Below, one piece after another: positions 1-64,000 of a stretch of 64,000 nt of DNA (positions are counted from its first letter, which is position 1; each line of letters starts with the position of its first letter). The DNA is from an uncultured Lentisphaerales bacterium (GTDB taxonomy: Bacteria > Verrucomicrobiota > Lentisphaeria > JABSQK01 > UBA12247): assembly GCA_943788985.1 (NCBI GenBank), contig CALSSJ010000027.1:10184-74183 (forward strand). Direction: 5' to 3'. The notes under the pieces are model-generated. The model had not been told where the DNA came from. It ran no database searches and saw only the letters and a program-made list of their open reading frames with translations. Both the position numbers and the translations under genes were made by a program.

Positions 1-1232
1 TGGTGGCGAAGCGCCGGGGCGACTTGCCAGTACATCTCAACCCAATGGAAAATCAAGATCCAGATTGCGGCAGCAGCGAGTGCAAAAGGATTGCGCTTGG
101 GCTCGCGGCTTAGCAGGAAGAAGAATGGCACAATGAAGTGACCAAGAATGAGGAGTTGGCTCCAGCATTTCCAGCCGTCTGCCCAGCGAACGTGGTACCA
201 GAATGTCTCTTCCGGAAGTGTTCCGTACCAGATCAGGAAGTACTGCGAGAAGGAGACGTATGTCCAGAAGATCGTGAAGGCAAACATCCATTTGCCGATG
301 TCATGATAGTGCTCGATCGTGATCGTGTCAGCTAAGATTCCTTTCCTGCGCAAGTACACCACCACCAAGGCGGTGAAGCACATCATTGACAGAAAGGCGG
401 CAGCGAAGTAGCACAGGCCGAAGATTGTGGAAAACCAGGCCGCTTCGAGAGACATCATCCAATCGTAGGCGGCGTAGGTGATGGTCAACGCGAAGAGCAC
501 CATGCCGATGGCGCAGATTGGGCGAATTTTAGCCCCGAAGTTCGGACTGGGATTGGTGTCCTGCGCTACCGAGCGGCTGTAAAGCAGAAAGGATAAGACG
601 GACCAGACCAGGAAGTATATGATGCTGCGAAGCTGGAAGAATGGGACATTCAGATACGCCTTCTTCTTTTGCACGAGTGCGTGGTGAGCGGCATGCGGGT
701 CATGGTCATGGCCGCCATAGGCCCCGTCGCGCTCGGAATGATCGCCGGTGGAAGCATCGTCGCCGTGCTTTGCGTGCTCCGCGTGGACATCATTACCCGC
801 GTGATCGTCGTGGTCTGCAACGGCAACGGCCTGTTCACTGTGGTCATCCGCCACTGCATGGGCGGCGGGGGCATCGCCGTGCCCGTCGACTGCGGCATTG
901 ATCGGTGCCCATTCGTACTTGCCGACGAGCAGCAGGATAGGGATGAAGGCGATAAACAGCCAGGGCAGATTGCCCATGATGCACTCGGAGATGCGTCGTA
1001 TGACGATGCTCCAGTGGGCGTCCACCAAGTGATGGACCATGGTGAAAAATAGCGCGCCAAGACTGATGGCAGCCCAAAACACGAAGCTCGTGAGGTAGGA
1101 GTGAAAAAATTGTGTACTGTTGTTCCAGGCCCCGATTCCGGAAAGCACGGCCCCGATTACACCGATGAGCAGTGCAATGTTGGGAAGGCTCCCGAGGTCA
1201 GTCAGGCGGTTGCTATCTTTGTCAAATTTCAT
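1..1232 (-). CDS. actF: Alternative complex III ActF-like quinol:cytochrome c oxidoreductase membrane subunit, 3' end runs off the window; has a His/Asp-rich loop
   Basis: Not in the ORF track because it has no stop in the window. Manual translation from ATG at 1232: MKFDKDSNRL...YLTSFVFWAAISLGALFFTMVHHLVDAHWSIVIRRISE...YDWMMSLEAAWFSTIFG...HYHDIGKWMFAFTIFWTYVSFSQYFLIWYGTLPEETFWY, which are ActF-type motifs. Confidence 0.75.
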   Translation of the reverse strand, partial: MKFDKDSNRLTDLGSLPNIALLIGVIGAVLSGIGAWNNSTQFFHSYLTSFVFWAAISLGALFFTMVHHLVDAHWSIVIRRISECIMGNLPWLFIAFIPILLLVGKYEWAPINAAVDGHGDAPAAHAVADDHSEQAVAVADHDDHAGNDVHAEHAKHGDDASTGDHSERDGAYGGHDHDPHAAHHALVQKKKAYLNVPFFQLRSIIYFLVWSVLSFLLYSRSVAQDTNPSPNFGAKIRPICAIGMVLFALTITYAAYDWMMSLEAAWFSTIFGLCYFAAAFLSMMCFTALVVVYLRRKGILADTITIEHYHDIGKWMFAFTIFWTYVSFSQYFLIWYGTLPEETFWYHVRWADGWKCWSQLLILGHFIVPFFFLLSREPKRNPFALAAAAIWILIFHWVEMYWQVAPALRH

Positions 1233-1256
1233 GGGTCTCGCTTGTCTCAGCGTGCT

Positions 1257-2123
1257 TCAAAGTGGGAGAAATTCGTCATTCAGGTAACGGCGCAATCGGC
1301 TGGAGAGCGCCGGCCAAGGCGCGACGTGCTCCATGGCCAATTCGCACTGCTCAGAAATCTGTTCGCGTAGAAAGTTCTCTCCGTGAGCGGCATCTTGAGC
1401 GAGTGTGAACTTGCGCCGTTTTCGATCAGTTCCGAGAGTCTTGCCGACGGATGACTCGTCGCCAATCTCATCCAGGAGGTCATCAGCGAGCTGGTAGGCA
1501 GTGCCCACGCAGTAGCCAGCTTCGGACAGCGCGCTGCGCGCCTCTGCGTCTTCGCCGCCACAGGCTTCCGCAACAAACGCGAAAAGAGGCCCGGTTTTTC
1601 CGCGGGCGATTCGGCAGCAAGTCTCTGCGTCGACCTCCAGTTCCCTGTACAAGAGCTCATGGGCGACCTCAGTCATGCAGACCTCGCGCACCTTCTCCAC
1701 GAACGAGCGAATCAGTTCGATTGATGCACTTCGGGAGACCACGTGCAGCGCGTGGCTGAAGAACAGATCGCCCACGAGTATGGCACCGGTCGCGCCGACT
1801 TCCTTCCAAAGCGTTGGGATGCGGCGCCGAATGGCGGCCTCATCGATGACGTCATCATGAAACAGAGTCGCGGTATGGACGAGTTCAGTGCCTGCAGCAG
1901 CATCAAGCACCACTTCAAGGTCCACAACCTCTGGCTGCCAGAGCGCATGCGCGAGCCTCGTCCGCAGCATCTTGCCTGGTGAGAAGTGGCTAGAAAGCTG
2001 CTCAAAGTGGGATCGCTCAATCTCCGCTGGAAACGCGGTCATGACCGCATCAAACGCGGCGCAGACGCGACCACGTGTTGCGTCAGTGAAATCTACTTGA
2101 CTCGCTGGGGAAGTCTGGATCAT
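1257..2123 (-). CDS. Polyprenyl diphosphate synthase
   Basis: GKMLR, ELVHTATLFHDDVID..RR, GKT and YQLADDLLD; both DDxxD motifs present. Confidence 0.9.
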   Translation of the reverse strand: MIQTSPASQVDFTDATRGRVCAAFDAVMTAFPAEIERSHFEQLSSHFSPGKMLRTRLAHALWQPEVVDLEVVLDAAAGTELVHTATLFHDDVIDEAAIRRRIPTLWKEVGATGAILVGDLFFSHALHVVSRSASIELIRSFVEKVREVCMTEVAHELLYRELEVDAETCCRIARGKTGPLFAFVAEACGGEDAEARSALSEAGYCVGTAYQLADDLLDEIGDESSVGKTLGTDRKRRKFTLAQDAAHGENFLREQISEQCELAMEHVAPWPALSSRLRRYLNDEFLPL

Positions 2124-2315
2124 GAAAGCTCTCGAAATACAACACTATCCGCGCACGACGATGGTCGTTGGCGGAAAAGAAAGCGGGTACGGTACGATCG
2201 GGAAAGTCAAAAACAAGGCGCTACGTCCAAATTGACATGATTGAGCGAGGTTATGCCCGGATTGTGTCGGGCCTGGCACCAGAAAGGTGTGCTCGAAAAT
2301 CTAGCCCTCGCATTC

Positions 2316-3197
2316 CTAGAGCGAGGCTCTGATCTCATCCATCAGAGTCATGAAGCGGCGGCCATACTCGATGTAGGTAGACTGGCGCTTCGTCGCTTCG
2401 CTAGTCACACTCGGGTCGTGAAACACCGTCCCCATGTGCGGCTCCATCGAGATGCCACCGTCGTAGCCGTTACGCAATAGATCAGTGACGACCTGCCGTA
2501 CGCAGCCGCTTCCATCTCCGGCCCAGCAATGGTTCATGTTTTCGCCATCGAACTCACCGTCCTTGATATGGAGATAGGCGATGTGCTCACGCACGTTGGT
2601 ATAGAATTCCCAGGTATTCTGCCGAGGCTGTGGCTCTGGCTTGGAGCGATCGGCAGTGAATATCGGGTTGCCGGTATCAAAGACGAGCTTGAGCCCGGGC
2701 ACGTTTTCCAGCATCTTCAGAGTATGCTGGTAGCTCATTCCCCCGTAATTCATGCAATTCTCGTGCACCGGCGTGATCCCGGCATCCGTGAACCGCGTGA
2801 CAATCTCACGCAAGCGCCGAAACCGCTCCTCTTCCATCTGGTCGGGCGCATCGCCGCCGTCTTCCAACTTGCGGACCGCGTAGCTCATCATGCGGACGAG
2901 CTTTGAGCGCAGGCGCTGCATCCGCGGGATCGCACGATCGACCCGGGTCAGGGTATCCTCGAATGGATCGGTGACCTGGCATCCCCAGTTGGCGATTGTC
3001 GAGCCGAAGGAGTTCACCGAGACACCGGCATCGGCAAGCTTTCCATACACAATGTCAAAGTCGGCATCGCTGATGTCGTGTAGGTTCTCGCTGCCGGCCT
3101 GTCGGCATTCGATGTTACTCCAGCCTAACTCGCGGGTCACGCGAATCTGCACGTCTATTTCGGCGCCAGCTTCGTCGGCGAACCCAGTGAAATACAT
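2316..3197 (-). CDS. Sugar phosphate isomerase/epimerase (xylose-isomerase-like TIM barrel)
   Basis: TGFADE start, HENC, FDTGN, HIKD, SMEPH metal-ligand pattern. Confidence 0.8.
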   Translation of the reverse strand: MYFTGFADEAGAEIDVQIRVTRELGWSNIECRQAGSENLHDISDADFDIVYGKLADAGVSVNSFGSTIANWGCQVTDPFEDTLTRVDRAIPRMQRLRSKLVRMMSYAVRKLEDGGDAPDQMEEERFRRLREIVTRFTDAGITPVHENCMNYGGMSYQHTLKMLENVPGLKLVFDTGNPIFTADRSKPEPQPRQNTWEFYTNVREHIAYLHIKDGEFDGENMNHCWAGDGSGCVRQVVTDLLRNGYDGGISMEPHMGTVFHDPSVTSEATKRQSTYIEYGRRFMTLMDEIRASL

Positions 3198-3281
3198 GAG
3201 GAAAGCTCCCGGTTCTCAATCCAAGATGAGCCAAGACTAATAGGGCACATTCAGATGCTCGCCAGCCGATGCGCTTGGCCA

Positions 3282-3902
3282 TCACTCTCGCAGTTCGGCG
3301 TCCCAGTAGACTTTTCCGAGAAAGTCCTCCCAGCTCTTCGGCATCTCGCGCTCCCGCATCCGCCTGCGCGCTGCTTGCGTCCAGTGAGGCTCAAAGGGCT
3401 TCCGCATCAGGTGCATTCCGGCCTCGTCGGGCAAGCGGTTTCCCTTGCGCGTGTTACAGGGCACGCACGACAAAACCAGATTGGCCCATGAGGATCCACC
3501 GCCCCGCGACCTTGGCAGCACATGGTCGATATTCAGGCGCTTAGCTGGGAACAGCTTCCCGCAGTACTGACAGGTCATGTTATCCCGGGCGAAGACTGCG
3601 GCGCGCGACAGTTTGGCTCGCTTTTGGCGAAACCCGTTAAAGCAATTCAGGACGATCACTTCGGGGACTGGCAGCACAAAGTTCACGCAGCGGATTCGCT
3701 GCTCTTCCGCCAGTTCTGCTACCTCGCGGGCATCTTGCCAGGTTTCCACCCAGAGCTCAAAATCATAAAGCTGATAGTCACGGTCCACGACGCGGGCCTT
3801 CTCGCTGTAGACCTTACATACGGCTTCCAGCGCGGTCACAATATTGACCGGCATCCACGATCGATTCAACACCAAGACCTTGGCCTGTAGTGCGTTCCCC
3901 AT
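3282..3902 (-). CDS. HNH endonuclease (McrA/HNH_5-like)
   Basis: VLVLN N-terminal motif, RDNMTCQYCG, IDHVLPRSRGG...WANLVLSCVPCNTRKG; GGAGG just upstream of ATG 3902. Confidence 0.85.
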   Translation of the reverse strand: MGNALQAKVLVLNRSWMPVNIVTALEAVCKVYSEKARVVDRDYQLYDFELWVETWQDAREVAELAEEQRIRCVNFVLPVPEVIVLNCFNGFRQKRAKLSRAAVFARDNMTCQYCGKLFPAKRLNIDHVLPRSRGGGSSWANLVLSCVPCNTRKGNRLPDEAGMHLMRKPFEPHWTQAARRRMREREMPKSWEDFLGKVYWDAELRE

Positions 3903-3995
3903 TTCCTCCACCTTCCTCTGCTTCGGGATTTGCTACACTACCCCATGGCGTAAAGTTCGCTCGCGCCAGCCTTGAGGGCTGCCTTCTTTCTCCGT

Positions 3996-4538
3996 TCAGC
4001 AGGTTACATCCTTTCCCTCCGTGCCGAAGAGCTCCATCCGTTGCTCGGCGGTCCAATTTGCCGCATTATCAGGGAGATAGGGAAACTGCAATACCCAGCG
4101 TTCCATGGCGGAATGATTTTTCGGCGTGCCGTGCGGCAAAAGCGAGTCGAACACCAAGGCACCGCCCGATGGCAGGGGCACGACTAAGAACGGCGGGCCT
4201 TGGATCTCGCTGTCACAGGTCTGCCAGCTGCGCTGCGACCAGTGTAAATGCGGCTGGTGAGTCTCGCCAATGTCCAAGATGTGCATGCAGCCGTTCTCAA
4301 TCGTTGCCGGTTCCAGCGCGGGCCAGATGGCCACGGCCCGTTCTTTGAGCGGCAGATTGAAACACGCGTGATCCTGATACCACGGCTTTTCCCGGCCCAG
4401 GCGTGGTTGCTTAATCTGCTTCAGCCAGGCTTGCGATGTCCGCAATTCCTGTGGCAAAGCCCGCCCCCTGATGAAAGTTCGCTGGGGGGACTCGCAGCCT
4501 TGATCTTCCACAGCTTTTCCGGCTCCTTCTACCTCCAT
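3996..4538 (-). pseudogene. Phytanoyl-CoA dioxygenase (PhyH)-family gene, N-terminally truncated/degenerate
   Basis: REKPWYQD (usually WHQD), W.AL..ATIENGCM, HGT..N.S..R motifs; short, and the first iron-ligand His is replaced by Tyr. Confidence 0.55.
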
Positions 4539-4688
4539 GGTGGCATTCCTCTCGCACGTGATTCGCAGATCTCAGATCTTACTACGTCACACAGAAGCCG
4601 ACATGGAAGCGATCAGAGCGTGGTTTGCAGGGCGCATCTCCACGGCCTATGGTCGTGCCAGAATAGCGACCTGTGGAGCTTTAATCAT

Positions 4689-6296
4689 ATGACCAACGCA
4701 CGCCCGAACATTCTCTGGGTTTCCTTCGAAGACTGTAATCCCACGTATCCCTGTTACGGGGATCCCACCGTCCGGACACCTCACCTAGACGCTCTCGCGG
4801 AGGAGGGCTGCCTCTGGCGCAAGGCCTATTCTACGGCGCCGGTCTGTTCCCCAGCGCGCAGTGCCGTGATCACCGGCATGTACCCGATCTCGATCGGCAC
4901 GCATCACCACCGTACCAACTCAGGCAACAACTACAAATCCCTGGCCTGTAACTACCAAGCCGTGGTCCCGCACTACGTGAAGTGCTTTACGGAATACCTC
5001 CGTGGCGCGGGCTATTACTGTGCAAACAACAGCAAGACTGACTATCAGTTTGATGCCCCGCTGACCGCCTGGGATGATTGCAGCGGGAGCGGGCATTGGC
5101 GGAACCGTCCCGATTCCGACCAGCCCTTCTTTGCCGTCTTCAACCTCGGGCGAACGCACGAAAGTGGGATGTGGGAGAAAGGCGTTCTGGACGAAGAGTT
5201 CGCGATCTCGCCTGAAAACGTCGAGGTTCCGCCCTATCTGCCTGATACGGAAAAAGTGCGCCGCTCGATAGCCCGAAATTACACCAATATCGCGTACAAC
5301 GACGCTAGGCTGGGAGAGCTGCTGGCCCAGCTCGACGAGGACGGCCTGGCAGAGAACACAGTCGTGTTTCACTGGAGCGACCATGGCCCGAGCGTCCGCG
5401 GCAAGCGATGGCCCTATGAAGCTGGCATCCATGTGCCCATGATTGTCCGTGGCCCGATCAACCGTGAGCCCGGCACCGTCTGTGAGGACCTAGTCAGCAC
5501 CATCGATCTTGCTCCCACCGTCCTTTCACTCTGCGGCGTGACGATCCCTTGGCACCTGCAAGGGCAGGCCTTTCTTGGCCCCCGGACCGTCGCCCCGCGC
5601 GAGTACGTGTATATCTCGCGCGACCGCTACGATGAGATGTACGACATGACCCGCGCCTGCCGGGATAGCCACTTCAAGTACATCCGCCATTATCACCCCG
5701 AGTATCCCTATTTACGCTGGAACTCCTACCGAAACCGCCATCCGATCATGCAGGAGCTGATCCGCTGCCAGGCAGAGGAAACGCTAAATGAGATCCAACT
5801 CCAAATGTTTCGCGAGAGCCGCCCCGCTGAGGAACTGTTTGATGTCGACGCCGATCCCCATGAACTCGCGAATCTGGCGGATAGCCCGGCCTACGCAGAG
5901 GATCTTGCCCGCCTGCGATCAGCGCTGGACGGCTGGATTGAGGAAGTAGGCGACCTCGGCGCGATTCCGGAAGAAACCATGGTGCGAAACATGTGCCCGG
6001 ACGGCATCCAGCCCCAGACTCGTCCACCGGTTATGGTTCCGCTGGGCCCGAGCGACTTTGGCGAGGAAATTCTCCCGACCGAAGACACCCGTTTTCAAGG
6101 CCCCCTGCGGGTGCAGCTGCAATCTCCAACTCAAGGCGCATCCATCGCCTGGTCCACGGCCTTGAACGAAACCTGGAACCTTTATACCGGGCCCATCTCG
6201 CTCGCAGCCGGGCAGACCACGCTTCGTGTCAGGGCAGTGCGCATTGGCTACCAGGACAGCCCCATCGTGGAACAGCAGTTTGTCGTCATGGCTTAA
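4689..6296 (+). CDS. Formylglycine-dependent sulfatase with C-terminal beta-sandwich (Fn3-associated-like) domain
   Basis: RPNILW..ED, CSPARSAVITG, SDHG, GKRWPYE.G.HVP, EELFD...DPHE..NLA; real start ATG 4689 within ORF 4248..6296. Confidence 0.9.
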   Translation: MTNARPNILWVSFEDCNPTYPCYGDPTVRTPHLDALAEEGCLWRKAYSTAPVCSPARSAVITGMYPISIGTHHHRTNSGNNYKSLACNYQAVVPHYVKCFTEYLRGAGYYCANNSKTDYQFDAPLTAWDDCSGSGHWRNRPDSDQPFFAVFNLGRTHESGMWEKGVLDEEFAISPENVEVPPYLPDTEKVRRSIARNYTNIAYNDARLGELLAQLDEDGLAENTVVFHWSDHGPSVRGKRWPYEAGIHVPMIVRGPINREPGTVCEDLVSTIDLAPTVLSLCGVTIPWHLQGQAFLGPRTVAPREYVYISRDRYDEMYDMTRACRDSHFKYIRHYHPEYPYLRWNSYRNRHPIMQELIRCQAEETLNEIQLQMFRESRPAEELFDVDADPHELANLADSPAYAEDLARLRSALDGWIEEVGDLGAIPEETMVRNMCPDGIQPQTRPPVMVPLGPSDFGEEILPTEDTRFQGPLRVQLQSPTQGASIAWSTALNETWNLYTGPISLAAGQTTLRVRAVRIGYQDSPIVEQQFVVMA

Positions 6297-7614
6297 GGTC
6301 CAGCGGCTCCTCGGACTGGACTTCCGCCGCGCTCACCTGCGTCACATAATCCGGGCACGTTGCTTGCCCGGTATCCGAGCACAGAATCGGATATACCGTC
6401 ACGCGCCGTGCCTGCAGCGCATCCACCAGCGCCTCGTGCCGATCCTGCCAGCGATGAACCAGCAGGTAGAACGACGGCGTCTGCGATAACACATCCAGCT
6501 CATCGTCAGACAACTCCCGCGGAGAATCCGTGAGAAACTGCACGGCGGCCAGCGCCTCCAGGCACGGCAGCTCAGTTTCCAGCTCCCTGCGTGTCACCAG
6601 CGGAATCTCCTTTTCGTGCGTGTCCTCATGGAAGTGCAGCTGAATCACGCAATTCCGCCCGGTGAGCTGGCTGCAAATTCCGGCCGCCAGTGAGACGCTG
6701 GCGCTCAGCCGTTTGGATTCTGGCTTCAGTCCCTGCCAAGGCGCATCAAGCTTCGAGCAGAACACATCCAGAAACACGCCGCAGTCGCCGCCCAACTCAT
6801 TGGCATACTCTTTCACCACCGGCACCCCACGGCGCGCCCAAGATAGCGGGTGCAGATGCCGCGTGCTGTCCCCGAACCGAAACTCGCGGCAGCCCAGAAA
6901 CTCCAACGACTGGCCAGGTTTTGCAGACGCCAGCTGGCGCCCGTCGCTCCAGGCATCGGAGGAAAGTATCGGCAGGTTCGTGATCCTGGGAAACCGCGGG
7001 GTGACGACCACCGCAGGATTCGGCAGGCCAGTGTTCCCCCAGCGCCAGAGGCCCAGCGGAAATGCGGTGTCCGCAACTGGTAGTGGAAAGTGGTAGACCC
7101 CACGTCGCTCGACCTGAAACTCAGCACTCATCTCGGCATCCTCCCCTGGCTGCAACTCCGCAAGGTAGGGCCGGCCCTCCGGAATCCGAATCAATGGGTT
7201 CACCGGGATATGGTCCACCAGCACATCCCAGGCCGGGCGTTCCCCTATGTTGCGGATTCGATAGCCGATCCTCGCCTTCTCCCCCTCCATCACAGAGGTC
7301 GGAAGCGCCCGAAGAATCGTCAGCTTAGGCCGCAGCAAAAAGCCAATTGCGATGTTTGCAAGAAACAGCGCGGTCAGCAGAATTGAAAACAGGAAGAGCG
7401 GCATCAGCATGCTGGCTGAGCCGCCGCCGGTGATCACAGAGGTCACTGCCAGTAGCAACCCACCGGCCACCGTGAATCGGCGCACGAAAAACGCGTAGAT
7501 CCAGTTGCTGAAGTGCATTGCCAGCGGTTTCCAGCGGCGCTCACGCCGGCCGGGATAATTGAGCAGAGCGGGGCCGTCAAAGAAGCGGCGTTTCAGAGTG
7601 CGTAGCGAGGGCAT
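6286..7614 (-). CDS. DUF58 domain membrane protein (MoxR partner)
   Basis: Two N-terminal TM helices, RRGVY...FPLGL, EFLGCREFRFGDSTRHLH..SWAR..VVKEY. Confidence 0.8.
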   Translation of the reverse strand: MPSLRTLKRRFFDGPALLNYPGRRERRWKPLAMHFSNWIYAFFVRRFTVAGGLLLAVTSVITGGGSASMLMPLFLFSILLTALFLANIAIGFLLRPKLTILRALPTSVMEGEKARIGYRIRNIGERPAWDVLVDHIPVNPLIRIPEGRPYLAELQPGEDAEMSAEFQVERRGVYHFPLPVADTAFPLGLWRWGNTGLPNPAVVVTPRFPRITNLPILSSDAWSDGRQLASAKPGQSLEFLGCREFRFGDSTRHLHPLSWARRGVPVVKEYANELGGDCGVFLDVFCSKLDAPWQGLKPESKRLSASVSLAAGICSQLTGRNCVIQLHFHEDTHEKEIPLVTRRELETELPCLEALAAVQFLTDSPRELSDDELDVLSQTPSFYLLVHRWQDRHEALVDALQARRVTVYPILCSDTGQATCPDYVTQVSAAEVQSEEPLDLKP

Positions 7615-7695
7615 GTGCGGGCAGTACCTGTTTGCGGTTTACTGGGTTGGAAGGTACAGTCTGGGCAGCAAAATGAACGAACTTAGGAGCACGCA

Positions 7696-8706
7696 ATGTA
7701 TAGCCAGTTGCTTGAGCAGGTAATCGCTCGCACAGATCTTTCTTCGGAAGATATGGAAGCCATCATGAATCAGATGATGCAGGGCGAATTGACGCAGGCG
7801 CAGATCGGCGCCTTTCTCGTCGGCATGCGCATGAAGGGAGAGACCCCCACTGAGATTGCCGCAGCTGCCGCGATCATGCGCAAGCACGCGACCCCGATTG
7901 ATACGCGCGGACAGCAGGTCGTCGACACCTGCGGAACCGGAGGCGATGGCGCCAATACGGTGAACATCTCAACCGCAGCAGCGATCGTTGCCGCTGCCGC
8001 AGGCGTACGTATCGCCAAGCATGGAAACCGCTCCGTATCCAGCAAGTCCGGGAGTGCAGACGTGCTTCGTGCCCTCGGTGTGAACATCGAAATCGGCCCC
8101 GAGCAGGTCGCCGACTGTATCGCAGAAGTCGGCATTGGCTTTCTGTTTGCGCCCATGCTGCACGGAGCCATGAAGCACGCCATCGGTCCACGACGCGAAC
8201 TGGGCGTACGCACACTCTTTAATATGATCGGCCCGCTGTCCAACCCCGCTGCTGCCCAGGCCCAAGTAGTCGGCGTCTTTCATCGTGACCTCACGCCTGT
8301 CTTCGCCAAAGTGCTGGCCAAGCTTGGCCTCGAACGGGCACTTGTCGTGCATGGGCTCGACGGGTTGGATGAGATCACGACCACAGCCACCACCCAGGTT
8401 AGCGAGTTGAAGGACGGAGCCATCGCCACGTACGAGCTGAATCCCGATGAGTTCTTCACCGAGCGTGCCACTTTGGCAGCACTTCGAGGCGGGGAGCCAG
8501 AGGAGAATGCCCGCATCATCCGCGACGTTTTTGCCGGAGCCGGAGGCGCCGTGGCAGACATCATCGCGCTCAATGCCGCGGCCGCCATCTACGTCGGCAA
8601 TGTCGCTGACTCGCTCAAGAACGCGCTAGAAGTTGCTCGGCTGTGCTTGGCCTCCGGTGCCGCCCTTCAGAAGCTAGACCAACTTGCTGCCCGGACCCAA
8701 GCCTGA
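7696..8706 (+). CDS. trpD: Anthranilate phosphoribosyltransferase
   Basis: DTCGTGGDG..TVNIST, KHGNRSVSSKSGSAD, RTLFNMIGPLSNP, GLDE. Confidence 0.97.
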   Translation: MYSQLLEQVIARTDLSSEDMEAIMNQMMQGELTQAQIGAFLVGMRMKGETPTEIAAAAAIMRKHATPIDTRGQQVVDTCGTGGDGANTVNISTAAAIVAAAAGVRIAKHGNRSVSSKSGSADVLRALGVNIEIGPEQVADCIAEVGIGFLFAPMLHGAMKHAIGPRRELGVRTLFNMIGPLSNPAAAQAQVVGVFHRDLTPVFAKVLAKLGLERALVVHGLDGLDEITTTATTQVSELKDGAIATYELNPDEFFTERATLAALRGGEPEENARIIRDVFAGAGGAVADIIALNAAAAIYVGNVADSLKNALEVARLCLASGAALQKLDQLAARTQA

Positions 8707-9678
8707 ATGTCCCGCGCGTCCGCGAGATCCCAAATAACGCCCATGAACGATCATGCCGAGCAACTCACCAAGCTGCGACAGAATCTCCAGTCCGTCATTT
8801 TTGGTAAGGACGAGGCGCTTGAACTGCTGCTCGTTGCGCTGTTCGCAGGCGGAAACATCCTGTTGGACGACGTACCCGGCGTGGGCAAGACCACCATGGC
8901 CAAGGCCCTGGCCCGCTCGCTCGGCCTCAGCTTTCGTCGCGTCCAGTTTACCCCCGACCTGCTGCCCACCGATATCCTCGGTGGATCGCTATTCTCCCCT
9001 AAGACCGGAGAATTCAGCTTTCGGGCTGGGCCGATCTTTGCCAACATCCTGCTGGCAGACGAAATCAACCGGGCCTCGCCGCGCACCCAATCCGCCCTGC
9101 TCGAAGCGATGGCAGAAGGCCACGCCACGATCGAGGGAGAGGAGCATGCCCTACCGCAGCCATTTCTCGTGCTTGCCACCCAGAATCCGGTCGAATTTCA
9201 CGGCACCTACCCACTCCCAGAGGCACAACTCGACCGTTTTCTGCTGCGCCTCGAGATTGGCTATCCAAACGAAGAGCCAGAGACCAACCTGCTTTACGCC
9301 CAGCAAGATCAGCACCCGCTTCACGCTCTCACATCAGTCATGGATGAAAGCACAGTCCGCGCCATTCAGCAAGAAGTGCGCCGCGTCCGCGTCGACCGCG
9401 AAGTGGGTGGCTACATCATCACTCTAGTTCGGGCCTCTCGCGTCGACCCGCGCGTTTCCCTCGGAGCCAGTCCACGCGCCGCTCTGGCCTTATTCCGTGC
9501 GGCCCAAAGCAGTGCCTGCCTTCAGGGCCGCGACTTCGCGACCCCGGACGACGTCAAGCGTCTGGCTGCACCAGTGCTCGCCCATCGCCTCGCGCTCACC
9601 CGGCAGGCGCGTAATGCCACGGCCGAGAAGGTCGAAGTAGTCCGCAGCTTGCTCGAAACAGAGCGCGCTCCAGTCTAA
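8707..9678 (+). CDS. moxR: MoxR-family AAA+ ATPase (start may be ATG 8743)
   Basis: PGVGKT, RVQFTPDLLPTD, LADEINRA.PRTQSALLE, ATQNP.E..GTYPLPEAQLDRF. Confidence 0.93.
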   Translation: MSRASARSQITPMNDHAEQLTKLRQNLQSVIFGKDEALELLLVALFAGGNILLDDVPGVGKTTMAKALARSLGLSFRRVQFTPDLLPTDILGGSLFSPKTGEFSFRAGPIFANILLADEINRASPRTQSALLEAMAEGHATIEGEEHALPQPFLVLATQNPVEFHGTYPLPEAQLDRFLLRLEIGYPNEEPETNLLYAQQDQHPLHALTSVMDESTVRAIQQEVRRVRVDREVGGYIITLVRASRVDPRVSLGASPRAALALFRAAQSSACLQGRDFATPDDVKRLAAPVLAHRLALTRQARNATAEKVEVVRSLLETERAPV

Positions 9679-9695
9679 GGGCCCGCGCGGGCCCT
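9678..9695. terminator. Perfect 18-bp palindrome between convergent genes; possible bidirectional terminator
   Basis: AGGGCCCGCGCGGGCCCT lies between the moxR stop and the desaturase-rubredoxin stop; no U-tract. Confidence 0.4.
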
Positions 9696-11015
9696 AAGCC
9701 GCCTCGACGCGCTCCATCATGATGAAGTCCTGCTTGGCCAGGCCGCAGTCTGGGCAGGCCCAGTCGTCGGGGATGTCATCCCAGCGTGTTCCCGGCGGAA
9801 CCCCTTCGTCAGGCATCCCTTCGGCTTCATCATACAAAAAGGCGCAGACCGTACACTCCATACCTTCCAGCCGCCCTCAGGGTGCTCAGGCGACACCAGC
9901 GTGGGCTCGGCCTTTGGCGGCTCGGTCAAGGTCAGGTAGTCCGGGGCCGTGACATCCTCGACATGTACTGCCGCTCCATCTTCTGGGAGAGGCTGACGGT
10001 ATCGATAGGTCGGGTCGCTCAACTGGCGGAATTCCACCTGCTTGACCTCACACCAGGCCGAAAACAACGACGTGTGTACCGGTGGTAGATGGTCTCTAAT
10101 CTGCTCGTGCAGCTTGGGCAGGTTGTAGCATGGCACCGCGGCGTACATGTGATGTTCAATGTGATAGTTCATGTTCCAATACAGAAACTGCACGAACTTG
10201 CTACAGGTATAGGTGCGACAGCACAGCCTAAAATCGTTTACCCCGTCCATCAGTCTCAGGTGCTGCAGACCGCCGGTCCAAAAGCCTAGCGCTCCGCCAA
10301 AGAATGGCGCAAACGTCACCACTAATGGCACAATCCACCAGCCCAGCGCCAGCGAAAACACTGTCAATGCGACATGGCCCAGTAGAAACCAGCGGCTCCA
10401 ATTGCGCACGCCCAGTCTCTCCTTCTCCGTCATCCGGCCGAACATGTAGTCGCACCATGTTTCGGACCAGAGCCCACCAGGGCGCCCGTCCTTTGGGTAG
10501 CGGCCACAGGCCAAGATCCAGTGATTCTTAAACGTAGACCACACAGCTGACCAAGCAAAATAGTGCTGGCACCACCGCAGAAGTGCCTGCCAGTTCGTCT
10601 CCGGCTTCATCTCCGCCAGCGCTTCCACTGCCGGCAGAACCACCTCAAGATCATGAGGTTGGTTCAACGTAAACCGGTGGTGCTCCTTATGGCTGATCTC
10701 GAAGAACGGATAGTTCCAAGTCGTGAGAAAGCTGTTCAAGGCCAGAAAGAAGCGGTTGTAGATTCGGGTAGTGAATACTCGCTCGTGTACCAGCTCATGG
10801 ACGCCGGCCCCCAGCATCCCCTGAATCATCCCGTGCAGACACAGCGCCGGGATTAGCCACAGCCATTGTTGATAGTACCACATCGCGATCGTGCCAGCCG
10901 CGGTCAACGTGGTCAAGAGGATGTGCCCGCCGGCCTGTAGCCAACCTTTGAAGTCGCTGGTTGTGTTTAGCTTGTTTAGGACCTCCGGGTCCACCGGAAT
11001 GCGTAGCCAGTTCAC
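9694..11015 (-). CDS. Fatty-acid-desaturase-family membrane di-iron enzyme fused to a C-terminal rubredoxin (1-nt frameshift near 9858)
   Basis: His boxes HELVH, HKEHH, HIEHH; the shifted frame reads [58 protein letters not shown] (9694). Confidence 0.8.
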
Positions 11016-11017
11016 CT

Positions 11018-11770
11018 GTGCTCGTTCGCTTGCGGCGCGGTAGTGCGCGCCTAATTCTTGACCGGAAGCCGTACGAAATTAGCACCGGCGAGCTCTTCTT
11101 GACGCCTACTGGGGCGCACGAAATCTGGCACTGGGATCCCAGTCTCCCGACCGTGCACGACTTCATCCACTGGACAGGCGATGTTGCGGACTCCGCACTG
11201 CCTCGCCGATGCGCGGCCCCGGTCGGCAGTCTGTTACATACGCTCGTATCTCACGTCACTGAGCTCGACTTCATCCGGACTCCCGATGGCTGTCGCGAGC
11301 AAAAACTCGCGCTTTCGCTACTCCTCTCAGTGTACGCGCACGGGACCGCTGAGACAGCGACCAGTCACTCACATGATGGGTTTCGGCGCATCGTGGCCGC
11401 GCTTCGCACACAATGGCGAGGCCAAAACTTTCGGCCCCCAACTATCGCTGAGCTGTGCGTGATCGCGTGCCTTTCTAAACCGCAGCTGATCCGTGTCTGC
11501 AAAGCCGCGTGCGGCGAAACGCCCGCTCGTTTTTGCGAGCGATTGCGATTGCATCAGGGGGCAAATCGACTCGTCAGCAGCAGCGAGTCCGTCGAGCAGG
11601 TTGCCGACCGGCTCGGTTACGCCAGCCAGTTTCACTTCTCTCGCAACATCAAGCGATACTACGGCCTTGCCCCGCTACCGTTTAGGCGCCGGTACCACAA
11701 TCAGCCCGAAGCAATCTCCGGGCACTTACCCGCCGAGTTGCTGCGCGCCTATCGCCAGGTCCTGCGCTGA
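11018..11770 (+). CDS. AraC-family transcriptional regulator, apparently 5'-truncated
   Basis: Partial cupin (RGSARLILD...GELFLTP.G) plus C-terminal HTH SVEQVADRLGYASQFHFSR..KRYYGLAP. Confidence 0.75.
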   Translation: MLVRLRRGSARLILDRKPYEISTGELFLTPTGAHEIWHWDPSLPTVHDFIHWTGDVADSALPRRCAAPVGSLLHTLVSHVTELDFIRTPDGCREQKLALSLLLSVYAHGTAETATSHSHDGFRRIVAALRTQWRGQNFRPPTIAELCVIACLSKPQLIRVCKAACGETPARFCERLRLHQGANRLVSSSESVEQVADRLGYASQFHFSRNIKRYYGLAPLPFRRRYHNQPEAISGHLPAELLRAYRQVLR

Positions 11771-11785
11771 GAATCGGCGTTCTGA

Positions 11786-13129
11786 TCAGGTCAGTGCGGC
11801 GCGCGTGACAGCCACCAACTTGCCGCTCCACTCCTGAACCTGCTCCTCGGTCGATGCCTCGACCAAAATGCGGATCAAATTCTCTGTGCCTGAGTAGCGC
11901 ACCAGATGGCGTCCATCACGGCCCAACGTTTCCTCGCACTCCGTCAACGCTGCCATCAGCTCGGGCACGTCCTCAATTGCTGGCTTAGATTTGACTTTGA
12001 TGTTCACCAGCTTGGAGGGAAACAGCTTGACGAACATGGTCAGATCGCTCAGGCTCTTGCCCGGATTATTCAGTAGAATCCGCAGCACCTGCAGCCCGCT
12101 TACGATCGCGTCGCCTGTTGTGGTGTGAGCAAGGGAGATGATGTGGCCGGAGTTTTCGCCCCCGAGACTGAAGCCGCCATCGCGCATCGCTTCGATGACA
12201 TTGCGGTCTCCTACTGCCGTGCGGATCGTCTTGATCCCCTTTGCCTCCAAGGCGCGGTCCAGGCCCAGGTTTGTCATCACTGTGGCCACAAGTGTGTCGT
12301 GCTTTAACACACCTCTGCTATGGTAGTCTGTCGCCAGCAGGCCGAGAATTGCGTCTCCATCGACGAGATGCCCATTCGAATCCACGAACAACACGCGATC
12401 CGCGTCTCCATCAAACATGATGCCAATATCTGCGCCAGTCTCCAGCACGCGCGCCCGACAGCGAGCCGGCGATGTTGCACCGCAGTTTTCGTTGATATTC
12501 GTCCCGTTTGGCGATGTAGCCAGGTCATCGACCTCCGCACCAAGTTCCTCGAAGATCATCGGGCCCACCTTGTAGGCGGCACCGTTTGCGCAATCCAGCA
12601 CAATTCGCAGGCCATCCAGAGAAAACTCCGCGACTGAAGCCTTGGCAAACTCCACATAGCGAGCGGCCGCATTCTCAATCCGTCTCGCGCGCCCGACCCG
12701 TTCCGGACCATTCTCAACCTTCTCACTCAGGACCATCTTCTCGATCGCGGCCTCAAGCTCGTTCGTGAGCTTGAAACCATCCCGATCAAAAATCTTAATC
12801 CCGTTGTCACAGCTGGGGTTGTGCGACGCCGTGATCATGATCCCCGCATCGGCCGCCATCGACCGCGTCAGATGCGCCAGGCCTGGCGTGGGCACCGGCC
12901 CCACAAGAATCGCATCAGCGCCGTGAGACAACAGCCCCGCCACTAGCGAATTTTCGATCATATAGCCCGAGAGCCGCGTGTCTTTGCCGATAATCACGCG
13001 TGGCGCGCGATCGCTCCGGCCCGGGACATAGTGCGCGACCGCGCGCCCGATACGCACGATCAGCTCAGGAATCATCGGATAGTGGTTTGCTCGTCCTCGA
13101 ACTCCGTCGGTACCAAAAAGTTTGCTCAT
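11786..13129 (-). CDS. glmM: Phosphoglucosamine mutase
   Basis: LFGTDGVRG, GKDTRLSG, ITASHNP, DGDADR, GGENSGH, RYSGTE. Confidence 0.96.
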   Translation of the reverse strand: MSKLFGTDGVRGRANHYPMIPELIVRIGRAVAHYVPGRSDRAPRVIIGKDTRLSGYMIENSLVAGLLSHGADAILVGPVPTPGLAHLTRSMAADAGIMITASHNPSCDNGIKIFDRDGFKLTNELEAAIEKMVLSEKVENGPERVGRARRIENAAARYVEFAKASVAEFSLDGLRIVLDCANGAAYKVGPMIFEELGAEVDDLATSPNGTNINENCGATSPARCRARVLETGADIGIMFDGDADRVLFVDSNGHLVDGDAILGLLATDYHSRGVLKHDTLVATVMTNLGLDRALEAKGIKTIRTAVGDRNVIEAMRDGGFSLGGENSGHIISLAHTTTGDAIVSGLQVLRILLNNPGKSLSDLTMFVKLFPSKLVNIKVKSKPAIEDVPELMAALTECEETLGRDGRHLVRYSGTENLIRILVEASTEEQVQEWSGKLVAVTRAALT

Positions 13130-13221
13130 CGCTATCGCTCCTTGCCAATCGTTAAATCACGTTATGTTAACGCAGTACCATGATTGAGTGCGCGGGATCA
13201 TCCAAAGAAAGGTTAGTGCGA

Positions 13222-15042
13222 ATGTGTGGAATTGTCGGTTATACCGGTCCAGGTCGAGTTGCAGACGTTTTGTTAAATGGGTTGCGGAGACTCGAATATC
13301 GCGGATATGACTCCGCTGGTGTGGCAATCGTTGGCAAGGAGATCCAAGTGCGTCGAGCGATCGGCAAGGTGGCGAACCTCGCAAAAGAGGTAGAGGCCGA
13401 CATCGCTGGCAGCTACGGCATCGCCCACACGCGGTGGGCCACACATGGCCGTCCTTCCGTTCCCAATGCGCATCCCCACGTGAACGACGCTGGAGATATC
13501 GCGGTCGTGCACAACGGCATCATTGACAACGCGGCCGTGCTCCGCACCCGCTTGAGCGAGAAAGGGCACACATTTTACTCTGAAACCGACAGCGAAGTTC
13601 TGCCTAAGCTCATCAGCGAGTTCTACCAAGGGGACCTGCTCGAAGCCGTCCTTGCCGCTATTGAGCAGATCAAAGGCACCTACGGGATGGCGGTCGTCTC
13701 CCCCAAGCATCCCGGCCAGATCGTGGTAGCCCGCAAGGGTAGCCCCATCGCCATTGGCGTTGGCGATGACGAAACCATTGTCGCCAGCGACGTAGCAGCC
13801 ATCGTGGCCCATACCGCTAACGTAATCTTCCTCGACGACGACGATGTCGCCCTCGTTGAAGCAGGCCACATCGATCTTCGCAATACCAGCAACCTCCCGG
13901 TGACTCGCAAAGTTTCCACAGTCGATTGGGATATCGAGGCAGTCGAGAAGGGTGGCTACAAGCATTTCATGCTCAAAGAAATCTTCGACCAGCCCAACGC
14001 CATCGAAGTTGCCACCCGCGGGCGTCTCAACTTCCAGGAAGGCACTGCCTACCTCTCCGGGCTCTGCATGGAGCCCCGTGACATGGTTTGCATCCAGCGC
14101 ATCATCATCGCTGCGTGCGGCACCTCGCTCCATGCCGGAATGCTCGGTGAGTATTTTTTCGAGGATCTCGCCAGCATCCCTACCGAAGTCGAGCAGGCCG
14201 CAGAATTCCGCTACCGCAACCCGATCGTTGATGCCAGTACTCTTGCCATCGTCATCAGCCAGTCCGGTGAAACTGCCGATACTCTTGCCGCCCTGCGCGA
14301 AGCCAAGCAGAAAGGTGCGCAGATTGCTGGTCTTTGTAACGTAGTCGGCGCCACCATTGCCCGCGAAGCTGGGCGTGGCGTCTATCTGCACGCTGGTCCC
14401 GAGATTGGCGTCGCCTCCACCAAGGCCTTCACCACCCAGGTCTCGGTGATGCTGATGATGGCCATGAAATTCGCGCGTACCCGACGCTTCCCGCGTCAGG
14501 CAGGCATCGAGCTGTGCGAAGAGATCCGCATGCTTCCCGAGCTGATCAGAGAAGTCCTCGCGACAGCAGACCACATCAAAGAAGTCGCCAAGCGCTGGCA
14601 CAAGATGCATCACTGCTTCTTCATCGGCCGCGGCTACTTCTACCCGGTCGCACTCGAAGGCGCGCTCAAGCTCAAAGAGATCAGCTACATCCATGCCGAA
14701 GGCTATCATGCCGCTGAGCTCAAGCATGGGCCACTCGCCTTGCTCGATGAGAATTGCCCCGTCATTGCGCTCGCAAACGATGGCCCTGGCAAGGAAAAGG
14801 TTCTCGGCAACATCGAAGAGTGCCGTGCCCGGCAAGCGCCGGTCATCGTCACGGCCACCATGGGCGATACCGAAGCCAGCAGCCTCGCCGATGACGTGCT
14901 CTGGATTCCAAAGTCCGGTAAGGCTACCGCGCCCGTCCTGACCGTGGTCGCCCTCCAGCTGTTCTCCTACTACGTCGCCGATGAGCTCGGTTGCGAGATC
15001 GACCAGCCCCGCAACCTCGCCAAGAGCGTTACCGTAGAATAG
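13222..15042 (+). CDS. glmS: Glutamine--fructose-6-phosphate aminotransferase
   Basis: MCGIVG start at 13222, LEYRGYDSAG, HTRWATHG, SQSGETADT, VASTKAF, ELKHGP, PRNLAKSVTVE. Confidence 0.98.
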   Translation: MCGIVGYTGPGRVADVLLNGLRRLEYRGYDSAGVAIVGKEIQVRRAIGKVANLAKEVEADIAGSYGIAHTRWATHGRPSVPNAHPHVNDAGDIAVVHNGIIDNAAVLRTRLSEKGHTFYSETDSEVLPKLISEFYQGDLLEAVLAAIEQIKGTYGMAVVSPKHPGQIVVARKGSPIAIGVGDDETIVASDVAAIVAHTANVIFLDDDDVALVEAGHIDLRNTSNLPVTRKVSTVDWDIEAVEKGGYKHFMLKEIFDQPNAIEVATRGRLNFQEGTAYLSGLCMEPRDMVCIQRIIIAACGTSLHAGMLGEYFFEDLASIPTEVEQAAEFRYRNPIVDASTLAIVISQSGETADTLAALREAKQKGAQIAGLCNVVGATIAREAGRGVYLHAGPEIGVASTKAFTTQVSVMLMMAMKFARTRRFPRQAGIELCEEIRMLPELIREVLATADHIKEVAKRWHKMHHCFFIGRGYFYPVALEGALKLKEISYIHAEGYHAAELKHGPLALLDENCPVIALANDGPGKEKVLGNIEECRARQAPVIVTATMGDTEASSLADDVLWIPKSGKATAPVLTVVALQLFSYYVADELGCEIDQPRNLAKSVTVE

Positions 15043-15066
15043 TTGACAATATCCAACAGCCCCATC

Positions 15067-15172
15067 ACTGGGAGCGCTGGATTCATCCGGCAATTGTGAG
15101 GGGTAATGGGTTCTGCGTAAGGCAGGGGGAGTTAGTAGGCTTCGAATGCCGGATCAATCCGGCGCTCCCAGT
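15067..15172. repeat. REPIN/MITE-like inverted-repeat element, copy 1
   Basis: Arms ACTGGGAGCGCTGGATTCATCCGGCA ... TGCCGGATCAATCCGGCGCTCCCAGT; homologous to 49027-49131. Confidence 0.85.
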
Positions 15173-15230
15173 CTTGCAGGCCAAACTTCCTCTAGAAATC
15201 CAGGTGGTACCTGCCTTGGGCTATTGGCCA

Positions 15231-17313
15231 TTACTGCACGACTTGCGTGTGGACCCCGGTTGCGGGGTGCCGCGCCAGCACAGCGCCGCGGCGCACGATC
15301 TGGTGGTAATACTCCACGCTGTCGGCTGCCTGCAATCCGGGCACCGTTACCTGCCAGCGGTCGCCAGATTGGTGGCGCAGCGCTTGACGCTGCCAGGCAC
15401 CGCCGTTGATTCGCCAGGTAGTCTCTGCTTGGGCAGCTGTGGTCAGGCGAAATGGAATCTGGACCCGCTTGGCCAGGCCGTTGGCCTGTATACCTTCCGG
15501 CACGATCACTTCCCAGCGCGTGGTCGGGGCATACGGCAGGTCTACCTCTGCGGACAACGCAGATTGCGAAGTTCGCAACGCCTCGCTGACGTCTACCACC
15601 GTCGGTTGTGTTTGGTCGACGGCAGTCACGAGGTAGCGCCCAGGCAACGCCACTCGGTGAAAATCGCCCAGCCCGTTCTCGGCATCACTGCGTGTGGCCA
15701 GTGGCGGGTTGATCTGGTCTGGGCCAATCGGCACGGAAGTTGCGAAGTTCGCAAACAGCCACTGGCCATCGCCAGCCACCGGCTCGACCAACGGGCTCTC
15801 CGCCGTGTCCAGCATAGTCGCCTGCACGCCGGACCGATCCAGGCTCACGATTGGGAGCCTGACCCCGCTCGAGCGCATCGCAGCGGCTGTCGTGACCCCG
15901 GCCAGGTTCCAGCCACTGCCCAGACCGAGGCTGAAGCCCGGGAGCGCAAGTCCCGTGATCTCGATCGTTTCAGCAACGGTATTGTGGACCCAGGCCGCGC
16001 GTCCGGGCGTAAGCTCTGCTGCCGCTCTGAAGCTCTGACGAATTGGATCATACTCCCAGGCACACGTCGCATTCGGGAAGATCACGTCGAAGCCTCGGTC
16101 AGCGGGGACCGCTGGTAAGGCTACCACATTCCAGCCCGTCTCCAGCGTAATCTGCTGCGCCGTCGCATCCTGCGACCAGATCAGAATGCTCGCGTTCAAC
16201 GGTGCCTCGGTGGTCGCGCAGCGCACCGTGCCATGAATCCCGCGCTGAATCCCGGCCATATAGGTCTTCAACGAGGTCTCGTTCTCGGTCCAGGCCTGAT
16301 CCATGCCAAAGGCATTGGGCGTCTTGCTTTGGGTGAATTCGATGGTGGTTTCCAGGCAACCCGCGTAGCGATAGTTCCAATCAGCCATCTCGCCGTTGAT
16401 TTTAAACCAGGCGGCGCCGTTGATCACCCCGCGATCCCAGCTCCCACCCCATGGCTGTCCTCCGGTCCGGGCAAGCATATTTGGGTTGGTCAGCGTGTAT
16501 TCCAGTGAAATCGTGCGGACCAGATCGGTTTCCGGAAACATTGCATCCGTGTCGGTGTGGTCATGGAAATGCCCCCACGGATAGATCACGCCGATTGCGC
16601 CGCTGTGCAAGCCGCCGGACAGCGCAAAGTGCCGCCCCAAGGTCCAGTTCACGATGTGCTGCACTTCCTGCTCTGGCAAATGGTTCAGCGGCATGAATGG
16701 GGAAGGGAAGTTTCGGTTCAGATCCACGTTGTTGTCGTTGCCGCGGCGGAGGGCTTCCCAGCCATCTGGATTCATCAGTGGCAAAATATGGATGTCTGTG
16801 TGGTCGATGAGCGCGGTTTGAACTGGATCGCTGCCGTAGCTCTCCAGCAGCTGAATGGCGTAGCGCATCGCCATCTCCACGCCCGAGCGTTCATCGCCGT
16901 GAATGCCGCCGACCAGCTTCACCTCGGGCTCATCTTCCTCGATGTCCGGATGGTCCGTGATGCGCAATACCCACAGCGGTAGGCCGTTGAGCGAGTCGCC
17001 GATCGAATAGAGGCGGCAGATAGTCGCATGATCTGCCTGCAACTGTGCGATTTCCGCAGCCAGGTCCGCGTACGAGGTGGCTTCATAGTCGCGGGCCGCG
17101 GTGATCACATCCACCTGAAACCCGATCCGGTGTAGCAGCGACCGGGCATCTACGGTAGCCTGCGCCAGATACCCCCCCCTGCGGGTCTGGGCGGACATCG
17201 ACAAGACCGGGAATTGCCGGGGGCGCAGCCAAGCCTGCGGTCGGCAGAATGCGGACCGGTTCCTGCGCCGAAAGCGTGGCCGCCAGCGCGATCAAGTAGA
17301 TCCAGCGCGGCAT
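15231..17313 (-). CDS. Secreted M14 zinc carboxypeptidase with C-terminal extra domains (frameshift in G8 tract at 17172-17179)
   Basis: GGIHGDE, MNPDG, RRGN..VDLNRNFP, LHSG, GEMADW..Y, TIE; signal peptide MPRWIYLIALAATLSAQ starts at 17313 in another frame. Confidence 0.8.
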
Positions 17314-17315
17314 TT

Positions 17316-17651
17316 TTAGGTGGACGCGCACTCCACGCACACGACCGTTCCGGGAATCGCCACCAGGCGGGGAATCGGGATCGTGCTCCTGCAGCGCATG
17401 CAGAGGCCAAACTCTGGCGAGGTGGCCCGCTTTAGCGTATTCTCGAGACGCGTCAGCCGTTCGCGCGCCTGGTGAAGCGCACGCTCGTTGATCGCCTTGT
17501 TGCTGATCGCATCCATCCGACTGACGCGCCCGATGGCGTTGTCGGGCGAGATGGGCTGCACCAACACCTGAAATTCAGCGATCTTGTCCAAGGTGGTGCC
17601 GCGTTCCCGTTCTAGTTGCTCAATCAGTTCAGCGCGTTGTGTGTCAGTCAT
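17316..17651 (-). CDS. TraR/DksA C4-type zinc-finger protein
   Basis: PDNAIGRVSRMDA coiled-coil tip, FGLCMRC...IP..RL..IP....CVEC. Confidence 0.85.
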   Translation of the reverse strand: MTDTQRAELIEQLERERGTTLDKIAEFQVLVQPISPDNAIGRVSRMDAISNKAINERALHQARERLTRLENTLKRATSPEFGLCMRCRSTIPIPRLVAIPGTVVCVECAST

Positions 17652-20490
17652 GATCTGCATCCAGAATGTCTTTGAGAAACTGCCCCGTGTAACTGCCTGC
17701 CACCTTACAAACCTGCTCCGGCGTACCCTGTGCCACTACTTCGCCGCCGCCATCACCACCTTCAGGCCCCATGTCGATAATATGATCGCATGCTTTGATT
17801 ACGTCCAGATTATGCTCGATTACCAGAATTGTATTGCCTCGGTCTCGCAGCCGATAGACCACCTCCAACAGCCGCTGAACATCGTCGATATGCAGTCCGG
17901 TAGTCGGCTCATCGAGCACATAGAGCGTGTGGCCGCGGGGCTTCTTGGCCAGCTCTGTCGAGAGCTTCACCCGTTGCGCCTCGCCGCCGCTTAGCGTTGT
18001 CGCTGACTGTCCTAAGCGGATGTAGCCCAGCCCTACTTCATCCAGCGTAAACAGGATCCGGTGAATCATCGGCACCGCCGAGAAAAACTCGCAGGCGTCG
18101 TGCACCGTCATGTCCAGCACCTCGGCGATATTCCTGCCTTTGTAGCGTACCTGGAGGGTTTCCTGGTTGTAGCGCTTTCCCTTGCACGTCTCGCAGGGGA
18201 CGTAGACGTCCGGCAGGAAGTTCATCTCGATCTTGCGTATGCCATCGCCCTTGCACTCGTCGCAGCGACCACCCTTGACGTTGAAGCTGAACCGCCCTGG
18301 TTTATACCCACGAATCTTCGAATCTGCAAGTTTGGCAAACAGCTGGCGCACGTGGTCAAATCCACCGGTGTAGGTAATGGGGTTCGAACGTGGCGTCCGC
18401 CCGATTGGGCTCTGGTCCACCACGATCATCTTGTCCACATGCTCCATGCCGCGCAACCGCTTCAGCACTGACGGTAAGGCTCGACCCGCCAGATTTTCCT
18501 TCAACGCCCGCACCAAGACCTGGTTGACCAGCGTGCTTTTTCCGGAGCCTGATACGCCCGTTACGCAGCAGAACAGGCCTAGGGGGATCTTTGCGGTGAG
18601 GTTGTGCAGATTGTTCGCGGTTGCACCGGATACGGTGAGCGCGTTGCCATTGCCGACCTGGCGCTCTTCGGGGACCGCGATCTTCTTGACCCCGCGCAAG
18701 TACAGGCCAGTCAGCGAGTCATGGCATTCCTGCGGCGGGCCTGCATAGACCACCTCTCCGCCCAGTGATCCGGCACCCGGCCCCATATCTACGATATAGT
18801 CTGCCGTTTCGATGGTCTCGGTATCATGCTCGACCACCACCACGGTATTGCCTAGGTCACGAAGCCGTATGAGTGTGTCGAGCAGCCGCCGGTTGTCACG
18901 CTGGTGTAAGCCAATGCTCGGCTCATCCAGGACATACATCACCCCAACTAGGCCACTGCCAATCTGGGTGGCCAGGCGAATTCGCTGCGCTTCGCCGCCG
19001 GACAGCGTCCCACTCTCTCGATTCAACGTCAGATAGCCGAGCCCGACAGCACAGAGAAAGCCCACGCGGGCCGCGATTTCGCGCACGATTTCCCCGGCGA
19101 TCACCAGGCGTTCGCCTTCCAGATTTAACGTTGTGATCGTCTCGTGTGCATCACTGACGCTCAAGGCCAAAAATTGATGAATCGGGATGTCGTTTACCGT
19201 CACAGCCAGGCTTTCCGGCCGTAGCCGAGCGCCATGGCAAGTCGAGCAGGGCATGCGTACCAAGATCTTGCGCAGGCGGTCACGCATCAGCTTGCTCTCG
19301 GTCTCGTGGTAGCGCCGCAGCGTATCGGCCACAAATCCATCAAATGGCTCCGTGTAGCGCAGTTGACGCCCCGCCCAGCGAAAGGCGAATGAAACGCGTG
19401 ACGGGTGGCCCTCTAGCAGGATCGCTTGGTGCTTGGCGCTGAGTTCCTCGTACGGCACATCCAGCGGGATCTTGTGATGCGCGGCGGCGCAGTTCAGGAT
19501 GTTCTGATAGCGCCGAACCATGCGCCGCATCCCAACCTTCCAAACGGGAAATGGGCCCTGAGCCAGCGTCTTCTTTCCATCCACCGCCAGGCGCTCATCT
19601 ACTGCCAATGATGTGCCCAGACCGTGGCATTTTTTACAGGCGCCATACGGACTGTTGAACGAGAAGCTACGCGGCTGCAACTCGCCGAAGCTGATGCTGC
19701 ATTTGGTGCAGGCGAAGTGCTCGCTGATCAGCTCCTCGTCCCAGCCGCTGGCATCCTTGCATTCCAGCATCAAAACCAGCATCCCGTCGCCCGAACGCAG
19801 GGTGCGCTCTACCGAATCCGAGAGCCGTCCGCGATCCGTCTTGCCCGCCACTAGGCGATCGACCACCGCCTCGATGTCATGCTTCTTGTTCTTGTCTAGG
19901 TCCGGCTCGTCCTCGCTCATGACGAGGTCGCCATTCACCCGCATCCGAGCGTATCCGTCCCGGCGAATTGCCTCGAATACATCCTTATGCGTGCCCTTTT
20001 TGCCACGCACGTAGGGGGCCAACAGCATCATCCGGCGGCCCTGAGGCAGCGCATCCAGGTGATCGCAGATTCGCTGTGGGCTTTGTGCGGACACCGCATC
20101 TCCGCAGCCAGGGCAATGCGGCACACCGATATGCGCGTAGAGCAGCCGCAGGTAGTCGTAGATCTCTGTCGTCGTGGCCACGATCGACCGCGGATTCCCG
20201 CCAGCAGAGCGCTGCTCGATGGCGATGGCCGGTGATAGCCCGGCCATGTGCTCCACGTCGGGCTTTTGCATCTGGTCCAGAAACTGCCGGGCGTAGGAAG
20301 ACAGGCTCTCTACGTACCGACGCTGCCCTTCCGCATATAAGGTATCAAACGCCAGCGAGGACTTACCCGAGCCGCTGGGCCCGGTCACCACGATCAGCTT
20401 GTTGTGCGGTAGCACTACATCGACATTCTTGAGGTTGTGCTGGCGCGCACCTTGAATGATGATGTTGCGTTCAGAGAGTGGGGATTGCAC
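17644..20490 (-). CDS. uvrA: Excinuclease ABC subunit A
   Basis: [31 protein letters not shown], two ABC cassettes (LSGGEAQR), zinc fingers. Confidence 0.98.
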
Positions 20491-20499
20491 AGGCTGCCG

Positions 20500-22887
20500 C
20501 TACTCGCTCGGCTCTTCGAGCAGCCGCGCTGGGTCGAGCCAGTTTTGGTCGAAGTACTCGTGGTTGAACGAGTCCTTAGTCTGCGGCTTCGGGTTGCCGT
20601 AGATGTCGGCCATTTCCATGTCGAAGAGATCCTCGAAGTAGCGCGCCTCCAGATGGACCTTGGGCCCCAGAGTCGCACCGGTCTTGCCCATCTTCCCCAT
20701 TTGCGTCTTGCCCTTTTCCACGGTGTCTCCTCGGACCACCAGCGGTCGCTCCTGCAAGTGCGCGTAGAGCGTGTATATCTGCCGGCCACCGTAGCGTTTC
20801 GCGTGTTTCACCACGACCGCGTATCCGTCCTGCTTAAACTCTAGCGAGGTTGGGTCCTCGACTGTCTGCACCACCACACCGTCGCCAATCGAGAACACCG
20901 GACTACCCTCCCGGCCCTCCAAGTCCAGGCCGGCTTGGACCACCTCGCGCACTTCCGTGTGTTCCCGCTTGGAGCGCTTCCCGGTCGGGCTCATATCTAC
21001 CAGGGTCTGGTCCTTATAGTAGCGCCGGTGCCAGGCCCCGAACCCGTACTCACGGGACGGTCTGGACGTTGGGCAGACCACCGATGACACCGTGGTCGAG
21101 ATTGCGCGAGTTGTTGCGTTTGCTCCAGCTGCCGTGGCGAGCGGCACGGCCGTGATTGGTTGTGCCGCAGCCGCGATAAGTGGCGCCGTCGTTGCGGAGT
21201 TCGCAACCTCGCGAGCAACTGGCGGTTCGGCCACCGCCGCAAGCTCGCTGGCAGATCCAGTCCAAGACTTGCCGCCGATCACCACGTGCTTGACGTTTAC
21301 GATCCGCCAGGGCAGCTTGCTGTCCTTCACTGCTTTGATCACCAAGGTGTAGCGGTCTCCTTCTTCGGCACGGCTGCCCGCCAACTGATAGGTGATCTCG
21401 ACGTGCTCGCGGCTCACAATACGAAAGGTCGGCACCCGTGAATCAAACTCCAGCCCGCTCAGTGACTTGCCTTGCTTCGGGTCCCAACGCCCGAGCCGGC
21501 GCAGAAAGGCCAGCACTTGAGCAGAGGACTCCACTTTCCGGTCAATCGGATCGAGACGATGTGCAGAAGGCCCTAAGTCCCGCATGTACTGGAAATTCTC
21601 GTAAAGCTTGTTGAAGTACTCTTTGCGAAAGGGCTTCCAGCTCTCGCGATCGAGCGCTGTCAGAGCCGCCACATAGGGCGCGCCTGCGCTTGGGTTCACA
21701 TTCTTGAGAACCCTCTCTAGGGCACTGCTTAACATCGGCACTGCCGCCTCTGCCCGCAGGTCCACTAGCGCACCCGCAATGCACAGATAGGGCTCCTCTG
21801 CCATCCGGCGGTGCGCGTCACTTTCTTGCGCTGCCAGGCCAATTACTTCTGCCAGCTTCGCCTTGAGCCCCGCGGGGTCGCCCTGGACCAGTAGCTGCGT
21901 GGCCTCACATACCGCCGCGGGATCAGCCTCGGCGTGGTGGTTCACCAGCTTCTCGATGACACTCAGCGGCGACCTAAATCCCGCGCGCTTCGGCCATGGG
22001 TACGCTTTCTTGGAGCCCTCGGTGATAGGCCGGGCCGCGTCCAGCGCCCGCTTAGCAGCCACCAGCGCCTCGCCCCATTGCTGCTCCTTGGCCAAGTCCA
22101 CTGCCTTGAGGAAGGAAACATTGGCAGCCATCTCAGGGGACAGCGTGGCATCTCCGCCCAGAGACGCAGCGTGCGCCAAATGTTTTTCCGCGTCCTCCCA
22201 GGTACCCGTCTTCATCGCCGAGTCGGCAGCAATCCTCGAAATTTTAGCCTGCGCCCCCATCATCTTCTTGCGCAGGTCCAAGCTGTCGTGTGCCCACAGC
22301 TTTACGAGCTCAGCCAAGTCATAAGCCGCCTGATAGGCCTGGGCTTGAGCGGCTTCTTCTACGCGCTTCACCAGGGTCTGGGCGAAGGCGTTGCGATTCA
22401 CCCAGAACCGTAATCCCTCCCCGAGTTGGTACGGCCCCGGCGGCAAGGGACCGCGCGGCTCGATAATGATCATCTCTGGCTGGCCCCGGACAGGCCGTGT
22501 GCGCACGGGCACCAAGTTACGAATAACCGGCAGCGATGCTTGAAACTGCGGGCTGCCCGCAGGCGGTAGCCGATGCCGCTCGTGCCAGTCTGGCCACGGC
22601 ATCTCATCACCCGTCTCGCTGCGCCGGTCAAGCATCAGAAAGGCAAGATTATCTGCATCTGCCGCCAGCAGCACGCTCTTGTGGTGATACAGAAACTGCA
22701 CGGCAGAAGGCAGCTCACCCGGGGCATCTTGGAGGTCGATGAGTGTGTCGCCCTGAATCGCGTACAAGCCGTAATAGGTGGGCAGCTCAAAGGGAAATTC
22801 ACGTGTTTCTGGTGCGTCTTGCTGGAAGTTGCCGCAGCCTGCCAACAAGGCAGTCAGCAGCGCGAGTGCAGTAAATCTGGCGATCAT
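20500..22887 (-). CDS. Large lipoprotein with helical-repeat-like middle and C-terminal degenerate M23/LytM domain
   Basis: Lipobox LLAGC after MIARF (ATG 22887 overlaps the upstream stop); GLDL..REGSPV.SIGDGVV, TLYAHL, V..GD.V.KG, GPKVHLE. Confidence 0.75.
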   Translation of the reverse strand: MIARFTALALLTALLAGCGNFQQDAPETREFPFELPTYYGLYAIQGDTLIDLQDAPGELPSAVQFLYHHKSVLLAADADNLAFLMLDRRSETGDEMPWPDWHERHRLPPAGSPQFQASLPVIRNLVPVRTRPVRGQPEMIIIEPRGPLPPGPYQLGEGLRFWVNRNAFAQTLVKRVEEAAQAQAYQAAYDLAELVKLWAHDSLDLRKKMMGAQAKISRIAADSAMKTGTWEDAEKHLAHAASLGGDATLSPEMAANVSFLKAVDLAKEQQWGEALVAAKRALDAARPITEGSKKAYPWPKRAGFRSPLSVIEKLVNHHAEADPAAVCEATQLLVQGDPAGLKAKLAEVIGLAAQESDAHRRMAEEPYLCIAGALVDLRAEAAVPMLSSALERVLKNVNPSAGAPYVAALTALDRESWKPFRKEYFNKLYENFQYMRDLGPSAHRLDPIDRKVESSAQVLAFLRRLGRWDPKQGKSLSGLEFDSRVPTFRIVSREHVEITYQLAGSRAEEGDRYTLVIKAVKDSKLPWRIVNVKHVVIGGKSWTGSASELAAVAEPPVAREVANSATTAPLIAAAAQPITAVPLATAAGANATTRAISTTVSSVVCPTSRPSREYGFGAWHRRYYKDQTLVDMSPTGKRSKREHTEVREVVQAGLDLEGREGSPVFSIGDGVVVQTVEDPTSLEFKQDGYAVVVKHAKRYGGRQIYTLYAHLQERPLVVRGDTVEKGKTQMGKMGKTGATLGPKVHLEARYFEDLFDMEMADIYGNPKPQTKDSFNHEYFDQNWLDPARLLEEPSE

Positions 22888-23510
22888 CGGGCGACCAAAC
22901 GAATTTGCGGTGGAGTGTGAAGAAAGGCTGGATCCTTGTTGGCATCGAAGACCCAACGGACGGCCTTGCCACGTTTAAACGGTGCGCTCGTCGCGATCAC
23001 TTCATTCGGGACCTCGATCGTGAGGTCCAAGCGCATGCCCGCGACGAGACTTTCGATGTGCTTTGCGGTCGGCTTGTGCGGCGCCATCACCGGGGCATCC
23101 GGTGTTTTTTCTGGGCCCGGCAGGTCCAGCGTGATCTCCATGCCTTCGGCCGTTGTCACCACCTTGAAGCCACCGAGGATAGTGGTCGCCAGCGCGGCCT
23201 TGGCGTCTTTCATTTTTCCTTCCAGGCGCAGGTAGTACTTCCCATCTCGCTGAAAAACCCGGCAGGTCTCCAGCTCGATCGACGGCTCTTCGCTGCAGAT
23301 GGCTCCCATCGTGCCAGGATCCAGCCACTGGGTCCAGCGCGAGTCTTGGGCGTGGGTCCGATAGACCCCAGCCGGGATTGCCCCAGTCACCGTAAACGTC
23401 CCGGTGTTGTCCTCATGCAGGACAATTTCCTGGCGTAGATCCACACAACCGCTGCAGAATAAGGCGGCGAGGGCGATCAAGATGTGGGCGTTCAGGGCGT
23501 GGCGATCCAT
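22884..23510 (-). CDS. Putative lipoprotein (LppM/DUF3153-like)
   Basis: Lipobox-like CSGC followed by VDLRQEIVLHEDNTG. Confidence 0.55.
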   Translation of the reverse strand: MDRHALNAHILIALAALFCSGCVDLRQEIVLHEDNTGTFTVTGAIPAGVYRTHAQDSRWTQWLDPGTMGAICSEEPSIELETCRVFQRDGKYYLRLEGKMKDAKAALATTILGGFKVVTTAEGMEITLDLPGPEKTPDAPVMAPHKPTAKHIESLVAGMRLDLTIEVPNEVIATSAPFKRGKAVRWVFDANKDPAFLHTPPQIRLVAR

Positions 23511-24133
23511 TGCTTCTGCATGCGTTCGACAAGTTGTATCAGCTGTGGATTTGCCCAGAGTCCTTTCCCGGCGTCCCGTGCTGTTTGCTCGGCTGTACGA
23601 TAGCTGTCAAGCGTGTCCTCTGCGAGCGCGTCCGTAGGATAGAACATAACAAGCCCTTCATACAGCAACGCCAGCCCCACTGAGCCCCCCCTGGGATCTG
23701 CCTCCGTCGGCAACAAATGCAGCCTGCCCAAGAGGCGATATCGCTTGTCAGTTTTTTGGTGGCCGGTCCGCAATCTCGCTTCGCGCCCCTTCACATGCTC
23801 GGTCAGGTAGTTCGCCGCCAACTGGCCCATCAGTGCCGCCTGTGGGTGATCCGCATCCACGGCGAAGGATTTGACCCCCGCCAGCCGCATCGTTGTTCGC
23901 TGCTGGTAAAAGTTCTCCACTTCCAGCTCATCCCCATCCTTGACGTGTGCGATCTGCAGGACATCAGTGTCGTAGAAGCCCGGGCCCCCGACCCAAGTCA
24001 TCTCCCGCTCCTCCGGAGGCGTATTGTCTTGGAACAGCAAGATCCACAGCGTCATCCCGATGAAGGTCAGAAAGAGGCCGCGGTCGATCCACTTGCGCAC
24101 CTTCGGGTTCCGTAAGATATCGACGACCATCAT
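23492..24133 (-). CDS. Thermonuclease (SNase)-family membrane-anchored protein
   Basis: N-terminal TM, VKDGD, MRLAGV, DKRYRLL, L..GL, EQTARDAGKGLWA. Confidence 0.7.
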   Translation of the reverse strand: MMVVDILRNPKVRKWIDRGLFLTFIGMTLWILLFQDNTPPEEREMTWVGGPGFYDTDVLQIAHVKDGDELEVENFYQQRTTMRLAGVKSFAVDADHPQAALMGQLAANYLTEHVKGREARLRTGHQKTDKRYRLLGRLHLLPTEADPRGGSVGLALLYEGLVMFYPTDALAEDTLDSYRTAEQTARDAGKGLWANPQLIQLVERMQKQWIATP

Positions 24134-24516
24134 AGCGCACTTTCCAGCGTGCGCAGGATCTCGACATGCGGCGTCGACGTCGCCGCCAGCGTCACGAGTC
24201 CGGCTCCGCAGACAGCAAGGCTGGCCCAGAGCACTAGCGCCTTGCTCAGGGCCAGCCCGATCCGCTGATCGTAGACCACCAGCAGATCCTCCAGAACCTC
24301 CACCAGCAGCCGGTCGACTCTGGCACTTTCCGCGATCTCCAGCAGCGCTTCGCTCACCGCAACACTGCGCGTCCCCGCTTCCAGCAACGCCAGATGTTCC
24401 TCATGAAACATCGGCAGCTCTGCCGCCGCTTCCGCCAAACTCCGCCCCGCTTGCAGCCCCGTCTCGAGCAGCGCGCTCAGTTGTTCGCACAGCTGTTCCA
24501 ACCGCATTGCCTTCAC
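24130..24516 (-). CDS. Small type II secretion F / PilC-like domain protein
   Basis: QLSALLETGL..SL.EA, LLEAGTRS...EAL..IA, C-terminal TM; single domain only. Confidence 0.5.
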   Translation of the reverse strand: MKAMRLEQLCEQLSALLETGLQAGRSLAEAAAELPMFHEEHLALLEAGTRSVAVSEALLEIAESARVDRLLVEVLEDLLVVYDQRIGLALSKALVLWASLAVCGAGLVTLAATSTPHVEILRTLESAL

Positions 24517-25370
24517 TGGCCTGCCGACTGCCAGCGTTCGGCAATATCCGGCGGGATCAGGACCCGGTACGGCTCGTTGCCATGTCGCGCCCGCAACACC
24601 GTAGTCGCCCACAGCTCCGTCCCGATGCGTCCGAGCGGATACAAGAACTTGAGACCCCGGGTCTTCAGGTAAAACCGCAGCTTCTTCTTGATCCGCTCAT
24701 GCTCCACCACCCGCAGCAGATCCGGCGCCGCATTCTCGCGACCGCTGGCCGGGTCCACCTCAGCTCCCGGCGCGATCAGCGAGACCACTCGCTCCACAAA
24801 CGCTGGATTGCCCTGCTCCACCAAAAACTCAAACGGAATCACATGCACACGATCCGCGCCAAACTCCGCCTGATAGCGTGCTGCGGTGTCCGCAAAACTC
24901 TCTAGCGGGTCCTCAAAAAATGCCTCGATAGGTTCAGACGTTTTTGCTCCCCGATACAACATTTTGTAGCGAGACTTTACCCAGCTCAGCAGCTCCCGCG
25001 TGACCATCAGGATCTCCGCCTGTGGATAAGCCTTGCGGATGTTGGCCATGATCATATCGTTTCGCAGCAAATAGCGGCTCCCATCCAGACGGTTGTACTC
25101 GAAGAACACCCTGTTGAACTCTTCGAACAACAGTTCCACGTAGTCCTCGCAAGAGATGATCAGGTGGTCCGCTCCGCTTGGGTTCACCACGTGTCGCGCC
25201 ACAGCAGCGCGCAGTTCCTCTGCTTCCACATCCCGCCGCAGGAAGATAAACTTGTCCTCCAACGGCGCAAAGGCCAAGTTGGAAAAGTTGCCAAGCTGCG
25301 GAAACACCTTTTTCTGCAGATAGGTGCTCGCGCATTTCGGGTAGCCGATGTGAATAAATACACGTGTCAT
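24513..25370 (-). CDS. Sulfotransferase-family protein
   Basis: IHIGYPKCASTYLQ (PAPS-binding loop), ISCE, R...SW..S.Y; ATG 25370 overlaps the upstream stop. Confidence 0.75.
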   Translation of the reverse strand: MTRVFIHIGYPKCASTYLQKKVFPQLGNFSNLAFAPLEDKFIFLRRDVEAEELRAAVARHVVNPSGADHLIISCEDYVELLFEEFNRVFFEYNRLDGSRYLLRNDMIMANIRKAYPQAEILMVTRELLSWVKSRYKMLYRGAKTSEPIEAFFEDPLESFADTAARYQAEFGADRVHVIPFEFLVEQGNPAFVERVVSLIAPGAEVDPASGRENAAPDLLRVVEHERIKKKLRFYLKTRGLKFLYPLGRIGTELWATTVLRARHGNEPYRVLIPPDIAERWQSAGQ

Positions 25371-26392
25371 CGGTAGATCTCGTCTTGCCAGATATAGGGG
25401 TGAGTCAGCTCGCGCCCCAGAGTGACGTCGGCCATAAAAGCCGCCACGCGGGCTCCGCAAAAATGGGTGTGATAATGCCGATGCCCAGCCTCCGCTACGG
25501 CCTGCCGCCGGGCGTCATCCGCCTGAAACGCGCGGCACTGCTTCACCAGGTCGCCCTTACCCTTGAAGAACGCCGCCTGATCGTCACTAAAAAAGCGCCG
25601 CATCTCGCCCTGATCCCAGAGAAACGTCAGCAGCCCATTTCCCATCATTTGCGAGATTCGCGCGCTCGAATACAGGGGCCAGCCCTCGAACCGATTCAGA
25701 TTTAGCCCCATCTTGCTGCTGGCCATCACCGCATCATAGCCCTGGCCCCAAACCGCGGCCTTGCCATGCATCCCGAACGAGTCAAAGCGCATTTCGTTTG
25801 CGAACTCCGCATGCAGATCTCGCACCAGCGGGTAGCGGTCATCCGTCGGATTTCCCACGCCGCAGAACACCAAGTCACGCTCAAATGCGGACTTCGCAAA
25901 GTTTTGCTGGTCCTCTACCGCAGGATCCGTTGGATTCGGAATAAACGCCACCACGTTCTTGCCCGTACAGAATTGCTTCAGAGCATCGCCGCCGGTGCTG
26001 ACGAACAGCCCGTCGCAGCTGTGCATGCGTTCGCGAATGCGCGCCACATTTCGCTCTTCCCACAGCGGGTCCACGTTGCGATAGGCAATCTTCACCTGCG
26101 GGCAAACCTCGCGGATGCGCGCCAGAGTCTCATTGCGGATCATGTCACAATGCCCCAGAATCACGAGATCCGGTACGAAGTTCGCACAGGTCTCGACCAG
26201 CCGTTTGTTGGCCTTAACGATTCCCAACGTACGAATCCCCAGCGGCGCTTCGTACCGCGCGATATCCCGCTCGCTGAACTCGCAGACTCGCCAATTATTA
26301 CGGATCATACCGTGAAACAGCTTACGCCCGGTGGACACCTTGAGGCGTCCATAGCGGCGAATCTGCAGATTGTCCACGTGGACAACTCTCAC
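25367..26392 (-). CDS. Glycosyltransferase (GT-B, CgeB/Glyco_trans_1_2-like)
   Basis: SKMGLNLNR...YSS.RI..MGNG, RQAVAEAG..Y C-terminal motif. Confidence 0.75.
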   Translation of the reverse strand: MRVVHVDNLQIRRYGRLKVSTGRKLFHGMIRNNWRVCEFSERDIARYEAPLGIRTLGIVKANKRLVETCANFVPDLVILGHCDMIRNETLARIREVCPQVKIAYRNVDPLWEERNVARIRERMHSCDGLFVSTGGDALKQFCTGKNVVAFIPNPTDPAVEDQQNFAKSAFERDLVFCGVGNPTDDRYPLVRDLHAEFANEMRFDSFGMHGKAAVWGQGYDAVMASSKMGLNLNRFEGWPLYSSARISQMMGNGLLTFLWDQGEMRRFFSDDQAAFFKGKGDLVKQCRAFQADDARRQAVAEAGHRHYHTHFCGARVAAFMADVTLGRELTHPYIWQDEIYR

Positions 26393-26507
26393 TCTCGGGA
26401 CTCCTCAGCCTCGTAAGGCGCAGCAAGATCGGGGGGATGCGTAACGGTATGGTACAGCATGAGCCGCTGAGTACCAGCGACAGACCCTGCGCGCAACAAA
26501 GCTAGGC

Positions 26508-27737
26508 TCAGCCGAACGTGTGTAGGACCAAGCCGTCGCGAAGCTTCGGCTCGAACCAAGTCGACTTCGGGGGCATGATCTCGCCGCAATCCGCAATTGC
26601 CATCAGTTGCTCCACAGAAACCGGATACATCGAGAACGCCACCGCAGCGCGGCCTGACTCCACATGTTTCACCAGGCGATCCGTGCCGTGAATGCCGCCG
26701 ATGAATTCGATGCGGTCGTTGGTACGCGGATCGTCGATGCTCAGCAGTGGCGACAGCAAGCGATCTTGCAGCACGCTGACGTCCAGGCATTCGGCCGGAG
26801 AGCCGGAGATAGCTTCGCGAGGCGTCAGCGCATACCAGGACTCCCCCAGGTACATGTGCACGCAGCCAGCGGCATCAGGCTCAGTCTCGATCGTTTCGCT
26901 GCAGTCAAACGCCTCGGTGACCGCTGCCAAAAAGTCATCATGGCTGTGCCCATTCAGATCGTGCACAATCCGGTTATATGCCAGCACCGCGAGCTCTTGG
27001 CCGGGGAAGATGACCGCCAGAAAACGATTGTACGCCTCAGCGCCGGTGTGATTGGGGTTCGCTGCCCGGCAGGCCTCACGCACGCGGCTTGCGCACTTCG
27101 CACGATGATGGCCGTCGGCCACGTAGGTTGCATCGACGCCCTCGAAATGGGCCACGTACCACACGGACGCTTCTTCGCTCAGCCGCCAGACCTGATGCAG
27201 CACGCCGTCGGGAGCGGTGAAATCGAACAGGGGTGCGCCTTCACGCTCCGCGTTCAGCTTCTCAGCCAGCGTTCCGTTGTCGCGACAAGCCAGGAATACC
27301 GGCCCCGTGTGCGCCCTGATCGCCATCGTGTGGGCCGTGCGGTCATCCTCTTTCTGCTTACGCGTCTTCTCGTGCTTCTTGATCCGGTCGGCGTCATAGT
27401 CATCTACCGCGGCCGCCACGACCAAGCCAGTTTGGCGATGACCATCCATCACCTGAGAATAGGCATACAAGCAGGGCTGGTCTTCGCGGCCCAATGGCGC
27501 CTCGGCCGTGATTTTTGCTAGGTTCGCTGCGGCCAGCGCGTAGACCTCGTCGCTATACGCATTGGCCGAGTCGGCCAACTCCAACTCAGAGCGGGATACC
27601 CGCAGAAAGCTGAGGGGGAACCCTTCTGCTTGCTGGCGTGCTTCAGAGCGATCTACCACGTCATAAGGAACTGCTGCGATCTCCGCAACCTTACCGACCG
27701 GAGGAAGAAGCGCACGAAACGGGGCTATCGCAATCAT
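26508..27737 (-). CDS. DUF1015 family protein
   Basis: PYDV, IKKHEKT, YVADGHHR, IMPPKSTWFEPKLRDGL. Confidence 0.9.
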   Translation of the reverse strand: MIAIAPFRALLPPVGKVAEIAAVPYDVVDRSEARQQAEGFPLSFLRVSRSELELADSANAYSDEVYALAAANLAKITAEAPLGREDQPCLYAYSQVMDGHRQTGLVVAAAVDDYDADRIKKHEKTRKQKEDDRTAHTMAIRAHTGPVFLACRDNGTLAEKLNAEREGAPLFDFTAPDGVLHQVWRLSEEASVWYVAHFEGVDATYVADGHHRAKCASRVREACRAANPNHTGAEAYNRFLAVIFPGQELAVLAYNRIVHDLNGHSHDDFLAAVTEAFDCSETIETEPDAAGCVHMYLGESWYALTPREAISGSPAECLDVSVLQDRLLSPLLSIDDPRTNDRIEFIGGIHGTDRLVKHVESGRAAVAFSMYPVSVEQLMAIADCGEIMPPKSTWFEPKLRDGLVLHTFG

Positions 27738-27891
27738 AAGATGCCTTGAGCTGGGGAATCGGGAAAAGCCGGTTAATGTCGCCGCTCAACCGAACGGATC
27801 AAGGTGGACACTGCGATCCTCCCAATTACCTTGCAGATCGCGCCTGAGCTGGCAGAGTGATGCTTGGCTAACCCCTTTTATGAGGATCGCT

Positions 27892-29802
27892 ATGTTTGGC
27901 TTCTACCGAGTGGCCGCGGCTGTGCCGGCCTTGGCACTTGCGGACCCCGCAGAAAACGCACGAAGATGCGCAGAATTGACAGCGCAGGCGCATCAGAACG
28001 GCGCTGCGCTCGTCGTCTTTCCTGAATGTGCCCTGACCGGCTATACCTGCGCAGACCTGTTCGACTCCAGTACGCTGCAAGACGCAGCCGTGGACGGGCT
28101 GCACGCCTACTGCGCCGCCACCAGCACCTACGACATCATCACTGCCATTGGCCTGCCGCTGCTGGCCAACGGCCGCCTCTACAACTGCGCGGTCGTTACC
28201 CGCCGGGGAGAAATCCTGGGCGTGGTCCCAAAATCCTTCCTCCCTGTCTACCGCGAATTCTACGAGCCGCGCTGGTTCGAGTCCGGTGCCGACATTCGCA
28301 ACCGAACCATCCGTATCGGCAAGATTGCCGACGTGCCCTTTGGTGTGGACCTGCTCTTCGAGACCGACGATTGGTCCTTCGGCATCGAGCTCTGCGAAGA
28401 CCTCTGGAACGTGATCCCGCCGAGCAGCGCCCAGGCGCTCGCGGGTGCGACCGTGCTCTTGAATCTCTCGGCCAGCCACGAACTGGTCGCCAAGTCCGAG
28501 TACCGGCGCCAGCTTGTGACGGGCCAGAGCGCGCGCTGCATCGCGGCCTACGTCTACGCCTCCAGCGGAGTCGGGGAATCCACCACCGACCTCGTCTTCG
28601 GAGGCCATGCCATGATCGCCGAAAACGGTGCGATCCTCGCCCAGAACACCCGGTTTCAGCGTGAGGCAGATCTGCTCTGTGCAGACATCGACTGTGCCCG
28701 GCTCGCTGCCATTCGTCGCACCGAAAGCTCCTTCGCTGCCAATCAAGAGCCCGTCGTGCGGCGGATTGCCGTCGGCCCCGTCGCTGGTGTCAGCTCGGAA
28801 AACCTGCAGCGCCGCATCGATCCCGCGCCCTTTGTGCCAAGCGACCCCATCCAGCGCGAAACCCGCTGCCAGGAAATCTTCAGCATCCAGAGCGCAGGCC
28901 TCGCCCGGCGCCTTTCGCATACCGGCTGCAAACGCCTGGTCATCGGCGTCTCCGGCGGGTTGGACTCCACCCTCGCCATACTCGTCGCCCATCGCACGCT
29001 TGAGCAACTCAAGCTTCCAGCGGAAAACCTGATCGCCGTCACCATGCCTGGCTTTGGCACCAGCTCTCGCACCTACGATAACGCCGTTGAGCTCTGCAAC
29101 GGGCTGCGGGCAGATCTGCGCGAGATCGACATCACCGCCGCCTGTCGCCAACACTTCCGCGACATCGGTCACGACCCCGACGTCCACGACGTCACCTACG
29201 AGAATGTCCAGGCGCGCGAGCGCACCCAACTGCTGATGGACATCGCAAATCGCGAGGGCGCGCTTGTCGTCGGCACTGGCGACCTGTCCGAGATTGCCCT
29301 TGGTTGGTGCACCTACAACGGCGATCACATGTCGATGTACGCCGTAAACACCAGCGTCCCCAAGACTCTCATCCAGTACGTCATTTGTTGGGAAGCCGAC
29401 CGGGAATCTGCGGAAACCGCAGCCACCCTACGCGACATCCTCGACACCCCAATCAGTCCGGAACTCCTGCCCCCGGATCCCGACGGGGAGATTGCCCAGC
29501 GGACCGAAGACGTCATTGGCCCCTACGCCCTCCACGATTTTTTCCTCTACCACGCCCAAAAGTACGGCGCTTCTCCGGACAAGATCCAGATGTTAGCCAG
29601 CCACGCCTTCGCCGGGCGCTACGAAAATGCGGACATCGCAAAATGGCTTGCTGTCTTTTTCCGGCGTTTTTTTTCGCAGCAGTTCAAGCGCAGCTGCATG
29701 CCTGACGGCCCCAAGGTCGGTGGCATCAGTCTCTCGCCTCGCGGCGACTGGCGCATGCCCTCCGACGCCCGCGCTACTGCCTGGCAGGAGCCTTCATCGT
29801 AG
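27892..29802 (+). CDS. nadE: Glutamine-dependent NAD(+) synthetase
   Basis: Nitrilase domain (FPE, PK..LP.YREFYE, ELCEDLW) plus GVSGGLDST, YENVQARERT, GTGDLSE, QFKRSC.PDGPKVG. Confidence 0.95.
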   Translation: MFGFYRVAAAVPALALADPAENARRCAELTAQAHQNGAALVVFPECALTGYTCADLFDSSTLQDAAVDGLHAYCAATSTYDIITAIGLPLLANGRLYNCAVVTRRGEILGVVPKSFLPVYREFYEPRWFESGADIRNRTIRIGKIADVPFGVDLLFETDDWSFGIELCEDLWNVIPPSSAQALAGATVLLNLSASHELVAKSEYRRQLVTGQSARCIAAYVYASSGVGESTTDLVFGGHAMIAENGAILAQNTRFQREADLLCADIDCARLAAIRRTESSFAANQEPVVRRIAVGPVAGVSSENLQRRIDPAPFVPSDPIQRETRCQEIFSIQSAGLARRLSHTGCKRLVIGVSGGLDSTLAILVAHRTLEQLKLPAENLIAVTMPGFGTSSRTYDNAVELCNGLRADLREIDITAACRQHFRDIGHDPDVHDVTYENVQARERTQLLMDIANREGALVVGTGDLSEIALGWCTYNGDHMSMYAVNTSVPKTLIQYVICWEADRESAETAATLRDILDTPISPELLPPDPDGEIAQRTEDVIGPYALHDFFLYHAQKYGASPDKIQMLASHAFAGRYENADIAKWLAVFFRRFFSQQFKRSCMPDGPKVGGISLSPRGDWRMPSDARATAWQEPSS

Positions 29803-29842
29803 TGGTTTAGGGAATAAGATTCTGTGGCGGAAACTGTTCGAA

Positions 29843-29890
29843 AATCGACTCGAGTCGGTTCCCATCGATAGCAGTCGACTCGAGTCGACT
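29843..29890. promoter_or_regulatory. Pair of 18-bp palindromes, 30 bp apart centre-to-centre; candidate tandem operator
   Basis: AATCGACTCGAGTCGGTT (29843-29860) and perfect AGTCGACTCGAGTCGACT (29873-29890). Confidence 0.45.
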
Positions 29891-30020
29891 TATTTGTGCC
29901 CGTTCATCCATTCGCCTCAGGAGGCGTGCTGATGGCGCTCAGTTTCTCAGGTTGAAAAGTTCATCCGGGTGTGCACTATCTGGAAAGCGGGTTGATGTGT
30001 TATAAAAGATCGGAGAAGTA

Positions 30021-30449
30021 ATGAAGGCTGTCGCCATTTTCAGGGTTCTATTTCTTGTTGCGTCGTGCGGTAAGGATTCCAAGGAGAAGAGCGCGCGCAA
30101 GTCGGAGCTAACGACCGAGCGTCGCGCTCCAAAACCGATCAAGCCCAACAATAGGCAGACGCTGCACCCGGACGTTTTAGCATTTTGTCAGACTTCTCGT
30201 GACACGGTCAGCGAGTTTAAGAGGGTCGTGGAGCGGGATTCAAAATTCTACAGCTCTGGCTCTAAGAAGGAGGCAGAGGGATTGGGCACCCTGATGGGAA
30301 GCGTCGCGGCGGCACTTGTAGAGTATGATCTGAAGTCTGCCAAGGACCGCGCCCAAAAGGCGTTGGATAAGATGATCGATATTCCAGAGCTCAAGAAGCG
30401 GGCGGACAGAATAACCGGCGTTCTTGAGGGCATCATCGCAGCCGAGTAG
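30021..30449 (+). CDS. Hypothetical protein, possible lipoprotein
   Basis: GGAG RBS, signal with VASC; sequence looks more AT-rich than its neighbours. Confidence 0.5.
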   Translation: MKAVAIFRVLFLVASCGKDSKEKSARKSELTTERRAPKPIKPNNRQTLHPDVLAFCQTSRDTVSEFKRVVERDSKFYSSGSKKEAEGLGTLMGSVAAALVEYDLKSAKDRAQKALDKMIDIPELKKRADRITGVLEGIIAAE

Positions 30450-30879
30450 CGGTGCCTTTTGTCGACGACGGCACCATGGTTTACGATTCGGAGGCTGACT
30501 TGCCACAGCTGTGACACACCCCGGGTAAGAAGATCCCGATGGGCCGGCCGCTGAGGTCTTTTGGGGGATGTCTGCTAGTCTCTCAAAGCCGAGACGCGTT
30601 GAGATTCGGTCGATGGGCAGGAACCAACAAGTAGTCGCGGCGTCATGCGGCCCCGTGATGCGACGAAGGCAACGGTTGAACCTGTGCAGCCCTTTGGGGC
30701 GCCCGGCCGGTGGGCAATCCTTGGAACGCGAGCTCATCCTGCTGTGGTAGAATGGTAGGCTCGCTGGTGCCACTAGACGAACGCCGGGCTTTGCTGTGCT
30801 TACGTGCCATGCGGCCGATCTGCGAACCCCGCGCCGCGCACACCCGCCAGCGGTGGGCCTGGGCGTGGGAGTTGGGGAA

Positions 30880-31566
30880 TTATGCCGGCGGGGCGCCAGC
30901 GGTCTCAGCGGAAGAGCGGGCGACGACGGCCAGCCAGGGTTGTTGGGCGCGAGGCTTGCCAGCCGGGCGATAGTAGTGCTCGACGATCTCGAAGCCTGCA
31001 GCGATCAGTAAGTCGGAATACGCCGGGAATTCCATGTAGTTCGCGTAGCGACTGCCATCCCAGCTCTCGCCGTTGCCGCGTGGGTTGGAGAAGAATAAGA
31101 CGCCGCCAGGTTTGAGCGTGGCCTGGAGCTCGCGGAGGACACGGTGGAGCTCTGCTGGCGGTACGTGGAACAACGCGGCGTTGGCAAAGATGCCGTCGAA
31201 ATGCGCTGCTGGAAGATCCAGAGCGAGGAAGTCCTGGTGCCAAACCTGGCAGGTTGCGAACTCCGTAGCCATGCGCACGAAGGACTCACAGCCATCAAGC
31301 CCGATCGCGGTGTGGCCGAGATCGCTGAAGTAGCGCAGGTCGCGTCCGGGACCGCAGCCGAGGTCAAGCAGAGTCAGGCCTGGGCGGTCGGGCAGGGCGG
31401 CCAAGAAGTGCTGGTAGTTCTGGCTGACGTCGTGGTCGCGGGTTCCTTCCCAAAACTGCAGAGCCAAGCGCTCGTAGTGGTCGATGGTGCCAGCGAGCAT
31501 GGCGCGTTGGTCGGCGCTGCCAGAATGCATCGGGCCGTGGCCAAAGTTTCCGCGGAAGTCGCTCAC
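30880..31566 (-). CDS. Class I SAM-dependent methyltransferase
   Basis: LLDLGCGPGRD, FDGIFANAALFHVP, LKPGGVLF. Confidence 0.88.
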   Translation of the reverse strand: MSDFRGNFGHGPMHSGSADQRAMLAGTIDHYERLALQFWEGTRDHDVSQNYQHFLAALPDRPGLTLLDLGCGPGRDLRYFSDLGHTAIGLDGCESFVRMATEFATCQVWHQDFLALDLPAAHFDGIFANAALFHVPPAELHRVLRELQATLKPGGVLFFSNPRGNGESWDGSRYANYMEFPAYSDLLIAAGFEIVEHYYRPAGKPRAQQPWLAVVARSSAETAGAPPA

Positions 31567-32402
31567 GCGCCGTGCTTGGCGAGCAGGACGCGATCGCGAC
31601 CGGTGTAGTCTTGCTCGACACTGACGTCGCGCCAGCCTTGGGCCTCAAATGCGGACTTAGCAATGCTTCCTTGGCCGGAACCAATCTCGCTGAGCAACCA
31701 GCCATCGGGTTCAAGATAGGCCTTGCCTTCGGCGGCTATGCGTGTGAGCAGGTTCATGCCGTCGGGACCAGATTCGAGGGCGAGCGCGGGCTCCCACTCG
31801 CGAATGTGGGTGGGCAGCCGGCTATACTCGTCGGCGGTAACGTAGGGCGGATTGGTGGTGATGAGGGTGAAGGTGCGACCCGCAACGGGAGCGAAGAGGT
31901 CGCCTTCGAGCAACTCGACGTCGGCCTCCAGCGAGGCACGGTTTTTCTCGGCCCAGACTAGCGCCTCGGGCGAGAGGTCTACGGCCACGAAGGGGCCATC
32001 CTCCTGCCGGGCATGCCAGAGCGAGAGGATGACGGCACCGCTGCCGGTGCAGAGGTCGAGCACGGGCCCACCCTCGTAGAGGGCAAGGGCGCGGTCAACC
32101 AGCCGCTCGGTCTCTGGCCGCGGGATCAGCACGCCGCTTCCGACGGCAAGCTCGATCTCGTAGAACCCGGCCTTTCCAGTGATGTACTGGACGGGCTCGC
32201 CGCGCACGCGACGCTTGAGCACCTCGCGAATAGGCCCCAATGATTCGTCGGTGAGCGGCTTGTCGAACTGCAGATATAGGGCGATTCGGTCGAGATCGAG
32301 CGCGTGCGCGACGAGCAGCTCGGCTTCCACCCGCGGGCTGTCGATGCCTTTGCCACCGAGGTAGTCGGCCGACTTGCGCAGGATGGAGAGCAGGTCAGGC
32401 AC
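31563..32402 (-). CDS. prmC: Release factor glutamine methyltransferase (start 32402 or 32426)
   Basis: [31 protein letters not shown]. Confidence 0.95.
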
Positions 32403-34170
32403 GGTCTTCGGTTTCTGAGATGGCAATGCCCAATTCTTTGAGCTGATGCGCGTCGATGTCGCTGGGCGAATCGGTCATCAGGCACGCAGAGCGATTGGTC
32501 TTCGGGAAGGCGATCACGTCACGAATGGAAGTGGCGCCAACGAGTAGCATAACCAGCCGATCCAGACCCAGGGCAAGGCCACCGTGTGGCGGGGCACCCA
32601 TGGCGAGGGCTTCGAGCAGATGGCCGAAGCGGAGCTTGGCTTCTTCGGCGTCAATGCCGAGCAAGCCGAACACCTTGGCTTGGAGGTCGGTGTCATGGAT
32701 CCGAATGGAGCCACCACCGATTTCGACGCCGTTCATGACGCAGTCATAGGCTTCGGCCCGAACTTCGCCGGGCGCGTCGTCGAGCTTGTGCAGGTCTTCG
32801 GGAAGCGGGCTGGTGAAGGGATGATGCATGGCGTGCCAGCGCTCTTCGCCTTCGTCGTAGGCCAGGAGTGGAAACTCGTTGACCCAGAGTAGGTTGTAGC
32901 AATCGCTCGGGATGAGGTTTGCGAACTCCGCAATTGCCAGACGCAGGCGGCCGAGGGAGTCGGCCGTGGTGGCAAAGCTGTCCGCGACGATGCAGATGAC
33001 GTCTCCGGGCTGGCCGCCACAGGCATCGACGATCTCTTTGAGGCCAGCTTCGTCGAAGAACTTGGCGATGGGGGACTTGAAGGAACCATCGGGCTCGATC
33101 TTGATGTGAGCGAGGCCTTTGGCCTTCATCAGCCGGACTTCGTCCTGCCAACCATCAAGAATCTTGCGTGATGCGGCCGGGGCCTGGCCCTTGGCGTTGA
33201 TGGCCATGACCACGCCGCCATTGGCGACTGCGCCGCTGAAGACTTTGAAGCCGCAGTCTTTGACGATCTCGGAGAGGTCGACGAGCTCGAGGCCAAACCG
33301 GGTGTCGGGCTTGTCGGAGCCGAAGCGCCGCATGGCGTCGGCGTAGCTCATCCGGGGAAAGGGCGTCGGCACCTCGACATTGCAGAAGGTCTTCAGCAGC
33401 TTGGCCATGAGGCCTTCGATTATCTCGAAGAGGTCGTCCGGCTCGGCGAAGGACATCTCGACATCGACCTGGGTGAACTCTGGCTGACGATCGGCACGCA
33501 GGTCCTCGTCCCGGAAGCACTTGGCGATCTGGAAGTAGCGCTCGATGCCAGCGACCATCAGGATCTGTTTGTACTGCTGGGGAGCCTGCGGCAAGGCAAA
33601 GAATTGCCCGGGGAAGACGCGGCTGGGGACGAGGTAGTCACGGGCACCTTCGGGGGTGCTCTTACTGAGAATCGGGGTTTCGACTTCGATGAAGCCAGCC
33701 TCGTCGAAGTGGTCACGCGCGATCTTTGTGATCTGGTGGCGATCGCGCATGTGTTGCCCGAGCTCGGAGCGACGCATCTCGATGTAGCGATAGCGCAGGC
33801 GCATGTCTTCGCTGGTGTTCTCGTCGTGGATATTATAGGGAAGGGGCAAGCAACGGTTCTCGACGACCAGGGAGCTAGCGCGCACCTCGATCTGACCAGT
33901 GTCGCGGTCACTATTTGCCATGTCTGCGGGGCGCTTGATGACTGAGCCGGTGAAGGTCAGGACCCAGTCCTCGCGGACGGCCTTGCTGGCCTCGGCGGCT
34001 TCCGCGCATTCATCAGGGTCTATGACTACCTGGGTAATGCCCTCGCGGTCGCGAAGGTCAATAAAAACTAGGGCACCAAAATTTCGTCGGCTGTTTACCC
34101 AGCCAGTAAGTGTCACGGATTGGCCGGCGTGTTCCGCGCGCAGCTCTCCGCATGTATGTGTGCGTTTCAT
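32395..34170 (-). CDS. aspS: Aspartate--tRNA ligase
   Basis: [53 protein letters not shown]. Confidence 0.98.
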
Positions 34171-34183
34171 GCTCTATCCATCC

Positions 34184-35438
34184 TCAGTTCGTCGATAATA
34201 CGGCTGCGAGGTCCGTAACGGGCACTGGCTGTTGGTCGCCAGTTTCCATGTTTTTGACCACGGCCACGCCGTCGGTCAATTCCTGCTCTCCTCGAATCAC
34301 GGTGTAGGGTGCGCCGGACTTTCCGGCTGCACGCATTTGCGGTTTCATGCCGCGTCGCTCCAGGTCCATGCCGACGGCAAGCCCGTTGCGGCGCAATTGC
34401 TGCGCCAGTGCGAAGTTCGCATCGAAGGCATCGTCGCCCAGGCTGACCAAGAAGACGTCGGGCTGGTCCACGCTCGCAGCTGGGACTTTGCAGGCTTCTC
34501 GCGCTAACAACAGCCGTTCCATACCAGCGGCAAAGCCAACTCCGAGAACCGGGCGCTTCTGGCCTGGAAAGGTGATCTCATAGCGACCGCCACCAGCGAG
34601 CGCCGTCTGCGCGCCGATGCCATCGAAGACGACCTCAAAAACGGTGTGCACGTAGTAATCCAGCCCGCGAACGAGCCGTGGGTCGATCTCATAGGCGATG
34701 CCGAGGCGATCGAGGTCTGCGCAGACGGCCGCAAAGTAGTCGGCGCTTTCGGGCTTAAGCAGTTCGAGAACGCCTGGGGCCTGGTCGATGATCCCGCGGC
34801 AGCCCTCGGTCTTGCAGTCCATGATGCGGGAGACGTTGGTCTCGAGGCGACGCTGGCAGTCATCGCACATTTCGTCGCTGTGGGCGGCGAAATAGTCGTG
34901 CAGCGCAGCGGCGACGGGGGGCGCGGTCTTCGGCGGATCCGCGGCTGTTCAGCAGGAGTTTGCAGCCGGTGATCTCCAGGTCTTCCATGTAGTGCATGAG
35001 CATGGCGATGCACTCCGCGTCGATTCCGGCGGCGACCTTGCCGACTGCCTCGACGCCGACCTGGTGGAACTGGCGCTTGCGGCCCGCAGCGGGGCGTTCG
35101 CCGCGAAACATGGGGCCTTGGTAGTAGACGCGGCGTTCATCGCCCTGCGGGATGCCGGCGTTGACGAGGGCGCGCATGACACCAGCGGTGCCTTCGGGGC
35201 GTAGGGTCAGGTTTCTGCCGCCGCGGTCCTCGAACGAATACATTTCCTTCTGCACGACATCGGTCTCGTCACCGAGGCTGCGGGTGAAGACCTCGGTGCG
35301 TTCAAACACGGGGGTCCGCAGTTCGCCATAGCCGTAGCGGCTGAAGATGGAGCGGGCTGTGTCTTCGAGGACACGCCATTCGGCGACTTCGTCCGCGAAG
35401 ATATCAGAGGTACCGGGAATAGGGGCAGTCTTAGCCAT
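34184..35438 (-). CDS. hisS: Histidine--tRNA ligase (apparent frameshift at the G6 run 34916-34921, likely sequencing error)
   Basis: KEMY.F.D.GGR.LTLRPEGTA, FRGERP..GR.RQFHQ in ORF 34860..35438; LVRGLDYY, GGGRY, GMERL in ORF 34184..34870. Confidence 0.93.
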
Positions 35439-35539
35439 AAATCATCAATAGCAGGTGAGAATTTCGCAGGCCCCCGCTTATGCAGGCAGCGTTGGATCTT
35501 GCAGGGCGAACGTGAAACATACCGAATCCCGCAATAGTT

Positions 35540-35639
35540 GGTACGTCCAGCCTTGGGATAAGCTCATGCTGGCTGTGCGGGCCAGGCGACCCTCCTCCGG
35601 GGGGTAACAGAAATGGCCAACAGTAGACACTCAGCTACC
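35540..35639 (+). ncRNA. Candidate structured RNA, family not recognised, strand uncertain
   Basis: Nested pairings GGTA/TACC, CCAGC/GCTGG, CTGT/ACAG, GGCCA/TGGCC, ACCCTCC/GGGGGGT in the hisS-recD intergenic region. Confidence 0.3.
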
Positions 35640-35645
35640 TATCGG

Positions 35646-37661
35646 TCAGAGCCCAGCAAACAGAGGCAAGTCCGCATACTCTGAATCGTCCGCTTCCTCT
35701 ACCTCCTGAGTTGGCCAAAGTGAGCCGCCTGATTGGCGGATAATGCGATAGCCAAGGCCCGTCTGCAGCGCAGTGACCGTGCCCACTATGAGTGCGAATT
35801 TACGGGCACGGGTAATCCCGGTATAGAGAATTTGGTGGGTTAGCAGTCGGCTGGTAGCGGGGGCAAGCACAAAGAAAACCGAGTCAAACTCGCCCCCCTG
35901 ACTTTTGTGGACCGTAATGGCAAAACCCAACTCGAATCGTGGCAGGCGCTCAAGCGGGACAATCAGTGGGCCAGCGGGCCGGGCGAAGAGGGCCCGCCAG
36001 CGCTTGCTCGCATCAAGCAGCACCACCCCGAAGTCACCATTAAAGAGACCAATCTCGCGGTCGTTCGTAGTGATTGTAATCGGTGCACCCGAAAAAATAC
36101 CACCTTGGTCGCGGAGGCCTGCTCGCGAGACGAACTGCTTGGCCAAGAACGCGTTGATAGCGTCGCAGCCATAGACTCCCTTGCGGGAGGTCGTGAGAAT
36201 GCGGGCAGTGCTCCCATAGGCGGAAAACTTCTCTGCGAACTCCGCCGCCGCCGCCGGATCCTCGACCACATCTACCTCGAGAGCGTCCGTGACCAAGTCC
36301 GCGTAGGTACCGGCCCCCGCTTCAGTTGGCTGGAGAAAAAAGCGTGATAACCATCCTTGCAGCTGTGCCTCGAGCGTACTGCGGGCACTGACATCCAGCC
36401 CCATTCGATACACGCCGCCTTCTGACCACGGCCAGTGTTCAACTGGGGTGCTGGCCAAAAGTTCGGGAATGTCCAAGGCCATAGTCTGGCTCCCAGTCTG
36501 CAGTGCCTCCACGACGCACGTGATATTAGCCTGAGAGCGATAGGACTGCTTGAGTAGCGTAAAGCAGTCGGTGGTTGGGCCACACTGCGGCCGCAACGGG
36601 GCCAGGTCGGGCCAAAGCTTCCCGGCGGTCTCGCGAAACGCCGACGAGTACCCAGGTGTGGCATCCGCTGGGAGCAGGTCGGAAAGGATCGCTCCGGCTT
36701 CAACCGAAGGCAGCTGGTCCTTGTCTCCCAGCATCACCAAGCGGCAATCATCTGCGATAGCCGCCAATAAACGGGACATCATCGCCAGGTCTACCATCGA
36801 GACTTCATCGACGATGATCGCCTTGAGTTGCAGTGGATTGCGCCGGTTGTAGCGAAACGAGCAGGCGCGCGGATCATAGCTCAGCAGGCGGTGAATCGTC
36901 AGGCCCTGAGCAAGGCCAGCAAAAGCGCCTTCGCTGGTTCCTACGGCATCCGTCAGCCGCTGCGCCGCGCGTCCAGTGGGAGCGACCAGGCGGATTGCCT
37001 CAGCAGGCACATCAAGCGCAATAAGAGCCTTCACAATCGCAGCGACGACCGTGGTCTTTCCGGTGCCTGGCCCACCCGAGATGAGCGAGAAGTTCTGCAG
37101 CACTGCCTGGAGCACAGCCGTTTTCTGTTCCTGGTTCAAGCGCTCTTGCTGCAGCGCTTCCCGCACCCCGCTATGCCATTCGAAGGCTGGCAGGGTGGCC
37201 GGGCGTATCAAGGCTTCTGTGCGAGCGGCAGCGGCTTTGTAGTGCACATACTGCTTCTCGAAAAAGAGCAGAGAAGCTCCCTGCCGCGCGGTCCGAATCA
37301 CCGGGCGCAAGGTATCCAGAGAATCGCCGATCAAGGCGGAATCTGCGGTCGCGGCTCTGGCGACATCAGCTTCCGTAAGCTCGATGCTTTCGAGAAAGGG
37401 GCGATAGGCCGACAACGCGGCCGTCGACAGGCAGACACTGCCATCTCGCACGGCCTTGATTAGGAGCAGGATAACGGCATGCAGGGCAGGGTCTTCGATG
37501 CCTTCCAGCAGGTCGCGGCCCAACAACAGCGAGCCTTCGGCCAGCCTGAGTTGGGTGCGGGCGTCGTGATGGATGCGGACAATCTGCGGATTGTCAGGCT
37601 GCGTCAGCTGCAGCGGGTCATAGCCTTGCGGCCCAAACCGTTCAGTTCTTGGGAAGTGCAC
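35646..37661 (-). CDS. recD: RecD-like SF1B helicase (exodeoxyribonuclease V alpha)
   Basis: ISGGPGTGKTT, APTGRAA.RL, TIHRLL, IVDEVSMVD, GDKDQLPSVEAG, FNGD.G, AITVHKSQG.EF, YTGITRA. Confidence 0.88.
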   Translation of the reverse strand: MHFPRTERFGPQGYDPLQLTQPDNPQIVRIHHDARTQLRLAEGSLLLGRDLLEGIEDPALHAVILLLIKAVRDGSVCLSTAALSAYRPFLESIELTEADVARAATADSALIGDSLDTLRPVIRTARQGASLLFFEKQYVHYKAAAARTEALIRPATLPAFEWHSGVREALQQERLNQEQKTAVLQAVLQNFSLISGGPGTGKTTVVAAIVKALIALDVPAEAIRLVAPTGRAAQRLTDAVGTSEGAFAGLAQGLTIHRLLSYDPRACSFRYNRRNPLQLKAIIVDEVSMVDLAMMSRLLAAIADDCRLVMLGDKDQLPSVEAGAILSDLLPADATPGYSSAFRETAGKLWPDLAPLRPQCGPTTDCFTLLKQSYRSQANITCVVEALQTGSQTMALDIPELLASTPVEHWPWSEGGVYRMGLDVSARSTLEAQLQGWLSRFFLQPTEAGAGTYADLVTDALEVDVVEDPAAAAEFAEKFSAYGSTARILTTSRKGVYGCDAINAFLAKQFVSRAGLRDQGGIFSGAPITITTNDREIGLFNGDFGVVLLDASKRWRALFARPAGPLIVPLERLPRFELGFAITVHKSQGGEFDSVFFVLAPATSRLLTHQILYTGITRARKFALIVGTVTALQTGLGYRIIRQSGGSLWPTQEVEEADDSEYADLPLFAGL

Positions 37662-39042
37662 GAACTGATTTCAGAATCTGACGTCGCTCACCACGATTGC
37701 ACTCATCCCAGAGCGCCAGAAACTTGCTCTGGTCTTCGTCTGTCCACTCGTCATTACGCTCCTGCACTTTCAACAGCACGTGATAGGGAAGGCGGACATT
37801 CTTCTCTTGCTTCATCATTTTCTGCAGTTCTTCGCCGACGTCCTCCCAGATCGCGTCTTCGATTGTGATTTGCTCGTCCCGAATCGGATCCGCAATGTAA
37901 TCTTTCGCTGTACTCTCCAGTTGCAGAAACGTAGTCGTCGTCCCCAATCCGGTAAGCTTCCGCGAAGGCAGGAAGTGTGCGTCGTAAATCGCCTTGCTCG
38001 AGACCCGGATATCGTCAATTAGGGCATACCCTTCATTGGCAGAATCTAGCTGGAGAATGAGTTTTTCGCTGGATAGGGCGATCTCCTCGGAAATGCTCTC
38101 GGTGGACATGTGCGAGCCGTCCACGAAAAGGCGAAAGACATTGGTGGCCCCTACGGAGACCGTGAAGGCCAGATGCAGCCAGTCGTCACCTTCCCGTGCG
38201 GAGCAAAGAAGCGGCTTGTTCGGGATATCCGCAAAATACAATTCCACCTCACGAGTGCCGTCATCCTGCGTCCGAACGCTCAGTCGGAAGCGATCATCGC
38301 TTCCGGAGCGAACGTAAAACTGCCCACCCCTAACATCGCCAACGAATTTGCACCAAAACTCCATCGTGAATTCTGAGTCCACCCCATTCAGCAGATTCAC
38401 CGCCAGCTTCACACGCTCCTCCGAATTTATGCGTAGCGCCTCGGTACCTAGGCCAAAATCTTGCTCGTTGGGATCCTCTTCTTCCACCTCTCCGGAATCA
38501 TCGGCAAAAACGATATCGCCGTCTTCTTCATCGTCGAACATGCCGTCATCTGCTAGCTCCTCCACGACCACAGGCTCTTCAGGTGCCGGTTCAGCGGGCT
38601 CGCCGCCGAGAAACATCATCGCCACCACACCCATGATGATGACACCAACGACACCGCCACCGATCATGATCATCCTCTTCTTTTTATCATCGAGCGCGGC
38701 GAATCCCTTCTTCCCGGAATCAGCAGGGGCGCTTTCTGCTCCAGGCTCTGGCGGGAGTGGGGGGGCATCCCCCTTTTGGGACTTTAATGGCAGGTCAGGC
38801 GGCGTCAGACGCTGCGGCTCCGTGACCTTTTCGGGCTTCTCCGCGATTTCTGATTCCACCGTTGGTGCTTCGCCATCGATGGGTGGTGGCGGCGTGCTCT
38901 CAACCGTCTGCGCCAGGTCTACCGGGCTGGGCGGGCGCAGTGTTAGCGCCCCGCCAGCAGGCTTCGTCAACGTCGGTTGATCACCGTTCCCAGAATTTTC
39001 TCCGGGCTTACGCAGGGTCAGCTTGGGCCGCTCGTCGGACAT
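37642..39042 (-). CDS. Bitopic membrane protein: Pro-rich N-terminus, TM helix, acidic linker, LamG/ConA-like domain
   Basis: TM MIMIGGGVVGVIIMGVVAMMFLG; FTMEFW, WLHLAF, LFVDG, IDDIRVS..A.Y. Confidence 0.65.
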   Translation of the reverse strand: MSDERPKLTLRKPGENSGNGDQPTLTKPAGGALTLRPPSPVDLAQTVESTPPPPIDGEAPTVESEIAEKPEKVTEPQRLTPPDLPLKSQKGDAPPLPPEPGAESAPADSGKKGFAALDDKKKRMIMIGGGVVGVIIMGVVAMMFLGGEPAEPAPEEPVVVEELADDGMFDDEEDGDIVFADDSGEVEEEDPNEQDFGLGTEALRINSEERVKLAVNLLNGVDSEFTMEFWCKFVGDVRGGQFYVRSGSDDRFRLSVRTQDDGTREVELYFADIPNKPLLCSAREGDDWLHLAFTVSVGATNVFRLFVDGSHMSTESISEEIALSSEKLILQLDSANEGYALIDDIRVSSKAIYDAHFLPSRKLTGLGTTTTFLQLESTAKDYIADPIRDEQITIEDAIWEDVGEELQKMMKQEKNVRLPYHVLLKVQERNDEWTDEDQSKFLALWDECNRGERRQILKSVRALPKN

Positions 39043-39293
39043 GCTCTCTCTCGGATAGTTGTTAACGCACGCATGGATTAATCGCTGCGACTATACTACA
39101 AATCGCCCCCTTGAAAACAGCTGCAGCCCGAACAGTTCCTGAGGGTGTCCTAGCATCCCTTGGTCACCAACGGTTTGGCAACCGCAACATCGCGATGATC
39201 GTGCGGGTCAAGAATCGGCATCTCCCGCACGGTCGCAAGGAGATCTGGACCGGCCTCGCCCTGTAGCAGGTATCGGTCGTCCAGAAACGCAAT

Positions 39294-40295
39294 TTACTTA
39301 GCGACTAGGGTCAGCTCAATCACAAGACTCGAGTTTGGCTGCAAACGGCCAATCTTGAGCGCGCCATAGGCTTGCTTAGGTGCGGCGACAATCATGCGCG
39401 TTTCGCCCGGCCTCATCTTGGCGAGCACCAGGCGCTGGGCAGGGATCACATTCTTATTATTGAGGTCCAGGGAAGAGGGATTCTGGCTGGTGGAGTCCCA
39501 CAGGATCTTCTTACCACCAAGTGCCCAGGTGCGGTAATGCACACGTACGGTCGCGTCGGCAGCTGGCACCTCTCCAGCGCCAGCCTTCGTGGTCCAGCTG
39601 TACAGGCCGTCTGCGTCTTTGCTTGCCGCTGGAAAGGCTAACTCGATGGTTTGATTCCAGTCAGGCTCGGCGACCTTGCCGCTCTGTACCGCTGCCACCG
39701 CAGCCTCTGTCGCGAGCCAGTCACTGGCACCCGTCTTGAATGCCTCGGCCCTCGCACCCACTCGCTCGATCGTTACCGACTTGATTTTGGTACCCTTGGT
39801 CACCTTGGCAATGTTCTCAGCGCCAGCCACCGTATGTCCCCAGACCGTATGTTTGCCATCCAGATGCGGCGTCGCCACGTGCGTGATGAAAAACTGGCTG
39901 CCGTTGGTTCCCGGCCCCGAGTTTGCCATCGACAGAATCCCCTGACCGCTGTGCTTGAGGATTGGCACGAATTCGTCCCGAAACTTGTACCCCGGGTCCC
40001 CCGTGCCAGTGCCCTGCGGGCAACCGCCTTGGATCATGAAATTATCGATGCAACGATGAAACATCAGGCCATCGTAGAACTTACCATCCCGGGTTGTCGA
40101 CTTGCCCGTTCCTTCGGCTAGCGAGATGAAGTTCAATGCGGTGAGCGGAGTCAGCTCATAATTCAGACGGGCAGTGATCTCTCCCTGGCCGGTATCGAAC
40201 CGAGCGTAGATGCCAGGTTCACGTTCCGCATCCTGGCTCCAGCCAGTGATCGCTAATAGCGTAACAGCAACGAAAAATAGAAGAATTAGACGCAC
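39294..40295 (-). CDS. Secreted cyclophilin-type PPIase fused to an FKBP-like domain
   Basis: FYDGLMFHRCIDNFMIQGGCP.GTG, LSMANSGPGTNGSQFFITH, LDGKHTV; C-terminal VRVHY...M.PGE.R....P.QAYG. Confidence 0.85.
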   Translation of the reverse strand: MRLILLFFVAVTLLAITGWSQDAEREPGIYARFDTGQGEITARLNYELTPLTALNFISLAEGTGKSTTRDGKFYDGLMFHRCIDNFMIQGGCPQGTGTGDPGYKFRDEFVPILKHSGQGILSMANSGPGTNGSQFFITHVATPHLDGKHTVWGHTVAGAENIAKVTKGTKIKSVTIERVGARAEAFKTGASDWLATEAAVAAVQSGKVAEPDWNQTIELAFPAASKDADGLYSWTTKAGAGEVPAADATVRVHYRTWALGGKKILWDSTSQNPSSLDLNNKNVIPAQRLVLAKMRPGETRMIVAAPKQAYGALKIGRLQPNSSLVIELTLVAK

Positions 40296-40363
40296 GGTAA
40301 ATGCTCCGAAGTTATGAGGTTGTACAAGAGGACGCGGGCAGCCCAAGACCCAGATCGACGTGA

Positions 40364-40895
40364 TCAGCCGTTCGCAATCAGCTGATAGACCATGACTACG
40401 ACAATTATCGAGAAGATGCCAATTGCGCCGAAAACAATCTTTTTGCTCTTGTTTGCAGGCGTCTTTTTCTTCCCGCTCTTTTTGGTCGGGTCAAGACTGC
40501 CCAACCCTGTGGGAATCACCGTATTAACGGTGCCCTCCAAGTCCAGCACCCGTGTGCCGGCTTCAGACCGCACCGTAGTCGGCGTAGCGCCCTCACGGTC
40601 GTACAGAATCTCAATCTCTCCCACCTGCAGAATGTCGCTATTTACTAGCGTCTTCTCGGTGAATTTGTCACCGTTGATCCGGGACCCATTGGTGCTACCG
40701 AGATCCTTGGCTAGGTAGTTGCCGTCTTCTTGGAGGTGTAACTCGCAGTGGGAATTCCGCTGATTGTCCCATCCACGATCGACACTCTCAGCCTCTTCGC
40801 TCCGTCCAATTCGGATAAAAGGACTCGGTCAATTCAAAGCTTTTACCTCGAGCCGGGTCAGACAGAACTATCAGCTTGACGGGCTTGTCACTCAT
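40364..40895 (-). CDS. FHA domain protein with C-terminal TM helix (several indels)
   Basis: Across frames: IRIGR, ISG.HC, YLAKDLGSTNGSRING, DILQVGE; ATG 40895. Confidence 0.7.
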
Positions 40896-41233
40896 GCAAA
40901 TGGGTCTCGTCGGCATTGGAAAAATGCCTTACTGTGTCTTCTCACCACACTGAATGCAACAGCGATCTGAGCCGGGATTTTACAGTCCGGGAGGCCCCGC
41001 CCCGAAATCGCCCAAAAATCCCCCCGCGACAGGGGGGAGCCTCGAGTGGATTTAGGTGCGCGGTCTCCCGAGGCAGACAGGCCCGCTGGCGCTGAACCAC
41101 AACCTGGCCAAAGTCGGCCAAAGTCGGCCAGGCTGCTAAAATATTGTAGCCTGTTGCACGCGGTCGGGTAGGTTCGCGACAGACTGAGATACCTCACCAG
41201 TCCGACAGGGACCCAGGTACTGCATGCCCAAAC

Positions 41234-43684
41234 TTGACGAATTTCACACGTTTCTTGAAAAACCGGTTTCGCGACCAGATTCACGCGAAGCTGTGTTTGG
41301 GACGCCCAACCTGGCGAGTTGGTGCCGTTTCCAGATACGTTGAATCCCAAGCTCCAGGCCGTATTGGAGGAGCAGGGCATTCGCTCCCTGTACTCGCATC
41401 AGGCCGAAGCCTTCACCACCGCCATTCGCAAGCCGGAGCACACAGTGCTCGTCTCCCAGACGGGCCCAGCGGCAAGACCCTTTCCTTTTCTCCTGCCAAT
41501 CCTGGACGCCCTACCTAGCCGAAGATACTCCGTTTACGGTCTTGCTTCTCTATCCCACCAAGGCACTGTCGCGCGACCAAGAAGGCACCCTCGGGCGGCT
41601 CCTCAAAGCTGCTGCTGGCAGCCTCACGCTTGGCACCTTCGATGGCGACACGCCCCCAGATGAGCGCACCCGCATTCAACGTAGCGCGGACTTTGTCCCT
41701 GACCAATCCCGACATGCTTCATGCCGGCATCCTGCCCTATCATCACCGGCGCTGGAAGCAGTTTCTATCCCCGCTTGCGCTACATCGTGATCGATGAAGT
41801 CCATACCTACCGCGGCGCCTTTGGCAGTCACGTGGCAAACGTCTTTCGCCGGCTGCTGCGCGTCTGTGAAATGCACGGTAGCACCCCCACCTTCGTCTGC
41901 TCATCTGCGACCATTGGCAATCCACGCGAGCATGTCGAAGCCCTGCTGCATAATCGCTTCCGGCTCATCGATCGTGACGGCTCCCCTCGCCCGCAGCGCA
42001 ATCTCTACCTGATCAATCCGCCGGTCGTCCAGAGTCACGGCTTTGCCTCCTATCGCAAGGGCCCCGGCTCCGTTGCCGTACCGCTCATTCACGAAGCCAC
42101 CTCCAATCGCATCCGCACCATCTGTTTTCTGCCGTGCGCGGCAGCAGGTCGAACGCCTGCGTCGCAGCGTCCTGCAGCGCTATCCCGAAGTTGGCAACGC
42201 GCGTCCAGCCCTACCGCGGCGGACTGCTCCCGAACGAACGCAGGCAGCTAGAGCGCGACCTTTTCGAAGGCCGCCTCAACACCATAATCAGCACCAATGC
42301 GCTCGAGTTGGGTATTGACATCGGCGACCTCGAACTCTGCATCCTGGTCGGCCACCCCGGCTCCCTAGCCAGCTTCTGGCAACAAGCAGGCCGCGTCGGC
42401 CGCAAAGGCACCGCTGCCACCATCGTCTTTATCGCCAAGGACACTCCGATCGACCAGTATCTGGTCAATCACAGCAGCTTCCTCACCGAGCGCCCCGTCG
42501 AGCGCGCCTGGCTGAACGCCGATAATCCCTACATCCTCAGCAGCACCTCCCCTGCGCTGCCCACGAGTACCCACTCCGCGATGAAGAGCCTTGGTTCCCC
42601 GAGCAGCACTACACGACTGCGCGCACGATCCTCGCCGAGGAAAAGACCATCGTTCCCTACAACAACTCGTGGCGCTACGCCCTGCGCGACTACCCCGCCC
42701 GCGGGGTAAACCTGCGCGGCATGACCGACTACAACATCGAAATTTACTGCGGCACCGAAGTCATCGGCGAGATCGACCCCATCGGCGCGCGCAGCGAGCT
42801 CTACAAAGACGCCATCTACCAGCATCTCGGCAGACGCTACCTCTCCCTGGATCTCGACCTGGACAAGAAGCTCTGTCACGTCGAGCAAGTCAATGTCGAC
42901 TACTACACCGAGGCTGTCTGGGAATCCCGCGTGACTCTGACCGAGGTCGAGGAACGAACCGAGGTCCACGGAAACCGCGTCGAGTTCGGCCCCATAAACG
43001 TCAACAAGCAGCCCAAGCTCTACAAGAAAATCCGAGAACGCTCCTTCGAAAATATTGGCTATGGGCCCATTACCCTCGAGCCCTTCATTTACGACACTAC
43101 CGGGCTCTGCCTGCTACCGGCTGCAGAGTGGCACGACGCCATGGAAGCGGCCGACAAGCGCTACGTCAGCGCCGCCCTGTTTGGCCTCAGTTACATCCTG
43201 CGCCACGCCGCCCCCAGCCTCTGCCTCTCCGATCGGCGCGACCTAGAAACCGATGTCAGCCTGGTCGAAGTCACAGACGGCATTGGAAGAGTGCCCTCTT
43301 CCTTTTCGACACCCACCTGGGGGGCATCGGCTTTTCCGAGCACATCTTCGGCATCCTGCCCGATGCCTCACCCTCTGTGCGTCAATGATCAAGGGCCTGC
43401 CCGTGCCAAGCGGGCTGTCCCGCCTGCGTCCCGCCCTTGCCTCCCGGTGTCGAAGACGAAGAGCTGCAGCAGTTGCTGATCGAGTCCAACGCCTCCGTCG
43501 CCTGCACCGTCAGCCTGCTCGACTCCCTCCTTACCGGTGCCATCATCCCGCCCGTCGTTCAGGAAACCGTCGTCCGCCGCCCCCGCCATCTCTCCTCCCC
43601 CCGAAGACCAGCCGCCCAACTGCGCCAACAACGCATGAAGCGAGCCGCCGGCATCATGAAGGACAAACGAGACCGCTACACTGA
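41234..43684 (+). CDS. DEAD/DEAH helicase with DUF1998 (MrfA/YprA/Hrq1-like), split by many indels
   Basis: LYSHQAEA, SGKT, DGDTP, IDEVHTYRGAFGSHVA, SATIGNP, TNALELGIDIG, QQAGRVGR, C-terminal CPC..GCPAC spread over successive frames. Confidence 0.85.
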
Positions 43685-44525
43685 TGGCTACCGGCATCTA
43701 TGATTTACTGACTCAGGAGGCGGCCGCAAGCTCGAAAAGTTTGGCGAAGTCGTCCTCGAGCGCCCCTGCGCTCAGGCAGTCTGGAGTGCTCAGCAGGACC
43801 CCGAGCGCTGGAAACCCAACGCGCATTCATCCGCACCGGCAGTGAAGGAAAATGGCAACTGCGCCAGAGCGTCCCGGCCGAATGGACCTGTGAGGTAGAC
43901 GGCCTCTCCTTCCTCCTGCGCGCCACAGACTTTGGCCATGTCGGCGTCTTCCCTGAGCATCGTCGTGCTTGGCGTTGGGTCACAGACACGATCCAGAGCC
44001 AGCCCGGTCGGACCCTGAAGGTCCTTAATCTCTTCGCCTACTCCGGCGGCGCCACCCTCGCGGCCGCCCGACCGAGCGGGTGCCACCGTCGTCCACCTCG
44101 ATGCCTCCAAGAAAATGGTCCAATGGGCCCGAGACAACGCCGCTCTCAACAAACTCTCCGATCGACCCATTCGCTGGATCTGTGACGACGTCACCAAGTT
44201 TCTCGACCGTGAGCTCCGGCGCGGCAATCGCTACGACGCCATTCTGCTCGATCCCCCCAGCTTTGGTCGCGGCAAGCGCCTCGAGCTATTCAAGATCGAC
44301 ACCCACCTGTCCAAGCTGCTCAGTCAGTGCCAGGCCTTGCTCTCCGACCAACCCGCCTGCCTCTTTCTCTCCTGCCACACCCCCGGTTACACCCCGCTCG
44401 TTCTCGACCATCTCGTCCGCCAAATGATGGGCAGCCAGGGACGCATCGAAACCGGCGAGATGCAGCTGACAGGCACCGATGCCCTCGCCATTCCCAGCGG
44501 AGCCTATGCCGCCTGGCGCGCCTAA
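43684..44525 (+). CDS. SAM-dependent methyltransferase (RlmI/RlmK-like), frameshifted
   Basis: [11 protein letters not shown]...[46 protein letters not shown]. Confidence 0.8.
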
Positions 44526-44528
44526 GTC

Positions 44529-45196
44529 ATGTCCAGCATTACCCTCGAGATTATTTATCAGGACAACCACCTGCTCGCCATCGACAAGCCCGCCGGCATT
44601 CCCACCCAAGACTCCGGGAGCGGCCTGGACAACCTCGAAGACCAAGCCCGGCAGTGGGTCAAAGAAGCCGCCAAAAAGCCCGGCAATGTCTTCCTCCACG
44701 CCGTCCACCGGCTGGATCGCCCCGTCAGCGGTGTCGTTCTGTTTGGCCGCACCACCAAGGCACTCCAGAGGCTCAATCTGCAGCAGCGCGAGAAGCAAAC
44801 CCGCCAAAGTCTACCTGGCCCTACTGGACCCGCCCGCCGCCCAAGCCCTCCGGGACCCTCACGCATTGCCTAGCCCATGGCAGTCACCGCGCACTGGTCA
44901 GCAACACGCCGTCAGCCCCGATCACAAACTGTCCACCCTGCACTACGAAGTCATCCGCCAGCACGGCCCGTTTTGCGAAGTGCGCATCCTGCTAGAGACC
45001 GGTCGTTACCATCAGATTCGTGCGCAATTCGCACATGTCGGCTGTCCCATCGTTAACGACAGCCAGTACGGCGCTACCCGTGCCAGTTGGCCCGCGCATC
45101 GGATTGCCCTCCATCACAGCGAGCTTGAGATCATCCACCCCACGCTGCGCAGTCCCCCTGGTTTTGCGGAGTTCGCACCCAGACAATCCTTGGTAG
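44529..45196 (+). CDS. RluA-family pseudouridine synthase, frameshifted
   Basis: IIYQDNHLLAIDKPAG, VHRLDRPVSG, K.YLA, LETGRYHQIRAQ, PIVND..YG, IALH. Confidence 0.85.
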
Positions 45197-45330
45197 AAGT
45201 ACGACGTGCTCCCTGGCGGTCGTCAATTTATGAGATGTATACCCTTTAATCGTCGAACAACTTACGGAAGCTATGCGGCAAGGTGCTCGAGAGGCGTGTT
45301 CGGAGCAGGTGCTAGTTCATCCACGCTCTG

Positions 45331-46383
45331 TTAGGCAGACTTGCGGACGGCGGCTGCCAGTGTTTCCAGCACCGTAACAGTATCCTCCCAGCCCAAGCAG
45401 GCATCGGTGATGCTTTGGCCATGGACCAGCTCGCGCCCTTGGGCGATCTCCTGACGCCCGGCGACTAGGTTGCTCTCAATCATCACGCCGAATACTGTAC
45501 CTTGATTTGTCGCGATCTGTGCCGCCAGGGTTTCTGCGACCGTGATCTGGTTACTTGGGATCTTGTGGCTGTTGCCATGACTGCAATCGACCATCAGGCG
45601 GGGGTTGAGGTGCTGCTGTTTGAGTAATTTCGAGGCGCTGGCCAGATTTTCCGCGTCGTAATTCGGTCCCTGGTTACTGCCGCGCATAATGACGTGACAC
45701 TCCGGGTTTCCCTGCGTCGCCACGATCGCGGCAACGCTCTGCTTGGTCACTGACAGGAAGTGATGCGCATGACGTGCTGCTTCAATCGCATCTATGGCGA
45801 CCTGGACGCTCCCAGTTGTGGCATTCTTAAATCCCATCGGGCAAGACATACCCGATGCCAGCTCGCGGTGGATCTGACTTTCTGTGGTCCGGGCGCCGAT
45901 CGCCCCCCAACTCACCAGATCTGCCAAAAACTGCGGCATAATCGTATCGAGAAACTCGCAGCCGGCTGGCATCCCAAGATCTGCCAGCTGACATAACAGG
46001 CCCCGCGCCACATGCAGCCCTTGGTTAATGTTGAAGCTGCCGTCAATCAGTGGGTCGTTGATCAGTCCCTTCCAGCCCACACTGGTCCGAGGTTTTTCGA
46101 AATAGACACGCATCACAATCAGCAAGTCCTCCGCGAACCGCACCGCTTGCTCCCGCAGGCGCTCTGCGTACTCCAGGGCCGCGTTCGTATCGTGAATGGA
46201 GCAAGGTCCCACGACAGCGACCAGCCGCTTGTCATCGCCACGCAGACACGCGCCGATCAGGTGCCGGGTCTTTGCCACCGTCTCCGATCCTGCCTCCCCC
46301 ACCGGCAACTCCTCCATGAGGATCGCCGGAGGAATCAATGGCTTGATCGCCGCTATTCTTACATCATCGGTCTCGTAGCGCAC
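45331..46383 (-). CDS. aroG: DAHP synthase (type I-alpha, AroF/G/H-like)
   Basis: VGPCSIHD, MRVYFEKPRT..GWKGLINDP, IGARTTESQ.HRE.ASG, DCSHGNS, SITDAC. Confidence 0.92.
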   Translation of the reverse strand: MRYETDDVRIAAIKPLIPPAILMEELPVGEAGSETVAKTRHLIGACLRGDDKRLVAVVGPCSIHDTNAALEYAERLREQAVRFAEDLLIVMRVYFEKPRTSVGWKGLINDPLIDGSFNINQGLHVARGLLCQLADLGMPAGCEFLDTIMPQFLADLVSWGAIGARTTESQIHRELASGMSCPMGFKNATTGSVQVAIDAIEAARHAHHFLSVTKQSVAAIVATQGNPECHVIMRGSNQGPNYDAENLASASKLLKQQHLNPRLMVDCSHGNSHKIPSNQITVAETLAAQIATNQGTVFGVMIESNLVAGRQEIAQGRELVHGQSITDACLGWEDTVTVLETLAAAVRKSA

Positions 46384-46577
46384 GGCACGGCCCTTCTTTC
46401 GTGTTGCAACTGCTCCTGCCTCGGTTGCACCGGGCTTCCGAGATCCAAGCCGCCACTATAATGAACTGAACCCGCAATTCCACCAACTGCTGACAGACCT
46501 GTGGACCTTAGCCAATGTGATTTCCAGGCAGTTCGGTAGGGGCCTGCGGCCTGCCTCAACAGCCCTGATGGGATCAT

Positions 46578-47002
46578 ATCGCTAGGTGCTTCGAACAGGT
46601 GGTTGCAGAGCCCGACGAGGCCTTACTACATTTGCTGCGCATGGGGAGACCGTTGGACATCAAGCACCTGAAGCAATTCCTCGAGACGTTTTCGGACTAC
46701 ACGGCGCTGGTCTGCACGACTTCTGCTCTCTCGCAGAGAGTCGTAGAAGTGTGCGACCTGCTGGAGATCGGGATCCCGGCGGATCTGAGTATCGCCTCGT
46801 TGCAGCGCGCGGGCACACGACCGGAGAGCGAGTCTGGGGGGAGTTTACCAGTGTTTATTATTGGTGGGAGGAGCTGTTTGCCGCCTGTTTTGCCGCGTTC
46901 GATGCCGGCAGCCGATACCCGCACATCGCCAGCATGGATTTTTTCCCGGAGGTGCTGCGGCATGAAAGCACGGCCCGGCTAGGTCATCTGCCCGGTGCGT
47001 GA
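46578..47002 (+). pseudogene. Decayed 3' fragment of the GntR-family regulator found intact at 49238-50368
   Basis: Near-identical to the 3' third of that gene; frameshift near 46835-46860; similarity fades upstream of ~46608. Confidence 0.85.
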
Positions 47003-47190
47003 CGTGAATTGAGGGCCTCCTGTCCACCACCACACGGCACTGCCGTGCCTGACTACGAACTTGGTCTTCTAGGGGGCCGCGCGGAAATAGATTCGCATTT
47101 TCGCGGGAGCGCCGCAAGGGGATTGCGGATCGCAGCAAATACATGCTACCATAGTTGCAGCATGACATGCTAAGCATTGGAGGTGTTTAC

Positions 47191-47448
47191 ATGAGTGTCA
47201 TTACCTTGCGCGGTCTGTCTCCGGATCTGGTTGAGAGCCTGAAGGCAGAAGCGCGACGAGAGCAAACCAGCATGAACCGGTACATCGTGAATCTCATTCA
47301 GGACAGGCTTGGGGGCAACCAGGCGGGCAAGCCTCGCGTTTACCACGACTTGGACGACCTGTTCGGAACGATGACCCTTGAAGACGCACAGGCGATCGAA
47401 GAGAGTGTCGCGGAGCAGCGTCAGATCGATCCGGAGTTGTGGTCATGA
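47191..47448 (+). CDS. FitA/VapB-like ribbon-helix-helix antitoxin, copy 1
   Basis: MSVITLRGLSPDLVESLKAEA...SMN RHH pattern, acidic C-terminus, GGAGG RBS, ATGA overlap with the toxin. Confidence 0.85.
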   Translation: MSVITLRGLSPDLVESLKAEARREQTSMNRYIVNLIQDRLGGNQAGKPRVYHDLDDLFGTMTLEDAQAIEESVAEQRQIDPELWS

Positions 47449-47837
47449 CCCGCCTGCTGCTGGACACCAACGCGTACAGTCAGGCCATGCGGGGCAAGGC
47501 AACTGCCATGAGCTTGCTGCGCAGTGCGGATCAGTTGCTCGTCTGCCCGGTCGTTCTGGGGGAACTGCTGGCCGGGTTTCGGCGCGGTGCGAGAGAGCAG
47601 GAGAACCGCGAGCAGCTGAATCGTTTCCTGGCGCGACCAAGGGTGATCCTGATGTCGATTGGAGCGGATACTGCGGAGTTCTACAGCCACGTCCTCAGCC
47701 AGCTCCGACGCTCTGGGACGCCGATTCCGGTCAACGACATCTGGATCGCGGCGTGCACGATGGAGCACGGCGCCTCACTGGCGACCCGCGACCGACACTT
47801 CCAGGAAGTCGAGGGGCTGCTGACCATCTCGTATTAA
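47445..47837 (+). CDS. vapC: VapC-family PIN-domain toxin, copy 1
   Basis: LLDTNAY, VLGEL..GF..G, PIPVNDIWIAA, LATRD.HF. Confidence 0.9.
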   Translation: MTRLLLDTNAYSQAMRGKATAMSLLRSADQLLVCPVVLGELLAGFRRGAREQENREQLNRFLARPRVILMSIGADTAEFYSHVLSQLRRSGTPIPVNDIWIAACTMEHGASLATRDRHFQEVEGLLTISY

Positions 47838-47990
47838 CCTGGCATCCCGCTCCTGAATCACCCAGCAAAAGAAGCAGAAACGTGATCATGAGAAGATTGG
47901 TTGTTGTGTTGCCCTTCGCGTTTGAACACACGGATCAAAACAGAGCATGAACATGGCAAAGAGGAGCGCGCGCGACACAAGCCCCATATT

Positions 47991-48107
47991 GGCCCCTGCC
48001 AGCTTGTCTGGGCAGGTGAACCAGCTTAACGGCCAGCCCCGGCTCCGGCCCAACGGAAGGCCCCTTGCCAGCTTGCCTGGCAGGTGAAGAAGCCTAACAG
48101 CCAGCCC
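47991..48107. repeat. Tandem ~49-nt imperfect repeat containing a hairpin, just 3' of the DUF1559 gene
   Basis: GGCCCC(T)TGCCAGCTTG(T/C)CTGG(G)CAGGTGAA..AGC(T/C)TAAC(G/A)GCCAGCCC at 47991-48039 and 48059-48107. Confidence 0.75.
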
Positions 48108-48929
48108 TCAATCGTCGGCGGTCACGGTCCAGAAGCCTTTGGGCGCGGATCGGGAGCCCGTGCCATGGATGGCCGGGTCGTCGATCATGTACGAGGCCAC
48201 ATGGCCGTCCGCGAACAGCCAGTTGACGGCACCGTCGTGGAGTGCGATGGTCGAGGCAGTGAAGCCGTCCATCCAGCCAGCTCCGTCCTCGAAATTTTTC
48301 ACGAGTGCGCCCCAGCCTTGCATCTGGTTGGTCCCGAAGCTGGAACTGAGACAGTCGACGACCACCCCGGTCCCGGTCGAGTCTTCGACGTTGACGAGTC
48401 GGCGCTGCTCGAACGGTGGGTTCGGCACTGTACTATATGCACCGTTGTAGGTCCCCCCTATGCTCGTAAACAGATGGGAGGAACCCGAGAGGGACCAGGC
48501 ATTGCCTTGAGTTGGCATGCTGTAGGATTGCGGCGCTGCCTGGGTTGTTCCAAGCAGCGCAAACTCGCGGGCGTCCGACGGGCAGACGAACGATCCTACG
48601 GCCTTGTCCAGCGTCACGTAGACCCTCTGCATTTCCGCATGCGTCAGGTCTTCCCCGAGGTAGCCATGGATTTGGTCGTCCCAGCTGTAGCGCGTGGCGC
48701 CATTCCAGGCGCCGGGCAGGTAGCCGTTATTGTCGCCGGTATAGCTGAAGAAGGCCAGGCCTATCTGTTTGAGATTGTTGATGCAGGAGATTTTCCGCCC
48801 CTGAGACCTTGCCTTGCTCAACGCTGGCAGCAGCAGGCTGGCCAGGATGGCGATGATCACGATGACGACGAGCAACTCGATCAGCGTAAACGCCCGCTGG
48901 GGCTTGGCAGTGTATGGTCGTGGGATCAT
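48108..48929 (-). CDS. Prepilin-type N-terminal cleavage/methylation protein, DUF1559 / H-X9-DG type
   Basis: [55 protein letters not shown]. Confidence 0.92.
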
Positions 48930-49026
48930 GGCGTAGGTTCTCTGCGTGCGTATTTCATGCAAGATACAGTAGATTCCTAAAGCTGTCAAGCATGCTCCGT
49001 CCGTCTCGCAGGCTCGGCTCTGCATC

Positions 49027-49131
49027 ACTGGGAGCGCCGGATTGATCCGGCATTCGAAGCCTCCGCCCCTCGCTGCTCTACGCGCAGCACATTGCACATC
49101 GCAATTGCCGGATGAATCCGGCGCTCCCAGT
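49027..49131. repeat. REPIN/MITE-like inverted-repeat element, copy 2 (interior inverted relative to copy 1)
   Basis: ACTGGGAGCGCCGGATTGATCCGGCA ... TGCCGGATGAATCCGGCGCTCCCAGT. Confidence 0.85.
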
Positions 49132-49237
49132 CTTCCCGGCCCTGCACCACGCCTGCTTCCCGATTGCCGCAGTCGTGTTGTATCGCGCAGATCGCAATGT
49201 ATTATTGCTTGCATACTGCAAATACTCTGGGGCCACA

Positions 49238-50368
49238 ATGAACATCCTCTTCGATCATGTTCTGAAAGAGAACGGAAGCAGCCTGACCGAGCAGGTCTAC
49301 AACGCGGTCCTGGCGGGGATTCGCAACCAGGAGTGGCGTGAGGGCGAGAAGCTCCCTAGCTACAACGAGTTGGTGGCGGGGTCGGGGGTCAGTCGCAGTG
49401 TCTTTCAGTCGGTGTTCCGGCGTTTGGAGGAGGAGGGTTTTGTGGTGTCGGTCCGGGCGAAAGGCGTGTTCGTCAAGGAAGGCGCGCAGAGCCGCCGCCC
49501 CATCGTCGGACGCGCAGCTGTCATTCTGGGGGTGGAATCGACGCCTGAATCGCTGGCGGTGGGTGGCAGCACCGACGTGTTCGGCCCTCTGGACTTGTAC
49601 AACCTGCAGGCGGATGCTGGCAAGGCTGGCTATGTGATCTCGCTGCATCACGTGAATCGGGAAGGCGGGATCAGCCCGAACCTGACTGACGGCCAAGGCG
49701 AAGCGCTGAAGGGAATCGTGTCCATGGTGCCGGCCGGTTGTCTGGCGAAGTGCGGCGCGTTGCCGGCCCCGGTGGTGTACCTGGGCGTCGAGGATGACTT
49801 CAGCCATCCCCGGGTGTCGGCCGACATCTGTCAGGCGACGCGGATGCTGACGGAACACTTGATCGAACTCGGCCATACAAAGATCGCGTTTCTGGCCAGA
49901 CCCGACTGGCACGATCGGCTGTTCGAGAAGGCATGGCGCGGGTATGCGCAGGCGCTGTCAGGGATCTGCCAGGAGCCCGACAAGGCCTTGCTGCATTTTC
50001 TGCGCATGGGGAGACCGTTGGACATCAAGCACCTGAAGCACTTCCTCGAGACGTTTTCGGACTACACGGCGCTGGTCTGCACCACCTTTGCTCTCTCGCA
50101 GAGAGTCGTAGAAGTGTGCGACCTGCTGGAGATCGGAATCCCGGAGGATCTGAGTATCGTCTCGCTGCAACACGCGCTGATGCGACCGGACTGCGAGTCC
50201 GGGGCTGGGTTTACCAGTGTTACCTATTGGTGGGAGGAGCTGTTTGCCGCCTGTTTTGCCGCGTTCGATGCCGGCAGCCGATACCCGCACATCGCCAGCA
50301 TGGATTTTTACCCGAAGGTGCTGCGGCATGAAAGCACGGCCCGGCTAGGTGATCTGCCCGGTGCGTGA
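49238..50368 (+). CDS. GntR-family regulator with LacI-like periplasmic-binding-fold C-terminal domain
   Basis: GEKLPS..EL...GVSR....L.EEG......KGVFV w[22 protein letters not shown]. Confidence 0.88.
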
Positions 50369-50506
50369 CGTGAATTGAGGGCCTCCTGTCCACCACCACA
50401 CGGCACTGCCGTTCCTGACTACGAACTTGGTCTTCTAGGGGGCCGCGCGGAAATAGATTCACATTTTCGCGGGAGCGCCGCAAGGGGATTGCGGATCGCA
50501 GCAAAT

Positions 50507-50542
50507 AATGCTATCATAATTGCATCATGACATGCTAGCATT
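50507..50542. promoter_or_regulatory. Candidate TA autoregulatory operator
   Basis: AATGCTA...TAGCATT inverted repeat, including TGCTATCA, directly upstream of the antitoxin RBS. Confidence 0.55.
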
Positions 50543-50554
50543 GGAGGTGTTTAC

Positions 50555-50812
50555 ATGAGTGTCATTACCTTGCGCGGCCTGTCTCCGGATCTGGTTGAGA
50601 GTCTGAAGGCAGAAGCGCGACGAGAGCAAACCAGCATGAACCGGTACATCGTGAATCTCATTCAGGACAGGCTTGGGGGCAACCAGGCGGGCAAGCCTCG
50701 CGTTTACCACGACTTGGACGACCTGTTCGGAACGATGACCCTGGAAGACGCACAGGCGATCGAAGAGAGTGTCGCGGCGCAGCGTCAGATCGATCCGGAG
50801 TTGTGGTCATGA
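50555..50812 (+). CDS. FitA/VapB-like antitoxin, copy 2
   Basis: As copy 1, with one amino-acid change (E>A). Confidence 0.85.
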   Translation: MSVITLRGLSPDLVESLKAEARREQTSMNRYIVNLIQDRLGGNQAGKPRVYHDLDDLFGTMTLEDAQAIEESVAAQRQIDPELWS

Positions 50813-51201
50813 CCCGCCTGCTGCTGGACACCAACGCGTACAGTCAGGCCATGCGGGGCAACGCAACTGCCATGAGCTTGCTGCGCAGTGCGGATCAGTT
50901 GCTTGTCTGCCCGGTCGTTCTGGGGGAACTGCTGGCCGGGCTTCGGCGCGGTGCGAGAGAGCAGGAGAACCGCGAGCAGCTGAATCGTTTCCTGGCGCGA
51001 CCAAGGGTAATCCTGATGTCGATTGGAGCGGATACTGCGGAGTTCTACAGCCACGTCCTCAGCCAGCTCCGGCGCTCTGGGACGCCGATTCCGGTCAACG
51101 ACATCTGGATCGCGGCGTGCACGATGGAGCACGGCGCCTCACTGGCAACCCGCGACCGACACTTCCAGGAAGTCGAGGGGCTGCTGACCATCTCGTATTA
51201 A
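50809..51201 (+). CDS. vapC: VapC-family PIN toxin, copy 2
   Basis: As copy 1, with two amino-acid changes (K>N, F>L). Confidence 0.9.
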   Translation: MTRLLLDTNAYSQAMRGNATAMSLLRSADQLLVCPVVLGELLAGLRRGAREQENREQLNRFLARPRVILMSIGADTAEFYSHVLSQLRRSGTPIPVNDIWIAACTMEHGASLATRDRHFQEVEGLLTISY

Positions 51202-51310
51202 CCTGGCATCCCGCTCCTGAATCACCCAGCAAAAGAAGAAGAAACGTAATCATGAGAAGATTGGTTGTTGTGTTGCCCTTCACGTTTGAACACACGGATC
51301 AAAACAGAGC

Positions 51311-52711
51311 ATGAACATGGCAAAGAGGAAGCCGAATGTCGTCTTCATCCTGATCGATGATATGGGCTGGAAGGATCTGGGGTGTTTTGGTGCCAAGCTT
51401 TATGAGACACCCACTATCGATGCGCTCTGTGCTGAAGGGATTCGTTTTCCCCAGGCCTATTCATCTGCCCCCATCTGTTCTCCAGCACGTGCAACCGCGC
51501 TGACGGGTAAGCACCCGATGAAACTCCACATGTGGAACCACACGCACTATCTGCCCGCAGATCAAAAGATATTGCCTGCCTACCTCAAGGAGAACGGCTA
51601 CCAGGCCTGGCATGTCGGTAAGTGGCACATGGGGTGCCCCGAAATGAAAACCTTCCCGACCGATCTCGGTTTCGAAGAGAACAGGGGTGGCGGGATCTCG
51701 TGGGGGCCCGGCTCCTATTTCTGGCCCTACGGCTGCGATGAAGAGGGGGTGCCGGAAAATCCGCGCAATGCTGTACCAGGCCTGTTTGCAGGAGGAGAGC
51801 CAGGGGAGTATCTCACCGACCGGATTGCCGAGGAGGCCATTGATGTCCTTGAGTCGCACACCCCCGGGAAGCCCTTCTTCCTGAACCTGTGGCACTATGC
51901 GGTTCATGACTACAAGGAAGCCAAGCCCGAAGTGGTCAAAAAGTATGAGCGCAAGATTGAGGCGATGGGGCTGACGCCGACCTATCGCATCGACCCCAAG
52001 ACCGGAGCGAAGCTGCTCACAAGCGAGACCAATGCGGTCTATGCCGCGATGATTGAGAGTGTCGACGATTCGGTTGGCCGGGTCGTGGCGAAGATCAAGG
52101 AAGTGGGCGAGTACGAGAACACCTTCTTTATCTTCTTCTCCGACAATGGCTGTACAACCAACGACGTCCCCTGCGTGCCACTGAATGGAGGTAAGAACTC
52201 GAACTATGAAGCGGGCGACCGGATTCCCGCATTCATGGCCTGGCCGGGGATTATCGAGGCAGGTTCGGAATACGACCACCCCATCTACATCGGGGATGTC
52301 TTCGATACCGTTCTTGCCGCTGCGGATATCGAAAAACCTGTAGATCATGAGAGCGACAGCATGTCGCTCATGCCCGTGTTCAGGGGGGAGCGGCTTCCGG
52401 AACGAACATTCATCTGGTACTTCCCGGACACCCGGCTTCATTGGGCACAGCGTGCCAATGCCGCAATCTATGATGAGGCATCAGGGTTCAAATACCTGCT
52501 CTACTTCAATGGCGATTCCGATGAGCTCTTCGACATCCATCACGATCTGGCAGAGGAGAACGACCTCTTTGGGCAGCATCCGACACTGGAACAGAACCTA
52601 CGCGACGAGTTGATCTCCTTTCTGAAGCAACAATATGAGGAAATGCCTCCTCCGCCAAATCAGTTGGTTGACGGCGTCAAGAAGCGGATACTCAATGACG
52701 ATTTGGTCTGA
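51311..52711 (+). CDS. Formylglycine-dependent sulfatase
   Basis: KPNVVFILIDDMGW.D, CSPAR..LTG, GKWHMG, YAVH, SDNG, GK...YE.G.R.P. Confidence 0.92.
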   Translation: MNMAKRKPNVVFILIDDMGWKDLGCFGAKLYETPTIDALCAEGIRFPQAYSSAPICSPARATALTGKHPMKLHMWNHTHYLPADQKILPAYLKENGYQAWHVGKWHMGCPEMKTFPTDLGFEENRGGGISWGPGSYFWPYGCDEEGVPENPRNAVPGLFAGGEPGEYLTDRIAEEAIDVLESHTPGKPFFLNLWHYAVHDYKEAKPEVVKKYERKIEAMGLTPTYRIDPKTGAKLLTSETNAVYAAMIESVDDSVGRVVAKIKEVGEYENTFFIFFSDNGCTTNDVPCVPLNGGKNSNYEAGDRIPAFMAWPGIIEAGSEYDHPIYIGDVFDTVLAAADIEKPVDHESDSMSLMPVFRGERLPERTFIWYFPDTRLHWAQRANAAIYDEASGFKYLLYFNGDSDELFDIHHDLAEENDLFGQHPTLEQNLRDELISFLKQQYEEMPPPPNQLVDGVKKRILNDDLV

Positions 52712-52736
52712 GAGAATCGCAAGTAGGGAAAACCGC

Positions 52737-53536
52737 ATGCGAACAAAAACATGGATCGCGACCAGGCCCAACCCCGGCGGATTGGAAATCCAGCGTGCAG
52801 CCGGGCTGATCACGCAGGAAGCCTTCGACACCGGCGTTCAGAAGCAGCGAGCAGATCGCCCTGGCCGATACTTTCTGGGACAGATGGCCAAATCAGCCGG
52901 CTACCATACTGCCTTCTTTGGTAAACTCGGCGTCGGCTACACCGAGACAGCGGCGATGATCCGGGGCTACGGCTTCGATCATCATGTCGGCCTCTACGAC
53001 TCGGTGATCTGCTGGAGCTACTACCCCGAGTACTACTGGCGCAATGGCGAAAAGGTGCCGCTTCCTACCAACCCTGCGTTCACGGGCAAGTACCCGGATT
53101 GCCCCGAGGTAGGCAAGCCGGAGATGGTCTACAGCGAGGATCTCTGGTTGGAGAATTGTCTATCCTATCTGGACGAGCGCGCCAAGGACAACGAGCCGTT
53201 TCTGGCGGTCTACGCGACGCAACTGCCGCACGGGCCGGCGTCCATTCCGCAAGAGGACTACATCTACGAGAACCGCCAGGACTGGACAGAAAAGGAGAGA
53301 ATTGGGTCAACACCACCGGGGCAACGCGGGAAGCCATCATCGTGGGGGACTGGAAGCTGATCTACGAGTTGGATCGCGAGCAAAGCGACAAAAAGGCCCG
53401 GCGACGTATCTATCGCCCCGCCCTCTACGACCTGAAAAATGATCCCCTCGAAAAGCAGGACGTGATTAACCAACACCCGGAGAAAGCCTCCACCATGCAG
53501 GCGCTGATCCAGCAAGCCCAGAAACCTTTACCGTAA
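52737..53536 (+). pseudogene. Sulfatase remnant (no CxPxR region; internal deletion/frameshift near 53300)
   Basis: AGYHTAFFGKLG, GFD, PFL..YATQLPH in one frame; GDWKL, LYDL..DP.E in another. Confidence 0.65.
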
Positions 53537-53563
53537 CGACGCTGAACGAAAGGAAGACGTACT

Positions 53564-56500
53564 ATGAGAGAAGTGATGATGAGAAGATTGGCGATTGTAT
53601 TGGCCTTCACATTTGTGTTTGTACACGCGGTTCTTGGCGGCGACATCTGGGGGACGGGTGAAGTCCCGCGCCTGACGGATCCTGGCAGTGTCCCACAGAC
53701 GCTGGAGGAGGTCTGGGCCGGCTACGAGAAGAACTACGACGAGCACAACCCGCTGGAAGCGATCGTCCACAAGACCTGGCAGCGCGAAGGCGATATCGAG
53801 GTCAACTGGGTGCAGTTGACGGTGGGGAGCTTTCAGGGCAAGAAGGCGATTGTCTGCGGCTACTGGGCCTACCCGAAGGGCGCGAAAGCGCTGCCGGGCC
53901 TCGTCATGTTTCATGGCGGCCCGCAGACCGCCAGCGAGGACGGGGCCGTGAACTGGGCCAAGCTGGGCTATGCCTGCTTCCATCCCAACCACAATGACCG
54001 GGCCAAAATGGGCGGCAAGGCGGCGGGACTGCCCAACACCGACTGGGACGCGGTGAATGCTTGGGGCGCAAAAGGCCCCGACAGCCCGTTCCAGGCAGAC
54101 AAGACCACCGTCGATGCGGCCCCAAGCCCACGCAACAGCTGGCAGTTCCCGCGCCAGATGTCGGGGCGCCGCATCATCTCGTTTCTGGCGCAGCAACCCC
54201 AGGTTGACGCCAAGCGCATTGGCGTGCGCGGGCACTCCACCGGCGGCTCCTTGACCACCTTAGTGAGCATTGACCCGCGTGTGGCTGCCGCCGTCCCCTC
54301 GGTAGGCGGCGTCGGTGGTTTCATGGACGTGCACCCGGTGATCACCGGCAACACCCGCCACCTGCGACTCCAAGGCGAACGCCGCAAGCTGTTCGACGAA
54401 ACCCTGGAAATGCGGACCGTCTGGGCACACATGCACGCCCCCGTGCTGCTGCTCGGGGCTTCGAACGACTTCAACGCGCCGGACTGGAATTGCCTCGAAG
54501 CGCTGAAGCGCGCCACGGTGGACAAGCGCTACGCCTCCTGCGCCAACTACAATCACTCCTTTCCGCCCGAGACCATGGTGGCCGACTACCTTTGGTTTCA
54601 GGACAAGCTCAAGGGGGCATTTACGTTCCCGCCTGCCCCAAAAGCGGAACTGCTCCTGGATCGCGCCACTGGGGTCCCCGTCTTCCGGGTTACGCCGCCG
54701 GAGACGGAGCTGGCGCTCAAGCGCGTAGAGATGTTCTACACCGACGGGCGCAACCCGCTGACCCGCTTCTGGACCACCGGCGCGCCCCAACAGAACGCCG
54801 ACGGGAGCTGGGAGATTGCCTGCCCGGTCCTCTACAACGACGAGCCGCTGACCGCGTTCGCCAACTCATCTACGCGATCGACCCCATTCAGGCGCCACAC
54901 CACAGCTACGATGGCCTCAGCGAAATGGCTGCGACCAGCAACTATGCCGTCGCTATGCCCGAGCACCTCCAGCAGTCCAGCGTCAAGCCGTCGTTCCAAC
55001 AGAGCCGCACGATCGATGACTTTGCTGCCGGGTTGCGCGATTGGGGCGGTAATCTGGGCAATGGGCACCGGTGGAACATCGACACCCGCAAGGTTGCCGA
55101 CGCCCGCTTCATGGGACCGAAGGGCGCCGAACTGGTCCTGGAGGTCAACTCCCCCGCGCCCGGACAGACGATGGGCGTCCTTATCGAGCGCAACTTCATG
55201 GAAGCCAACTTCCGCGAGCACGCCTTCTACACCTTCGTCGAGCTACCGAAACAGGGCTGGAACACGATCCGGATCAAGACGCGCGATCTCCGCAATCCCT
55301 TCGGCTGGGCCCTGGACGATTGGCACAAGGTGTCCCGCCTGACCCTGATGTCCGCGCCGAGCTTGAAGAAGAAGATCGAAGGCGACCTCGCTCGCGTGGC
55401 GGGCAGCGTGGCCCAGCGCCAGGGCGCCGGGGATTCGAAGTACGTGCTGAATCTGGGCGCGGTGCCAGACAAGGTCAGCGGCTGGGACGAAGCCTACTAC
55501 CAGGAAGCCGGGGATGAATACACCAAGTTCAACATGACGACCAAGGATGACGTGCTGGCCCGTCAGCGATTCCGCAACCTTCGTTGGGAAGGTGGGGCGT
55601 ACGTGGCGCGGACCAAGCCCTACGAGCGCGAGCCATACGTCCAGCCGTCCCTCGCCCCGCCGGACGTCTGGCAGGACTACGATCCGGACGCAGGCAATCT
55701 CAACGAGGAGATCATCAGCGAGGAGACAAAGGACGGCATCTACTACAAAGAGTCTTACATCTCGGCCTATGTGAACGGCGAAGACGTGCGGGTCTACTGC
55801 AAATATGCGGTCAAGGCCGGGGCCAAGAATGCGCCGGGACTATTGAACGTTCATGGCTGGATGGGGGGACCGGCCATCGACATGGCGTATGTGCAAGATG
55901 GCTGGGCGGTCATGGCACACGACTACTCCGGCATCACAAACCGTCCCCACTTTACGAAGTATCCCAAGGCATTGGCCCATGGCCACATGGACGCGCGCAA
56001 GATGGGGTTCGCGCTTATCTACGGCAAAATGCCCGACGGCAGCCAGCTGACCGACCCCAAAGCCACGTCGCACTACCTCTGGAATGCGGTGCAGCGCCGG
56101 GCGCTCAGCTACCTCCTCGCGCAGCAAGAAGTGGACCACGATCGCATTGGCGCCAAGGGCTATTCGTATGGCGGCACGATCATGTGGAACCTGGCCATGG
56201 ACGCACGGGTGAAAGCGGTCGTCGCCTACTTCGGCATTGGCTGGATCGACTACTACCGAAATCGCGCGGTGTGGCGCTACAACGTCCCGCACAAGAACCC
56301 AGCAAAGACCCCGGGCGAGGCACTCTTTCTGTCCGCCGTCGCGCCCCAGGCGCACGCGCCGCACATCACCGCAGCGAGTCTCTGGCTGAACGGTTCCAAC
56401 GACCACCATGGCGGCCACGAGCGAGGCTGCGAGACCTTCAAGAGTTTCAAGGAAGGCGTGCCCTGGGACTTCGCCATTCAGGCCCGCGGTCACCACAACA

Positions 56501-57741
56501 CCGAGAAGCTGGGGGATGATTGCAAGCTCTGGCTGGAGAAGCACGTGCTCGACAAGAAGCACTTCTGGCCAGTGCGACCGGAGTCCGAGATCAAGCTCGA
56601 TGCTGCGGGTGTGCCGGAACTACAGCTCACGCCTGCGAGCCCGGAACGGATCAAGGAACTCCAGGTGTATCAATGCCTGAAGACCGCCAACAATATCGAA
56701 CGCTACTGGCGCGATGTGCCGTCGGAGCGTAGAGGCAACACCTGGATCGCCAAGCTGCCGGTTATGAACGTGGCCGACTACGTCTTTTCCTATGCTAATA
56801 TCCGCTACGACAACGACTGCGTCGTGTCGTCGGACTTTGAAGCGGTGATTCCTGCGACACTTGGGAACGCCGTGGCCACAGACACCCGGTCCGATGTGCT
56901 TCCGGGCGGCGCCGATCGCTGGAGCCATGTCGCACCTGCCGAGGGCGTCGGCGGCATCGAAGGGTTCCGGCCGATTGATAATCGCCGGGGAACCCAAAGC
57001 GGTCAGTTCGCTGACCCGAAATGGAAAGCGCCGCGCGGCGCGAATCTGACCTTCAAATTCTATTGCACACAACCGCAATCGCTGGTGCTCTGGGCGGACC
57101 GGTTTGCGACTGACATCGAAATTTCCGCTTCCGACGAGTGGCAGAGCATGACCGTACAGGCACGCACGTTGAAGCAGCAATCAGGACAGGCCTTGGCTGA
57201 CTGGTCAACGGTCAAGACAATCGGCTTCAAGCCGAAGCCGGGGGAGGATATCACCAAGGTGATCTTTGCTGCATTCAAATGGGAGGTCTCGGAGGCGCAG
57301 ACACCTTCTACACCTGTGGCGGACAAGGACGGCAAAGTCTATCTGACTGGTGAGATGGCGAGTGCCTGTGAAACGTTCTGGCGTGTGCTTGATGATAAGG
57401 GTGTTGAAGGCAAGCCACTCAGCGTCGGCGGCAAACAGTACGATCGCGGCTTGGGCGTGCATGCCGACTCCAAAATCAGCTTCCCGCTGAATGGCGCGTT
57501 TGCCGCCTTTCATGTCGTGCCCGGTCCGGATGACGCCCACAAAGGTCTGCTGGAAATGAAGATTCTGGTAGATGGCAAAGAAGTCTATGCCAGCGGTGCC
57601 GTAAGCAGTTCAGGATTTAAAGCGAAGCCCCTGACACTCCCCGTGGTCGGAGCCAGGGAGTTGACGTTGATCGTCACGGATGGCGGCAACGGCAAGGGCG
57701 GCGATCATGCCAGCTGGGCCGATGCCCACCTCGTAAAATAG
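53564..57741 (+). CDS. Large secreted protein: two alpha/beta-hydrolase (dienelactone hydrolase/acetylxylan esterase-like) modules, putative carbohydrate-binding domains and a C-terminal NPCBM/NEW2 domain; 1-nt frameshift near 54865
   Basis: Signal peptide; HGG and RIGVRGHSTGG; second module HGW and RIGAKGYSYGG; C-terminal GLGVHADS...L.L.VTDGG.G..GDHA.WADA.L. Confidence 0.75.
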
Positions 57742-57748
57742 GGTTGAT

Positions 57749-58456
57749 ATGAAATGTATGAATGTGAGAATGGTTGTGGCCTTTGGGCTGCTTGCGGCGA
57801 GTACCTTCGCTGTTTCGAATTTGCCGCTGCCGGCGGAGATCTTTGACGTGAACGGAAGGCGCGCGTTTGTGATGCAGCCGGAAAAGCCAGCGGCGGGAAG
57901 TCCGTGGGTCTGGTATGCGCCGACCTTGCATAGCTATCCGCACCACTCGCAGCGGTATTATTTTGAACAGCTGCTTGAACACGTAATCGCGGTTGCCGGT
58001 TATGATTTGGGCGAGGTCCGCGGCGCACCGGTCAGTTCAAAGGCGTTCACCGGGTTTTACGACGCGATGGTCGCAAAAGGCTATTCGCCCAAGCCGGTTT
58101 TGCTGGGCCAGAGCCGGGGCGGGCTGATGCTGCTGTGCTGGGCGTTCCGCAACCCGGATAAGGTCGGGGCGTTTGCCGGGATCTATCCGGTGTGCAATAT
58201 CGCCAGCTGGCCGCTTCAGCGTTCCAAACCGTCGGTACTGGCGGATTACGGCATGTCGGAAGAGGAGATCATGAAAAAGCTGGATCTCTTGAATCCGTCT
58301 GAAAATCTGGACGGGCTCGTGAAGGCGGGCGTGCCGATGTTTATCATTCACGGCGATTCCGATCGGCCCGATTCAATCCGTCTTCCTCGTTGGCAAACGC
58401 GCGGTTACAGGAAGAACGAACCACTGATGAACACTCATGGGCACGGATCGATCTGA
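57749..58456 (+). pseudogene. Secreted alpha/beta hydrolase, 3'-truncated near 58360
   Basis: PWVWYAPTL, GQSRGG, GIYPV, IHGDSD, then the sequence runs into repeat DNA; the catalytic His region is absent. Confidence 0.65.
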
Positions 58457-58750
58457 ACTGCCTAAGATTAGGAGGATATCGCGGGCAGGCGCCCAGAGCA
58501 CAACAGGGTCTACCACGGAGACACGGAGGCACGGAGGCTGCAGGTTTTCGTTGAAGAAGGAAAAGGATCGATGTCTCTTCTTCTGTTATCTCTGTGCTCC
58601 CTGTGTCCTCCGTGGTGAAGCAACACCGCAACGGGCCACCCAGCATGTCAACAGATTCTACCACAGAGAACACAGAGGACACGGAGGCTGGCCAGGATGC
58701 AAAAGCCACAAGATCCGCTCCTCTTATCTCTGTGCTCTCTGTGTCCTCCG
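58419..58750. repeat. Cluster of palindromic elements with triple-heptamer arms (CACRGAG x3 and CACNGAT x3)
   Basis: Arms at 58419-58448, 58510-58540/58586-58619 and 58658-58690/58724-58750. Confidence 0.85.
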
Positions 58751-60271
58751 GTTACGCCAGCTATGCTGGATTATTCTCCCCACATGAAAGGAGGTGGGAC
58801 TGACAATTGTTTGTTTATCAGTTAGTCGCGCTTCGGCGTGTTGCGGTAACAATGCACGCGAAAGGTAGCGGTATCGGCCCTGTGGTCGATGCGATTGACG
58901 ATGGTACGTCCAGACGACGAAGATGTGAGCCCTAATAACGTGAACTCGTTTCGGCCTCGTTACACAAATGCCGATGGCCAACCTCCCGGATGTGGTGAAG
59001 TCTATTACCGATGCTGACTTAACAAACCTTCGTAGGCATCGGATCGGTCGGGGTGATTGGAGAGAGCGCGCATCGAAAGAATAATCATAGTATCTGGGAT
59101 CCCCTCCCCGTGGCACCGAGCTGGAGGTCAGCGAAGCGCAAGGGCAGGTGCGGAATCAATAACGCACTTACCTGCGGATGAGGGAGTCGGAGTGGCTCGT
59201 ATGAGCGTTGACGCAGGGTAATGCCTGTCGAGCAAAGGGGCTGCACCGTTATTACGTTTACAAAACAGAAAGGAGTTCCGCTTGAACGTACCGCGTTCCA
59301 CTACGGAAAAGGCACAACCGGTCGGATTCAAATCTGAGCCAGGTTTGCCGTTTAAACTCTCCTTGCTGCGTTGGAAGCTACACCGCAAGGCCAAGCAGGA
59401 ACCGGCGTTTCGGTTTTATGCTCTGTATGATCGGCTATACCGGCGCGATGTGCTGGAAACGGCCTATCGCCTGGCAAAGAAGAACGATGGCTCTCCGGGT
59501 GTGGACCAGGTGTCATTTACTGACATCGAAAGCTGCCCTGGCGGGTCGGCAGGCTTGATTGATCTGTTGCAGGAAGAACTACGCAACAAGTCGTATAAAC
59601 CGTCCCCAGTCAGACGGACGTATACCGAAAAGGAAAACGGCAAACAGCGCCCCTTGGGAATCCCGTGCATTCGGGACCGAGTGGTGCAGACGGCTGCAAA
59701 ACTGGTCCTGGAACCGATCTTTGAGGCAGACTTCTTTGACAAGACGACAATAATCGATCTGCGTCAAGAGCGTGCGAGCCTGGACTTTCTTGGGTTCACA
59801 CTGCGCTATGACCAAGATCTCCACGGTCGACCCGGACGAAGGTACCTGAACACCTTTCCGAGCAAGAAGGCGGTCATGAAGCATCGCGAGAAGCTTCGGG
59901 GTTTTACCCGCAGCGGCTACAAGCGTACGCTGAGTGACACCATTGCGAAGGTAAACCAAGCGAATCGTGGCTGGAAAGGCTACTTTGAGCCTGGTTATCC
60001 ACGGCAGTGTTTCAGGGGTATGAACCATTTCGTCCTTGGGCGTTTCAAGTCGTTCATTAACCATCGTAGTCAACGACGATGCCGACCTCTACGAGATGGG
60101 GAAAGCCTTTATGCCGGTTTAAGGCGTATGGGCTATGAACCTCTCTAATCCCGGCGGAGTCGGGCTTGCCTGTGCATGCCTGCGGCGAGAATAACGGGAG
60201 AGCCGTATAGTGGAAATCTCTATCTACGGTTCGACGAGGGCCCCGGGCTTAAACCCCCGGGGCTACTCTAC
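58751..60271 (+). mobile_element. Group II intron with internally deleted RT
   Basis: 5' GTTACGCC; domain V GAGCCGTATAGTGGAAATCTCTATCTACGGTTC (~60200-60232); domain VI hairpin ending GCTACTCTAC; RT ORF inside. The 5' boundary is inferred from the interrupted repeat. Confidence 0.85.
59282..60148 (+). CDS. ltrA: Group II intron RT/maturase lacking RT3-RT6 (no PQG or YADD)
   Basis: RT0 (RFYALYD, PGVD), RT1-2 (Y.P.PVRR, GKQRPLGIP.IRDRVVQ, LEPIFEADF) joined in frame to KT.IID...FLGF and the X domain (N...RGW..YF). Confidence 0.85.
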   Translation: MNVPRSTTEKAQPVGFKSEPGLPFKLSLLRWKLHRKAKQEPAFRFYALYDRLYRRDVLETAYRLAKKNDGSPGVDQVSFTDIESCPGGSAGLIDLLQEELRNKSYKPSPVRRTYTEKENGKQRPLGIPCIRDRVVQTAAKLVLEPIFEADFFDKTTIIDLRQERASLDFLGFTLRYDQDLHGRPGRRYLNTFPSKKAVMKHREKLRGFTRSGYKRTLSDTIAKVNQANRGWKGYFEPGYPRQCFRGMNHFVLGRFKSFINHRSQRRCRPLRDGESLYAGLRRMGYEPL

Positions 60272-60462
60272 TGTTCATCGGTGGTTGCCCTCTTTCCCTG
60301 TTCAACGGAACAGCGGGCTCAATCCGCTCCAATTTCATTCTCGTTTCGTTCTCTGGGTCGGCCTGGCAGGCCAACCTACTTCGGGAGGGCGGCGACGAGA
60401 ACGGATCACGATTGCTCTGGGCTTTATCAGTGTCCATCGGTGGTCATCGGTGGTTGCCCTCT
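60272..60462. repeat. Right arms of the CACNGAT-type element (remnant at 60272-60293, complete arm at 60426-60455)
   Basis: TGTTCATCGGTGGTTGCCCTCT and TGGTCATCGGTGGTTGCCCTCT form a 22-nt direct repeat; both are reverse-complement-like to 58419-58448. Confidence 0.8.
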
Positions 60463-60471
60463 TGCCCTGTC

Positions 60472-61326
60472 TCATTCTTTGGAGCCGCCTTGGCTCATGC
60501 CTTCGACGTAGTACTTCATGCCAAAGACAAAGACCAGGATCAGGGGCAGGGCGCCAAGCATGTAGCCAGCGAAGGTGGGGCCCATCTGGAATCCTGACTT
60601 CGAGAAGTTCTTGACGGCGACCGCGAACACTTGGATGGCGTCGTCTGAGATGGTCACCAGTGGCCAGATGTACTCGTTGTAGATGCCAACAAAGGTCAGA
60701 ATGGCGACCGTGGCAAAGATGGGCAGAGACTGCGGGATGGCGATGGAGCGCCAGATCTGCAGTTCGGAGGCGCCGTCGATGCGAGCCGCGGCAAACATGT
60801 CCTCGGGCAGTGATTCATAGGCGGTTCTGAACAGGTAGATGCCGAGGATCTGGCCGCCGGAGAGGAAGGGCAGGATGAAGACCCAGCGGGTGTTGAGCAG
60901 GCCGCTGCCGCCCTGGCCCAGCCAATCGTTGCCGCCGAGAAATGGGAATTCCTTGTACCACAGGTAGCCGGGCACGAGGGTCAGGATTCCGGGGATCATC
61001 ATCAGGAAGATGATCGCCGTAAACAGGACGCCCTTGCCACAGAATTTGAGACGGGCAAAGGCATAGCCGGCCAGCGAGCTGAGCACCAGTACGCCCGCGA
61101 CGATGGCAATGCAGATGATCATGCTGTTGAGAATGGATGGATAGAGCGCCACCCAGGACTGCTGGTAGTACTCGGGACGGAGGGTCGCCGGCAACGACCA
61201 CAGGCTGCTGTGAACCTCGCCGTTGGTCTTCTGGGAAAGCAGCAGGGCGATGTAGAATGGCAGCAGTGTCACCATCAGCAGCAGGGACAAGACCAGAATG
61301 GCACCAGTGCTTTTTACCCTATTCAC
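60472..61326 (-). CDS. Carbohydrate ABC transporter permease (MalG-like)
   Basis: AGYAFARL.F.GK, EAA-like loop AAARIDGASE, YNEYIWP. Confidence 0.9.
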   Translation of the reverse strand: MNRVKSTGAILVLSLLLMVTLLPFYIALLLSQKTNGEVHSSLWSLPATLRPEYYQQSWVALYPSILNSMIICIAIVAGVLVLSSLAGYAFARLKFCGKGVLFTAIIFLMMIPGILTLVPGYLWYKEFPFLGGNDWLGQGGSGLLNTRWVFILPFLSGGQILGIYLFRTAYESLPEDMFAAARIDGASELQIWRSIAIPQSLPIFATVAILTFVGIYNEYIWPLVTISDDAIQVFAVAVKNFSKSGFQMGPTFAGYMLGALPLILVFVFGMKYYVEGMSQGGSKE

Positions 61327-63826
61327 AGGAGTTCTCCGTCTTCCACAGCTTCATGTTGATGAACGTGATAATCAGGATCAGGATAAAGAGCACGACGCCG
61401 ACTGCCGCGGCGTAGCCAAAATGGGAGAACTGGAAGGCGGCGTAGTACATGCGCAGGGCTGGGACCATGGTGGCCATGCCCGGGCCGCCGTCGGTGAGGA
61501 TCAGCATGGTGAAGAAGTCCTGCAGGGTCTGGATCAGGGCGAGGATCACCAGTAGCTTGGTCTGGGCGCCCACCAGCGGGATGTCGATGTGCCGGATGCG
61601 TGACCAGATGCTGTCCGACTCCAGGCGGTGCGCCTCGAACATGGAGGTGCTGATGGTCTGCAGGCCGGCCAGGTAGATGAGCATGCCGATCGCGCCAACC
61701 CAGGGGAAGCCAATCATGATCAAAGATGGCAAGGCGGTGCCGGGATCGCCCAGCCACGAACGCTGCAAACCGGGCATGCCAGCAAGCTCCAGCACGCTGT
61801 TCAAGAGCCCCGAGTTGGGATCATAGACAAACTTCCAGATCAGGATCATCACGATTCCTGGCACGACCATGGGAATCAAAAAGGCCCCCCGGAAGAAGGC
61901 CTTCAGCTTGGGCGACCGCAGGCAGAACAGCATCTCGGCGACCAGAAACGGCACGACGGTGGCTTTGATTACGGCGCAGACCACCAGGATCAGCATGTTC
62001 TTGAGGCCAGCGAACAGGTAGACGTCATCGAGCATCTTGCGGAAGTTGTCGAGCCCGTTGAAGGTGGCCGGATTGCCGCCCTCCCATTCGGTGAAGGCAT
62101 GGTAGAGCCCGGAGATAGCCGGGTAGTAATTGAACAAGATCAACATCGTGAACGTGGGGATCAACAAGTAAAAGGCGACGGGTGTGTAGTCGGCACCAAA
62201 GCGGCGCTTGCTCCGGTAGTGAGCCCCGAGCGCGAAGACCAGAAAGGTGAGAGCCAGCACCACGGCCATGACCAGGCCGTTTGCAAGCGGATTCCACCAG
62301 ACCTTGGGCGGCGCGGGCACGAACTTCACTTCGTCGCGCGTCTGTGGATCCCAGTCGGTCTGCAGTTTTTCGGCGACGCGGGTGAGCGAACGGTCCATAA
62401 TTGCCTGATACTCCTTGAGGAAGGTATCCTCGGCAATCCGGCCGGCAAAGAATTCCTGGCTGAGCACGGCCCAGTCGTACATGCCCTCCTTGTCGCCCTC
62501 CAGCCCGACGAGGTCGGCCTTGACGTAGCCTCGCCCTTCGTAGGGCGTGAACTTGTCGGCGATATCGGGCGGCAAGGTCACGCCTTTGATGGCGATCGGA
62601 CCGATGATTGGTTGCTTGCTCTTGAGTGTCTCGTCTACCAGCACCTGGGCGCTCTCGGGTGATGCCAGGAACATGAGGAAGTCGAGGACGTTGCGGGTGT
62701 GACGATCGTCATCGGGGGTAAGCGAGGACTTGTCGGTGACGGTGTAGTAGGTGCCGCAGCCGCCAACCCCGCGAAACGGGCCACGGCATTCCGGGTCGTT
62801 TGTCAGCGGCGGAATGGGCATGATCCGGAAGTCGAACCGGTCCTCTTCTCGCAAGCCCTGCATGTTCATTTCGAGGGCGATGGGGATATGGCTGCCGTCG
62901 AAGTACATGGCTGCCTTCTTCTTGAGAAACAGCTGAAAGGCCATGTCGCGATCGGTGCCGGCATAGCCGGGTTGCCAGTAGCTGGAAAAGGTGCGCAGCT
63001 GGCGATACATGGCCTTGAAACGCTCCGAGTCAAAGCGCACGGTCCGGTCCCGGATCATCAGCAATTTACGCTCCTGGTTGATGACCACTTCGGCGTCATT
63101 GTGGATGTCGTTCATGTCCATCGTAAAGCCGCCGTTTTCGACCGGATCGTAGTCCCAGTCCCCCGGCTGCGACATGGTCACGCTCAGCAGATCCCGGCAA
63201 TAGGCATCGGAGAAAAAGCGGGCGATCCAGTTGATCACGCCGTGGTAGAAGCTGTTGAGGTTGCCGGGGATGGCGAAGGGGATGTAGCCAGCTTGGTCAA
63301 TCGTTTCGCAGGTCGCCATCAAGTCCTGCCAGGTTTGGGGAACCTCCAGTCCCAGTTCATCGAATATCTCGCGGTTGTAGACGATGCCGATCTCGACCCG
63401 GTCCAGCGACATGGCGTAGATCTTGCCGGAGATGTCGTAGTGGCGCAGCAGACTCATGTCCACTGTCTCATGCCAGGGACGCTCGGTGTACGGGTTTACC
63501 TGCGCAAGAAACGGGTCCAGGCAGACCCATTTGCCCTGGATCCCGTAGGATGGGGTGGTTTCGCCATTATAGATATCGGGCGCAGATGCCAGGCCGCCGG
63601 AGAACTTGGTTTCGATCCAGATCCCAAAGTTCTCGGGGACCAATGTCAGCTTCACTTCGCGATCGCTGTGCAGCTGATTGTAGTTCTCGACGATCTTCTC
63701 GAAGCCGGCGCGGTAGTTCACATTGGCTGTGGCAAAATGAATCTCATCTTTTTCGCCCGCAATCGTGTGGACGGCAGTCGCCACCAGAGCGGTCAGGAGC
63801 AGGGCGTGCCATCGGGTCATGGTCAT
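61319..63826 (-). CDS. Sugar-binding protein fused to an ABC permease (MalF-like C-terminus)
   Basis: Signal peptide; YNREIFDELGLEVPQTW.DL (SBP_bac_1); then FNGLDNF, PMVVP, YLAGLQ.I...FEA, LTDGGPG, FGYAAA. Confidence 0.85.
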   Translation of the reverse strand: MTMTRWHALLLTALVATAVHTIAGEKDEIHFATANVNYRAGFEKIVENYNQLHSDREVKLTLVPENFGIWIETKFSGGLASAPDIYNGETTPSYGIQGKWVCLDPFLAQVNPYTERPWHETVDMSLLRHYDISGKIYAMSLDRVEIGIVYNREIFDELGLEVPQTWQDLMATCETIDQAGYIPFAIPGNLNSFYHGVINWIARFFSDAYCRDLLSVTMSQPGDWDYDPVENGGFTMDMNDIHNDAEVVINQERKLLMIRDRTVRFDSERFKAMYRQLRTFSSYWQPGYAGTDRDMAFQLFLKKKAAMYFDGSHIPIALEMNMQGLREEDRFDFRIMPIPPLTNDPECRGPFRGVGGCGTYYTVTDKSSLTPDDDRHTRNVLDFLMFLASPESAQVLVDETLKSKQPIIGPIAIKGVTLPPDIADKFTPYEGRGYVKADLVGLEGDKEGMYDWAVLSQEFFAGRIAEDTFLKEYQAIMDRSLTRVAEKLQTDWDPQTRDEVKFVPAPPKVWWNPLANGLVMAVVLALTFLVFALGAHYRSKRRFGADYTPVAFYLLIPTFTMLILFNYYPAISGLYHAFTEWEGGNPATFNGLDNFRKMLDDVYLFAGLKNMLILVVCAVIKATVVPFLVAEMLFCLRSPKLKAFFRGAFLIPMVVPGIVMILIWKFVYDPNSGLLNSVLELAGMPGLQRSWLGDPGTALPSLIMIGFPWVGAIGMLIYLAGLQTISTSMFEAHRLESDSIWSRIRHIDIPLVGAQTKLLVILALIQTLQDFFTMLILTDGGPGMATMVPALRMYYAAFQFSHFGYAAAVGVVLFILILIITFINMKLWKTENSCE

Positions 63827-64000
63827 GGCTCCTGCGGACCAAACGTCTGTTCGATGGCCTTCAGCCAGCCATGGCCGAATTGGGTGCTGGGCTCGATATA
63901 CCCGCCCTCAAACCACTCGTTCCAGGCATAGAGGGCGATGAACTTGCGCAAGCCCAGGTCCTGTTGGCTCTGCTTTGCCTGCCGCAACAGCCTGCGAAAG
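63823..64000 (-). CDS. 3' end of a GH99-like/WbsX-family protein (partial)
   Basis: Manual translation ...IALYAWNEWFEGGYIEPSTQFGHGWLKAIEQTFGPQEP-stop; the stop overlaps the next ATG. Confidence 0.7.
   Translation of the reverse strand, partial: FRRLLRQAKQSQQDLGLRKFIALYAWNEWFEGGYIEPSTQFGHGWLKAIEQTFGPQEP

Follow-up and report, generated by a model that had tools for sequence, protein, structure and literature searches.

The window, a 64,000-nucleotide stretch of one contig from an uncultured Lentisphaerales bacterium, carries on its plus strand an alpha/beta-hydrolase-like open reading frame (57749–58456), which has a weak Peptidase_S9 match below the cut-off and belongs to a segment that is duplicated on contig C29. 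Its last codons cross the first of several repeat arms, a left arm of the CACNGAT type (type B) at 58422–58448 on the plus strand, composed of three units of which the middle one is degenerate. Two unstranded palindromes of the CACNGAG type (type A) follow. The first (58512–58616) is intact, with a left arm at 58514–58536 and a right arm at 58590–58614, while the second (58662–58750) has its left arm at 58662–58686 and its right arm at 58728–58750, where a group II intron (58751–60271) cuts the third unit. Behind the intron, the 3' exon (60272–60287, plus strand) reads as the rest of a type-B right arm (TG TTC ATCGGTG GTTG), as judged from its matches in the genome; there are 13 other matches at two or fewer mismatches, nine of them preceded by ATC[ACG]G. 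At 60426–60452 on the plus strand, a type-B right arm that ends in this tail is intact and represents an empty target, and a convergent ABC-transporter permease gene on the minus strand (60472–61326), assigned by open reading frame and domain search, forms the end of the downstream operon.

The arms at the locus belong to a family that is spread through the genome. Its arrays consist of two or three heptamers of the form C[AG]CN[AG]AN with a period of 8–10 nt, some of them paired into palindromes and many of them solo. A broad pattern for triple arms has 60 occurrences in the genome vs. 12 for the reversed control pattern, and a stricter one has 19 vs. four for its control, and the triple-heptamer repeat family described in the initial annotation therefore exceeds chance. 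The palindromes are also predicted to fold, with a z-score of −3.5 for the intact first hairpin and −4.2 for the intron-less paralog of the second.

The intron is 1,521 nt long, lies on the plus strand, begins with GTTACG, ends with CTCTAC, and splits the last heptamer of the type-A arm at CTCCG/TG. The alignment of relatives, Rfam, and the reverse transcriptase (RT) tree identify it as a class F-like group II intron that is internally deleted. Its start at 58751 is fixed because related introns align from base 1, which places the 5' junction (CTCTGTGTCCTCCG/GTTACG, 58750/58751) where it had first been drawn. The 3' junction (CTACTCTAC/TGTTCATCGG, 60271/60272) also agrees with the earlier reading of a CTCTAC end followed by TG; the 3' exon opens with TGTTC, and the empty paralog on C29 continues as CTCCG/TGGTAAG. 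The RNA begins with GUUAC in place of the group II consensus GUGYG, and members of its clade have GUGCG, GUACG, or GUUAA at the aligned position. Domains V and VI occupy 60198–60271 on the plus strand according to the sequence and to Rfam model RF00029, which matches this interval with 39.5 bits (E 1e-5), just under its gathering score of 40, and ends in AC. Domain V has a loop of five nucleotides, GAAAU (60213–60217). There was no Rfam match at the gathering threshold in the searched sequence, and the matches to Rfam microRNA families were rejected as hairpin artefacts.

Domain IV contains an RT/maturase open reading frame of 288 amino acids (59282–60148, plus strand), in which the GIIM domain is present. 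It has suffered an in-frame loss of 186 amino acids near 59738, comprising the RT core with its YADD motif and corresponding to residues 153–338 of P0002, a full-length protein of 97% identity. Neither this deletion nor the EBS2 described below was noticed in the initial annotation. Against TIGR04416 (cut-off 300), P0002 passes with a score of 342, and the deleted window copy fails with 152. P0002 shows RT and GIIM as its only Pfam domains and stops after the maturase, and neither protein has an endonuclease domain. Elsewhere in the assembly, which has 48 contigs, a size of 4.58 Mb, and a completeness of 83.6%, there is no intact RT of this clade; the other intron traces in it are on C11 (a remnant of the 3' end), C31 (an RT that belongs to a different group and is frameshifted), and C30 (a fragment). 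Because YADD is absent and there is no other full copy in the assembly, the window copy cannot move by itself and is non-autonomous, and by the measure of an intact RT with YADD, it is not an active mobile intron.

The flanks of the intron come from two repeat types, type A on the 5' side and type B on the 3' side, as the initial annotation had claimed, and the same arrangement is present in run X2. The 3' flank keeps the register of a type-B arm that had been assigned to it: positions 60272–60301 are identical to 60441–60470 at 28 of 30 nucleotides, and the flank matches type-B arms at the boundary between their second and third units. The intron-less alleles that had been proposed as something to look for were found. 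The 3.3 kb upstream of the intron have a 98%-identical paralog on C29, in which the arm is uninterrupted, and this C29-type allele is also present in runs X2–X4.

The mixed-flank arrangement is probably real. A single 1,807-nt contig of run X2 (record 13) spans 58706–60512 with 0 differences at a depth of 2 and covers both junctions, and X2 is an unlikely source of this 74-kb contig because it has no cover beyond 60512. Run X1 adds a bridge over the 5' junction and over the deletion in the open reading frame; under the 31-nt rule, its 3' junction stays unbridged. An assembly join at either end, which had been raised as a concern, is thus unlikely, both junctions being unchanged in the X2 contig. 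A chimera built across collapsed intron copies would suit an assembly of 48 contigs and the low depth over the intron (2–6), but in view of the two runs, it is highly improbable.

Recombination between two intron copies residing in different arrays, at the edge of the duplicated segment, is the most likely origin of the mixed flanks. Ectopic recombination is known to act on repeated introns (PMC3522654); the reciprocal junction product was not found in the 83.6%-complete assembly. Pairs of introns in dispersed arrays are likely points of rearrangement. Arms have also recombined with each other at this locus (C29 allele; a skip of 158 nt, the overlap being 11 nt), and the genome contains mixed arms as well (C31:90578). 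As TC(C/G)GTG is common to both arm types, a crossover at this microhomology could have joined an arm of each type into a hybrid array that was later entered by one intron. Such a history is conceivable but unlikely: it needs a crossover within approximately 6 nt of the insertion site, whereas two intron copies of 2 kb offer far more homology, and there is no empty hybrid allele among the contigs listed. Recombination between intron copies is therefore preferred here. A local deletion between the left arm at 58422 and the 3' flank was considered separately and is not favoured because the C29 paralog has no type-B right arm in the approximately 1.2 kb downstream.

DNA similarity (in 7 of 61 and in 9 of 401 genomes), RT similarity, and a domain I motif search that is blind to the flanks were used to gather relatives of the intron. 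In three phylum samples, the motif search matched 16 of 401, 14 of 401, and 9 of 351 genomes. Some of these matches are due to chance, and a profile was used to filter them; one domain I pattern, being overly strict, matched 0 of 5 genomes. RT-similarity scans of genome contigs and metagenomes yielded mostly distant g3/g4 introns, which were reused as an outgroup. In viral contigs, the domain I of the clade was absent among the 80 loci listed, except for one weak match (E 8e-4). The named records of the clade belong to Lentisphaeria, Kiritimatiellae, Chloroflexota, and Nitrospirota, and further genomes come from the phyla of Planctomycetales and Desulfuromonadales records.

The insertion sites of these relatives are mostly arrays. 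The pattern T[CT]NG[CT]G N2-4 T[CT]NG stands at the end of 35 of 46 distinct 5' junctions, which represent 26 of the 30 genomes or contigs; it has a background of 0.055%, was written after the first flanks had been seen, and was counted in genomes that are related to one another. In the motif-only subset, a two-unit array is found at 16 of 23 junctions, distributed over 14 of 16 genomes. The 3' flanks open with TG or CG, by which the interrupted unit is completed, in 44 of 47 cases in the clade vs. 12 of 80 in the g3/g4 outgroup. The junction count leaves out L024 (outside the clade and with an unsure boundary), loci without a 5' end, the later additions L476–L478, and four loci below the profile cut-off (L002, L184, L204, and L444), all of which lie in arrays by eye; the intron starts of L080, L081, and L400 were placed by hand. 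The 11 junctions that miss the strict pattern count against array targeting. Four of them (G045 and G057) lie in MITE-like terminal repeats, and the others are degenerate sites, for instance four of six in G1053.

A one-contig genome, G076, presents the same preference. All eight of its copies (seven distinct flanks) are in ATCCGTG-type arrays that match their EBS1, CGGATA, and 0 copies are in its cluster of CTCCGTG palindromes, as an EBS1 of CGGAUA predicts. The G076 copies, the 35 array junctions, and the 3' flanks together support the original suggestion that this lineage uses dispersed repeats as its target. The nested sister lineage of G045 and G057 has an EBS1 of CAAGAU or CAAAAC and is inserted in a terminal inverted repeat that belongs to a MITE-like element, with counts of 24 and 64 empty sites vs. 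0 in the control.

The way in which the target would be read is suggested by complementarity between domain I and the exons. In the window, IBS2 (TGTGT, 58740–58744) and IBS1 (CCTCCG, 58745–58750) together fill 58740–58750 on the plus strand immediately before the cut, as assigned from the sequence and from covariation in relatives. For EBS2 (ACACA, 58962–58966, plus strand), covariation and the consensus fold predict pairing with GTG, in which the preceding heptamer ends. EBS1 (CGGATG, 58987–58992, plus strand) is complementary to the type-A site here at five of six positions and to the type-B sequence CATCCG at six of six. Both elements lie in unpaired loops of a consensus fold of 15 sequences; folding domain Id from one sequence gave no information (z 0.62). 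The identification of CGGATG as EBS1 by the initial annotation is upheld by this loop and by covariation with the flanks. For EBS3, which the initial annotation had proposed to locate, there is a candidate only, an A at 59056 on the plus strand that is predicted to pair with the first base of the 3' exon. At this intron position, A is present in all 11 of the 11 introns with T as the next exon base, and G in four of the six with C, but the consensus fold puts the column in a stem.

Across relatives, EBS1, taken at a fixed offset in domain Id, scores 4.68 of 5 against its own flank and 3.49 ± 0.13 against shuffled partners; 0 of 20,000 shuffles reach 4.68, a figure that is no true probability because the pattern was set after the first flanks and the genomes are related. 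The comparison comprises 28 genomes with 11 distinct EBS1 5-mers and leaves out L408 and L028, in which the loop is deleted or divergent. The pairs of EBS1 and site include CGGAUG with CATCCG-type sites, CAGAGA with CTCTG, CUAAU with ATTAG, CGAAUG with CATTCG, and CCAAAA with TTTTGG. EBS2 covaries in 25 of the 28 genomes, being ACAC in 13 genomes where the preceding unit ends in GTG and ACGC in 12 where it ends in GCG, with other combinations in three.

The initial annotation had likened this element to class IIC introns, which do not have EBS2 and depend on DNA stem-loops (PMC3753933; PMC8643678). The likeness consists in dispersed, non-coding, and often hairpin-forming sites, as with IIC introns inserted after intrinsic terminators and with IIC-attC introns. 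The window site does lie in a palindrome arm (z −2.5 to −4.2), and a partner arm within 300 nt is enriched at the junctions (12 of 43 vs. a background of 2.6%), as would be expected if the DNA hairpin of the palindrome were recognised with a short EBS1 only. Against this, a partner arm is missing within that distance at 31 of 43 junctions and, by the pattern used, at all eight G076 copies; the insertion is inside an arm and not just after a stem-loop; EBS2 exists and covaries; and the RT groups with class F references. Targeting of the IIC type is thus very improbable, and the analogy is abandoned. Because the EBS elements covary with their sites and few partner arms are present, the target is likely read by base pairing over two adjacent units, with the hairpin being common but not needed, and the lineage differs from class IIC in its covarying EBS2 and its frequently solo arms.

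The RT tree was built by a quick search with SH-aLRT supports and no bootstrap from 67 of 133 candidate rows, with four other RTs as outgroups. The array-targeting RTs that it includes fall in one clade of 29 rows (SH-aLRT 97). Together with L024, this clade is sister to the class F introns of g3 (Ni.ha.I1, L472) and g4 (the T. drewsii intron, L055), the reference ids of which were taken from Table S2 of PMC3552965. All of these fall in a node of 61 rows with the class F references (SH-aLRT 98), which supports class F in the broad sense. Features listed for class F are EBS1 and EBS2 in loops of domain Id and a five-nucleotide domain V loop (PMC3753933), both of which are present here along with the lack of an endonuclease domain. 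The consensus fold also has a stem-loop at the place of Id3, at the tip of which class F introns carry alpha-prime; the stem-loop alone was observed.

The position outside g3/g4 and the exon motifs would fit the basal F group, whose four named RTs are not among the tree rows: Ge.ur.I1, So.us.I2, Pe.th.I2, and c-Ku.st.I1 (Toro and Martinez-Abarca, 2013; PMC3552965). Like the present lineage, basal F introns have an endonuclease-less RT/maturase, a full length of approximately 2 kb, EBS1 and EBS2, and a five-nucleotide domain V loop, and three of the four are entered in Table S2 as lying in 'putative non-coding sequence' (PMC3552965). Ge.ur.I1-1 has three IBS1 variants, with AUUCG 9 nt and CAUUCG 19 nt upstream, and an IBS2 of CGUGU (Nagy, 2013; PMC3753933). 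These exon motifs fit a CACGAAT-type array, the same pattern as at locus L194. In the main text of that study, however, in which 'repeat', 'palindrom', and 'tandem' have 0 occurrences, the repeated IBS1 is treated as the cause of alternative splicing, and no homing target or repeat family is named (PMC3753933). The alternative 5' splice sites of Ge.ur.I1-1 may accordingly be explained as a side effect of a periodic target. EBS2 was dispensable for IIF splicing in vitro, and a role in homing was suggested for it (PMC3753933); the role offered here is that EBS2 reads a tandem array's second unit when the intron homes.

The window element is thus very probably an internally deleted, class F-like, endonuclease-less intron at CTCCG/TG of a dispersed array, from a lineage that likely homes by RNA–DNA pairing over two adjacent units, a reading that is drawn from sequence comparison. 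In the predicted pairing, EBS1 covers the first five or six bases of a unit, EBS2 covers the G[CT]G that ends the unit before it, and the candidate EBS3 contacts the base that immediately follows the cut; these pairings would guide reverse splicing. With changed EBS elements, the intron would become matched to whichever array subtype is present locally. Priming by the nascent strands of replication forks is established for endonuclease-less introns such as RmInt1, and by analogy, the same strands may serve as primers here. Because the arrays are mostly intergenic and multicopy, they would offer dozens of likely harmless sites per genome, and insertion into them may carry a low cost.

RmInt1, a class D intron, homes into ISRm2011-2 and is comparable in being endonuclease-less and guided by base pairing into a multicopy selfish element. 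The present target differs in being a non-coding periodic array of 16–27 nt, the subtypes of which are tracked by EBS changes across phyla. Group II introns are said to be 'hiding' in mobile elements (PMC7306698). The insertion sequences ISPpu9, ISPa11, and IS621, which target REPs (PMC1525189), resemble the intron in landing safely in short extragenic repeats, and in doing so at a constant position; they are DNA transposases, whereas a retroelement ribozyme acts here and the repeat is not a classical REP. The available parts of the full-text literature searched, including PMC8919778, PMC7306698, PMC8643678, PMC12584367, PMC8934634, PMC2504315, PMC7923331, and a 2026 preprint, hold no account of this target or these arrays. 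Array targeting is therefore apparently an unpublished specialisation of a known intron class, represented here by a dead copy. It provides a natural target for a group II intron lineage for which no homing-site description was found, and the many natural pairs of EBS and target amount to a rule set for retargeting an endonuclease-free intron. The surprise is limited because the window copy is dead and the mechanism is conventional.

A further component may be the GxxExxY genes, which we take to be tied to heptamer arrays of this type; no formal family for GxxExxY-associated heptamer arrays was found in print. Speculatively, the GxxExxY nuclease could nick or open the arrays and supply a primer, in addition to base-pair targeting and not in its place. 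On C21, two palindromes of the CACTAAT type enclose a GxxExxY gene (TIGR04256, 142 bits), which begins immediately behind a triple CACTAAT arm; the intron locus L436 has a GxxExxY open reading frame beside it, and the RT has no endonuclease domain of its own. Nuclease-assisted homing is nevertheless doubtful, since only one of the two GxxExxY genes in the genome is flanked by CACTAAT arrays, the second (on C12) having no arm by the same pattern, the GxxExxY motif occurs at only one intron-bearing locus, and the lineage of G045 has spread even though it abandoned the arrays. Equally tentative is the wider proposal that the cross-phylum intron clade is a dedicated parasite of GxxExxY array elements, in which EBS1 and EBS2 would read the period and retune per subtype while nuclease nicks would prime reverse transcription. 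If this were true, a retroelement would be borrowing the endonuclease of another selfish element.

ORF-less mini-introns and deletion derivatives are frequent in the RT clade of the window intron and retain exact insertion into the heptamer arrays; the short forms include two of 423 nt (L178 and L181), one of 602 nt (L450), and one of 728 nt (L006), together with L434 and L002. Two other members, L080 and L081, have an atypical 5' end, GAAAGCGCC, and are inserted in CGCTAAT-type arrays. In the window's own genome, G000, the 3' remnant of a related intron (L009) lies at C11:111264-111471; its 3' flank consists of CG and then a heptamer unit of the CGCTAAA type, and it represents a second, historical insertion into another array subtype. 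On another contig of this genome (C21:53239-53970, L465), a GxxExxY gene begins immediately 3' of a triple CACTAAT arm, with a palindrome on either side.

In the genomes G045 and G057, a nested sister intron lineage (L003, L004, L008, L014, and L017) occupies the terminal inverted repeat belonging to a MITE-like family, of which 24 and 64 sites are empty (L238-L267). The EBS1 of this lineage is altered to match the MITE-like target, and two versions, CAAGAU and CAAAAC, occur among copies within one genome.

Hydrolase-like genes of the window are segmentally duplicated, once between 55264-58530 and contig C29 (98%), with the repeat cluster as the end point, and once between 46636-47965 and 50001-51329 (96%). 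The intron-less C29-type allele was deeper than the intron allele in sequencing runs X2-X4, suggesting strain variation. The ORFs at 53564-55342 and 54490-57741 overlap by approximately 850 nt in different frames, which suggests a frameshift within one large, putative multi-hydrolase gene (53564-57741).

Three intron copies in genome G076 share an IS-like insert of approximately 1.5 kb near intron base 47 (L223, L225, L227, and L476-L478), which contains a 350-aa ORF, putatively IS110-like by eye; a different IS apparently lies inside another copy (L226). The same genome carries approximately 20 CTCCGTG triple arms of alternating orientation within 18 kb (C1:1873600-1892000), a REPIN-like cluster.

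In a Desulfobulbaceae MAG, an intron on the side of the outgroup class F subgroup g4 is present in more than a dozen copies (L031-L047), most of them preceded by CGTAGG and some nested in tandem.
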